A stretch of 64,000 bases of DNA. Origin: Centroscyllium fabricii (lineage: Eukaryota). Location: the NCBI GenBank assembly GCA_051313645.2, contig JBNRSN020000007.1:35526001-35590000 (forward strand), read 5' to 3'. The position numbers and the translations under genes were made by a program. The notes beneath the pieces were generated by a model that was not told where the DNA came from, ran no database searches, and was given only the letters and a program-made list of their open reading frames with translations. Of the stretch, positions 1-64,000 are shown piece after piece; the first letter of the stretch is position 1; each line of letters opens with the position of its first letter.

Positions 1-413
1 ATAAATAAAAGGTCAGCAGAACAGGAATACCTTAAGATATGACTAGCTAATCTCTTGACATGGCGTCTGTTTTTCTCCTTACTCATACCAGGCCATCTTG
101 ATTCTAAGGCCGGTGTTTACTTTCCTATGTCCTTGGCTATCTTAAGTTGATTAGGGAAGACTCTTTGTTCTGCACATCTAAGCTAACTGTTGGGGGACAG
201 CATGGTCTGCAAACTGAAGTTCCCTTATCCTATCGAAAATTGAAACAACTGCTAATTAATTCTAGGCAAGTCATAGTGTCAGCCATTTTGTATCTTTTAT
301 TCTGTGTCTTGCGAAGCCATTTTGTACCCAAGTAATCTGGTCCTGCAGGAGTTCCAGGCTCCACTCTGTGTTGCCTGACTGTGCTCCATAATAATAAGGA
401 AATACACTTCTAC
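1..413 (-). repeat. 3' LTR of the ERV-like element (partial)
   Basis: Aligns to 6130-6543; begins TGTAGAAG on minus strand immediately after purine tract AAAAGGGGGAAA (414-425). Confidence 0.9.
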
Positions 414-450
414 ATTTCCCCCTTTTGTCCTTACTAGGACAATCTAATCC

Positions 451-1560
451 TTAAAATGTTATCTCATTCAATCGCCTTAGTTCTTCCCTGAGGGGACCGT
501 TCTTCTCCTCCTCTTCATTCACCTCCCTCTGCACCATCACACTTCCTTCGGGTATAACTGCCTCACCCAGCCTCTTACAACAGCACTTCATCATTGTGAC
601 AAACAGAATGATACATACAATCACTGCTACTACTACTACTAGTCCATGCGATCATAAGAACATAAGAAATAGGAGCAGGAGTAGGCCAATCGGCCCCTCG
701 AGCCCGCTCCGCCATTTAACAAGATCATGGCTGATCTGATCCTAACCTCAATTTTATTTTTACTCTCCATCCCGCCCAAACCCATGTGATCACCCGGGAG
801 AGGCGCAAATCCAGATAAAAAACCCAGTGGCCAATTTGGGAGAAAAAAATATCTGGGAAATTCCTCTCCGACCCACCTAGGCGATCGAAAACTGGTCCAG
901 GAGATCACATGGCCGATCTGAACCTAGCCTCGTGTCCACTTACCTGCCCGCTCACCATAACCCCTAATTCCCTTTACTTCCAGGAAACTGTCTATCTCTG
1001 TTTTAAATGTATTCAATGTAGTAGCTTCCACAGCTCTCTGGGGCAGCAAATTCCACAGCCCCACCACCCTCTGAGTGAAGGAGTTTCTCCTCATCTCAGT
1101 TTTGAAATGGCAGCCCCTTATTTTAAGATTATGCCCCCGAGTCCTAGTTTCACCCACCATTGGGAACATCCTCACCGCATCCACCCGATCAAGCCCTCTC
1201 ACAATCTTATATGTTTCAATAAGATCGCCTCTCATTCTTCTGAACTCCAATGAGTAGAGGCCCAATCTACTCAGCCTCTCGTCATATATTAGCCCCCTCA
1301 TCCCCGGAATTAACCTAGTGAACCTTCTTTGCACTGCCTCGAGAGCAAGTATGTCCTTTCTTAAATATGGATACCAGAACTGCATAATGTCTGTCCTATT
1401 GATCCCAGCCATCCTTCCAGTATCCAGTCAAACCATCCTTGGCTCTTTGGATTCTCATACTGACTCACTGCATCTCTTGTATGTTTAACAATGTTAGTTA
1501 TATTTTCTGAACTGTCCGGGCTATAGGTACAACATTCACTCCCTATCGAATTCAATTCAC
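451..1560 (-). pseudogene. Retroviral env TM-subunit remnant (gamma-type), interrupted by a CR1
   Basis: IGSECCTYSPDSSENITNIV...QGWFDWILEGWLGSIG (1560-1390), resuming after the CR1 as HGLVVVVVAVIVCIILFVTMMKCCCKRLG...EITF* (648-451): ECC motif, Trp-rich membrane-proximal region, TM helix, cytoplasmic tail, ending just before the PPT. Confidence 0.75.
652..1385 (-). mobile_element. CR1 LINE 3' fragment inserted in env
   Basis: ORF 924-1412 has the CR1 ORF2 C-terminus (QFWYPYLRKD...LEFRRMRGDLIETYK...LWNLLP); 3' UTR and TTCTTATG tail. Confidence 0.93.
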
Positions 1561-2185
1561 TGTTCCGGTGTTCCAATTCTGCCCCGCCTGGGGTATCCTC
1601 TGTTTCTTTTATCTTTCCTGATGTTACCCCGCCTGGGGTCTCCTCTACATTGCTTCGGATCTTCTCTTTCAGTGTGCTCAATTCATTTGTTGGTGCTGGT
1701 TAGTCATGGGCATGCGTACCCAATTGGCCTATGTATCAAAGTCTTACTACATAGTTTACATATATCAAATACGCTATTATTACAAGTTGGATAACTACCA
1801 GAGCATGTGAAACAATACGAACCCAATAGTGTGCTGATGTATTAAGCCCAATATCCCACCAGTGTGAGTTGTCCCCTATGCTATCAATTTCAATATCTAT
1901 TCTCGAGTTGTCTTGCTCCAAAACATAAAAATGCTTCAGGGAGGAGTTCAGTTACATCATAAGCTCACTGAAACCCTCAAACAACAGGGGAATGCCGTAT
2001 CCGAGTATCCAAATTGTGCCACAAAATTGTGTAGCTCATACTTAAAAATATGTTGGTTAATGGGACAGATCCCGTTAGACCTGTAAAGCATGGTAATTGC
2101 TGTAGGAGTGACACCGGAGGCACCACCAAAAATCACCTCATATTGGATTCATACTGGGTTTTTTTCCCACACTCTGTTACCTACA

Positions 2186-2575
2186 CAGGGGTCCCCAACC
2201 TTTTTGGGGCCGCGGACCATTTTGGGCTAGTCAATTTTTTCACGGACCGGGGCGGGGGGATGTGTGCTGGCGGAGTTTTTTTGACTGACCGGGGGTGTGT
2301 GTGCTGGCGGAGGTTTTTTCACTGACCGGGAGGGGCGGGGCTGGCGGAATTTTTTTCACTGAGCGGGGGGGGGGGGGGGTGGGGCGGGGGGGGGTGGTGC
2401 TGCTGAGGGTTTTTGGCCGGTTAAACGGCTTCCGTCTGTGCCTCGTTAAACGTCTTCCGAGGCACAGACGGAAGCGGTCCAAAAACAGCGTGGTATTAAA
2501 AAAAGGCACAGACCCTTCCGTGGACCGGTAAAAATGTCCCGCGGCGGTCCGCGGACCAGCAGTTGGGGACTGCTG
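2186..2575. mobile_element. hAT/Charlie-like MITE
   Basis: TIRs CAGGGGTCCCCAAC / GTTGGGGACTGCTG; ACCTACA repeated on both flanks; internal short GC-rich repeats. Confidence 0.8.
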
Positions 2576-2802
2576 ACCTACAAAACACAATTATTACAGT
2601 CACAGTTTAATTCAGTCTTGCAATCATTTGAAGCGACATTACAGTTTCACATCTAATCAACAAATCATGGACTTAAAAGATTCTCCAGATCTCTCTTTTA
2701 TTCGTATCCATCTTGTGGATATTTCTTGCTAATATGATTTCTCCTTAGCCCTCAATTGTCCCAATCCAGATTCCATGTAACTCTCCACTTCAACTTCAAT
2801 TT

Positions 2803-2978
2803 GACTGTGGCACAGAACCCCAGACCATGGAGCACCTCCTTCGATGTCCTCTGTTAGGTGGACCCTGCACAGCAAAGGACCTAGCACTCTACAACATCAA
2901 GGGACAGCAATGTACCAAGCACTGGTTGGACGTTATATAAGCTGAATAGCTTTGTATATGGACACGAAGAAGAAGAAG
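2803..2978 (+). mobile_element. 5'-truncated LINE 3' end (Ingi/Vingi-like)
   Basis: Encodes DCGTEPQTMEHLLRCP...HWLDVI* (C-terminal zinc knuckle), (GAA)n tail, flanking duplication AACTTCAATTT / AACTCCAATTT. Confidence 0.7.
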
Positions 2979-4246
2979 AACTCCAATTTCAGTCCCTCTA
3001 ACAGTGTGTTTAACTCTATTCTGATTGTTTCATTAACTAGATAGTTTCTCGATGGAGCATGTGTCAATGCTTTAAAGGTTGTCTCACTCTCCTGAGCCAC
3101 ATTAACCATTTCATGTCTTGTTGCTGCCAAGTAACTGAGCATGTCTGAGACTCGTTCTTCAGTGGAGATTTACCAGTCATTTCCGGATGGTAATTGCTTC
3201 ATGCGTAACACATCACATTTGCACACTCATATCGGTATCTCAATATCGTGCCACACGTGTTCTCCGATACAAGCCTTTCTCGGGCTTTCAGGTGATCTTA
3301 TCAAAAGATTGTCTGGAGGTCTTTGTTCAACCTCCTCTGCATGGTCCCGATGTCTTGGGTAGTGGCCAGACTATCAACTTCAGTTTTCTTAAAAAGTTCA
3401 TTAAAGGCAGGGACACAAATGTCTCCAAGAGAAAGCAATCAATTTTCTATTCTTAACTGCACTTTCCTGCCTTTCACTGGAAAGGTTGGAAAATTCTCAA
3501 TTGGTGGTGTAATTCTCCTGTTTCTATCTCGCACCCTCAATCACTTCCTCTCTCCATTTTACACATCCCATTAACTATCATTCATATCTCATTCATGAGC
3601 CCTGGAGTAACTTTTACTGTCCAGTACAATATTTAAGATTGAAAACATATCAAACATTCTCACTTGGTCCAAGTTATTAACACTTTTTATTTATCATTAT
3701 TTTAGAGGATCTTTTATTTTCCCAAAAGTAACCCAATATATAGTGCCTGAGTCCAATTATCAAATCCTAATTGTCGTTCTGTCACTGTGGGGAAATATTA
3801 ACTTAAAATTAAGAGACTTCAATTTAATAATGTCCAATATCTTTACATTTCATACGAAAGTTGTTGCTCGTTGAACTTAGACAGCTGTCTGTGGAAAGGG
3901 TTAACTTCTCTGCAGATTTTTAAGAAGCTGGAGCTAAACAATCATGACACACGTAAGCACGTAACTTCACGTAAATTTAAAAAAAACTTTCCCAATCGAA
4001 AAAGACAGTTGTATTTTCACACTTTAACTAAACACTCAGAACAAAATAAAATAGCACATTCTTGCACAGTAAATTGTCATATTTCTTACTGTCCTTTCTT
4101 CAGATGTCTTTCCAAAATACTGTAAAAACATAGAATATGACTGGGACAAATTAATTTTCACATTTAAGCAAATCAAATCGAACTGCTTTGGAAGATTTCA
4201 CCATAACAACCGTGTCTTCCAAGGTTAAATCTTAGACTGAAACTTA

Positions 4247-5025
4247 GGGGGGGGTTTTGCCGGAAGGGCGGGAACCTGGCGGGGAATGGTCTGGCCCGCC
4301 TCTGGCCCCGCCCACCCAAACAGCTGGGAAGGCCACGCAATTTTAGTTTAATTAGATTGTTAAATCCACGCCGGCGGATGCGGGAGGTAATTAGGTCAAT
4401 CGAGTCGGGCTGCATCGGGGCTGCGAGCAGTTTGATTGACAGTTCCAGCACTGGTTGTTGACAGTTCCCATGGAAACACTCCACTGTGACATCACAGTGG
4501 AGTGGAACCAATGGGAACGGTCAAGTGCTGGTGACTGACAGGTGGGCGGGCGGGCTCAGAATTCTTGACAGCTCGCAGCGGCTGTGAGGATCTGTTCATA
4601 ACTGAGATTTCTCAGTTTCTGCTCACAGCTGCTGCAGCCACAGCGGAGTTACTTACTTCTCTAAGGTGCTGGAGGCATGCCAAGCATTTGGCAGCATGTC
4701 CTTCACACCTTGAAGGAGAAAGTTATACCCAGCGCTGTGCTCCCGCTAGGTTTCACCCAGTGGGGTTTAAGGTGATGGGGTTAGGGCGGGAAACAGGGCA
4801 AAATGGCTGAGGGCCCTTAAAATGGCATTAAAGATGCCAATTAAGGGCCCTTAACGAGGTGACAACCCATCCCCGCCGGCGGGAAGGTTTCGGGGCAGGG
4901 AATCTGGGCGGGGGGAAAATGAGAAAGCGGCGGGGATACGGCGGGGGGGGGGACCTGCCGGTTCTGCTATTTTGCCAGCCGGGCCGCCGAAAACCCCGCC
5001 TCACGGGGACATGCAAATCCCCCCC
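4247..5025. mobile_element. PIF/Harbinger-like MITE family A
   Basis: TIRs GGGGGGGGTTTTGC / GCAAATCCCCCCC, TTA on both flanks; homologous copies at 39538-40316 and 63453-64000 in opposite orientation. Confidence 0.8.
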
Positions 5026-5848
5026 TTAATCTTTTGCTAAACAAACTTTTGTTGTTCTTCTCAGTTTTTAAACACCAGCTTAACTTAAATTAGTTCCGTT
5101 TTTTTTTTTTCAGGGCACGATCTTATTTTCACATTCTTAAAACTTCCAAAATCCAAGAAAAGACAAAAGAGCTAAATGCTTTAACTCAGAAGTGGGAGGA
5201 GCTAAAACAAGCATAACAGAATCTTCTTTTAAAGACAGACTTTTCAGACAAAGGAAACACTAATTTCTTCAATATTCATTCACAGTTTTAACACATACAT
5301 TTTACATTGACCTTATACTTTAAGCTAAACAAATAGTCAATTCTCAGTTTGCGTTGTACTCCACTACAGACTGAGTCCTTAACATTTAACTTGTACTTTA
5401 TATGAAGGCTTCTATTTTTTTTTTGAAGGCTTCTATCTAAGCCTTTCTGCCGCGAAACTCTTTTCTCTGGCTCAAGGGACCCACCCTTGATACTGCAGTT
5501 TTAACCTTTTAGCGCTTTTTCACAACCTGGTACCTTTATTAGTCCGGGAAGCAACCCTGCCGACTTTTCCCTTGTCTCCTTTGCCTGATAGTTTTGAGAC
5601 TTGAGCCGTCAGTATCCTTCTCTTTTTAACGTTAAAAATAAAAGAAGCAAAAGTTACAGGATTCAATTCAAATCTAAAACATGAGTCTTAAATGATTGCA
5701 GTACTCCCGTCGGAAGAAACAGACTACACCAATTCAGTATCTAATGAGAAATCCTTATTATGTGATGAAACATCACTGTGGCCATTCAGGATTTGTCGCT
5801 AGAAATTCATGGTGGCTTTGTCCGTGACTTACCGAAAGGCAGCACGCG

Positions 5849-5866
5849 ATCTCGGGGGGACCTCCA
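5849..5866 (-). promoter_or_regulatory. tRNA-Gln primer-binding site
   Basis: Minus strand reads TGGAGGTCCCCCCGAGAT, 17/18 match to the retroviral Gln PBS TGGAGGTCCCACCGAGAT. Confidence 0.85.
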
Positions 5867-5874
5867 AGAAATAC

Positions 5875-6543
5875 TGTCGAAGTCTCGACTCCCGAGTAAG
5901 ACTCTTTGAACATAAAGTATTGTCAAAGGCAGACTTTTATTCTTTTACTTGCAGCAAGGGGAGGGCATGTAGTCAATGGCTATGCTGACCACACCAAAGA
6001 ACATAAGCGAAATGTAACATATTTATACACTAAAAAGGAGCAGGCTTTCTATATCACATGACATGGTATTGAATCATAGTTGACTGCAAAAGTACAGAGT
6101 TTGCAAAGTACAAAGGAATTTGTTCGAGGATAAATAACAGGTCAGCAGAACGGGAATACCTTAAGATATGACTAGCTAATCTCTCGACATGGAGTCTGTT
6201 TTTCTCCTTACTCATACCAGGCCATCTTGATTCTAAGGCCGGTGTTTACTTTCCTATGTCCTTGGCTATCTTAAGTTGATTAGGGAAGACTCTTTGTTCT
6301 GCACATCTAAGCTAACTGTTGGGGAACAGCATGGTCTGCAAACTGAAGTTCCCTTATCCTATTGAAACTATAAGCAACTGCTAATTCATTCTAGGCAAGT
6401 CATACTGTAAGCCATTTTGCATCTTTTATTCTGTGTCTTGCGAAGCCATTTTGTACCCAAGTAATCTGGTCCTGTAGGAGTTCCAGGCTCCATTCTGTGT
6501 TGCCTGATTGTACTCCATAATAATAAGGAAATACACTTCTCCA
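5875..6543 (-). repeat. 5' LTR of the ERV-like element (about 669 bp)
   Basis: TG...CA termini with imperfect inverted repeat, TATA and AATAAA on minus strand, PBS 8 nt downstream; the 5875 boundary is inferred because the partner LTR is cut off. Confidence 0.8.
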
Positions 6544-6985
6544 CCCTGCCTTCTTCCCATATCCATTGATTCCTTTAGCCTTAAGGAATATATCCAACTC
6601 CTTCTTGAATATATTTAATGAACTGGCCTCCACCGCCCTCTGTGGTAGAGAATTCCACAGGTTCACCACTCTCTGGGTGAAGAAATTCCTCCTCATCTCT
6701 GTCCGAATTGGCTTACCCCTTAGACTGTGACCCCTGGTTCTGGACTCTCCGGCCATTGGGAACATCCTTCCTGCATCTAGTCTGTCCAGGCCTGACAGAA
6801 TTTTATAGGTTTCAACGAGATCCCCTCTCTTTCTTCTAAACTCCAGTGAGTATAAGCCCAATTGACACAATCTCTCCTCATACGTCATTCCTGCCATCCC
6901 AGGTATCAGCCTGGTGAATCTTAGCTGCACTCCTTCCATGGCAAGAACATCCTTCCTCAGATAAGGCGACCAAAACTGCACACAC
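6544..6985 (-). mobile_element. CR1 LINE 3' fragment (target of the ERV insertion)
   Basis: ORF 6400-6981 CR1 ORF2 C-terminus, cut at GYGKKAG by the LTR. Confidence 0.92.
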
Positions 6986-7029
6986 TTGTTTGTTTGCAGT
7001 GTCCAACCTCCTTACAACAATTTTTTTGA

Positions 7030-7414
7030 GGGCGGCACGGTGGCACAGTGGTTAGCATTGGTGTCTCACAGCACTGGAGACCCGGGTTCAAATCCAGCCT
7101 CGGGTGACTATCTGTGTGGAGTTTGCACATTCTCCCCGTGTCTGCGTGGGTTTCCTCCGGGTGCTCCGGTTTCCTCCCACAGTCCAAAGATGTGCGGGTT
7201 AGGTTGATTGGCCAGGATAAATTGACCCTTAGTGTTAGGGGGATTGAATATATGGGGATAGGGTTGGATATGTGTCGATGCAGGCTCGATAGGGATTTGG
7301 GGAGAGGGCGGGGGCGGGGTGCTGGGTTTGGATGATCTGCCATGATCTCATTGAATGGCGGAGCAGGCTCGAAGGGCCGAATGGCCTACTCCTGCTCCCT
7401 GTTTCTATGTTTCT
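7030..7414 (+). mobile_element. HE1-like V-SINE, full length
   Basis: tRNA-like head with A/B boxes (GGTGGCACAGTGG, GGTTCAAATCC), V-domain core (GTGGGTTTCCTCCGGGTGCTCCGGTTTCCTCCCACA), CR1-shared 3' tail. Confidence 0.9.
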
Positions 7415-7886
7415 ACTAGTGGCTCTCCTTTGTCAACCTTTTTCAGGCTCTAACATTTGAAGGCGAGATCCTTTGTTGTCTTAGTGTCGGTGATGCATTT
7501 TCCCATCGTGACAGCCTATGGATTATCACCGTATGCATTTGTCTAAACTGGATTAATATCCAGAGAGCGATAATTCAATCGCCAGCATGGCAGTTTGAGA
7601 ATTTGAAATCTGGAAATAAAAAGCTGGTCATCAGTAAAAGTGACCATGAAACTGTCAGATTGTCATAAAAACCCAGCTGGTTCACTGATGTTCTTTAGGG
7701 AGGGAAACCTGTCGGCCTTACCTGGTCTGGTCTATATCTGACTCCAGTGGTTGACTCTTAACTACCCTCTAAAGTGGCCTAGCAAGCCACACGATTGTAT
7801 CAAACTGCTGCACAACAGCAGTTAATACCTTTGGTTAACAGAAATCTATCAATCTCTGATTTAAAATTAACAATTGACCTAGCATC

Positions 7887-8131
7887 TGAAGTAAGCCCCC
7901 AAAGTGTGGACCAAGTCGACAACACTGGCTTGTTGAAAGAGAGACAGACCCGTAATTGAAGTCAAAACGGTTTTATTACAGGCCTGGAGAGCTGATTCAC
8001 GCCCCTCCGTGAACCCAACTCTGACTAGCTGGTAGAAAGCACTCACAGTTATACACAAAATAGCTACACCACCCCCTCGAGGGTCCAACCATTTTACACA
8101 CATTTCATTTACTTGGGGAGGGGCTTCTGAC
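7887..8131 (-). mobile_element. Possible solo LTR
   Basis: TG...CA ends with imperfect inverted repeat (TGAAGTAAGCCCC / GGGGCTTCTGACA), AATAAA on minus near 7972; TSD imperfect. Confidence 0.4.
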
Positions 8132-8324
8132 ACATTAAAGATAACGGACAATGATCTCATTCACTCCATCGCTTTGTCTGTTAAGTTTTGTTTCTGCAGA
8201 AACTGGTCAGCGCATGTAAGTTTTGTTTCCCTGCTCTGCAAGCCAAGCAAAAGGTGGTTAGTATATTAACCCTTTGTGAGTTCATATACTATAGAGCTGC
8301 CTTTCCAACAACTAAACCTTAATA

Positions 8325-8672
8325 CAAGTTGAGCACCGGTAATCCGGCACCTGATGGTCCAACAGCTTCAGTGGTCTGGCACGATTGGAAGTCGGCGCTC
8401 TTCATTTTGGGGAGCAGCCGCTCGGCGGCGCCACCGTTTCACGGGAAGGGTGAGCGAGCGCCGAAGGTGTCGGGCGTTTGGGTTTCTGTTATTTTAGGTC
8501 TTCTAAGTGTTCTATCCCTGGGCTCCCTCCCGGAGAGTGTTCTACCCGCGCGCTCCGGGCCCCGGGGAGTGTTCTACCCGCGTGCACCCCCCGAACCTTC
8601 AGTGGTTCGTAATTTTCAGTGTTCCGGCACCGGCCTGGTCCCGAGGGTGCCGGATTAACGGTGCTCAACCTG
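8325..8672. mobile_element. pogo/Tigger-like MITE (TA TSD)
   Basis: TA-CAAGTTGAGCACCGGTAATCCGGCAC...GTGCCGGATTAACGGTGCTCAACCTG-TA; same family as 38774-39341. Confidence 0.85.
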
Positions 8673-8719
8673 TACTTGCCCTCTATATGTGTTCAATTTT
8701 TAATATTCTACTTCACATC

Positions 8720-9969
8720 AATTGCCGTTTGTGGAAGAAAGTTCCAAACTTCTATCACCCTTTGTGTGTAGAAGTGTTTCCTAATTTCACTCCTGAAAGG
8801 TCTGGCTCAAATTTTTAGACTCTGCCTCCTAGTCCTAGAATCCCCAGCCAGCAGAAACAGTTTCTCTCTATCGACCCTATCAGTTCCCCTTAATATCTTG
8901 AAAACTTCGATCAAGGCATATGAAGGGAGATTGGGTCAATTGGGCTTGTATTCGCTGGAGTTTAGAAGAATGAGAGGCGATCTCATTGAAACTTATAAAA
9001 TTCTAACAGGACTGGACAGACTAGATGCAGGAAGGATGTTCCCGATGGTGGGGGAGTCCAGAACCAGGGGTCACAGTCTAAGGATAAGGGGTAAGCCATT
9101 TAGGACAGAGATGAGGAGGAATTTCTTCACCCAGAGAGTGGTGAACCTGTGGAATTCTCTACCACAGAAGGCAGTTGAGGCCAATTCATTAAATATATTC
9201 AAGAAGGAGTTGGATATATTTCTTAAGGCTAAAGGGATCAAGGGACATGGGGAGAAAGCAGGGACAGGGTACTGAGTTTGGATGATCAGCCATGATCGCA
9301 TTACATGGCGGAGCAGGCTCGATGTTTCTTTGCAAGTCACCCTTTAACCTTCGAAGTTCCAGGGAATACAACCCTGGTTTGTGTCATCTCTCCTTTGGAC
9401 TTAATCTTCGGAGTCCAGGTATCATTCTGGTAAATGGATGGATAGCTGGCTGGCTTCAGGACAGAAAGCAGAGAGTGGGAGTAAAGGGTAGCTATTCACA
9501 GTCGCAGAAGGTGGGTAGTGGTGTTCCACAAGGACCAGTGCCGGGACCACTGCTGTTCACAATTTACATTAACGATTTAGACTTTGGAATCAAAAAACAC
9601 AATTTCTAAATTTGCAGAGGACACCAAATTGTGGGGTGGGAGCTGGGGGGGGAATAGTCAATACTGAGGAGGACTGAAACAAATTACAGGAAGACATTAA
9701 GAAACTGGCAGAATGGGCATATATTTGGCAAATCAAATTCAACACTAATAAATGTGAGATACTACATTTTGATAGGAAAAATTAGGGGGTTACTCATCAC
9801 TTGGAGGGTACGAGTCTGAGTGGGGTAGAGGAGCAAAAGGGATCTCCGAGGACAAATATACAAATCACTAAAAATAGAGACACAGGTCATAAAAAAGCAA
9901 ACCAAGCACTAGGGTTCATTTCTAGAGGGATAGAATTGAAAAGTAGTGAAGTTATGCTAAACCTGTATT
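8720..9969. mobile_element. Nested CR1 fragments (minus 8720-8915 and 9325-9430; plus 8918-9320 and 9431-9969)
   Basis: ORF2 motifs LEFRRMRGDLIETYK, SGVPQG.V.GPLLFTIYINDLD. Confidence 0.85.
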
Positions 9970-10652
9970 GTTGTAAGAAGTCACACAACACCAGGTTATA
10001 GTCCAACAGTTTTATTTGAAATCACAAGCTTTCGGAGCGCTGCTCCTTCATCAGGCGAAGTGACGAGATTCATTTAAACATTATATATATATAGAGAGAG
10101 AGAGAACAATGTGGTCTCTCCAACTGTTTCACATCACACCTCAGCTGAGGGACATCAAAGCAATCAAAGGTGTTCTAACATATCAGTCAGCCTGAGATCA
10201 AAGGGTGCAGTCACAAAGGGTCAAATGTTACAGTCTGCTGTCTGTGAAAATCCCACAGAATGATTAAAAAAAGGATTTTCCTTACTGAAAATCGCAAAAC
10301 AAGCCAAAGATGATTCGCGTCAGGATGACTCTACGTCAGGCGGGGTCACATGTAGCGTGACATAAATCCAATATCACGGTTGAGGCCGTGCTCATGGGTG
10401 CTGAACTTGGCTATCAGCCTCTGCTCGACGATTTTGCGTTGTCATGTGTTTCGAAGGCCACCTTCGAGAATGCTTACCCGATGATCGGAGGCTGAATGTC
10501 CTTGACTATATATATCTCGTCACTTTGCCTGAGGAAGGAGCAGCGCTCCTAAAGCTTGTGATTTCAAATAAAACTGTTGGACTATAACCTGGTGTTGTGT
10601 GACTTCTTACAATTGTCCACCCCAGTCCAACACCGGCACCTCCACATCATGG
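9970..10652. mobile_element. Penelope-like element remnant with inverted pseudo-LTRs
   Basis: 9970-10067 is the reverse complement of 10516-10612; minus strand 10500-10345 encodes HSASDHRVSILEGGLRNT*QRKIVEQRLIAKFSTHEHGLNRDIGF (GIY-YIG C-terminus); interrupts a CR1. Confidence 0.85.
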
Positions 10653-10654
10653 CT

Positions 10655-11440
10655 ACAAACTTGTATTGAACCTTGGTTAGACCACACTTGGAGTACTGTG
10701 TACAATTCTGGTCGCCATATTATAAAAATGATATAGAGGCACTGGAGAGGGTGCAGAGAAGATTTACAAGGATGATACCAGAAATGCGAGGGTTTACATA
10801 TCAAGAAAGGACGAACAGGCTGGGTCTCTTTTCTCTTTGAAAAAAGACTGAGGGGTGACCAATTAGAGGTCTTTATAAAATTATGAAAGGTTTTGATGGA
10901 GTGGATACAGAGTGTGTGTTTCTACTTGTGGGGAAGAGCATAACTAGAGGCCATCAATATAAGATAGTCACCACAAAATCAAATAGGGAATTCAGAAGAA
11001 ACTTCTTTACCCAGAGAGTGGTGAGAATGGGGAACTCGCTACCACAGGGAGTAGTTGAGGCGAATAATGTAGATGCATTTAAGGGGAAGCTGTAAGGATA
11101 ACTGTAGCTGTCGTAAAGACAGCACAGGTTTGACTTACAGCTGACGTCACACATACTGGCGGGAGCCGATGCCATCTTAGCCCATGCTGCAGATTAGGCT
11201 TGGAGTGACCAGAGAAAGACCTAATAAAAGAAGCTCCTTTACAACTTGGTGTTGGTCTACTGTTTGATCATTCAATTAACATTACAGAAGCTAGATAAGC
11301 ATATGAGGGAGAAGGGTATCAAGGGTGACGCTGATAGATTTAGATGGGAGGAGGCTCGAGTGGAGCATAAAGGCCGGCATGGACTGGTTGGGCCAAATGG
11401 CCTGTTTCTGTGCCGCATATCCCATGTAATCCTATGTAAA
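10655..11440 (+). mobile_element. CR1 3' portion (continuation of 9431-9969), interrupted by solo LTR
   Basis: LVRPHLEYCVQFWSP...RRNFFTQRVV motifs; ATCCTATGT tail. Confidence 0.88.
11091..11286 (+). mobile_element. Solo LTR
   Basis: TGTAA...TTACA termini, AATAAA near 11223, 5-bp TSD GAAGC. Confidence 0.8.
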
Positions 11441-11858
11441 TCTACGCTGCACTTCCTCCAAGGCCAATATATCCTTCTTGAGGTGTGATGCCCAGAACCG
11501 CTCTCAGTACTCCAGGTATGGTCTAACCAGGGCTTTGTACAGCTGTAGCATAACTTCTATAATAAGCACTTATTGTTATAAACATTAAGAATTAAGGGAG
11601 TAATCCTTCAATTGCTCCTTGACAAATAGACACACCAATAATTAAGGGGCAATGTATTAAAATGTGTAACAGCTGTTTACACCCCAGAGCAATTTAAGAA
11701 GCATCGGTAAAAGTTTGTGCCTGTTCCATGAATGCTAATACACAAAATGACTACACCTTAATGCATAAGGACATTTTTTTTCACCCAGAGGGTGTTTGGT
11801 ATCTGGAACTCACTGCCTGAAAGGGTGGTAGAGGTAGGAACTCTCACAACATTCAAGA

Positions 11859-12163
11859 TAGGCCCTGTGACTGCACCCCTTTGATGTGTTTTTTTTTTTG
11901 CTTTAATAAGGGGGAAAAAAATCATTCTGTGTGTTTTGAGCATGTGACCACCCTTGCAATTGTGCCCCATTGTTCGCAGATTGAGGTGTTAAGGTATGCT
12001 AATATGCTTGTGTGCTCTAGGGGAAGAGGTCGGATTTCTCCCTTCCTCCGATATGTGTGATCTTTAAATCAGTCTCTTCTGTCACCTGAGGAAGGAGCAG
12101 CGCTCCGAAAGCTTGTGATTTAAAATAAAACGTTGGACTATAAACCTGGTGTTGTGTGACTTT
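11859..12163 (+). mobile_element. Penelope-like 3' fragment inserted in a CR1
   Basis: pLTR motif CCTGAGGAAGGAGCAGCGCTCCGAAAGCTTGTG; flanking AACATTCAAGA duplicated. Confidence 0.7.
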
Positions 12164-12399
12164 TAACATTCAAGAAGCATTTAGATGAGCACTTGAAATG
12201 CCATAGCATACAAGGCTACGGACCAAGTGCTGGAAAATGGGATTAGAATAGACAGGGCTTGATGGCCGGCATGGACACGATGGGCTGAAGGGCCTCTTTC
12301 TGTGCTGCAGAACTCTATGACTCTATGACTCCTTCGGTTTTCAAACCATGATTTCTTGGAAGTGTTGGGTAATACTACAATCAAATAGAAAGTAGTTTG

Positions 12400-12674
12400 T
12401 GACGTAACGTCAATTGGTCTTAATAAAAGACTGGCCGAGTAGTTACCGTAACTAAAGGCTTTTATTAACTTACTATGGAGCTACCCTCCGAACGAACATC
12501 AGAACAGAATGAGGGAGCCTCGGTCAGTCCTCACCTATAAAGGCCTCACCTGGGGGAGGAGTTAGAGGTGTGGCTGACCTGGCTCCACGACAGTATTACA
12601 GGGCTGTGTATCACACACAGCCAATTGTTGGCGACAATAATACAGTGGTAATATATACAATATGGGTTACCACA
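12400..12674 (-). mobile_element. Solo Gypsy LTR related to 29305-33034
   Basis: TGACG...ACCACA, shared blocks (GAGTAGTTACCGTAACTAAAGGCTTTT, GGGGGAGGAGTTAGAGGTGTGGC), TSD GTTTG; empty site in inverted arm near 15845. Confidence 0.9.
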
Positions 12675-12705
12675 GTTTGTACCATACATTGACAAAGATG
12701 CAGTA

Positions 12706-13116
12706 CAGGTACAAAATCCTTTATCCGCAACTCCGAAAACCGAAAAGCTCCGAAAACCTTTTCTGAGCGTCACATGACCCGTTTTGGAGCACAAACCTAA
12801 ATCTAATCGGAGCCTGAGGCCTACACCGAGTTTCCAGCCCACCCGCGGGTACAATTCCTCCCCGAGCCCACAATCTCCTACCGCCTCCCGGAAGCGCCTC
12901 TTCCATTTCAGAGGACGGCAATGCGCCTGCACGTGGGCAGAGCGCCGTTCCGCACCTGCACACTGGGCTGCCAACACGGAAATGTGCATGCGCAGAGCGC
13001 CGTTCCGTGCCTGCGCACTGGGCCGCCAACACAGCAATGCTGGGCACCATCCGAAAACCGAAAAAATCCGAGACCCGTCCGATCCCAAGGGTTTCGGATA
13101 AAGAATTGTGTACCTG
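12706..13116. mobile_element. pogo/Tigger-like MITE (CAGGTACA subfamily)
   Basis: TIRs CAGGTACAAAATCCTTTATCCG / CGGATAAAGAATTGTGTACCTG, TA TSD; single TA at the empty site near 15818. Confidence 0.88.
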
Positions 13117-13362
13117 TACTATCTTTCCAATGGTTCTGGTATTAGGATGCTGATTAATTATTACAAACCTGGTATTGAGAGTACAGCGTCACGTGTCATT
13201 TCTGTTTTCTAGTTTTTTTCCTCTGCCTGTCTCTCTGAGGTAGGGCTTCATCGGCATTGGTGACTCTCGGTATCCTGCCCCAAAAGGAGGTTGGGTGGGG
13301 CGGGGGGGCATGCACTAACTGTAATACATTGGGCAAATAATCTACTCTGCGGTGTATTTGTA

Positions 13363-14389
13363 CAGGTACACAATCCCTTATCCGCAACTCCAAAAACCAA
13401 AAAGCTCCGGAAACCCAAGTCCAGGGTTACACCAAAATAATAATTTTTTTCTTAAATAAATTGAAGCTGCAGCAGAAAAAACACGTTCCTACCCCGATCT
13501 CGTGCTGTTGATGCCGTGCTGAGGAAAAAAACAGCCGATCGCCCTCCAAACAGCCGATTCTCCGCTCTACACGGCTGACCCCCCCACGCTCTAAACGGTC
13601 GATCTCCCGCTCTAAACGGTCGATCTCCCGCTCTAAACGGTCGATCTCCCGCTCTAAACGGTCGATCTCCCGCTCTAAACGGTCGATCTCCCGCTCTAAA
13701 CGGTCGATCTCCCGCTCTAAACGGTCGATCTCCCGCTCTAAACGGTCGATCTCCCGCTCTAAACGGTCGATCTCCCCGCTCTAAACGGCCGATCCCCCCG
13801 CTCTAAACGGCCGATCCCCCCGCTCTAAACGGCCGATCCCCCCGCTCTAAACGGCCGATCCCCCCGCTCTAAACGGCCGATCTCCCCGCTCTAAACGGCC
13901 GATCTCCCGCTCTAAACGGCCGATCTCCCGCTCTAAACGGCCGATCTCCCGCTCTAAACGGCCGATCTCCCGCTCTAAACGGCCGATCTCCCGCTCTAAA
14001 CGGCCGATCTCCCGCTCCAAACGGCCGATCTCCCGCTCCAAACGGCCGATCTCCCGCTCCAAACGGCCGATCTCCCGCTCCAAACGACGATTCTCCGCTC
14101 TAAACGCCGATTCTCCCGCTCTAAACGGTCGATCTCCCGCTCTAAACGGTCGATCTCCCGCTCTAAACGGTCGATCTCCCGCTCTAAACGGCCGATCTCC
14201 CGCTCTAAACGGCCGATCCCCTGCTCTAAATGGCCGATATGCCGTTCCCCGACTGCAAGCTGGGCCACAAACACGGTAATGCACATGCAATCCGTGCATG
14301 CGCACTGGGGCCAACTCTAAAAACTGTGTTTATCCGAAAACCGAAAACCGCCCGCTCCCGAGGTTTTTGGATAAAGGGTTGTGTACCTG
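13363..14389. mobile_element. pogo/Tigger-like MITE carrying a minisatellite
   Basis: TIRs CAGGTACACAATCCCTTATCC / GGATAAAGGGTTGTGTACCTG, TA TSD. Confidence 0.88.
13530..14240. repeat. 21-bp minisatellite (CTCTAAACGGYCGATCTCCCG), about 30 copies
   Basis: Directly visible tandem array; source of spurious LEREIGR ORFs. Confidence 0.97.
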
Positions 14390-14885
14390 TATTCGGTTTT
14401 ACTGCAGTGAAGCATGCGATTTTAGAACTTGCAATATTGAAAGCAGAATCACCTGAAAGCAGGCAAGCACTTCGTAAAATCTGGGGGGACGAGATTTGCT
14501 GGGAATATCTGCAGTGGCGTGATGCCCCAGGTTCAATCAGTGGCCTGTGGTGGGGAAGCCATGGGGATGAACAACTGCCCTCTGCACCTCTGGGCTGGAG
14601 GGGGGGGGGCAAAAAGTCAGCCAGACTTCCTGATTCTCCTCACAATCCAGTGGCTCCTCTGCTTCCAAGTTAAGTGCACACATGCGACTGTTGGTAATGG
14701 TCAGAATCTGTTAGGCTCTTATTGTTGAACGCACACGCTCGCACACTCTTTTCTGACCACCCCACCCACCTCCTTTTGAGGCAGGATGCCGAGAGTCACC
14801 AATGCCCATGAAGCCCTACCTCAGAAAGACAGGCAGAGGAAAAAAACTGGAAAACGGAAATGACACTCTGTACTCTCAATACGTA

Positions 14886-15761
14886 CAGGTTGTGCACCGT
14901 TAATCCGTTACCCGATAAGCCGGCAGCTTCAGTCTTCCGGAACAGATTGTCCCGACTGCCCTGCGCATGCGCAAAATGGCAGCCGCGATAGATGCTTCGG
15001 CGAATGATCTGCGCATACGGTAGCCGTTCAGCGGCGCATGCGCAGATCATATCAAAACCTCCGGCGGCCCAAGGTCTTTGATGGTAGGGATAAGTGTCAT
15101 GACTCATCTGAGGGTGACGCCCACCGCCAGAAGTGTGAGGCAGGAGAGCTACGTGACCGTAGCCCCGAAACCCTTGGGGCTTGATCTCGAGGCGCTCCTG
15201 GAAAGAGAGCACGAACACGGAGAAGACTATATGGCAAGGATGGAACGGCGCCGCGCAGCACGTTCACGGTCACCTGACCCGCGGGACGGGGGCAGCTACT
15301 GCCAGGAACAAGGTAGCGACTTTCATTTTCGTTTAAATATCCGTTCAGAATCTGCAAAATTCCCCTCCGTTGTCTCCAGCCTTGTGCTCTAGAATGAACG
15401 GAGAGGACAACTTTGATGAAGGAAGGTGACTTCCAAGAAATGCAGCAAGTGGTTGGACACCCTGTCTGACAGCACATGTGGTGAGGTTAAACTGCTTTTG
15501 GTGAAACTATGGCTAATGCTGTATTGGGGTTGGTCTCCGGGACCTAAAGGCACAGATTGCTGTGGGGAGAAATGCTCTCTTCTGGCTGCTAATCCGACCA
15601 GTTGGCAGATCATTCAAAACGGCTGCCGGAGGTTGTGCGCATGCGCGTGGCCATTTTGAATGGTGCGCGCATGCGCACTGGCCAGCTTCAATCTTCTGGT
15701 TTTTTTGGTATACCGGTGCGGGCGTAGTCCCGCCCGTGCCGGTATAACGGTGCGCAACCTG
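14886..15761. mobile_element. pogo/Tigger-like MITE with unique interior
   Basis: TA-CAGGTTGTGCACCGTTA...TAACGGTGCGCAACCTG-TA; absent from inverted arm A at 13173. Confidence 0.88.
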
Positions 15762-15935
15762 TACCAGGTTTGTAATAATTAATCAGCATCCTAATACCAG
15801 AATCAGTGGAAAGATAGTACTGCATCTTTGTCAATGTATGGTACAAACTACTTTCTATTTGACTATAGTATTACCCAACACTTCCAAGAAATCATGGTTT
15901 GAAAACCTAAGGCGTCATAGAGTTATATATAGCAC

Positions 15936-16346
15936 ATAGAAACATAGAAACATAGAAGATAGGAGCAGGAGGAGGCCATTCGGCCCTTCGAGCCTGCTCC
16001 GCCATTCAATGAGATCATGGCTGATCATCCAAACCCAGTACCCTGTCCCTGCCTTGTCCCCATATCCCTCGATCCCTATTGAGCCTGCATCAACACATAT
16101 CCCACCCTATCCCCGTAACCCCACATATTCAATCCCCCTAACACTAAGGTTCAATTTATCCTGGCCAATCAACCTAACCCACACATCTTTGGACTGTGGG
16201 AGGAAACCGGAGCACCCGGAGGAAACCCACGCAGACACGGGGAGAATGTGCAAACTCCACACAGATAGTACCCGAGGCTGGATTTGAACCCGGGTCTCTA
16301 GTGCTGTAAGGCAACAGTGCTAACCACTATGCCACCGTGCCGCCCA
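15936..16346 (-). mobile_element. HE1-like V-SINE
   Basis: Reverse complement of the 7030-7414 family, (TTTCTATG)n tail. Confidence 0.9.
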
Positions 16347-16347
16347 C

Positions 16348-17000
16348 AGAAAGAGGCCCTTCAGCCCATCGTATCTGTGCCGGCCATCAAGCCCTATCTA
16401 TTCTAATCCCATTTTCCAGCACTTGGTCCGTAGCCTTGTGTGCTTTGGCATTTCAAGTGCTCATCTAAATGCTTCTTGAATGTTCTGAGGGTTCCTGCCT
16501 CGACCACCCTTTCAGGCAGTGAGTTCCAGATTCCAACCACCCTCTGCCTTTTACAAATCCGTGTTGACTCTCCTTCATTAGCTTAAACCTCTCCAAGTGC
16601 CCGTTGATATTTTCCCTTCTTATTGTTTCTAAAACTTTACCCACCACCGAAGTTACCTGATCGGTATAATCTCACATTTCTGCTCTCATCCTTGTAAATC
16701 CTTTTTGCATCCTTTCCAGTGCCTCCATATCCTTTTTATAATATGATGACCAGAATTGTACACCGTACTCCAAATATGGTCTAACCAAGGGTCGAGACAA
16801 GTTTAGCAAAACTTCTATCCCTCCAGAATTAAATCCTAGCATTTGGTTTGCATTTATTTATGACCTTATTAACCTGCGTCGCTACTTTTAGTGATTTGTG
16901 TATTTGTACTCCCAGATCCCTTTGCTCTTCTACCCTGTTACATTTTTATTTTGCAAGTAATCTGTGGCCTCATTATTTTTCTTACCAGAATGTAATACCT
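16348..17000 (-). mobile_element. CR1 fragments
   Basis: CR1 3' end, ESQHGFVKGR motif and a further degenerate ORF2 segment. Confidence 0.8.
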
Positions 17001-17257
17001 CAAAACTTGCAATAAGTAAAGTTTTATTTTAAAACCTGGCACTGTATGAAGTTTTACCACACGGGTAACATCTCAGAAACAAGCCCTGCATACAGGAAGC
17101 AAATCCTTTTCCAGAGGCTTGCTGCAACAAAATTAGAGAGTTCCTGCACTGCCTTGATGTTTGACATTTCTGGTTACTGCACCAGTATTTGAGCACATAA
17201 TCAGACTGATTATCCAAGAATACAAATCAACTGGTCATTTATCTCTGTTAATGTGTG

Positions 17258-17680
17258 TGACACTCATACACACTCGCATACACTCATACACGCTCGCATA
17301 CACTCATACACGCTCGCATACACTCATACACGCTCGCATACACTCATACACGCTCGCATACACTCATACTCGCATGCACTCGTACACGCTCGCATGCACT
17401 CATAAATGCTCGCATACACTCATACACGCTCGCATACACTCACACTCGCATACACTCATACTCGCATACACGCACTCCCACGCACTCAGCCACTCGCTCC
17501 GACGCCCTCGCTCCGACGCCCTCGCTCCGACGCCCTCGCTCCGACGCCCTCGCTCCGACACGCTCGCACACTCGCTCGCACACTCGCTCACACACCTACA
17601 CGTCGCATACACTCATACATGCTCGCATACACTCACAGACACTCGTACACACTCACATACACTCGTACACACTCGCATCT
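17258..17680. repeat. CA-rich compound mini/microsatellite
   Basis: 20-bp unit CACTCATACACGCTCGCATA with embedded CCCTCGCTCCGACG repeats. Confidence 0.95.
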
Positions 17681-18295
17681 GACCAACCCGTCTATTATAC
17701 CTGTAGCCCGAGGCTTCCCTCCTTGCTATTTACCGCTCCACCAATTTTCGTGTCATCTGCGAACTTACCGATCATACCTCCTACATTCATATCTAAATCA
17801 TTAATGGACACTACAAACAGCAAAGGACCCAGCATTGATCCCTACGGTACGCCACTGGACACAGACTTCCAGTCACAAAAACAACCTTCGACCATCACCC
17901 TCTGCCTCCTGCCACTAAGCCAGTTTTGGATCCAATGTGCCAAATTGCCCTGGATCCCATGGGCCCTTACCTTCTTGACCAGTCTCCTATGTGGGACTTT
18001 ATCAAAAGCCTTACTGAAATCTATGTAGACTATATCAACTGCACTACCCTCATCCACACACCTAGTCACCCCCTCTCAAAATTCAATCAAATTAGTTAGA
18101 CATGATTTTCCCTTGACAAAGCCATGCTGACAATCCTTGATTAATCCTTACCGCTCCAAGTGGAGACTAATTCTGTCCCTCAGAATTTTTTCCAATAATT
18201 TCCCTACCGCTGATGTTAGACTCACTGGCCTGTAATTCCCTGGTTTATCCCGACTGCCCTTCTTGAATAATGGCACTACGTTAGCTGTCCTCTGG
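17680..18295 (-). mobile_element. CR1 RT fragment
   Basis: VDIVYIDFSKAFDKVPH...WIQNWLSGRRQRV...SGVP. Confidence 0.9.
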
Positions 18296-18784
18296 CACCG
18301 CCCCGTATCCTTGTCCTAGCCTGAGGTTCCCGCTGGAACTGGGTCGAATCCAGATATCTGCCCACCAGCCTGACTCAGTCCTGTTTTTCTGGGTGGCGGG
18401 GGGCGGGGGCTGGGGTGGGGGGAAGAATCAATAAGGAATTATGAGCACCCTCTTTGGGAGTCAGTCACTGTGAGGGGGGATTGGGCACGCATTGGAAGAT
18501 TATTTTAATTTGTCTTCCCATTGGGGGCAGGTTACCAAATCTGGCAAGTTTTAATTGGAGTTGCCGCCACCTGTTGGAGACCCATGTGTTGGGACCTCGT
18601 GGTGTTGGTACCCAGCTGCGGCCAGTATAAAAACAGCTCTAAACGTCACCTTCCCTTTTCAGCCAGCAGAAATAGTGATTATTCTGGGGCAGGAATTCCA
18701 CAAAAATAGCGTGTTTAAATTTTTTAAATGGCACGTTATGAAAACTGTATAGAAATTTGAACCATGTATTAAATCTGTAGTAGT

Positions 18785-18960
18785 CACCATCAGTAAAACA
18801 GATTGCCTGGCCATTGTCACATTGCTGTTTGTGGGAGCTTGCTGTGTACAAATTGGCTGCCGCGTTTCCGACATTACAACAGTACGACACTTCAAAGAGT
18901 ACTTAATTGGCTGCAACGCGCTTTGGGACATCTGGTGGTCGTGAAAGGCGCCATATAATT
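18785..18960 (+). mobile_element. Deu-domain SINE fragment
   Basis: CATTGCTGTTTGTGGGAGCTTGCTGTG..CAAATTGGCTGCC..TTGGCTG..AA.CGCTTTGGGA core; related pieces at about 28855-29080, 46805-46900 and 62110-62260. Confidence 0.65.
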
Positions 18961-18967
18961 AAAAACA

Positions 18968-20465
18968 TTTTTTAATTCGGATGTGGGCATTGCTGGCAAG
19001 GCCAGCATTTATTGCCCATCCCTAGTTGCCCATGAGAAGGTGGTGGTGAGCCGCCTTCTTGAACTGCTGCAGTCCGTGTGTTGAAGGTACTCCCACAGTG
19101 GTGTTGGGGAGGGAGTTCCAGGAATTTGACCCAGTGACGATAAAGGATCGGCGATATACTTCTAAGTCAGGATGGTGCGTGACTTGGAGGGGAACTTGCA
19201 GGTGGTGGTGTTCCCATGCGCCTGCTGCCCTTGTCCTTCTAGGTGGAAGAGGTTTGGGAGGTGCAAGTCTTTCTTTTTTGTTGCTTGATTCTCTCTTTGT
19301 CAGCAAGATTTAACCCAGATTGACAGAGGCATAGAATGTGTCCTCACAGGCCAATCCAATTATGCCTTTGCCAATTTATCTGCTGCCGCTGTTTGTTTTG
19401 TATTCTCTGCGCAGTCTTCATCCGTGTAAAAGACACTGCAGGCTTGACTGTGCATTAGTAATTCATACTGAGCAAATCCTGTGCATCGCCAGCCAATACA
19501 GAGTGAAGGATGAAGTACTATTCTATTCCCATAGTGCATTGAATATCATGAAACAACACTGGCAGTAAAAAAACAAGTACAAGAGCTTAACATGGCCGTG
19601 GATCATGCAGTCAGGGAAAATCAGGAATCTGGACTCCACCACAATAGGACTAGGGTTGCTTCGAATCCTTATTCTGATACTGGAAGCTTTTTTTTAAAGG
19701 GATGAGATAGCTGTTCTAAATATTTAATTAAGTTTATGCAAATGAAGCAGGGTCAGCTTTTGTGTGTTGCTTCAGCAGATTGCCACCTGTATAATAAAAA
19801 GGATTTTTAAAAAAAAATATTGATTCACGGGATCTGGGCGTCACTGGCAAGGCCGGCATTTATTGCCCATCCCTAATTGCCCTCGAGATGGTGGTGGTGA
19901 GCCGCCGCCTTGAATACAACTGAGTGGCTCGCTAGGTAAGAGTCCACTACATTGCTGTGGGTCTGGAGTCACACATAGGTCAGACCGGGTAAGGACGGCA
20001 GATTTCATAGAAACATAGAAACATAGAAACATAGGAGCAGGAGTAGGCCATTTGGCCCCTTGAGCCTGCTCCGCCATTCAATGAGATCATGGCTGATCAT
20101 CCAGACCCAGTACCCCGCCCCTGCCCCGTCCCCATATCCCTCGATCCCTATCGAGCCTGCATCGACACATATCCCACCCTATCCCCGTAACCCCACAAAT
20201 TCAATCCCCCAAACACTAAGGGTCAATTTATCATGGCCAATCAACCTAACCCGCACATCTTTGGACTTAAAGGACTATAGTGAACCAGATGGGTGTTTAC
20301 GACAATCGGTGGTTTCACGGTCACCATCATTGATACTAGCTTTTTATTCCGGATTTATTTAATTAACTGAACTTAAATTCCCCAGCTGCCGTGGTGGGAT
20401 TTAAACTCGTCGCCGGATCATTAGTCCAGGCCTCTGGTCTAGCATAACCACGATGCTACTGTACC
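18968..20465 (-). mobile_element. Cluster of LINE 3'-end/SINE fragments (18968-19262, 19820-20465) with nested HE1 piece 20007-20266
   Basis: Shared tail GGCAATTAGGGATGGGCAATAAATGC with LINE 22570-23230. Confidence 0.7.
19583..19671 (+). pseudogene. Partial duplicated copy of PXA exon (pseudo-exon)
   Basis: Aligns to 20613-20700 with substitutions and a 1-nt insertion. Confidence 0.85.
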
Positions 20466-20520
20466 CTCTCTGACCACTTCAGCTAATGCCTTGTCTTCGT
20501 GTATTCTTTTTTTCTTCTAG

Positions 20521-20737
20521 TGTTTGACTGTAGTTACTCACAATTCATCTTGTTGTGGTACAATCCACCTGAGCCCACAGAGGATCAGCCGCTCTACCAC
20601 GTCCTGCTTGATGAGTTTAACATGGCCGTTGATCACGCAGTTGGGGAAATCAGGAATCTGGACTCCACCAGAATAGGTCTAGGGTTGATTCGAATCTTTA
20701 CTGTCCATTTGCGAACTGCCAAGAAGGAAAAAATAAG
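20521..20737 (+). CDS. PXA-domain sorting-nexin-like gene, exon a
   Basis: Acceptor TTTTCTTCTAG, donor AG/GTATGA; FDCSYSQFILLWYNPPEP...IRIFTVHLRTAKKEKI matches the PXA pattern (F-I-x-x-W-Y ... H-L); phase 1 to 2. Confidence 0.82.
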
Positions 20738-20812
20738 GTATGATGTGTTTTTGTTTGTTGTAAACATCTAGTGGTTAGAATGGTGCACTAGATAAAATAA
20801 GAGTAAATACAA

Positions 20813-21046
20813 TGTCGTAAAACACGACTTTAGAAATAACTTGGGAAGAGTTACTGGTCAGCCAGCTGACGGCGCCAACCGGGGAGTATAAATACTCGGG
20901 CATGGGCCCACCTTGGCCAGAGACAATCTGAAACCAGGAAGCTAGTGACTGCTAACTAGTTCTCTTTGTGTTGTGTTATAAGTCGAATAAAGCCTTGCTT
21001 TATATTCAACCAAAAGCATAGTAAGTCTTTATTACGTCCTACAACA
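20813..21046 (+). mobile_element. Probable solo LTR
   Basis: TGTCGTA...TACAACA termini, TATAAATA near 20887, AATAAA near 20985; no clean TSD. Confidence 0.55.
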
Positions 21047-21417
21047 TCACCTAGAATGTCGTCCCTTCTAACCACTTGTGTTCAAAATCCTGCATATGTG
21101 CTCTTCAGTGACGGGTGCGTGTTAGGATTTAGACACTCTCCCAGCATTTCTAACTTGTGTTCACAGCAAAATGGTCACATGCATTGACACACAGAATGTC
21201 CTATGAACCAGAACCTGCATCTCTTGTGTACCATGCAAGGGATGGAGTGCCACAAGATTAACAATTACCTCTTAATTACAGTATACCTCACTGGAGACCA
21301 TGTTGGTTACTGATACAAGTTTGGGGGTCTTGCTTTAGATATTCTCTTGGGTAATTCCTGTAAGCAGTCTGAGCGCCTTGGTTAGGCGTGTACCCAAACA
21401 GCCCAGTATTTAAGTAT

Positions 21418-21720
21418 ACGGAGGTCTCTGAACATTATTAAAGACCCCACACACCCCAGCCACAGTCTGTTCGCCCCCCTGCCCTCCGGGAGACGCTACA
21501 GATCAATCCGCACCCGCACAACCAGATTCAAGAACGGCTTCTTCCCCAGGGCTGTCAGCCTCCTGAACTCTAACAAAAAACTCCAGTATCTGCACGCCTG
21601 AAATGTACTTTATTGTATGAAATTGTATGTAACTTATTTGCACTACTCTCGGGAGCGGCGAGTCTTTGTTTCGTTGTATTGTACTAGTACTCTGCAATGA
21701 CAATAAAAATTGAATTGAAT
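21418..21720 (+). mobile_element. Rex1/Babar LINE 3' end
   Basis: IIKDPTHPSHSLFAPLPSGRRYRSIRTRTTRFKNGFFPRAV motif and (TGAAT)n tail; homologous to 33293-33610. Confidence 0.85.
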
Positions 21721-22569
21721 AGAAGCATAGAAGTTAGGAGTAGGCCATTCGGCCCCTCCAGCCTGCTCTGCCATTCAATGAGATCATGAATGATCATCCG
21801 AATTCAGTACCCTGTCCCTGCCCTCTCCCCATATCCCTTGATCCCTTTACCCTTAAGAGCAGGTCAGAGGCTGGGTATTGGAGGTGAGTAAGTAAGTAAA
21901 ATGTTATTGTCACGTAAAAGAACAATAGTTCAAATAGTGAAATGCCTATTGCTATTCACAAGCGTACTACATAACAATTAACAATTCATAATTAACAATG
22001 AACAATAAAGAACACAAGAAGCATAGCACGCCTGGAACCCGCAAGATGTCAAGCCATTCTCCGGCGCCATCGTTGAGGGTCCGCTTGTGCTCCGGCTCTT
22101 CAGTTCTACCTTATTAACTTTCAACCATAACTTTAACTAATCATTCAAAGTTATTCGATGTTAACGGGAGTCCATACTGAATTGAAGAATGGAATGAAGA
22201 CTAAAGACTAAAGGTGGTGGTGTTCCCATGCGCCTGCTGCCCTTGTCCTTCTAGTATATATTGGCGTAATCCAGAGGCGTAGCCCCTTTCTGATCTGAAC
22301 CAGATATTCAGGCCTTTCTCACCTGTCCCACATGCCTCTCCAGATTCTTCAAAGGTGGACTGAGAAGGCACTTGGTAAGATGAGGCCAGATAAGAATCAT
22401 TAGTCCATTTCATTTCAGAGCAAGTGAACATACAAACCAACAGTTATGATTCGATTCACTTAATACAATCAGTACAACCTGTCTTTGGGGAGTCATGAGG
22501 TGAGACACTCGCTACAGAATACCCAGCCTCTGACCTGCAACTGTAGCCACAGTATTTATGTGGCTGGTT

Positions 22570-23230
22570 CACCATTGACCAGAAGCTTAACTGGACCAGC
22601 CACATAAATACTGAAGCTCCAAGAGCAGGCCAGAGGCTGGGAATTCTGCGGCAAGTGACTCACCTCCTGACTCCCCAAAGCCTTTCCAGCATCTACAAGG
22701 CACAAGTCAGGAGTGTGATGGAATATTCTCCACTTGCCTGGATGAGTGCAGCTCCAACAACACTCAAGAAGCTCGACACCATTCAGGATGAAGCAGGCCG
22801 CTTGATTGGCACCCCATCCACCACCTTAAACATTCACTCCCTCCACCACCGGCGCACTGTGGCTGCAGTGTGTACCATCTACAAGATGCACTGCAGCAAC
22901 TCGCTTCTTTGACAGAACCTCCCAAACCCGTGATCTCTACCACCTAGAAGGACAAGGGCAGCAGGCACATGGGAACACCACCATCTCCAAGTTTCCCTCC
23001 AAGTCACACACCATCTCGACTTGGAAATATATCGGCCATTCCTTCATCGTCGCCGGGTCAAAATCCTGGAACTCCCTCCCTAACAGCACTGTGGGGGCAC
23101 CTTCACCACACGGACTGCAGCAGTTCAAGAAGGCGGCTCACCACCACCTTCTCAAGGGCAATTAGGGATGGGCAATAAATGCTGGCCTTGCCAGCGACGC
23201 CACATCCCAGGAACAGATAATTAAAAAAAC
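22570..23230 (+). mobile_element. LINE 3' fragment (CR1/L2 group, non-HER1 family)
   Basis: IYKAQVRSVMEYSPLAW...LDTIQ...SLHHRRTVAA...WNSLP; polyA-like tail. Confidence 0.82.
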
Positions 23231-23552
23231 TGAAAGTATGAACCTGTTCCATTTCCCCGTGTTAGTGAGTTGTCCTGCTTGTCTTAACTAAAACAATTCT
23301 TAACCACTCTGCTGCATTCTCCTTCTGAGCCAAACCATCCTCCTGCAGATTCTGTTCAAAAACCTGACAGGCTGCTTGTGTCATTGGGGGAGATTTTGCC
23401 AATGGGGGCGCGTTGGAGGCGGGACTGCTGCTTGTCGGGTCGATGTCCCGCCTCCATCGACTTCTGGCCAACCCACGCTATTTTCCCTTGATTGACCTCA
23501 TTAATCCTGCCCTGCGGGCTTAGCAGGCCAATTAAGGGAAAGCCGGTGACAG

Positions 23553-24832
23553 AGAACACAGAAACACAGAAGATAGGAGCAGGAGTAGGCCATTCAGCCC
23601 TTCGAGCCTGCTCCGCCATTTTGATGAGATCATGGCTGATCATCCAAACCCGATACCCCCAAATCTAAGAACTATATCTCACACACATACTCATGGGCAA
23701 TTTTTAGTACAGGTTGTGCACCGAAAATCCGTGACCCGAAACGCCGGCAGCTTCAGTCTGCCGGCACAAATTGCCCCGACTGCACTGTGCATGCGCAAGA
23801 TGGCAGCCGCCATCGCGGCTTCGGCGAATGATCTGCGCATGCACCGCTGAACGGCGAGCGCATGCGCAGATCATTCAAAATGGCTGCCGGGTGTTTTGAA
23901 TGATCTGCGCATGCGTCGCAGGACGGCTAGCGCATGCGCAGATCATTCAAAACGGCCGCCGGTTATTTTATCGATAGCTGTGTAATTGAAACCATGATGT
24001 GGAGATGCTGGTGTTGGACTGGGGGGACAATTGTAAGAAGCCACAGAACACCAGGCTATAGACCAAAAGTCCCACTCGAAATCACAAGCTTTCGGAGCGC
24101 CGCTCCCCCATCACCTGACGAAAGAGCTGTGCTCCGAAAGCCCGTGACCCCAACTAAAACTGTTGGACTACAACCTGGCGCCGTGTGATTTCTTACAATT
24201 GAAACCAGAACAGGGGATTGGATAAATTGCCTGACCCTGAAGGAATGTTATGTCATAAATTCTCTGCATTTTTCTGTTTTCTTTTTTTCTCCTGTTCACT
24301 CGCTGTAGCGATCATCAACAAAGAAGATTTTTTTTTTGTTTGTGAAAAACGACTGTCTCACAGATCAGTAAACCCCCCTCAATGACCCAGAGACCAGGGA
24401 GAGAGTCACCCAATGGAGAGACGCGAACCGCCGCCCACTGCAGGTGGCCATTTCTCCTCCGCGATCCCCGACTGGCCTGCGCATCCGCTCGCCGGTCGGC
24501 AGCCATTTCCAATGTTGTGCGCATGTGCGCGGCCATTTTGAATGGTGCGCATGCGCATTGTCCAACTTCATTCTCCCGGTTTTTTCAGTTTCCCGGCACG
24601 GGCCTGGTCCCGCCTGTGGCGGATTAATGGTGCACAACCTGTATCTCCAATTCACCTAACCTGCATGTCTTTGGATGGTGGGGGGAAACCAGAGTACCTG
24701 GAGGAAACCCACACGAACACGGGGAGAACATGCAAACTCCACGCAGTGAGGTCCCCGGGCCAAGCAGGATTCGAACCCAGGAGCTCCTTATTGCGAGGCA
24801 GCAGTGCTAACCACTGCGCCACCGTGTCGTCC
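23553..24832 (-). mobile_element. Second V-SINE family copy split by a MITE
   Basis: 23553-23709 and 24642-24832 join to match intact copies at 34843-35218, 55887-56260 and 62356-62720. Confidence 0.85.
23710..24641. mobile_element. pogo/Tigger-like MITE with Penelope-derived and unique interior
   Basis: TA-CAGGTTGTGCACC...GGTGCACAACCTG-TA inside a SINE; Penelope pLTR hairpin at about 23993-24200. Confidence 0.88.
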
Positions 24833-25437
24833 TAAAAGTCTAGTTACCAGGAGAACGTCAACGTATAGTGTTTCATCTGTCAAACATTTTTGACAGATGA
24901 ATTGTCATCATTTGACAGCTTTGAGAAGCTGTCAAACACTTGACATTCTCTGTTGTTTGGTGAGTTCTTGTGCTCAAGGCTCACCAAACCTATTTCCTGA
25001 GCAGAAAGCTGATGGCTGTTGCATGGGAGAATCCAGCAGCCAATTCTGTCATCTCTGCCGTGGAGGTGCTGCAGCCTCAGAATCTCCAACGATTGAAGCC
25101 TGCAGGAAGAAACAAAGGTAAGGAAACCTTTTTTAACACTTTTCACTCACCTCACATACTTACCTCTCCACACTTGCACCCATCACTCACCTCTACAGCG
25201 CACATTTGGACCCTTCGACCGCCGCAGACCCACTGCTCGCCTCGCTGACCCTGACGGGGTTTCCCAACGTCAGGAAGCCTGCACCTCTGTTGGAAAAATG
25301 GGGATAATCCTCTTAACTGCCTGTTAACTACCCCCAAACTGCCTGTTAACTACCTCCAAATCCTTTCTCCGTGCTTTCTTGTCTGCTCTGAAAGGCAGTA
25401 AATGCGACACCGTCACACTAGTGCATTTAGGCTAATA

Positions 25438-26176
25438 CAGGTTTAAGTTCATTAATCCGGCCGGGTCGGGACCAGCACCCTGCAGGATTGTTGAAAATGC
25501 CGAATTATTGAAGTCACGGCGGCGCATGCGCAGAACATTCAAAATGGCCGACGCAAAATTTTCAATGCTATGCGCTTGCCGGTACCTGGCAGTTGATTTT
25601 CGGCCCAAGGGTCGGGTGGAACTCACACTCGATTCTGTTGCGGGTCACGGAGCGGCCTGCACGGCTTCAGCGGGCCTGGGGCCCAATGCGCGGCTCAAGC
25701 CCGGCTCACGTGACGCCACCGCACGCCAGCTTCGGAACGCAGTGACGTCCGCACGCAGCCATCGATTCTGCTGCGGATCACGGAGCGGCCTGCACGGCTT
25801 CAGCGGGCCTGAGGCCCAATGCGCGGCTCAAGCCCGGCTCACGTGATGCCACCGCACGCCAGCTTCGGAACGCGGTGACGTCAGCACGCAGCCAGGCAGG
25901 AGCCTCCGGCAGCGATGGGCACCGAGCATTGCCTGTATCGCGTCCTGCGAAAGGCGGCTGGCAGAACAGCTCATTTCCTGGGCCTGGGATTCACCATCGG
26001 CATCAGGGTGGTCACTAAGCCGGGATCCAGTGAGTATATGTTAGGTGAAAGAGAAGCCCAGCCCCGACGGTGGCCATTTTGAATTGTCTGCGCATGCGCC
26101 GGGCAGTCGGGAAAATCTGTGCCGAACGACTGAAGCTGCCGGTTCTTCGGGTGCCGGATTAATGAACTTCAACCTG
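25438..26176. mobile_element. pogo/Tigger-like MITE with internal 133-bp tandem duplication
   Basis: TIRs CAGGTTTAAGTTCATTAATCCGG / CCGGATTAATGAACTTCAACCTG, TA TSD; repeat units 25631-25763 and 25764-25894. Confidence 0.85.
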
Positions 26177-26556
26177 TAGTCAGTTTTATTTATAAGTAAG
26201 GTCATTACAGACACTGGTCGTACAAATACTTACAAAGCTTTAAATTAAATTCACCCACAAGGGGGTAAATTATCCCCTTCAGAAATACATTCCTTACTCC
26301 GATAATCGGCAGCACTCTTACAGGAACGTCTTTCACAACTTCCCACAGCATTGTTTCTAAATGGATGAGACAGCATTTCTGCTCTATTCACAGAATCCAA
26401 CTTTCAATCAGACAGAAGTGAAACTGAACTAATAATTCCAGCAATAACCCGCAGATATATGTAATTTTCTGGGTCTCCCAAAGAATTGTCACATAACCTA
26501 AGATCAAAAGACTAAGAACCCGTACAGTATCCTAATGTACAATTTGACAGTCATCA

Positions 26557-27370
26557 TGGATAAATGTGAGGTTATCCATTTTGGTGTCAAAAACAGGAAG
26601 ACAGATTATTATCTGAATGGCAATAGATTGGGAGAAGGGGGAGTTCAACGAGACCTGGGTGTCCTTGTGCACCAGTTGCTGAATGTAAGCATGCAGATGC
26701 AGCAGGTGGTTAAGAAGGCAAATGGTGTGTTGCCCTTCGTAGCGAGAGGGTTCGAGTACAGGAACAAGGATGTCTTGCTGCAGTTGTACAGGGCCTTGGT
26801 GAGACCACACCTTGAGTACTGTGTGCAGTTTTGGTCACCTTATCTGAGGAAGGATGTTCTTACCATGGAGGGAGTGCAGCGAAGATTAACCAGACTGATA
26901 CCTGGGATGGCAGGAATGACGTATGAGGAGAGATTGGGTCGATTGGGCTTATACTCGCTAGAGTTTAGAAGAATGAGAGGGGATCTCATTGAAACGTATA
27001 AAATTCTAACGGGACTGGACAAACTAGATGCAGGAAGGATGTTCCCGATGGTGGGGGAGTCCAGAACCAGGGGTCATAGTCTAATGATGAGGAGTAAGCC
27101 ATTTAGGACAGAGATGAGGAGGAATTTCTTCACCCAGAGAGTGGTGAACCTGTGGAATTCTCTACCACAGAAGGCAGTTGAGGCCAATTCATTAAATATA
27201 TTCAAGAAGGAGTTGGATATATTTCTTAAGGCTAAAGGGATCAAGGGATATGGGGAGAAGGCAGGGACAGGGTACTGAATTTGGATGATCAGCCATGATC
27301 TCATTGAATGGCGGAGCAGGCTCGAGGGGCCAAATGGCCTACTCCTGCTCCTATCTTCTATGTTTCTATG
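26557..27370 (+). mobile_element. CR1 (HER1-like) 3' fragment
   Basis: 247-aa ORF with KCEVIHFG...QRDLGV...RPHLEYCVQFWSP; 3' UTR and tail. Confidence 0.95.
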
Positions 27371-28547
27371 TAAAGGGGCCAATCGAAAGATGGGGTGCTG
27401 TTCCTCGAGCTTCTGTTGAGCTTCATTGGTACAGTGTAGGAGGCAGAGGTCAGAGTGGAAGTGGGGTGGAGAATTAAAATAACGGGCAATTTATTTATTT
27501 TATTTTGTTTTGTTGTGTTGCAGCATCACAATGACTGCTTATTTGTCGATATGTTCTAAACCTCAGCAAGGTGTTGGCTCCGGTGGAATACAGTTTCTGC
27601 AATGAACTTCACCACGTGGCTTTGGAAATGACCTGTCCCTGTAATGACACATGCATTGGAGAGTTAACATCCACCATGCTTCCTGCAGCTGAATAAGAAC
27701 CTCTGATCCTAATCTGCTGAAACTGCCGCATTCTCTTCTGCATTGCTTACCCTCTCCGTCATCTCTAAGCTCCCTCTGCATGAAGCTCCCTCTGCATGAA
27801 GCTCCTTCTGTGCATATCCCAGCCTATTGCCCCTCCCCCATTTCTATTTGGGGAATTCTTTTCATATGTTTGACGGCCATACTTGAAGTGCTGCCAATCG
27901 TCACATTGAGACATTTAGCCCGAGGTGGTTCCTCATTCTGGGAAGTGAAGTGGCTCGTAAAAGAACTGAAGGAATAACAATAGTCTCCCTTCCTTAAGTA
28001 TGCGGCCAGGCTATTATATAAAGTGCTGCCTTTGTAACCACCTGTGCTTCTTATTGCCAGTGATTTCTAGAATTCATTTTCTAGCTTTGTTTTCAGCCTA
28101 GTTTTAGTCAAACAAGTATTGCCTTCAAATACAAGTTTGATGCAAATTCTGACATGACTGAACCAGCATTGCTCTACTGTTCTGTACATTTGGAAACCGG
28201 TTTTTATTTCTCCTTGTTCATGTGCTGTACCACAAACCCACCTCAACAGATGAGAAAAGCTTAAAAGAAATTACAAAAGGAATGACAACCTTTCTGTTGA
28301 AATTGAGCCCAGTCGTACGGATCTCTAATTTGTCAAGCAGAAAGTTGCGTGCAGGTGGAATTGCATACAGGCGGGAAAGGTACCAGTGCTCGGGTAACTT
28401 GTTCTGCGAGCCCGCCCGGCTGTTGATTCCATTTGCTGGTGTTTGGTTCAGAGTGCGCCTGATTGACTCATTTGGCAGCACGCTTGCCTCTGGGTCTAGA
28501 CTCGAACCATCTTTGGCTTGTTCTGCGATTTTAAGTAAGAAAAATCC

Positions 28548-28853
28548 TTGTTTTAAAAAAATCATTCTGTGGGATTTTCACAGACAGCAGACTGTAACAT
28601 TTGACCCTTTGTGACTGCACCCTTTGATCTCAGGCTGGCTGATATGTTGGAACACCTTTGGTTGCTTTGATGTCCCTCAGCTGAGGTGTGATGTGAAACA
28701 ACTGGAGAGACCACATCTCTCTCTCTCTCTCTGTCTCTCTCTGTCTCTCTCTGTCTCTCTCTGTCTCTCCTGACGAAGGGACAAAAGCTCCGAAAGCTTG
28801 TGATTTAAAATAAAACTGTTGGACTATAATCTGGTGTTGTGTGACTTCTTACA
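28548..28853 (+). mobile_element. Penelope-like fragment with (CT)n
   Basis: Reverse complement of 10110-10275 plus pLTR motif. Confidence 0.75.
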
Positions 28854-29574
28854 TCTGGGTCAGTAGGTTGCGAGTTCAAGCTGCATTACAGGAGTGGAGT
28901 TTATCATCTGAACTGACACTTCAGTGAAGTGGCACTGGGCTGTCTGCGGTGCCAGCATTTGAATGAGTTTGTAAGCTGTGGATTCGTCTGCCTGTTTCAG
29001 TGGTGCAGATGGATGGAAATAGATCCTTTGGCATTATTTGAAGAGGAGCAGGGAATTCTCCTGGTGTTTCTGGCATCTTATAGAATCATGCAGCAAAAAA
29101 AGGAGGCCATTGGGCCCATCGTGCCTGTGCCAGCTCTGTGCCTGTATGAGCTCTCCAGTTAGTCCCTCTCACATGCTCTTTCCCCATAGCCCTGCAAATG
29201 TTTTAGAAACATAGAAGATAGGAGCAGGAGTAGGCCATTTGGCCCTTTGAGCCTGCTCCGCCATTCAATGAGATCATGGCTGATCATCCAAACCCAGTAC
29301 CCCGTGACGTATCGTCAATACCTTCGATTAAAAGAGTCGACGAGTAGTTACCGTAACGAAAGGCTTTTAATCGCTAAGATTGGAGCTAACCTCCGGAACG
29401 AACTTCTGTACAAGAATGAGGAGTCTCGGTCAGTTTCCACCTATAAAGGGCCTCACCTGGGGGAGGAGTTAGAGGTGTGGCTGACCTGGCTCCCAACAGT
29501 ATTACACAGGTTACAGGGCTGTGCCTTACATCTGCACAGCCCATTATTGGCACAATAATACAGTGGTAAAACAA

Positions 29575-31182
29575 CTACATAAAAGGGTTACCACATTCAC
29601 CCCTTCTTGAAAATTTTAAGTCCGGGGGGGGTGAATGGGCTGAACAATTCACGATCAGTCTGTCCGGCGGTCGCGTCTGCCTGGAGGACCGCCGGCGTTC
29701 CGGTGTTGGTGGTGGTGCCTCCTGGTTCGTACCACTCGCGTCTGCCGGTGGTGACCGCTGATCGGGTGCCGTGGCTTCTGGTGGCGATGGATCCAGCTGG
29801 TCCCCGCCGTCCGGGTCGAAATTCTGTACTGGCCACTGCTGGGGCTCTGGGAAGCTCAGGGGCCATCGTGTGTCTGGTGGGTTCTCCGAATACAGTGGCT
29901 GAGCGGCCTGCTGGCCGGCCAGGGGCTCTGCGGTGGTGCTTCCTGCGGGAGCCAGGTCCCTGATGGACACGGTGTCCTCACGCCTGTCCGGGAACTGCAC
30001 GAATGCATAGTGTGGGTTTGCGTGTAGGAGCTGTACCTTGTCCACCAGGGGGTCTGTCTTGTGGCTCCGGACATGTCTCCTAAGCAAAACCGGCCCCGGA
30101 GTCGTCAGCCATGGAGGAAGAGCTGTCCCCGAAGTCGATTTCCTGGGGAAGGAGAAAATCAGATCATGCGGGGTGGCGTTAGTAGCAGTACATAATAGAG
30201 AGCATATAGAGTGCAGCGCGTCTGGGAGGACTGCCTGCCAATGGGACACTGGAAGGCCTCTGGACTTCAGAGCCAGGGTGACCGCCTTACAAATGATCCC
30301 ATTCTCCCTTTCTACCTGGCTGTTCCCCCGGGGGTTATAACTGGTCGTTCTGCTCGTGGCAACCCCTTTCTGGAGCAGAAACTGGCGCAGTTCATCGCTC
30401 ATGAATGATGACCCCCGGTCGCTATGGATGTAGCTGGGGAGACCGAAAATGGCGAACAGCGTGGTGAAGTGTTTTATCACCGTTGCGCTCGTCATATCTG
30501 CGCAGGGGAAGGCGAAGGGGAAGCGGGAAAACTCATCCACTACCGTGAGGAAGTATGAGTTGCGGTCGGTGGAAGGGAGGGGGCCCTTGAAGTCCACGCT
30601 GAGACGTTCAAAGGGGCGGGTGGCCTTAATGAGGTGCGCCGTGTCTGGCCGGAAAAAGTGGGGTTTGCACTCGGCGCAGACAGGGCACTCTCGGGTCATA
30701 GCCTTGATCTCCGTGATGGAGATGGGGAGGCTACGGGAGTTAACGAAGTGGGCGAGTCTGGTGACACCCGGGTGGCAAAGGCGGTCGTGGAGGTCCTTCA
30801 GCCGGTCTAGCTGGGCACTGGCGCACGTTCCCCATGACAGCGCATCCGGGGGTTCATTGAGTTTATCTGGTCGGTAAAGAATGTCGTACTCGTAAGTCGA
30901 GAGTTCGATCCGCCACCGCAGGATCTTATCATTCTTGATTTTACCCCGTTGTTTATTATTAAACATAAAAGCCACCGACCGTTGGTCGGTGAGCAGGGTA
31001 AAACGCTTACCAGCCAGGTAATGATGCCAGTAGCGCACGGCCTCCACGATGGCCTGGGCCTCCTTTTCCACTGCAGAGTGGCGAGTTTCGGGTCCCTGTA
31101 AGGTGCGGGAGAAAAACGCTACGGGCCTGCCTGCCTGATTCAGGGTGGCAGCAAGGGCAAAGTCCGAAGCGTCACTCTCCAC
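29575..31182 (-). CDS. pol: Gypsy Pol RNase H plus integrase portion
   Basis: ESDASDFALAA (RNase H), H-x4-H/C-x2-C, VDFKGP...HSDRGSSF...VERENG (DDE integrase). Confidence 0.93.
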   Translation of the reverse strand: MESDASDFALAATLNQAGRPVAFFSRTLQGPETRHSAVEKEAQAIVEAVRYWHHYLAGKRFTLLTDQRSVAFMFNNKQRGKIKNDKILRWRIELSTYEYDILYRPDKLNEPPDALSWGTCASAQLDRLKDLHDRLCHPGVTRLAHFVNSRSLPISITEIKAMTRECPVCAECKPHFFRPDTAHLIKATRPFERLSVDFKGPLPSTDRNSYFLTVVDEFSRFPFAFPCADMTSATVIKHFTTLFAIFGLPSYIHSDRGSSFMSDELRQFLLQKGVATSRTTSYNPRGNSQVERENGIICKAVTLALKSRGLPVSHWQAVLPDALHSICSLLCTATNATPHDLIFSFPRKSTSGTALPPWLTTPGPVLLRRHVRSHKTDPLVDKVQLLHANPHYAFVQFPDRREDTVSIRDLAPAGSTTAEPLAGQQAAQPLYSENPPDTRWPLSFPEPQQWPVQNFDPDGGDQLDPSPPEATAPDQRSPPADASGTNQEAPPPTPERRRSSRQTRPPDRLIVNCSAHSPPPDLKFSRRGECGNPFM

Positions 31183-31384
31183 CTGGACTGGACTGTGAGC
31201 GTGACGGAGCAGTAGCCGGTGACGTCCGCGGTGTGGGACTGTGAAGCTAGGGAGACTTGGTAGTTAGTGGGCCGGACCTGCAGTCCGCAGCGCTGCACTG
31301 TATCGGGGTGTACGAAGCTCTGTGCTTCCTGTGTCAAACAGGCAGTTAACAGTGTAGTCGTTAATCTTGATTGGCATAATAGTA

Positions 31385-32719
31385 TTAGACAGGGTATGTG
31401 GCCTGTCCTGGTTCACTGAGTCTGGCCGCCGCAGCCGTGCGTTTCCGTGTGCGTGGGGCCCTTGCTGGTCGGGGCTGTACACAAGATGGCGGCGCCCCTG
31501 GCTCGCACATGGTGGGGCCCTGGATACAAGATGGCGGCGCCCCTGGCTCGCACATGGCGGGGCCCTGGAAACAAAATGGCGGCGCCCCTGGCTCGCACAT
31601 GGAGGGGCCCTGGATACAAAATGGCGTCGCTGAGGGGTCGCACATGGTGGGCCGCTGTGAGCGCGCTGGCGGCGCCCGTGATTCGCACGCAGCGGACCGC
31701 GGTGGTCGGGTTGGCGGTGCCCGTGATTTGCACGCAGCGAGCCGCGGTGGTCGGGTTGGCGGTGCCCGTGATTGGCACGCAGCCGGCCGCGTTGGGGGGT
31801 CGCGCTTGGCCGGCCTTTGCCGCATCGGGGTGGGAGATGGGGGCGCTTGTTGTCTACCCCCGGACCGTCGCTGGATCGCGCTGCTATTGCAGCTTACCTG
31901 GTGTCTGTCGGTGCTCTCACAGGCTGCACTGTTGTACCTTGGGTTAGTCGCTGCTGGAGCTGATCTGCAGGCTTTAGCGTAGTGTCCTTTCTTAGCGCAC
32001 CTCTCACAGGTCGCTGTCCTGGCTGGGCATCTCGCTCTTGGGTGCAGTCCCTGGCTGCAGAAGTAGCAGCGCTTATCTTTAGTGACTGTCGCAGCCATCG
32101 TGGGGGTCTCGGCCCGTTGTGGTGCTGCCCAGGCCTGGGCCCGTTGTGGCGCGGCCCATATGTCGTAGGCTTGCGGGTTGGTGCCGCTGTACGCCTGTAG
32201 TTTGTTTCGGGCCCCCTCTACTGAGTTGGCTATCTTAATCGCCTCCTCGAGGGACAGAGTGTCTCTCTCCAGTAGCCGCTGGCGGGCTTCCACACACCTT
32301 AGTCCCGTAACATAAGCGTCCCGAACGAGGAGATTCGCCTTCTCTTCAGCTGTTCTGGCTTGGCAGCCACAGACCCGTACCAGGGCCTGGAGCGCTTGCT
32401 CGAACTGCTCATTGGTCTCACCTGGTAGCTGAGATCTGGTCGCAAGCACATGTCGGGCGTAGACCGAATGGACCGGGCGCTCGTAGCATTTTCTTAGTTG
32501 CAGCACAGCCGCTGTGTAGGTTGAGGCGTTTCTGATGAGGGAGAATACCCTGCTGGAGATCCTCGACCGGAGGACCTGCAATTTGTTCCTGTCCGATGTA
32601 GCCTTGGCGGCGTCCATGTAGGCCTCCAGGAGGCCGAACCAGTGTTCGAACGTGGTAGCAGCGGCCAGGTCCTGGGGACTGATGTCCAGCTTCTCAGGTT
32701 TAACTGCGCTGCTCTCCAT
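31385..32719 (-). CDS. gag: Gypsy Gag with two CCHC knuckles
   Basis: CYFCSQGLHPRARC and CERCAKKGHYAKAC; repeat-expanded C-terminal region; frameshifted before protease (LFDTGS near 31330). Confidence 0.9.
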   Translation of the reverse strand: MESSAVKPEKLDISPQDLAAATTFEHWFGLLEAYMDAAKATSDRNKLQVLRSRISSRVFSLIRNASTYTAAVLQLRKCYERPVHSVYARHVLATRSQLPGETNEQFEQALQALVRVCGCQARTAEEKANLLVRDAYVTGLRCVEARQRLLERDTLSLEEAIKIANSVEGARNKLQAYSGTNPQAYDIWAAPQRAQAWAAPQRAETPTMAATVTKDKRCYFCSQGLHPRARCPARTATCERCAKKGHYAKACRSAPAATNPRYNSAACESTDRHQVSCNSSAIQRRSGGRQQAPPSPTPMRQRPAKRDPPTRPAACQSRAPPTRPPRLAACKSRAPPTRPPRSAACESRAPPARSQRPTMCDPSATPFCIQGPSMCEPGAPPFCFQGPAMCEPGAPPSCIQGPTMCEPGAPPSCVQPRPARAPRTRKRTAAAARLSEPGQATYPV

Positions 32720-33292
32720 TAAAAAATATTTAGCGATTAAAATTGACGTATCGTCAATACCTTCGATTAAAAGAGTCGACGAGTAGTTACCGTAACTAAA
32801 GGCTTTTAATCGCTAAGATTGGAGCTAACCTCCGGAACGAACTTCTGTACAGGAATGAGGTGCCTCGGTCAGTTTCCACCTATAAAGGGCCTCACCTGGG
32901 GGAGGAGTTAGAGGTGTGGCTGACCTGGCTCCCAACAGTATTACACAGGTTACAGGGCTGTGCCTTACATCTGCACAGCCCATTATTGGCACAATAATAC
33001 AGTGGTAAAACAACTACATAAAAGGGTTACCACACCCCGCCCCTGCCCTCTCCCCATATCCCTCGATCCCTATCGAGCCTGCACCGACACACATCCCACC
33101 CTATCCCCGTAACCCCACATATTCAATCCCCCCAGCACTAAGGGTCAATTTATCCTGGCCAATCAACCTAACCCGCACATCTTTGGACTGTGGGAGGAAA
33201 CCGGAGCACCCGGAGGAAACCCACGCAGACACGGGGAGAATGTGCAAACTCCACACAGATAGCACCCGAGGCTGGATTTGAACCCGGGTCTC

Positions 33293-34036
33293 CAATTCAA
33301 TTCAATTCAATTCAAGTTTTATTGTCATTGCAGAGTACTAGTACAATACAACGAGACGAAGACTCGACGCTCCCGAGAGTAGTGCAAATAAATTACTTGC
33401 AAATGCATACAGTAAAGTACATTTTCAGGTGTGCAGGTACCGGAGTTTATTTTTTAGTGTTCAGGAGGCTGACAGCCCTGGGGAAGAAGCTGTCCTTAAA
33501 TCTAGTCGTGCGGGTGCAAATTGATCTGTAGTGTCTCCCGGAGGGCAGGGGGGTTGAACAGACTGTGGCTGGGGTGTGTGGGCTCTTTAATAATGTTCAG
33601 AGACCTCCGTAGGCAGCGTTTGAGGTAGATGCTTTCCATTGACGGTAGCTGGGTACCAGTGATTCATTGGGCAGTTTTGACTACCCGCTGCGGGGTCCTC
33701 CGGTCTGAGATGGTGCAATTTCCATACCAGACTGTGATGCAGCTCGTCAGTATGCTTTCGATTGTGCAGCGGTAGAAGTTGGAGAGGATGCCGGATGACA
33801 GCCTGGCTTTCTTCAGCTTCCTTAGGAAGTACAGGTGCTGTTGGGCCTTCTTAACCAGAGAGGAGGTATTTAGTGACCAGGAGAGGTCTTCCGAGATGTG
33901 GACCCCGAGGAACTTGAAGCTGGACACCCTTTCCACCTCAGCCCCTTGGATGAAGATGGGGGTGTGTCTTCTGCTTCCAGTCCTCCGGAAGTCCACTATG
34001 ATCTCCTTAGTTTTCTTGGTGTTCAGTGCCAGGTTG
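33293..34036 (-). mobile_element. Rex1/Babar LINE 3' fragment
   Basis: LNTKKTKEIIVDFRR...FKFLGVHISEDLSW...IESILTSCITVWYG; (TGAAT)n tail. Confidence 0.92.
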
Positions 34037-34446
34037 TGAGTCAACAGTGCTAACCACTATGCCACCGTGCTGCCCTATGTTTTCTGTTCAAGTTGTTATG
34101 ATCTGGAATGCATTACCTGAAAAGATGATGGAAGTCGATTCAATAGTAGCTTTCGAAAGGGAATTGGATCTGTACTTTAACAAGGAAAGATTGCAACATA
34201 ATTATACATCCAATTCACTTTTCAAAGTTACTCTTGAATCTACTTCAGGCAGCGCATTCCAGATCGTAACAACTCGCTGCGTAAAAAATAAATAATTATC
34301 CTCCTCTCCGCCCCCGAGTCTTTTGCCACAAAATGGCTGCCGCATTTGTCTACATCACAATGTCAACTTTGGCTCACTTGGCTATTCGGCACTGGAGCTT
34401 TTCCAGCCCTTGTATTATGTCGAGAGAGGTGTAGTCTCTGGTATAC

Positions 34447-35218
34447 AGAAACATAGAAACATAGAAGATAGGAGCAGGAGTAGGCCATTCGGCCCTTCGA
34501 GCCTGCTCCGCCATTCAATGAAATCATGGCTGATCATCCAAACCCAGTACCCTGTCCCTGCCCTCTCCCCATATCCCTCGATCCCTATCGAGCCTGCACC
34601 GACACATATCCCACCCTATCCCAGTAACCCCACATACTCAATCGCCCTAACACTAAGGGTTAATTTATCCTGGCCAATCAACCTAACCCGCACATCTTTG
34701 GACAAAGGTGGAAGGTGCCTTCTACCTTTTTTTGGAGCCAAGGTATGAATGGCAACTAAACATAAATGTGTAATGCAAAATACATATGCACACTGTTCAA
34801 TCCTCATTCATACCCGGCTCCCATTATCGTTGTATAAATCGCAGAAACACAGAAGATAGGAGCAGGAGTAGGCCATTCGGCCCTTCGCGCCTGCTCCGCC
34901 ATTTCTGATGCGATCATGGCTGATCATCCAAACCCAGCATCCCCCTCCTACCCTCTGCCCATAACCCCCGACACCCCCAACTCTAAGAACTATATCTCAC
35001 ACACATACTCATGGGCAATTTTTTTTTTAGTATCTCCAATTCACCTAACCTGCATGTCTTTGGGTGGTGGGAGGAAACCGGAGTACCCGGAGGAAACCCA
35101 CACTAACACGGGGAGAACATGCAAACTCCACGCAGTGAGGTCCCCGGGCCAAGCAGGATTCGAACCCAGGAGCTCCTTATTGCGAGGCAGCAGTGCTAAC
35201 CACTGCGCCACCGTGTCG
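34447..35218 (-). mobile_element. Two V-SINE copies (34447-34703 partial; 34843-35218 full)
   Basis: Homology to other SINE copies in the window. Confidence 0.88.
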
Positions 35219-35569
35219 TTCACATTCATATACAGTCACCATTGCCATTACATACTTTGCTTAATCTTATTCATGTATCATGAAAATAAGAAATATGTAA
35301 TTTTTCCTCCTTCACAAACCATTATTAATGCAGGCTGATCAGAAATCCCATCTTGCTATCAAATGGAATTTTCTTTTGGGCTCATAAATTGATTTATGCC
35401 CACCCTTTGCATGAATCTGGCATCTCATGAATGGTTTTGGTCCATCTCATCCTTAACTGCCTCAGTGCTCCTTAGAAGGCGGGAAGTGGCAATTGGCACG
35501 GGAGTGCAGTTCCACAGGTGATAGTAGTGCCCTGTCCCAGTGGTTACATTTAAAAATAAAAAATAAATA

Positions 35570-37175
35570 AAAATTCTTCGTTGATGGGATGTGGGCGTCA
35601 CTGGCTGGCTAGGCCTGCATTTAGTGCCAATCCTTAATTGCACTTGAAAAGAAGGTGGTGGTGAGCCGCCTTCTTGAACCGCTGCAGTCCATATGGTCAT
35701 AGAGTAATACAGCACAGAAAGAGGCCCTTTGGCCCATCGGGTCCGTGCCGCCCATCAATCCCAGTCTACTAGTCCCATTTTCCCGCATTTGGTCCGTAGC
35801 CTTGTATGCTGTGGCATTTCAAGTGCTCATCCAAATGCTTTTTGAATGTTGTGAGGGTTCCCGCCTCTACCACCCTCTCAGGCAGTGAGTTCCAGACTCC
35901 AACCACCCTCTGGGTGAAAAAGTTCTTCCTCACATCCCCACGATACCTCCTGCCCCTTACCCTAAAATTATGCCCCCTAGTTATTGACCCCTCAACCAAG
36001 GGAAAAAGTTTCACTCCATCCACCTTACCTATTCCCCTCATAATTTTGTATACCTCAATCAGGTCCCCCCTCAGCCTCCTCTGCTCCAAGGAAAACAACC
36101 CCAGTCTCTCTTCATAGCTGAGGCTTCCCAGCCCAGGCAGCCCAGGTGTAGGTACACCCACAATGTTGCGTAGCGGTTGTTTACAACTGAGTGGCTTGCT
36201 AGGCCATTTCAGAGGGCATTAAGAGTCAACCACATTGTTGTGGGTCTGGAGTCACATGTAGGCCAGACCAGGTAAGGACGGCAGATTTCCTTCCCTAAAG
36301 GACATTAGTGAACCAGATGGGTTTTTGCAACAATCGACAATGGTATCATGGTCACCATTACTAAGACTAACATTTAATTCCAGAATTAAATTGAATTGAA
36401 TTTAAATTCCACCAGCTGCTGTGGTGGGATATGAACCCATATCCTCAGAGCATTTGACTGAGCCTCGACTAGTCTAGTGACATAACCACTACGCCACCGC
36501 CTCCCCCAGGCCACTCCGCACGCTATGCGACAAGCGCCTGCACATCCTATCCTCACCCAAAGTCAACAGTCCTGGACTTCGAACGGGAACATAAGAATTA
36601 GGAGCAGGAGGAGCTCACATGGCCCTTTGCGCCTGCTCCACCATTCAACAAGATCATGGCTGTTCCTGGGCTTCAACTCCACTTTCCCGCCCGATCCTCC
36701 ATATCCCTTAATTCTCAATGAGCCCAAAAATCTATCGATCTCAGCCTTGAATATAATTAATAACTCCGCATCCACAGCCCGCTGGGGCAGAGAATTCCAA
36801 AGATTCACAACCCTCTGAGTGAAGGAATTCCTCCTCCTCTCAGTCTTAAATGGCCGGTCCTTTATCGTAAAACTATGTCCCCAACTTCTAGACACTCCAG
36901 CCAGGGGAAACAACCTCTCTGCATCTACCCTATCAACCCCCCTCAGAATCTTAGATGTTTCAATGAGATCACCTCTCATTCTCCTAAACTTCACAGAGAA
37001 TACAGGCTCAATCTCTCTTCATAGGACAACCCTCTCATCCCAGGGATCAACCTAGTGAACCTTCATTGCACCGCCTCCAAGGAAAATATGTCCTTCTTCA
37101 GATAAGGAGACCAAAACTGTGCCCAGTACTCCAGGTGTGGTCTCACCAAAACCCTGTACAATTGTAGCAAGACTT
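35570..37175 (-). mobile_element. Nested LINE/SINE cluster with CR1 3' fragments at 35697-36140 and 36588-37175
   Basis: ORF2 C-terminal motifs in ORFs 35769-36161 and 36563-36994. Confidence 0.85.
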
Positions 37176-37569
37176 CTTGAGTGTTTGCTGGATAGTGATC
37201 TTGAACAGGAGCCTTGGCTGATTATTTATTTTTAAATTAACCACAGCCCGAGGGCACTGAACCCAATTATGGATTTCTGCCGCCCTGTGGGTGAGAGCAG
37301 CTAAATCAGCACAGGCCAGAGATTTAAGTGGAACTTTGTTGGGTCCTTTCAGAGCAATACCACAGGATTCAATGCATTGAATACACGGAGACCTCAATGG
37401 CGTAATTCTAAAACATGACATAGGTTTAATGTTAGCTTTTCCTTAAGGTATTAAGTAGTTGCTTGTAACTAACTGAAGTTAAATGTTTTAAAAATCTATT
37501 TTGAAGTGTTACAAAATAAAACAAGCTTTTAAAAAATAAATAAACCTCATAAAATGTGTATTGTTGCAG

Positions 37570-37712
37570 CGAGAAGATTTTCCAGACTCGTGAAGAGGAG
37601 ATGTGTTTTCTGAGGAGAGCTTCAGAAGCCCTGATACGCAAACTACTTCCGGATTCAGTATGGAAATTAAACTTTTACCGACACTTACTGAGGGAAGTTG
37701 TTGCACTGAAAG
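37570..37712 (+). CDS. PXA-domain gene, exon b (GC donor)
   Basis: Acceptor TTGTTGCAG; EKIFQTREEEMCFLRRASEALIRKLLPDSVWKLNFYRHLLREVVALK matches the PXA E-x-x-FLR...LLP...LLRE pattern; phase 2 to 1; donor AAG/GCAGGT. Confidence 0.85.
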
Positions 37713-37799
37713 GCAGGTAGCAGCGCTGACTGAACTAAAGCCTGAAAGAAACTTATGAGGTTATTGTTAATGTGCTTTCTGAAAGCGTCCATTGCTGTA

Positions 37800-38293
37800 C
37801 TATCTCCTGCCCTCCATAAACCGAAGCTCTGCTGCCCATATCCTAACTCGCACCAGGTCCCGGTCGCCCATCTCCCCTCTGCTCACTGACCGACATTGGC
37901 TCCTGGCCCAGCAATGCCTCAAATTTAAAATTCTCATCCTTGTGTTCAAATCCCTCCGTGGCTTTGCCCCTCCCAATCTCTGCAACCTTCTCCAGCCCTA
38001 CAACCCTCCGAGAACTCTGCGCTCCCCTAATTCTGGCCTCTTGTACATCCCCGATTTCCTTCGCTCCACCATTGCCGGCCGTGCCCTCCGCTGCCTCGGC
38101 CCGAAGCTCTGGAATTCCCTCCCTAAACCTCTCCGCCTCTCCAACTCTCGCTCCTCCTTTAAGAGGCTTCTTAAAACCTACCTCTTTGACCAAGCTTTTG
38201 GTCACCTGCCCTAATTAGCTCTATGTCTGAAAACGCTCCTGGGATGTCTTACTACGCCAAAGGTGTTATATAAATGCAAGTTGCTGTTGTTCT
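37800..38293 (+). mobile_element. L2-clade LINE 3' end
   Basis: AAHILTRTR...HWL...FKILILVFKSL...RTLRS...LWNSLP...FKRLLKTYLF; tail TATATAAATGCAAGTTG(TTG)n; second copy at 50465-50685 on minus. Confidence 0.88.
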
Positions 38294-38773
38294 TGAAATA
38301 AAAACCTGCAATTAAGTCAAGTCAGCAAACATTATTATAATTGCCGATCATCTTAAGATTTTTGTGAGCTTTTCATTTTAGCTGAATGCTCTAAAATGGT
38401 AATTGTCCTTTTGATTTATCCACAGTGAAGTAAACTGTATTATTTCCTTTCTGCTACAGCTGCTTTTATATTGTGTTTAGTTAACTCCTGACACGCAGGT
38501 ATTGCCCAACCCAAGAGTAACCTTGCCAGATTGCCCGCTTGAAGGATCGGTTTTTAAATCTTGATTTTTGTCTTCAATCGGCCTTAGCGAATCCAGCAAG
38601 TTTACTCTGGGGTTGCTGCTAGCTGTAAGTGATCCACGTGCCGGAAGCTGGAGACCTTAGCACCCATTAAGTCCAATATACTGCCATAGGTGCAGTCCAT
38701 TACATGCTATATGATGGGGCCGACCAAATGCGAATAAGCATATTAGCACATAATGAGAATTGTTATGCATATA

Positions 38774-39341
38774 GAGGTTGAGCACCGTTAATCCAGCACC
38801 CTTGGGACCAGGCCGGTGCCGGACCACTGAAAATTCCGAACCACTGAAGGTTCGGGGGGAGCGCGTGGTAGAATATTCCCCAGGACCCAGAGTGCGCGGT
38901 TAGAACACTCCCTGGGAGGGAGCCCGGGGATCGAACACTCCCCGGGGCCCGGAGCACGCGGGTAGAACACTCCTCGGGGCCCGGAGCACGCGGGTAGAAC
39001 ACTCCTCGGGGCCCGGAGCGTGCGGGTAGAACACTCCCCGGGGCCCGGAGCGCGCGGGTAGAACACTCCCCGGGGCCCGGAGCGCACGGTAGAACACTCC
39101 CCGGGGCCCGGAGCGCGCGGGTAGAACACTCCCTGGGAGGGAGCCCGGGGATAGAACACTTACAGAACCTAAAAAAACAGAAACCCAAACACCTGACGCC
39201 TTCGGCGCTTGCTCACCCTTCCTGGGAAACGGTGGCGCCGCCGAGCAGCTGCTCCGCAAATTGGAGAGCGCCGGTTTCCAATCGTGCCGGACCACTGAAG
39301 TTGCCGCACCATCGGGTGCCTGATTACTGGTGCGCAACCTG
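38774..39341. mobile_element. pogo/Tigger-like MITE with expanded 32-bp repeat
   Basis: Reverse complement of 8325-8672; unit GGTAGAACACTCCCCGGGGCCCGGAGCGCGCG. Confidence 0.88.
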
Positions 39342-39537
39342 TATTAACTTGGGGTTTTGTCAAAATCTCTTTATAATGGGTTAGTGCGGGGGGGTTAAAG
39401 TCAAATTTCCATCGAAGCTTCTTGGAATAGGAGAACTGACTTAAGTAAAATGTAAATGTTTGCTGATTTCAACACCCTACCAACTGAGCTCAATAAGTCG
39501 TGCTGTGTGTTTAGATGTTGAATTGAGAGACATGGCA

Positions 39538-40316
39538 GGGGGGGGGATTTTCATGTCCCTGTGAGGCGGGGTTTTGGGCAGCTGGGAGCTGAAAATAGAA
39601 ATTCTGGGGTCCTGCCCCAGCCCGCCAGTTTTGCATTTTCAGACGGCCACTTTCCCCGCCCCGAATCCTTCCTGCCGGCGGCCGGTGGGGATGGTTGTTG
39701 AGATTGTTAAGGGCCCTTAATTGGCATCTGTACTGCCATTTTAAGGGCCCTTTGGAATTTTTAGCCATTTCCCACCCATTCTCCGTCACCTTAAACCCCG
39801 CTGGGTGAAATCCAGCGGGAGCACAGCGCTGGTCATTACTTTCTCCTTCAAGGTCATGAGGACGTGCTCCAAAATGCTTGTCGTGCCTCTAGAACCTTAG
39901 AGAAATAAGTCATTCCGTGATGGGTGCACCAGCTGTGGGCAAAAACTGAGAAATCTCAGCTTTGCACATTTCCTGACAGCCGCTGGCTTGCTGTCAAGGA
40001 TTCGGAGCCCGCCCGCCCACCCACCTGTCAGTCACCAGCACTGGACCTTTCCCAGTGGTTGCACTCGACTGTGATGTCACAGTGGAGTGTTTCCATGGGA
40101 ACTGTCAACAACCAGTGCTGGAACTGTCAATCAAACTGCTCGAACCCCGCTGCAGCCCTGACTCGATTGATTCAATTAGCACCGGCCGCCGCAGGCGGGG
40201 ATTTAACTTAATTAAATTAAAATTGTGTGGGGTTCCCAGGTCTTTTGGCCAGGCGGGACAGGAACCCGCCCCGACCAATCGCCACCAGGTTCCCGCACCT
40301 CCGGTGAAATCCCCCC
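39538..40316. mobile_element. PIF/Harbinger-like MITE family A
   Basis: GGGGGGATTT...AAATCCCCCC TIRs; homologous to 4247-5025. Confidence 0.82.
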
Positions 40317-40504
40317 TATGGGGTTAGAACTGGTGGATAAATAGAGAATGTTACTAGAATGCATCAGGCGAGGAATGTCCTATGTGGCGGGGGGGAAATG
40401 CATGAGTATCTGGACATGAAAATCAGGGCAGGACCGGGTTTAGCTGCAGGGACTCACTCCCTATGGTTGAACAGATAAGCATATTTCATTGTGTCAGCTC
40501 ACAT

Positions 40505-41370
40505 ATACATAGAAACATGGAAGATAGGAGCAGGAGTAGGCCATTCGGCCCTTCGAGCCTGCTCTGCCATTCAATGAGATCATGGCTGATCTTTGGCTGA
40601 GATCATGGCTGATCTTTCAAGTTTAGTACCCCGTCCCCGCCTTCTCTCCGTAACCCTTAATCCCTTTAGCCTGAAGAAATATATCCAATTCCCTCAACTG
40701 GCCTCCACTGCCCTCTGTGGCAAGGAATTCCACAGGCTCACCACTCTCTGGGTGAAGAAATTCTTCCTCATATCTGTCCTAAATGGTTTTCCCCTTATCC
40801 TTAGACTGTGGCCCCTGGTTCTGGACTCCCCCGCCATTGGAAACATTCTTTCTGAATCTAACCTGTCCAGGCCTGTCAGAATTTTATATGTTTCAATGAG
40901 ATCCCCTCTCAATCTTCTAAACTCCAGCGAGTACAAGCCCAAACTACACAATCTCTCCTCGTAGGTCATTCCTGCCATTCCAGGTATCATCCTGGTGAAT
41001 CGCCGCCGCACTTCTCCCATGGCAAGAACATCCTTCCTCAGATGAGGCGACCAGAACTGTACACAATACTCAAGGTGTGGTCTCACCAGTGCCTTGTACA
41101 GCTGTAGTAAGGTATCCTTATTCCTATACTCGAACCCTCTTGATATGAAGGCCAACATACCATTTGCCGCCTTAACCGCCTGTTGCACCTGCGTGCTCGC
41201 CCTCAGTGACTGGTGCACAAGAACACCCAGGTCTCTCTGCACTTCCCCATCTCCCAATCTATTGCCATTTAAATAATAATCTGCCCTCCTGTTTTTGCCC
41301 CCAAAGTGGACATTTATCCACATTATAGTGCATTTGCCATGTATCTGACCAATCCCCCAACTTGTCCAAT
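40505..41370 (-). mobile_element. CR1 3' fragment
   Basis: ORF 40694-41425 ORF2 C-terminus and tail. Confidence 0.93.
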
Positions 41371-41614
41371 ACAATAGGCAAGATAATAGAGGGCAGGCTG
41401 TGTCCAAACAAGAGCACTCCAGCATGAGTCAGCCCATTCAGGGCAGGAGGGGAGGAAACTGGACAAGAATCTGTAGGTAGTAATATTGTATATGAAGCAT
41501 TATTAATTTTAAAATATATTCATTTTGTTAGGATGCACTGAAAATAGTGAGGTAAGAAACATTCATTGTCAAAACATTCATTTTTTGCCTCTACGTTTTC
41601 CTCTCCCACAACAG

Positions 41615-41765
41615 GTTTGGAGGAAGTGATAAATATGGTTTGTGACTCTGACTTTATCAATCAGGCGTTGATCAAATTTTTGGATAAAGACGCGCCTGTG
41701 ACGAAGGAAGAGGAGGTCATTCCAGCTGCTACCCCTGAAACTGTGCGAAATGATGAAATCATTAT
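41615..41765 (+). CDS. PXA-domain gene, exon c
   Basis: Pyrimidine tract plus ACAG; GLEEVINMVCDSDFINQALI (PXA C-terminal D-x-D-F-I-N); donor GTGAGT; phase 1 to 2. Confidence 0.85.
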
Positions 41766-41848
41766 GTGAGTAGAGACTTTGTAATGCAAGCTGCAGTTTC
41801 TATCTCCCTCCCTCTGGAACTAAAGGCATTTGTTTTTAGTGACGCCTC

Positions 41849-44800
41849 TGTGACCGAAATAACGACCTCGTGGACGAGTAGTTAAGAGGATGAAACAATT
41901 AGGCTTTTATTCACTAAAAGTGGACATGCACCAGCTAGTCGACCGTCTCCAGGAATGGCAGGGGGAAGGGAGACGGCCGCTTATGTACCTGGTCCCGGAA
42001 GGGAGGAGTCGCAGGCGGGGCCAGCATAGGCATGTCCAGGTAATCGTACACAGTGAACTATAATACAACATGGTGAATAGTACGATTACAACGATACATA
42101 TATATACATAAAAGAGTGGATATATATACATAAAAGAGTGGTTTACCACATTCACCCCTTCTTTAAAACGAAAGTCCAGCGGGGTGAATGCGACAGTTCT
42201 TTTAATTTACAGGTTCAGTCTTTCAGGCGGCCTGGTAAGCCTGGTGGAACGGCGCACCGCTGGTGGTGTCGGCGGGCGTGAAATAGCCGGTTGTGTTGGT
42301 CGCCCCGCTGGTGATGGTGTCGGTGGGCGTACGATAGCCGGCTGAGTTGGTTGGTTCCTCGTCGGTGCCCTTGCGGTGGCTTGGTTCCTCGTCGGTGCCC
42401 TTGCGGTGACGGTTGGCGGCGCGCTCTCCCCCTCATCGTCTGACTCTAGGGGCCGTGTGCTATGGAGCCATGCTGGAGGCCATGCCGTGCTGCCTACAGG
42501 TGCCGGGTGGACGTACCGTGGTGCCTGATTCTCGTGCCGGGGAGCGTACCTTGGTGCCGGTGGCCCGGGTGGGGTGGCTGGCAAGCGCGGGGTTGCGGGC
42601 TGCTGGGCGGGGCTGGTTTTGGGGGCCCCCGCTGGTGCCAGGTCCTTGATGGACACTGTGTCCTCCCTCCCGTCGGGGTACGCCACGTAGGCATACTGGG
42701 GATTGGCGTGCAGGAGGTGGACCCGTTCGACCAGGGGGTCTGCCTTGTGGCCCCTCACGTGCTTCCGGAGTAGGACTGGTCCCGGGGATAATAGCCACGA
42801 TGGCAGCGAGGTCCCAGAAGCCGACTTCCTGGGGAAGGCAAAAAGTCACTCGTGAGGGGTGGCATTAGTAGCCGTACAAAGGAGTGACCGGATCGAGTGG
42901 AGCGCTTCGGGGAGGACGTCCTGCCAGCGTGAGACTGGGAGGCCTTTAGACCGTAGGGCTAACAGGATGGCCTTCCAGACAGTGGCGTTCTCCCTCTCTA
43001 CCTGTCCGTTCCCCCGGGGGTTGTAGCTGGTAGTCCTGCTAGTAGCGATGCCTTTGGCTAGCAGGAACTGACGCAGCTCGTCACTCATGAAAGAGGCCCC
43101 CCGGTCGCTATGGATGTAGCTGGGGTAGCCGAACAGGGAGAAAATGCTGTGGAGGGCCTTGATGACTGTGGCAGAGGTCATGTCCGGGCAGCGGATGGCA
43201 AAGGGGAAGCGTGAGTACTCGTCGATGACGTTAAGGAAGTACACGTTCCTGTTGGCGGAGGGAAGGTGCCCTTTAAAATCGACGCTGAGTCGTTCAAAGG
43301 GGCGGGTGGCCTTGATCAGATGCGCCCGGTCTGGCCGATAGAAGTGCGGCTTGCACTCCGCACAGACCTGGCAGTTGCTGGTCATGGTCTTGACCTCCTC
43401 GATGGAGTAGGGAAGGTTGCGGGAATTCACAAAGTGAACCAACCTGGTGACCCCCGGGTGGCAGAGGTCGTTGTGCAGGGTTTGGAGACGGTCTACTTGT
43501 GCACTGGCACATGTACCGCGGGATAGGGCGTCTGGGGGTTCGTTGAATTTCCCGGGCCGGTACAAGATATCATAATTGAAAGCGGAGAGCTCAATTCTCC
43601 ACCTTAATATCTTGTCGTTCTTGATTTTACCCCGCTCTTTGTTGTTGAACATAAAAGCGACTGAGCGTTGGTCAGTCAGCAGGGTAAATCGTTTGCCAGC
43701 CAGGTAGTGCTTCCAGTGACGCACTGCTTCAACAATGGCCTGGGCCTCCTTCTCGACTGAGGAGTGACGGGTCTCGGGGCCCTGGAGGGTACGTGAGAAG
43801 AAGGCCACGGGTCTGCTCGCCTGGTTAAGGGTGGCGGCCAGGGCAAAGTCCGATGCATCGCTCTCGACCTGGAACGGGACCGACTCGTCCACAGCATGCA
43901 TCGTTGCCTTTGCAATGTCGTCCTTAATGCAGCAGAACGCCGCGCGGGCATCTGCTGACGGGGAATGAGGTTGATTTAAGTAGTGGGCGAGCTTTGTCCG
44001 CATAGTTGGGGACCCACTGGGCATAATAGGCGAAGAACCCCAAGCACCTTTTGAGGGCCTTGAGGGGGAGGGGGAGCTCCAGGAGGGGACGCATGCGGTC
44101 CGGGTCGGGACCGATGACCCCATTCTCCACAATACTGCCGAGGATGGCGAGGCGGGTGGTCCTGAACACACAGAAAAATGTGTGTTATAGGTCAGGTTGA
44201 GTGTTTTGGCGGTGTGGAGAAATTTCTGGAGGTTGGCGTCGTGGTCCTGCTGATCGTGGCCGCAGATGGTCACATTATCGAGATACGGGAAAGTGGCTCG
44301 CAGCCCGTACTGATCGACTATTCGGTCCATCTCCCTTTGGAAGACCGAGACCCCATTCGTGACGCCAAACGGGACCCTGAGGAAGTGATAGAGGCGACCG
44401 TCAGCCTCGAAGGCAGTATAGAGACGGTCCTCTGGGCGAATGGGGAGCTGGTGATACGCGGACTTCAGATCTATGGTTGAGAAAACCCGAAACTGCGCGA
44501 TCTGATTAACCATGTCCGCTATCCGGGGAAGGGGGTACGCGTCTAACTGGGTGAACCGGTTAATGGTCTGGCTATAGTCCACTACCATCCGGTTCTTAGC
44601 TCCGGTCTTCACCACCACTACCTGCGCCCTCCAGGGGCTGTTACTGGCCTCGATGACCCCCTCCCTCAGGAGGCGCTTCACCTCGGACTTAATGAAGTCC
44701 ATGTCCCCGGCACTGTAGCGCCTACTTTTGGTGGCGACGGGCTTGCAGTCCGGGGTGAGGTTAGCAAAGAGCGAGGGAGGGGCGACCTTAAGGGTCGAGA

Positions 44801-46508
44801 GGCCACAGGTAGCGCGCTGTGGATGCTGCGAGGAGCGCCGGTTGTAGACCGTGAGCGGGGGAAGGGGCCCACCGTACGCCATGGTAATGCTTTGGAGGTG
44901 GCACTGGAAGTCCAGGCCCAATAATAATGGAGCGCAGAGCTGCGGCAGTACGAAAAATGTAAAATTATTAAAGTGCACGCCCCGTACTGTTAGAGCCACT
45001 GCGCAACGTCCGGGGACGTCCGCGGATTCCGACTTTGATGCCATTGAGATCTTTTGGCTCGCCGGCTTGACCTTAAGGGAGAGGCGCCTTACTGTTTCTG
45101 GGTGGACAAAACTCACCGTGCTCCCGCTGTTGAAGAGGCACTCGACGTCTTGTCCGTTCACTTCCACTGTCATCATTGACTTGCCAAGTGGTTGAGCCTT
45201 GTTCTGATCCAAGGTGACTGAAGCTAATATCGGATCGGTCGAGTCGTCTTGATCCGTAGAGAAGTCGTCTGGGGCCTGGCCCCAAGATGGCTGCCGCCAT
45301 GTGGTGTACTGCGGAGGGGGTGGCTGAGACCAAGATGGCGTCTGCTGCCACGCGGTGGGCTGTGTTGAGGATGGCTGTGTCCAAGATGGCTGCCCCCACG
45401 TCCCACACGCGGCGCTGCCCGGTTTCGGTTGCGGCACTGCAGTTGCTCTGCAGACTTTGGCGCAGTGTCCCTTTTTGCCGCATTTCGAGCAGGCCGCGTC
45501 TCTTGCCTGGCAGCTCCGTCTCGGATGCTGAGGCTTCCCGCAGAAGTAGCATTTGGCCGTCTTAGAGCGAGCGGCCGCAGTCATTTCTTCCACCGGCCGC
45601 GGTGCCGGCGATGTCCAATTTGTCGGGGCTGGGCCCGCGTAGTTTCCAGAGTATGATGATAAATTCAACGATGCCACATCCAGCGCGTTGTCCAGGTCCG
45701 CTGTTGCCTGCAGGTCAAGGCCGTTCTGCTCTAACAGCCTTTGACTAATATAGTCCAACCTGAGGCCCGTCACATACGCGTCCCTGATCAGGCTGTCCAC
45801 ATGGACCTGGGCCGATTGCGCTCTGCAGTCACAGGCCCGGGAGAGTAGTCGCAGCGCGCGTAGGAATTCCACGCTGGACTCACCGGGTTGCTGTTTTCTG
45901 GTAGCCAAGAGGTGTCTGGCGTGGACGATGTTGGGTGCCCGGTTGTACTCCGCTTTGAGGATCCGGATTGCATCCAAGTACGATGATGCGCCTACGATCA
46001 TGGAGTATACCTGAGGGCCCACCCGGGCATTGAGAAGACGTCGTTTGTCTTCTTCGGTCCTGACGACCGCTGCGTTCGCCTTGATGAACGCATCAAAGCA
46101 GTCGAACCAGTGCGAAAAGGTATTTGATGCGCCTGGTGTCCGGGGGTCCAGCTCGAACGTTGTTGGCTTGAGCATTGCTTCCATCGTCAAATTTAGTGAA
46201 TAAAATTGTGACCGAAATAACGACCTCGTGGACGAGTAGTTAAGAGGATGAAACAATTAGGCTTTTATTCACTAAAGGTGGACATGCACCAGCTAGTCGA
46301 CCGTCCCCAGGAATGGCAGGGGGAAGGGAGACGGCCGCTTATGTACCTGGTCCCAGAAGGGAGGAGTCGCAGGCGGGGCCAGCATGGGCATGTCCAGGTA
46401 ATCGTACACCGTGAACTATAATACAACATGGTGAATAGTACGATTACAACGATACATATATATACATAAAAGAGTGGATATATATACATAAAAGAGTGGT
46501 TTACCACA
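41849..46508 (-). mobile_element. Near full-length Gypsy LTR retrotransposon (intronic, antisense)
   Basis: 302-bp LTRs (41849-42150, 46207-46508, about 5 mismatches), TSD GCCTC, PPT AAGAAGGGGTGAA, single gag-pol in PR-RT-RH-IN order. Confidence 0.97.
42207..46184 (-). pseudogene. gag-pol: Gypsy gag-pol polyprotein, disrupted
   Basis: Two CCHC knuckles, protease site reads LFNSGS (Asp lost), RT DLKSAYHQ...VPFG...YLDN, RNase H, integrase; frameshifts near 44170, 43955 and 42850. Confidence 0.92.
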
Positions 46509-46980
46509 GCCTCCTTGAACTCCGCCCCCACTTGCAAGGCCGCGTTCCCGCCTGGGACTTAAAATCGGACCCCCTGAAAGTCAGCAGGCTCTGCAACCGA
46601 GGAAGGCATCACAGCTGGGTCCAAACCTGTTGTTCCCTGGAACTCCCTCCCTAACAGCATTGTGGGACTACCTTCATCACATGAACTGCAGCGGTTCAGG
46701 ACGGTGGCTCACCACCACCTTCTCAAGGTCAACTAGGGATGGGCAATAAATGCTGACCTTGCCAGTGATGCCCACATCCCATGAACGAATAAAAAAAAAA
46801 AAATGTTGGATGAGGGATAAATCTTGGCCAAGGCACCGGGGATAACTGCCCTGCTCTTCTTTGAAATACTGCCATGGGATCTTTTACATCTCCTTCAAAA
46901 GACAGATTCCGTCATTATCGTGTTGATGGGTGAGACAGCTTGGAGAAGTTAGGGGTAATTTTGCCGGCACTCAGGGTGGG

Positions 46981-47750
46981 TCTGAATGGCAATAGATTGG
47001 GAGAAGGGGAAGTACAACGAGACCTGGGTGTCCTTGTGCACCAGTCGCTGAAGGTGAGCATGCAGGTGCAGCAGGCGGTTAAGAAGGCAAATGGTATGTT
47101 GGCCTTCATAGCGAAAGGGTTCGAGTAAAGGAACAGGGCGGTCTTGCTGCAGTTGTACAGGGCCTTGGTGAGACCACACCTTGAGTACTGTGTGCAATTT
47201 TGGTCTCCTTATATAAGGAAGGACATTCTTGCCATGGAGGGAGTGCAGAGAAGATTCACCAGGCTGATACCTGGGATGGTAGGAATGACGTATGAGGAGA
47301 GACTGGGTAGACTGGGTTTGTACTCTCTGGAGTTTAGAAGATTGAGGGGGGATCTCATCGAAACGTATAAAATTCTAACTGGTCTGGACAAACTTGATGC
47401 AGGAAGAATGTTCCCAATGATCGGCGAGTCCAGAACCAGGGGTCATAGTCTAAGGATAAAGGGTAACTCATTTAGGACAGAGATGAGGAGGAATTTCTTC
47501 ACTGAGTGTCGTGAACCTGTGGAATTCTCTGCCAGAGAGGGCGGTGGAGGCTAGTTCATTGAATATATTCAAGAAGGAGCTGGATGTATTTCTTAAGACT
47601 AGAGGGATCAAGGGATATGGGGAGAAGGCAGGGACAGGGTACTGAGTTTGGATGATCAGCCATGATCTCATTGAATGGCGGAGCAGGCTCGAGGGGCCGA
47701 ATGGCCTACTCCTGCTCCTATCTTCTATGTTTCTATGTTTCTTCTATGTT
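46981..47750 (+). mobile_element. CR1 3' fragment
   Basis: Near-identical family to 26557-27370. Confidence 0.93.
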
Positions 47751-47754
47751 TGGA

Positions 47755-48590
47755 GGTGGGACATCCGGCAAATTTGCAAAGATTGACAGCGGTTCGGAAA
47801 CCCGCTGTCAACCCGCCTCCAATCAATCTTCCCAGGTGCCGGGTCCCCAATTTGCGCATGGACCCGACACTTAGCGGTGGGAAGATGATTATAGGCACTT
47901 AACTGCTTGTTAACAGGCAGTTAAGAGGCTTTTTACACTTTTGGCAGGTCTACTGTGGGCTTCCCGACGTCTGGACGCCACACCAGGTAATTGTGGCATG
48001 CTGTGGGTCTACTGTAATGTTTGTCCATTGATGACAGTTGCAGAAGTGGTGTGAAGGATCCAATGGTACACTGGTGAGTTTCAGAGGTAAGAACATTTTG
48101 GGAAAATCATTTTTAATTTATTTAGACTTTTCTGTAGGTGACAAGTTTTGAATTGTTTGTGTAGTCCCACCTCATTGGGAGAACCTCCCTCACCAGTGAC
48201 AGATCGCTTTGGCAACCTCACCTGCAACTGCCATCTGTTCTAACCGAAGGAGGGAGTCACTGGAGAGCCTAGGTGCAAGGGCTCACCTTTGTACAGTGAT
48301 TGTCGGTGTTTGCAGCACCTCAGTGCTGTCAAACACTGAAAAATTAGCTGTCAAAAAAATTGCGCGTGGCCCCTTTAAGAAAACCGGCAAATGACGCGTC
48401 ATCAAATGATGTCATCTGACACTGGCTTTCTCTTAATTGGCCGGCATGCCCTCAAGGCGGGCTTAATGAGGCCAATTGACGCAAAATCGCGTCTGTGCGT
48501 CGGACGTCATTGGGGGCAGGATTGGAACCCGGAAGGCCCCCAAGCCGCATCGAGAAGAATAATAGCGGCCGTAGTTTTCGATTTCTCATC
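47755..48590. mobile_element. Probable Harbinger-derived non-autonomous element
   Basis: GC-rich termini, TTAACTGC..GTTAAC..GCAGTTAAGAGG and GCTGTCAAA motifs shared in reverse with 24875-25345; boundaries uncertain. Confidence 0.4.
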
Positions 48591-48634
48591 AGTCCTGCTT
48601 GCAAAGTTGAGATTTTATTGTTCTGTTCTTGCAG

Positions 48635-48687
48635 TGACTCTAATATAGCCACGGAAAAAAAGGAAAAGAAATCAAACGCAAAACGTG
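48635..48687 (+). CDS. PXA-domain gene, exon d
   Basis: TTCTTGCAG acceptor, GTGAGT donor; DSNIATEKKEKKSNAKR; phase 2 to 1 fits neighbours. Confidence 0.72.
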
Positions 48688-49341
48688 GTGAGTGATTCTC
48701 CTAAGAAACTGTTTTATGAATTTTCTTTTTACAACATTGTCCAGTTGTGCATCTTGTAATCGTATGATCTATTTTGGTTCATTATTTCAATTCTTCTCTA
48801 TTTTCTAGAGTTATGGAAGTCACTAGCAAAGGCCCAGCACACATGATAGCCTCCCTCTGTGCTATAACATTCTATGCTTCTATATTAGCTTTCAAATCAT
48901 CTCTTACTTGATGGGGGGTGTTGGGCGAGGTAGTAGTGCCCTAGTTGGGAGACCTGTTCCACAGACTAGTTAAACAAAAGCCTTACAGAATCATATCTAG
49001 GAACCAACATCCCAGATACCCTTATCCTCATTCCTGGGTTTGTCCTGTTCCAGTGGCAGGGCAGAGGTGGGACCGCAGTATTATACAGTCGGGCGAGAGA
49101 GGCCCTGGAAGTCCTCAGAATTGACTCCAGACCCATTGGAAGCCTTGAGGCCAAACAGGGTCAAGCAAGTCTCCTGCTGATCACCGCCTACAGCATCCCT
49201 TTCAACCCCCCAACCCCACCCCAGCCCCCTCAACTGTTGAATCCATGTTAAACATCGCGAAGAATAGGTCAGAGAATCAAGGCCGCAGAATCGCTCAGAT
49301 TGGGGGACTTCAATGTCTACCAGTAAGACTGGCTCGATAAT

Positions 49342-50106
49342 GGGCCAGAAATTCGGGTCGGAGGCTTCCCGCGTGTGCCTGCCTCCAACCTGCACTTACC
49401 TAGCGCGCCGGCTGTTGAGCTGTGGCCCCGCGTGGAATTCCAATGCGGGGCCCTCCTGAACTGCCGGCGCTCCGCGCTCCGGGATCTCAGCGGCGAAGAT
49501 AATGCGAGGGATCGCGTGGGATCACTTGGGCCATGGAGAGCCAATCAAAGCACAGAATGCTCCATTCATAAGTTTGACAGGAAGACCTGTCAAACTTATG
49601 AATACTACAAGCCCCAAAACCACAGTAAATCTTCAAATAATTTTTTTTTTAAATCACATTTTTTAAATAACTATCAATTACATAAATTAGCTATTTTAAA
49701 CAAATTAAAAATTTTGAAAAAAATAATTAACGTTTTTAACGGGGCTAAAAATAAACTTACCTTTCTTTAAAGTATTTAAAAATAAAAAAAGCGGTGGAAA
49801 TTTTTTTAAAATTGAATTAATTCACCACTTACCTTCTGAAAAGGGGACTTTGCGCTTGAAAATAGGAGCTGTACCTTTTTCCAATACTTACCCGGACACA
49901 GAACCTGTTTAAAAGAAGAAAAAAACGGAAGTCCATTGCGCACGCGCTGCGGCGCGCGCATTCCGACCCCTGACCCCTTCTGTCAGGGAATCGGAAGTGC
50001 CAGTTTCGCGCGCATGCACTGTGCATGAACGAAACCGGCACTTCGGATGGGCCTACGTGTGAGTACCCAGCGCGTACTCACCCGGGGCGATCGCAATTTC
50101 TGGGCC
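49342..50106. mobile_element. Harbinger-like MITE family B
   Basis: TIRs GGGCCAGAAATT / AATTTCTGGGCC, AT-rich centre; related to 58251-59952. Confidence 0.7.
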
Positions 50107-50685
50107 ATTACTACCACTGACCAAGCTGGTCAAGTCATGAAGGACATAGCTGCCAGACTGGACCTGCGTCAGGTGGTGAGGAACCAACAAGAAGAGTACT
50201 GACTTGACCTCATCCTTGCCAGCCTACCCATTGCAGATACGTCTGTCCACGATAGCATTGGTAGAAGTGACCACTGCACAACCTTGTGAAGACAAAGTCT
50301 CCTCTTCATTATGAGGATGCTCTCCATTAAGTAGTGTGGTACTGCCACTGTGATAAGTGAAACAGACTAAAGACAGATCTAGCTACCCAAAACTTGGCAT
50401 CATGTAGCACTGCAGGCCTTTAGCAGCAGCAGCAGAATTATATATCACCACAATCTGCAGCTGCAGCAACAACAACAACTTGCATTTATATAACACCTTT
50501 AACCTAGACAAATCTCCCAAGGGAATTCACAGAGGTGTAATCGGACAAAAATGAACTCCGAGCCAGAGAAGGAGATTTTAGGAGGGGTGACCAAAAGCCT
50601 GGTCAAAGAGGTGGTTATTAAGGAGGGTCTTTAAAGGAGGCGAGGAAGGCGGAGAGATGAAAGGGTTTACAGAGGGAATTCCAGA

Positions 50686-51089
50686 ACATAGAAACATAGA
50701 AGATAGGAGCAGGAGTAGGCCATTCAGCCCTTCGAGCCTGCTCCGCCATTCAATGAGATCATGGCTGATCATCCAAACCCAGTACCCTATCCCTGCCTTG
50801 TCCCTATATCCCTCGATCCCTCTCAAGCCTACACTGACACATATCCCACCCTATCCCTGTAACGCCACATATTCAATCTCCCTAACACTAAGGGTCAATT
50901 TATCCTGGCCAATCAACCTAACCCGCACATCTTTGGACTGTGGGAGGAAACCGGAGCACCCGGAGGAAACCCACGCAGACACGGGGAGAATGTGCAAACA
51001 CCACACAGATAGTACCCGAGGCTGGATTTGAACTCGGGGCTCCAGTGCTGTGAGGCAACAGCGCTAACCACTATGCCACCGTGCCGCCC
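50686..51089 (-). mobile_element. HE1-like V-SINE
   Basis: Full-length reverse copy inside an L2 fragment. Confidence 0.9.
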
Positions 51090-53185
51090 AACATGGGGCG
51101 GCCTGGACGGCTGAAGACACAGCCACCTGGTAATCTCATAGTCCAGCACATCTCTCGTTCCTTGATTAAACTATCAAAGCAGGAGAGCAAATCCAGTTCA
51201 ATGAAGGCATGTCAGGATCAGCGCTAACCTAGTGAAGCTAAAACACAGAGACCACCTGCATGGTAAACACCAAAAGTAGTCGGCTATAGAAACATAGAAG
51301 ATAGGAGCAGGAGTAGGCCATTCGGCCCTTCGAGCCTGCTCCGCCATTCAATGAGATCATGGCTGATCTATAGGCAGAGATAGATGGTTCTACAACCAGA
51401 AGATCAGAGCAAAGCTCTGCAGATGTACCATATCCAAGCAACTAACAGAAGAGGCTCTGTGAACATCCCCATCCTCAACAGTGGTTAAGGCTAAAGTGTT
51501 TGCAAGTGTTTTCAGCCAAAGGTGCCAAGTGGACAATCGATCTTTTCTCCTTCCAAGTTCCCATTGTCAAAGTTGCTAGTGTAAAGCCAATTCATTGCAT
51601 TCTACAGGACATTGAGAAGTGTCTGAGTGCACTGACACAACAAAGGCTATGGGTCCTAACAACATCCCAGCTGTATTGCTGAAAACCCACATGCCAGAGT
51701 TAGTGACTCCTCTAGTTAAGCTGTTCCAGTGGTATCTAATCAACAATGTGGAAGATTGCCTTGGTTTGTACTATCCAACTAAGTGAACTACTGTCCTATT
51801 GGCCTCCTCCCAATCATCAGTAAAGTGATCAAAGCAGTAATCAATAATGCCATCAAGTGACACCTACTTGCCAGTAACCTGCTCAATGATGCTTAGTTCA
51901 GGTTCTGCCAGCTCCAGACCTCATCACAGCTTTGATCCAGACAAGAGTTGAAAAGAGGTGAGAGTCGCTGCTCCTGGCATTGAGGCAACATTCATCGAGT
52001 ATGACCCCAAGGAGCTGTAACAAAACTTGAGGATAATAGGCTTCAAAGGGAAAACCCGCCAAAGGTTGGTGACCGGGTTGGTGACATGCCTGATAAAAGG
52101 CTGACTGTGCCTGTCGGAGGCTACCTTGCAGCCCAGTACATTATTACAGGATTTCCCAGTGGTGGAATTGTTCATTGGCAATTCTACATTATTCAACTAC
52201 ACCCACAAATCCTCTGATAATGAAGTAACCCATGCCAGTAAACAACAAGATAACATCTAGGCTTGGGCTGACAAGTGGCATATAACATTAGTGCTGCACA
52301 AGTACCAGGTGATGGTCATCTCAACCAAGAGAAACCCAACTTGATCTTCAATGGCACCGTCATTGCTGAGTACCCCACCATCAACATCTTGGGATTCACC
52401 ATTGACCAGAAGCTTAAATAGATCCACTATATCAACAATGTAGCTCTAAGAGCAGAGCATAGGCCCACCTCCCGACCCCTCAAAACTGATCCACCATCTA
52501 CAAGGTTCAAGTCTTCAAGTCGGGAGTGTGATAGTCATTATACTCACCACTTGCCTGGATGGGTGCAGTTGCAATAATACTCAAAAAGCTTGACACCATC
52601 CAGTACAGAACAATTTGTGTCCCGGCCACTGGCTCATTATCCACTCCCTTCACTCTCGATTCACTGTGGTTGCAGTATGTACTACCTACAGGATGCACTG
52701 CAGCAATTCACCAAGGTTGCTTCAACAGCACCTCCCTCGCCTGTGCCCATCACCTGGAATTTCCTACTTAGCACCATTGTGGAAGCAGTATTGTCATCGC
52801 AACCAAGCATGGGTAATAACTGTTACCTTGCCATTGTTATCCACATCCTGAGAACAAATTGAGAAAAACTTCATAATCGATGATCACCTGTGTGGTTTTT
52901 GGCATGGCCATTCCACTAGTGATTTAACTTGACTATGTTATGCGCTTGGGGAAGTTGATTGATACATTTGTCATCACTTTAGACATCTCCAAACCATTGA
53001 TGGAGTCTGGGGCCTTGAACGTATAAACAAGTAATCATCATATGATCTTATAAAAGCTATGCTCATGGTTATCTAATTTACACTCATCGTTGCCCTATGT
53101 GCTGGAGTGTGTTGCTCCTCTGACTCTGCCATTAATTCAGGGGTTCCCCTGGGCTCTGTGTCCTCTCCCACTCTTATCTATCAAC

Positions 53186-54292
53186 TGCAAGAAGTCACAC
53201 AACACCAGATTATAGTCCAACGGTTTTATTTTAAATCACAAGCGTTCGGAGCTTCTGCCCCTTCGTCAGGTGAAAGAGAGTCTATCTATCAACAACTTTC
53301 TCTGCTCCTTTTAAACCCTATCAACTTTTTTTGCCGATGATTCTATTGTACATCCACCAATTTCCTTCAAATTTTATGCTCTCCATACACACCAGCTTCA
53401 CTTCTCTCTCTCTATCTCGATCTTCTCCATGCTCGTTGGGACAATGGAAATCTTGTTTGTTGCAACACAGTCTCTTTGTGTCTCTCGCAAGTCACTTCAG
53501 CTCCAGTTGTACTGTACTGTTCTCCTCAGATGAAGATGCCGATGTTCTTGTTCTAGTGTGAAATAGTTCACCGGTTTACATTGATGTTTTGTTTTGATTG
53601 GAGTATTTGTTCTGTTCAAGTATTCCACAATCTTTTAAAAAAATTATTCAAGAAATCCAAAAAGAAGGAAACTGGTTCAATGGTATACCACACAGATGAA
53701 GTTGATGGACAGTGTGGAAGTGATGCCCCACAATTTAGATCATTTCCTTCTTCCAATGAGTTGCATTTGGACGACAGAGATGACGATTCTGCTGAAGAAG
53801 AGGTCTGTTGGAAATTCCTTTGAAAGTAGCTGGTAGTTATAGAGTCGATATCTATTTTAAACAGTGGCTGTAACAATAATGCAAGAAGTCACACAACACC
53901 AGATTATAGTCCAACGGTTTTATTTTAAATCACAAGCTTTCGGAGCTTCTGCCCCTTCGTCAGGTGAAAGAGAATCTGGCTTAAAGAACGCACATGTGTG
54001 ATGAGAGAAATCTGATATCTCCCACATCACACCTCCATAGAGCCAGACACAGAAAGGCTTATTAACATATTTTAAGTGTTACATTTAAATATAGCACATA
54101 TAGAGAGAGATAACAATGTGGTCTCTCCAGTTGTTTCACATCACACCTCAGCTGAGGGACATCAAAGCAGTCAGATTTTCCAACATATCAAAGGGTGCAG
54201 TCACACAGGGTCACCCTTTGATATGTTGGAAAATCAAAGTTGTGTGACTTCTTGCATTTGTCCACCCCAGTCCAACACCGGCACCTCCACAT
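53186..54292. mobile_element. Penelope pLTR fragments flanking exon e (53186-53280; 53880-54292)
   Basis: Two near-identical TGCAAGAAGTCACACAACACCAG...CGTCAGGTGAAAGAGA blocks. Confidence 0.75.
53621..53802 (+). CDS. PXA-domain gene, exon e
   Basis: Acceptor TTCTGTTCAAG; VFHNLLKKLFKKSKKKETG...DDDSAEEE; donor GAG/GTCTGT; phase 1 to 0. Confidence 0.68.
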
Positions 54293-55059
54293 TATGTAAC
54301 AATAATGAGCAACAAGCAAACCATTGTTTCCTTTGACTAGACTTTTGAAGTACTTAAATTTAGAAATGTAAAAAATAAATTTGTCCAGCAGGATGTTCCT
54401 GTTTGAAGGGGGGGGGGGGGTGTTTGTGTCTAAATGTATTAGAAGGGCCCCCAACTTTATCCTGTGTTCCATTGGAAAGAAAGACTACTTGCCACCTTTT
54501 GAGCCAGGATGATGGTTTATTTTCCGTGATCATTCTTCACATTGCAGAGCAATTGTGTACTCGTTCTGGTTTCCTGCTCTCTGCGCCACCGAGTATGAAC
54601 ACCTCGTGATTACTGGAGCGAATCGTTCGTGAAATCTTGGCCCTGTTTGCCACCACCAGCAACTTCAGTGTTCTACAATGCTTTAAAGTGGCCAGTGGTG
54701 GAATACTCCTGCCCGAGTTGCACCCAAGGTGCAGAAAACCCACCACTTGCCGCTAGACCCAGTACAGTCCAGGAGCCATGCAAAGCAGTGAACTCGATGA
54801 GAATGGCTTCACTCAACAGCAGAGAAGCTGTCAAGCAAATAAAAGATGCACAGGGCCGCACCACAAGAGTGGTTGCTGCTGCTTAAACTAGACGATCTAG
54901 GTCTGTACTAGAAAGACGATGATTCAGAATATCACTGGCAAAGCTTCACCGACTGTCCCAGACAGTGTTGTGATCTAGAACTCTGCCTCCAGACACCTGC
55001 AAGTGTAAATGCAGAGTTAATCACCACCCGAGCCAAGGTTGTAGAAAGATGAATTCAGT

Positions 55060-55800
55060 TATGGGAAATGTTGGTGTTCAGGGAGTTTTGGGTGTCCTTG
55101 TGCAAGAAACACAGAAAGCTAGCATGCAGGTACAGCAAGCAATAAGGAAGGCAAATGGGATATTGGCCTTTATTGCAAGGGGGTTGGAGTATAAGAGTAA
55201 GGAAGTCTTGCTACAATTGTACAGGGCCTTGGTTGAGACCACACCTGGAGTACTGTGCACAGTTTTGGTCTCCTTATCTAAGGAAGGATATACTTGCCTT
55301 GGAGGGAGTGCAACAAAGGTTCACTGGATTGATTCCTGGGATGAGAGGGCTGTCCTATGAGGAGAGATTGAGTAGAATGGGCCTATACTCTCTGGAGTTT
55401 AGAAGAATGAGAGGTGATCTCATTGAAACATACAAGATTCTGAAGGGGATTGACAGGGTAGATGCTGAGAGGTTGTTTCCCCCTGGCTGGAGTGTCTAGA
55501 ACTAGGGGGCATAGTCTCAGGATAAGGGGTAGGTTGTTTAAGACTGAGATGAGGAATTTCTTCACTCAGAGGATTGTGAATCTTTGGAATTCTCTGCCCC
55601 AGAGGGCTGTGAATGCTGAGTCTTTGAGTATATTCAAGGCTGAGATCGCTAGATTTTTGGACTCTAGGGGAATCAAGGGATATGGAGATCGGGCGGGAAA
55701 GTGGAGTTGAGGTCGATGATCAGCCATGATCTTATTGAATGGCGGAGCAGGCTCGAGGGGCCGAATGGCCGACTCCTGCTCTTATTTCTTACGTTCTTAA
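55060..55800 (+). mobile_element. CR1 3' fragment
   Basis: Frameshifted ORF2 C-terminus, 3' UTR and tail. Confidence 0.92.
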
Positions 55801-55886
55801 ATCTCTAATTTACCCCTTCGTACTCCTAGCTGTGACACTAGGCCATCCACACTTATTTGTGGTTAATACCCTCGCCCATGTTGCAC

Positions 55887-56260
55887 ACAGAAACACAGAA
55901 GATAGGAGCAGGAGTAGGCCATTCGGCCCTTCGAGCCTGCTCCGCCATTTTATTGATGAGATCATGGCTGATCATCCAAACCCAGCACCCACCTCCTACC
56001 CTCTCCCCATATCCCCCGACACCCCCAACTCTAAGAACTATATCTCACACACATACTCATGGGCAATTTGTTTTTTAGTATCTCCAATTCACCTAACCTG
56101 CATGTCTTTGGGTGGTGGGAGGAAACCGGAGTACCTGGAGGAAACCCACACAAACACGGGGAGAACATGCAAACTCCACGCAGAGGTCCCAGGCCAAGCA
56201 GGATTCGAACCCAGGAGCTCCTTATTGCGAGGCAGCAGTGCTAACCACTGCGCCACCGTG
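55887..56260 (-). mobile_element. V-SINE family 2
   Basis: Matches 34843-35218. Confidence 0.88.
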
Positions 56261-56463
56261 CACTGTTTAGTTTTATTTTCGCCACCAACAGCATGACTGT
56301 TTTTTCCTTCCCATTATTAAAATAGTAGTAATTTGTTTTTTTTTAATCTATCTCAACACAAACCAAAGGATCTGCCATCAATAAATTCAAAAGACAAGTA
56401 CTGTTTATGGCAATGATATCTTAACATAAATGTTGTTTATGGTGCTGTCTATTTTCATTTTAG

Positions 56464-56550
56464 ATGCTTGACTGGCTGAGACAAAATATTCTTACGCCAA
56501 CTGAAAATGAAAAATTGTCACTAAGAAATTGTAAGATCACCATTTCAGAG
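56464..56550 (+). CDS. PXA-domain gene, exon f (possible start of PX domain)
   Basis: TTTTCATTTTAG acceptor, GAG/GTATGG donor; MLDWLRQNILTPTENEKLSLRNCKITISE; phase 0 to 0. Confidence 0.65.
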
Positions 56551-56582
56551 GTATGGTATTAATTGATGTCTTGAAACGTAAT

Positions 56583-56849
56583 GGGAACAATTTTAACCTT
56601 ACTCGCTTAGTAGAAACCTGGTGGGTGGGCAGTTAAAATCGCCCTGGCTCTTAGCTGTCCGAAAACCGGCATGATCGCTACATCTGCAATTTTAACCTAC
56701 TCCCCTGAGCAGGCAGCAAGGACACCCACCTGGAGCCAACAGGGTCCTTTTTTACATATGCATGTTGCGGCCCGATGACATCATTGGGACCCGACTGTAA
56801 TTTTAACTCCGGCCTGAGCGAGGAAATCGTCTGGAGTTAAAATTGGGGC
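56583..56849. mobile_element. Short MITE-like element
   Basis: Terminal CAATTTTAAC / GTTAAAATTG inverted repeats repeated internally. Confidence 0.5.
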
Positions 56850-57060
56850 ACGAAGACTGCCCATACCTGTGGTTGTTAGGCAGCCTCATTCTTGTAATGC
56901 TCTTTGATATCCCTGCTTCTATTGGAAGATCATAGAATCGCTGTCATTTTCTAAAATTGTTTATCCTCCAAGTATGTCAGTGCTGTGGAATAGAGCAATT
57001 ACCTACATTGGGAACCTAATATGAGGTACAGTATTGCACAGTCAGAATTCGTGGTGGTGG

Positions 57061-57729
57061 GGGGTGGAATTTGGTTGCTTTGTGTCTCCTGTTAGAGGGG
57101 GCACTAATGGGGGACGCGAAGCAACTAGCGCCTGGGCACGGCGCCGCGAACACCTCCCGCGAAATTCAGCGGGAGGTTAGCGGCGGTGTTAACTGGTAGT
57201 GCCCTGCGGCGCTGCGCCTCTGGCAATGACATCGTCGCTGTGCGCAGTGCCCCGTCCACAAACTTGGCTTGCGCCCCCTGACCTACCGCCGGACGCCATG
57301 TCCGACAGGGTCGGGGGGCTGGTTTGCGGCCGGGGTGGTGATAATTACATGGCAGGTGTCGGGTGCCCATTTTTTGGGGGGGCCGCCTGCCTCCTGCGGG
57401 GTGCCGGCTGCAATCCGTCAGCTTGGCATTTCTCTCGAATGCCGGGCTCTTTTGCCGGCACCCCGCTCCCTGGCGGGCCAGCAGGGCCCCGGTTCCCTCC
57501 CCATTTATCAGGGGAGGGGGAGGCCTGTAGTACTGCGGTGCTGCATGCTGGCATGCATGCTGCACTTAGCGCTGTGATATTCAATAGGAGCGCCCAAGAG
57601 GGAGGGGGAGTGTTTCCCATACCACCCTGCCTCCTGCTTGGGGCACCACTAACCTTTTCGGGGTGCTAGCGCCCCGGTGAAGTTATCACTCCAAAGGGGT
57701 CACGAGCCAATTCCCCCCCCCCCCCCCCG
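57061..57729. mobile_element. GC-rich Harbinger-like MITE
   Basis: GGGGTGGAATTTGG...CCAATTCCCCCC termini. Confidence 0.6.
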
Positions 57730-57830
57730 TGGTGTTTTGATCCACAGACTTGTACCCACAAGGAAGTTAGTTGGATTGGCAAAATTCAATTCACCCCCCC
57801 CCCCCCCCTTTCTGCTATCTATAAATGTCC

Positions 57831-58078
57831 GTCCAAAGATGTGCGGGTTAGGTTGATTGGCCATGATAAATTGACCCTTAGTGTTAGGAGGATTGAATAT
57901 GTGGGGTTACGGGGATAGGGTGGGCTATGTGTCAGTTTAGGCTCGATAGGGATCGAGGGATATGGGAAGAGGGCAGGGACAGGGTACTGGGTTTGGATGA
58001 TCAGCCATGATCTCATTGAATGGCGGAGCAGGCTCGAAGGGCCGAATGGCCTACTCCTGCTCCTTGTTTCTATGTTTC
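57831..58078 (+). mobile_element. HE1-like SINE 3' half
   Basis: Matches 7182-7414. Confidence 0.88.
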
Positions 58079-58859
58079 CATCTCACCAGCCTGGGGTGAA
58101 TTCAAACTCCGATTCCAAAAGTGGTGATGTTCGTACTTCTCACCGTGCATCCAGTTGGTTTCATTTATGCTTAAAAAATTTTTTAAATGAAAGGAATTTC
58201 TCTGCCATTTTAGAGTTTAATGTGATAAATTGACTTGGTATAAAAATATAGGTCCTGAAATTGCGGTTCGGAGGCTTCCTGCGGGCTAATGCCTCCGAAC
58301 CGCAAGTAAAATCTGTACTTAACTCATGGCCCCGGACCTACGAAGCCTCGCACTTCTGAGCCTGCGGGCGTAGGCCTGCGTAAAGGCCCACGTATCCCAG
58401 GGGCGCATGCGGTTCGTGAGTGTCCCTGGGAATCACGTGGGCCGGCCCAACTAATCACAAAGGGGGATTCCCGTTACGTAAGGAATCCCCATCAGCACAA
58501 TAGGAATGACATAACAAATACACTTTCACAGCACTGAAATAAAAATAAATCACCACATGTTTAAAATGAATTAAAATACAATTTAGTTAAACATTCAAAA
58601 CAAAAAATTGATTTTTTGAAAAAAATGTAAACATTATTTTTTAATGTTTTAATGATTTAAAAAAGTTATTTTAATATTTATTTAAACTCTTATGCTGGTA
58701 AAAGAAGGCCTTCTGCCTGCTTTTACTGGCCTAAGAGTTTCGTGGACATTCGCTGGGCAGTAGTTGGGTCTCCGCCAGCGAATGTTCATTTCCCGCGGAT
58801 TCGCGGATCCAAGCTGAAACTCGACAGATCACAAGTTTCGGGTTTTCACATATGTGCTT

Positions 58860-59807
58860 TGATGCGCTAATCAATCACGCAAGTCTTTCGTGGATCGTAA
58901 TCAAAGGCTTTTATTCGCTAAGAACAAGACCTGGTCCGCGATGAGTCCTGCCCGGAATGAGAGTCAGGTGGGCGGAGCATCCTCCTTTATACTCATACCC
59001 GGAGGCGGGGTCAGCTGGTCCAGGTGCTTACAGAAAGGAACAACTTTATTAGCACAAACTATATACAATACAGGTTGAGCACCGTTAATCCGTGTCCCGA
59101 ATAGCCGGCAGCTTCAGTCTGCCGGCACAAATTGCCCCGACTGCACTGCGCATGCGCAAAATGGCAGCCCCCATCGTGGCTTCAGCGAATGATCTGCGCA
59201 TGCGCCGAGCGCATGTGCAGATCATTCAAAACAGCTGCGGGTGTTTTGAATGATCTGCGCATGCGTCACCTGACGGTTAGCGCATGCGCAGATAAATTCA
59301 ATACGGCCGCCCGTTATTTTCTCGATCCGAAACAACAGAAATCTCTGGAGAAACTCAGCAGGCCAGGCAGCATCTGAAGAAAGGTCATCGACCTGAAACG
59401 TTAACTCTGCTTCTCTCTCCACCGATGCTGCCTGGCCTGCTGAGTTTCTCCAGCGTTTTCTGTTATTACTTCAAAATGATCATAGTCACACAGCTGTTGC
59501 TTAGTGACTGAGGCGGACAGTCACTAAGCAACAGCTGTCAGCCTGAGTCCCGCTCGGCGGCAGCAGCAACCCCAAAGGCGATGGAGAGGGACGGCGGACC
59601 CGGGCCCGATCTGCGCATGCGCGCGCCAGCTAATCGCAATGCTGCGCGCATGCGCGCGGCCATTTTGCCTGGCGCGCATGCGCAGTGTCCAAACTCGTTC
59701 TCCCGGTTTTTTCCATTTCCCGGCACGGGCCTGGTCCCGCCCGTGCCCGATTAACGGTGCTCAACCTGTAATAACACAGTGTGAACTACACTAAATGGTT
59801 CACCACA
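58860..59807 (-). mobile_element. Solo Gypsy LTR interrupted by a MITE
   Basis: TGATG...ACCACA, AAAGGCTTTTATTCGCTAAG motif shared with the other Gypsy LTRs; flanked by a 60-bp direct repeat. Confidence 0.8.
59071..59768. mobile_element. pogo/Tigger-like MITE with hairpin-rich interior
   Basis: TA-CAGGTTGAGCACCGTTAATC...GATTAACGGTGCTCAACCTG-TA. Confidence 0.9.
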
Positions 59808-60237
59808 TTCGCGGATCCAAGCTGAAACTCGACAGATCACAAGTTTCGGGTTTTCACATATGTGCTTCACACGCAGAAACCCGGAACTTGCGGGGCAGTT
59901 ATGTTTGCGTACGCTGTCCGTATGCGGTCATGGGTTCCAGAAAATCTGGGCCATTATTTATTTTGGCAGTGGTAAGTATGCAAGATAATATTGGGAGAAA
60001 TCCCCTCCTGCTCTCTAATGGGATAATGTAAACAATGTACTTTCCCCTCTAATTCTTCAAAGGCACAGTTTCTTCATGCTGGTTTGCATGTCTAATGAAC
60101 AACTTTCACCCTTAGTCCTTCTTCATTTATAGACATCCTTGTCTTATCTTTTTTTCTTTCTTTTTAGTATCTCTTCTGAAAAACTTGCATTTATATAGCT
60201 TCTTCCACATCCTGCAGGATGTCCCAAAGTGCTTCAT

Positions 60238-62003
60238 ATCAAAGTTTGCAGACAATACAAAGATGGGAGGGAGTGTGATGAGTGAGGAGGACATTAAAAA
60301 CCTGCAAAAGGACATAGACAGGCTAAATGAGTGGGCAGAGATTTGGCAGATGCAATATAATACTGGTTGAGCACCGGTAATCCGGCACTGGCGGGACCAG
60401 GCCGGTGCCGGGAAAGTGAAAATCCCGAACGATTGAAGCTTCGGCGAGTGCATGCGCAGACCATTCAAAATGGCTGCCGCGAAAGGCCGGTGGTCATTTT
60501 GAGTGGTCTGCGCATGCGCATATCGTTCGGCTTGGTAAGGCCCGGATCGGGAAGGCGAGGCCCGGCTCGGAAAGCCCCGGCCCGGTAAGGCGAGGCCGGG
60601 CTAGGGAAGGCTCGGTAAGGCGAAGCACTGGCCCAGCTCGGGAAGGCAAGGCCCGGCTTGGGAAGCTCCGGCCCGGCTCGGGAAGGGGAGGCCTGGCTCG
60701 GGAAGCCCCGGCTCGGGAAGGCGAGGCCTGGCTCGGGAAGGTTTGGTAAGGCGAGCCGAAGCCCGGCTCGGGAAGCCCCGGCCCGGCTCGGGAAGGCGAA
60801 GCTCCGGCTCGGTAAGGCGAGGCTCGGGATCGTTCGGCAGATCATTAAAAGCTTCGCGGTGGCCATTGTGAATGATTGGCACATGCGCTCGCCGTTTGGC
60901 AGCGCATGCGCAGATCATTTACTGAATCATCAATCGCGGCGGCCATTTTGCGCATGTGCAGGGCAGTCGGGGCAATTTGTTCAGAAGACTGAAGCTGCCG
61001 GCTTTTCGGGTAATGGATTAACGGTGCACAATCTGTAGTGGAAAGTGTGAGATTATGCACTTTGGTAGGAAAAATCATAGAGCGAGTTATTATCTTAATG
61101 GAAAGTACTTCAGTACAAAGGGATCTGGGGGTCCTGGTGCAGGAAACACAAAAAGTTAGTATGCAGGTGCAGCAGGTGGTCAGGAAGGCCAACGGAATGT
61201 TGGCTTTTATTGCTAAGGGGATGGAGTATAAAAGCAGGGAGGTCTTGCTGCAGTTGTACAGGGTATTGGTGAGACCACACCTGGAGTACTGCGTGCAGTT
61301 CTGGTATCCATATTTAAGAAAAGACATTCTTGCTCTCGAGGCAGTGCAAAGAAGGTTCACTTGGTTAATCCCGGGGATGAAGGGGCTGACATATGAGGAG
61401 AGGTTGAGTAGATTGGGCCTCTACTCGTTGGAGTTCAGAAGAATGAGAGGCGATCTTATTGAAACATATAAGCTTCTGATGCGGTGAGGATGTTCCCAAT
61501 GGTGGGTAAAACTAGGACTAGGGGGCATAATCTTAAAATAAAGGGCTGCCATTTCAAAACTGAGATGAGGTGAAACTTCTTCACTCAGAGGGTGGTGAGG
61601 CTGTGGAATTTGCTGCCCCAGAGAGCTGTGGAAGCTACAGCATTGAATACATTTAAAACAGAGATAGACAGTTTCCTAGAAGTAAAGGGAATTAGGGGTT
61701 ACGGTGAGCGGGCAGGAAAGTGGACGTGAGGCTAGGTTCAGATCGGCCATGTGATCTCCTGGACGAGTTTCGATTGCCTAGATGGGTCAGAGAGGAATTT
61801 CCCAGAATTTTTCTCCCAAATTGGCCACTGGGTTTTTTACCTGTGTTTTCGCCTCTCCCGGGAGATCACATGGGTTCAGGTGGGATGGAGAGTGAAAGTA
61901 GATTTGAGGTTAGGATCAGATCAGCCATGATCTTGTTGAATGGCGGAGCAGGCTCGAGGGGCCGATTGGCCGACTCCTGCTCCCATTTCTTATGTTCTTA
62001 TGT
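60238..62003 (+). mobile_element. CR1 3' fragment split by a MITE
   Basis: ISKFADNTK...WQMQYN (60238-60362) resumes at 61036; same subfamily as 652-1385. Confidence 0.92.
60363..61035. mobile_element. pogo/Tigger-like MITE with about 20-bp GC-rich minisatellite
   Basis: TA-CTGGTTGAGCACCGGTAATCC...GGATTAACGGTGCACAATCTG-TA; units like GCCCGGCTCGGGAAGGCGAG at 60525-60830. Confidence 0.88.
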
Positions 62004-62355
62004 TCACAGCCAATGAATTATTAGTCACTATTGGGCAAATGCAACAACCAAATTGTGCATTGATGCACAAAATGTAGTGAGATAACTGGCAAGTTAACTT
62101 TTTTTCTGTTGATAAATATTGGCCAAGACCCTGGGAGAATTACTCTGCTCTTGTTCAGCTGGTGACGTTGGATCTTTTGCATCCACTTGAATCGCACAGG
62201 ATCTCAGATTAATGTCTCGTCCAATCCCAAAGGGAACGCCCACATCTTCTCCGTAACTGAAGCTGTCACCTCTTTTGTGTCAATCACTTCTGTTCCCCTC
62301 AACAACTCTTAACTCTCCATAAAGCCCTAGTTCATCCATTACTTGAATACTCACG

Positions 62356-62720
62356 GAAACACAGAAGATAGGAGCAGGAGTCGGCCCTTCGAGCCTGCTC
62401 CGCCATTTTGATGAGATCATGGCTGATCATCCAAACCCAGCACCCCCCGCTCCTACCCTCTCCCCATATCCCCCGACACCCCCAACTCCAAGAACTATAT
62501 CTCACACACATACTCATGGGCAATATTTAGGATCTCCAATTCACCTAACCTGCATGTCTTTGGGTGGTGGGAGGAAACCGGAGTACCCGGAGGAAACCCC
62601 CACGAACACGGGGAGAACATGCAAACTCCACGCAGAGAGGTCCCAGGCCAAGCAGGATTCGAACCCAGGAGCTCCTTATTGCGAGGCAGCAGTGCTAACC
62701 ACTGCGCCACCGTGTCGTCC
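62356..62720 (-). mobile_element. V-SINE family 2
   Basis: Matches 34843-35218. Confidence 0.88.
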
Positions 62721-63452
62721 CGCTGCTCCCATAGCTGTGGTGATTCTTTTAACACAGCTCTTGCATTCCTGGCGATGATGCAAGAAAAACGCTTGCTTTC
62801 TGATCACTGATTCCCCCCTCTCGCCTTTAGCTTCTAACCATGCTCCTGCTTTTACAGCCTTTCTTTCACTTTTAACAATATTACTGCGGTTGGTGCTCCA
62901 CTCAACGTTCCTCTAAATGTTCTAATAAACTCCAAATATCCCCAACTACACCCGCTTCTCCTTTCCATATCCACATTGTGTTGAAATCCAAACTCACGCC
63001 ACAATCTCCTACTCTACCTTGTCTTTTCCCAGGATCTTAAACTGAAAGACCTTGTCTCCCTCTTTACTTCCTAGAATCTTGAAGCATTTGAAGCCCAAGC
63101 TTTATCTAATAATTAATGATTGATCTTGTCTGCTCTCCTTTTTTTAAATGCGATAGCAAAATACTGCGGATGCTGGAAATCCAAAATAACAACAGAAAAT
63201 GCTGGAGAAACTCAGCAGGCCAGGCAGCATCGGTGATGACAGAAACGGATTGACACCTATCCTGAGCCATCCTGTGTTCCTTGAATTTCTCCTAATGTCT
63301 CTTCTCTCCCGCCTTCTAGCCTGTTGCTGATCTTTCCTTTGTTCTTTCAGCCCCCCCCCCCCCTTTTCCCTAGCCCCTACTAGATTTCAAATCTATTCCC
63401 CCCCCCATCTGGCTTCTCCAGTTCTGAAGAAAGATCTTCGACCTGAAGCATT

Positions 63453-64000
63453 GGGGGCGATTTTCATGTCCCCGTGAGGCGGGGTTTTCGGCGGGTCGGC
63501 TGTCAAAATCATGGAACCGGCGGGTCGTGACCCCCCCCCCCCCCGCCAGATCCCCGCCGCTTTGACATTTCCCCCCGCCCTGACTCCCCGCCCCGAAACC
63601 TTGCGGCCGGCGGGGATGGGTTGTCACCTGGTTAAGGGCCCTTAATTGGCATGTGTAATGCCATTTTAAGGGCCCTTCTGAATTTTCATCCCATTCCCAC
63701 CCTAACCCCGCCAGCCTAAAACCCCACTGGTGAAACCCAGCGGGAGCACAGCGCTGTTAATTACTTTCTCCTTCAAGGTGTTGAAGGACATGCTGCAAAA
63801 TGCAGTAAGTAAGCCACTCCATGGTGGGTACACTAGCTGTGGACAAAAACTGAGAAATCTCAGCTTTGCACATTTCCTGACAGCCGGTGCCGAGCTGTCA
63901 AGGATTCGGAGCCACCCCACCTGTCAGTCACTAGCACTTGACCTTTCCCATTGGTTCCACTCGACTGTGATGGGAACTGTCAACAATGAGTGCTGGAACT
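63453..64000. mobile_element. PIF/Harbinger-like MITE family A (runs off window)
   Basis: Homologous to 39538-40130. Confidence 0.8.

Follow-up and report, generated by a model that had tools for sequence, protein, structure and literature searches.

The window analysed here is a stretch of 64,000 nucleotides of the Centroscyllium fabricii genome (contig JBNRSN020000007.1, positions 35,526,001 to 35,590,000), and all coordinates refer to it. On its minus strand it contains element B (41849..46508), a full-length Ty3/gypsy LTR retrotransposon of 4.66 kb delimited by a pair of LTRs and by a 5-bp target-site duplication (TSD), GAGGC (46509-46513 and 41844-41848). The 5' LTR (46207..46508; 302 bp, TG...CA) and the 3' LTR (41849..42150) are 97.7% identical, and the latter is preceded by a polypurine tract (PPT; 42151..42163). 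The gag-pol region (42207..46184) codes for two tandem CCHC knuckles, protease, reverse transcriptase (RT), RNase H and integrase, and is broken by a stop codon at 42846-42848 and by a stretch after the RT core that lies out of frame. The order protease, RT, RNase H and integrase, together with the paired TG..CA LTRs, the PPT and the TSD, identifies a Ty3/gypsy LTR retrotransposon, and Ty3 Gag-Pol is the best solved relative of a homologous protein (P0004). We found no match to a chromodomain in the gag-pol region. The catalytic motif of the RT (P0001, 44200-44300) is YLDN, that is, YxDN and not YxDD; a literature search for the YLDN motif found nothing.

Positions 46192-46205 (TTTAGTGAATAAAA) and 46263-46276 are perfectly complementary in inverted orientation and enclose a loop of 57 nt, confirming the 14-bp perfect inverted repeat around U5 that had been described in an earlier note on this DNA. 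Read along the minus strand, the upstream arm (R arm, 46263..46276) terminates in AATAAA (46264-46269) plus one A and is followed by GCC, with cleavage predicted after 46263. The downstream arm (leader arm, 46192..46205), a putative primer-binding site (PBS), starts 1 nt beyond the terminal CA of the 5' LTR, which is the position of a tRNA PBS. The order on the sense strand is R arm (..AATAAAA), GCC, U5, terminal CA, one A, leader arm, 7 nt and the gag ATG; the 3' LTR contains the R arm without a leader partner. A TATA-like box, TACATAA (46339..46345), is predicted 31 nt upstream of the predicted transcription start site (TSS), the A of CCATTCC at 46314, with a spacing that is alike across families, and the segment from this start to the end of AATAAAA (46263..46314) would constitute a 52-nt self-primer. 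The window contains many further perfect inverted repeats of at least 12 bp with loops of up to 200 nt, so the repeat of element B is unremarkable by itself; its position and its covariation, described below, set it apart from random ones.

Related elements in the window

Element A (29305..33034, minus strand; TSD CGGGG), from a family related to that of element B, has the same layout, with an R arm at 32804-32816 that pairs with the leader at 32730-32742 in a 13-bp helix of the ATTAAA variant. As the earlier note had it, the LTRs of the two elements are hard to align, their 57% global identity being little over the 48.5-51.7% obtained with 20 shuffles. The same note had called the helix of element B a second independent instance, which does not hold in the evolutionary sense: the two integrases are 78% identical and belong to one well-supported group of the integrase tree, and the helix is clade-wide (see below), indicating one inherited trait with compensatory changes. 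Both families of the window thus have the helix by descent.

Two further LTRs on the minus strand had been listed as solo LTRs. The one near 12457 (12400..12674; R arm 12460-12472), of an A-like family and 80% identical to the LTR of element A, is indeed solo and flanked by the TSD CAAAC, whereas the one near 58906 (58860..59807; R arm 58909-58921) is a lone LTR of a third family but not a clean solo, because it is split by an insertion of ~700 bp and flanked by a 60-bp direct duplication. The duplication (58800-58859 and 59808-59867) stands in place of 5 bp, and the insertion (about 59070-59769) is an element with terminal inverted repeats. Within U5, the A-like LTRs also carry a second, shorter stretch complementary to the polyA region (32763-32772 and 12419-12428), present in both LTRs. 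The window further holds tandem arrays at 13479-14327 (21-nt units), 17229-17712 (8-12-nt units), 38857-39152 (32-nt units) and 60529-60816 (15-20-nt units), as well as many dispersed LINE- and SINE-like repeats.

From the R arms of the LTRs near 12457 and 58906, the leaders of their full-length parents had been predicted. We used each LTR to retrieve 30 genome loci (60 in all). Of those retrieved with the LTR near 12457, 12 were 5' LTRs, and the prediction was borne out: 11 carried a leader perfectly complementary, over the 13 nt scored, to their own arm, and the remaining one had a single mismatch. Copies with AATAAA contain the leader TTTTATTAACTTA and those with ATTAAA contain TTTTAATAAC.., and in one A-like subfamily the second U5 complement failed to follow this change, which the leader did follow. 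The sole normal 5' LTR among the 30 loci for the LTR near 58906 carries TTTTATTCGCTAA, as predicted, with one mismatch located in the LTR arm; a second locus, a run-on copy (see below), bears the same leader. Because the 5' class was identified partly via the first bases of the leader, we looked for TGG directly after the LTR at all 60 loci and found it at only one, where it is host flank behind a 3' LTR. Neither a TGG-type tRNA PBS nor a leader that is not complementary to its own LTR motif, the findings that the note had set against its prediction, occurred among the 60 loci.

Leaders covary with their own LTRs

A search pattern made of leader and start codon, blind to the LTR, yielded 162,819 matches in the genome, compared with 57 for the reversed control; these ~163,000 sites amount to one per ~44 kb of the 7.2-Gb genome. 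For 90 of the first 100 pattern matches listed, we compared the leader, of which there were 29 distinct versions, with the LTR of the same element. The match was perfect over 13 nt in 70 and had one mismatch in 14, with six leaders lacking a good partner, whereas leaders matched the LTR of another element in only 436 of 8010 pairs (5.4%). The search pattern fixes several leader positions, so that the informative ones are 6, 8-10, 12 and 13, and all of these covary with the own LTR. Of the 1092 cells in the 84 elements with a partner, 1078 hold Watson-Crick pairs and three hold G-U, although, the elements being related, these cells are not independent events. The arms end in AATAAA or ATTAAA in 83 of the 84. 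A few leaders (L152, L169) match the arm of another subfamily better than their own, and no TGG-type or other conserved PBS was seen. Arm and leader are, therefore, complementary in a fixed register and covary across families. Chance and assembly artefact were both rejected as explanations, on the basis of the shuffle and cross-element controls and of the TSD-flanked palindromes described below.

The protein relatives have source names that include sharks, rays, a nematode, insects, cnidarians and a shrimp. From metagenomes we took 80 loci, 33 of them without a usable gag start, leaving 47 testable. A helix of 11-19 bp was present in 40 of these, many of which are copies of the same few families, and only 2 of 360 shuffles reached 11 bp; the other seven loci had no good partner. 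Where the ends of the metagenome elements are fixed by an LTR pair, the helix starts 1 nt after the CA, as it does in the window and in the genome copies, and the TSDs are mostly of 5 bp. The helix arms of several of these relatives (L233, L241, L268) contain no polyA hexamer. Two tandem Cys-His motifs were found in 96 of 123 stored proteins, many of the others being partial. The RT motif is YxDN in 94 of the 115 relatives in which it was readable (P0004-P0123), though the clade has been highly active; the helix is not linked to YxDN, because relatives with YLDD (L228, L247, L283, L287) also have the helix.

Run-on insertions

The leader of one TSD-flanked element runs on into reverse-complemented R, U3 and PPT sequence, a structure termed here a run-on insertion. 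Patterns for this arrangement matched 575 times in A-like families and 618 times in B-like families, roughly 0.7% of the leader count and with unequal coverage of families, and the reversed-pattern controls gave no match. We measured 120 of these loci (90 of the 575 and 30 of the 618) and dropped 29 (19 with no partner in their own LTR, eight with a truncated LTR and two duplicates), leaving 91 scorable.

In 75 of 84 elements, an initiator-like CATTC with a TATA-like box ~30 nt before it precedes the arm end by 51-54 nt; we used the spacing of these motifs to predict the TSS. Run-on arms reached the start of the LTR in 21 of the 91 loci. The other 70 comprised 26 arms ending at -1 to +2 of the predicted TSS, 27 shorter and 17 longer ones, corresponding to end densities per nt of 6.5 at the predicted TSS, 0.96 on its inner side and 0.12 past it (binomial p=1e-10 versus the shorter arms). 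In B-like run-ons alone, 11 of 27 scorable arms stop within one base of the predicted TSS. The commonest run-on template stops at the predicted RNA 5' end, and arms that end there are the expected trace of copying an attached RNA primer. After many arms comes sequence internal to the element, as though synthesis had picked up again downstream. Counting against copying from the primer, 38 of the 91 arms pass the predicted TSS, which needs either DNA snap-back or a template at the 3' end, and seven of the 21 full arms extend into the PPT complement.

Ten of the 21 full arms form palindromes, each flanked by its own 5-bp TSD, indicating that they formed before integration. Each is small and consists of LTR, leader and inverted U3-R, with two TG/CA U3 ends (L182, L192, L195, L293, L300, L310, L314, L330, L340 and L393). 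These insertions are integrated fold-back cDNA products, and so the plus strand already terminates in the leader when integration takes place, as expected of a PBS copy.

Copying of a cap should leave an extra C, which we saw in 14 of the 22 arms that stop at the TSS and in 11 of the 28 that stop elsewhere (Fisher p=0.15). In the genome as a whole, 44 matches end at the initiator A, and the base that follows is A in 23, C in 14 and T in seven. An extra cap-derived C in run-ons is, thus, only suggestive. Contigs over the 5' region from four DNA runs showed no strand-change joint at the helix, a result that counts neither way, as contigs drop rare forms.

A model for self-priming

We consider it very probable that these elements prime themselves in some form, and likely that the leader is the PBS for a predicted primer of ~52 nt, cleaved off the 5' end of the RNA of the element itself. 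Transcription is predicted to begin ~52 nt upstream of the arm end, and the RNA to fold the R arm onto the leader around U5. A cut after AATAAAA and before GCC, probably made by the RNase H of the element by analogy with Tf1, would free a 3'-OH facing U5, from which minus-strand DNA would be primed, the capped piece of ~52 nt leading synthesis across U5 and what is left of R, the short remainder that strand transfer would then use. Plus-strand synthesis would extend 13-15 nt into the attached primer and so template the PBS anew in every cycle, which we propose is why the pairs stay Watson-Crick. In roughly 1% of products, this synthesis would run on, often to the 5' end of the primer, and generate the run-on insertions. 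The helix would also conceal the 5' polyA signal, a likely side benefit.

Folds of the RNA from the TSS to gag gave helix pair probabilities of mostly 0.93-1.0 for elements A and B. A small GGWG/CWCC hairpin, as defined by a loose pattern, precedes the arm in 74 of 84 elements and might help to limit normal copying. Counting against the model, the predicted cut may leave strand transfer with no more than ~15 nt of R. A search for poly(A)-tailed copies gave 23 matches that collapse to nine places, compared with five for the control, and the one that resembles these LTRs is too weak to place the polyA site.

Alternatively, the primer could be the R arm of the 3' LTR, with the 3' end of the genomic RNA trimmed to AATAAAA and paired with the leader, circularising the RNA. 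This arrangement would keep all of the upstream R free for strand transfer, fits the covariation and the register equally well, and agrees with the 21 of 91 run-on arms that traverse U3, seven of them entering the PPT complement. Nevertheless, snap-back of plus-strand DNA also explains full arms, the folds give the local 5' helix a high probability, and the clustering of arm ends at the predicted TSS (26 of 70) calls for a template that stops there, whereas the 3' R continues into U3; we therefore regard priming from the 3' R as unlikely.

The HIV-1 polyA hairpin masks the polyA signal of the 5' LTR, and the helix described here could merely do the same, with an unknown host RNA priming reverse transcription. 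The arms ending in AATAAA or ATTAAA (83 of 84) also fit such a role, and the absence of a leader at the 3' LTR would free the signal there. However, masking neither requires the 1-nt register nor explains the run-on arms that stop at the TSS, the helix remains where the hexamer is missing and G-U pairs are nearly absent; moreover, there is no TGG or other conserved PBS in these leaders, and one host primer could not serve 29 leader variants. Masking as the only function seems highly improbable, and the evidence points to a primer-binding site over a mere polyA-masking hairpin. Least probable of all is priming in trans by a short R-only transcript, polyA-ended in the 5' LTR or made by a solo LTR and trimmed to the duplex by a host nuclease, RNase H making no cut in cis: any capped R RNA would fit the arms that stop at the TSS, solo LTRs are common and the leaders of L152 and L169 favour another subfamily's arm, but 84 of 90 leaders track their own LTR despite many coexisting subfamilies, and the cis helix would occupy the site.

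Comparison with known elements

Self-priming from the element's own RNA 5' end, the reading that we prefer, has its closest parallel in the Tf1/sushi group (Tf1, Tf2, Tj1, sushi-ichi and Tcn1), whose PBS is likewise complementary to the own R, with no tRNA. According to the accessible text of the sources, self-priming is common to Tf1/sushi chromoviruses (10.1101/2022.12.06.519325; PMC4600332), and Tf1 RNA uses its first 11 nt to pair with the PBS, with RNase H cleavage falling between nt 11 and nt 12 (PMC7175516). The predicted fold of element A, with flanking helices and a hairpin at the end of U5, recalls the Tf1 'pretzel' as it appears in the available text (10.1101/2022.12.06.519325). Likewise, about half of Tf1 cDNA is described as retaining a PBS copy at its 3' end (PMC11042837, in part). 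Tf1, as described in these sources, uses the extreme 5' end of its RNA, whereas the arm lies here at about +39 to +52 from the predicted TSS and ends at the polyA signal.

The elements also differ from Tf1/sushi in having no chromodomain: no match to Chromo or SH3_Tf2-1 domains was found in the window frames or in seven of seven full-length relatives, and their integrases are 25-37% identical to those of the SH3_Tf2-1 elements of this genome. In a quick integrase tree that included no outgroup or named reference, a long branch separated 28 rows of the clade from 10 SH3_Tf2-1 rows, one of which has, by eye, a chromodomain-like tail. Sushi-like elements bearing SH3_Tf2-1 are numerous in the genome (31,090 candidates, including L422-L441). 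The best reading is a Tf1-like self-priming with a long primer from an internal arm, in a lineage distant from Tf1/sushi.

Tandem CCHC knuckles are characteristic of Gag in Mag-type elements (Mag, SURL, Jule), and element B has two such motifs. The single gag-pol, the 5-bp TSD and the short LTRs are further likenesses, as far as the available text of PMC3286476 goes. The Mag elements described in its Culex table use a tRNA-Leu/Ser PBS (one Arg), whereas the present ones have no TGG-type PBS, and their RT motif is mostly YxDN. The present elements thus resemble Mag in Gag and TSD, yet we do not file them as Mag, the comparison being by description. Saci2 was rejected as a name for the clade, since it has a TSD of 4 bp in the accessible part of PMC12471100, versus 5 bp here, a comparison by TSD only. 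Outside Tf1/sushi, tRNA-free self-priming has also been predicted for the TAR lineage of Ty1/copia (Houba, Osr-1), according to the available text of PMC6317226; this lineage, however, belongs to the Copia superfamily and to plants.

Implications

Our literature search, whose scope lay outside subscription journals and Repbase reports, found no account of the helix or of self-priming in non-chromovirus gypsy elements of animals, and the accessible portions of PMC3601003, PMC6934838, PMC8220671, PMC5006619, PMC7472051 and PMC12471100 do not describe the helix; prior notice elsewhere is possible. The helix is real and clade-wide, and most likely represents a new form of self-priming. So far, self-priming has been described in Tf1/sushi chromoviruses and, as a prediction, in a single copia lineage of plants; a second gypsy lineage with another geometry would demonstrate more than one loss of tRNA dependence. 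We lean, if only slightly, towards a broader reading, in which LTR replication without tRNA arose separately, and animal-wide, in a non-chromovirus gypsy lineage, a cut at the polyA signal would yield a capped primer of ~52 nt, one helix would both silence the 5' polyA signal and prime cDNA, and over a thousand fossil intermediates would map primer and start without RNA.

With about 163,000 5' ends in a 7.2-Gb genome, the group is very abundant; it could make up a large share of the genome and may be a major driver of its size. Elements of this kind would evade silencing by tRNA fragments aimed at tRNA PBSs, and we predict that PBS finders miss or mis-call them. Run-on insertions, in turn, provide a general readout, from sequence only, of primer length and start site.
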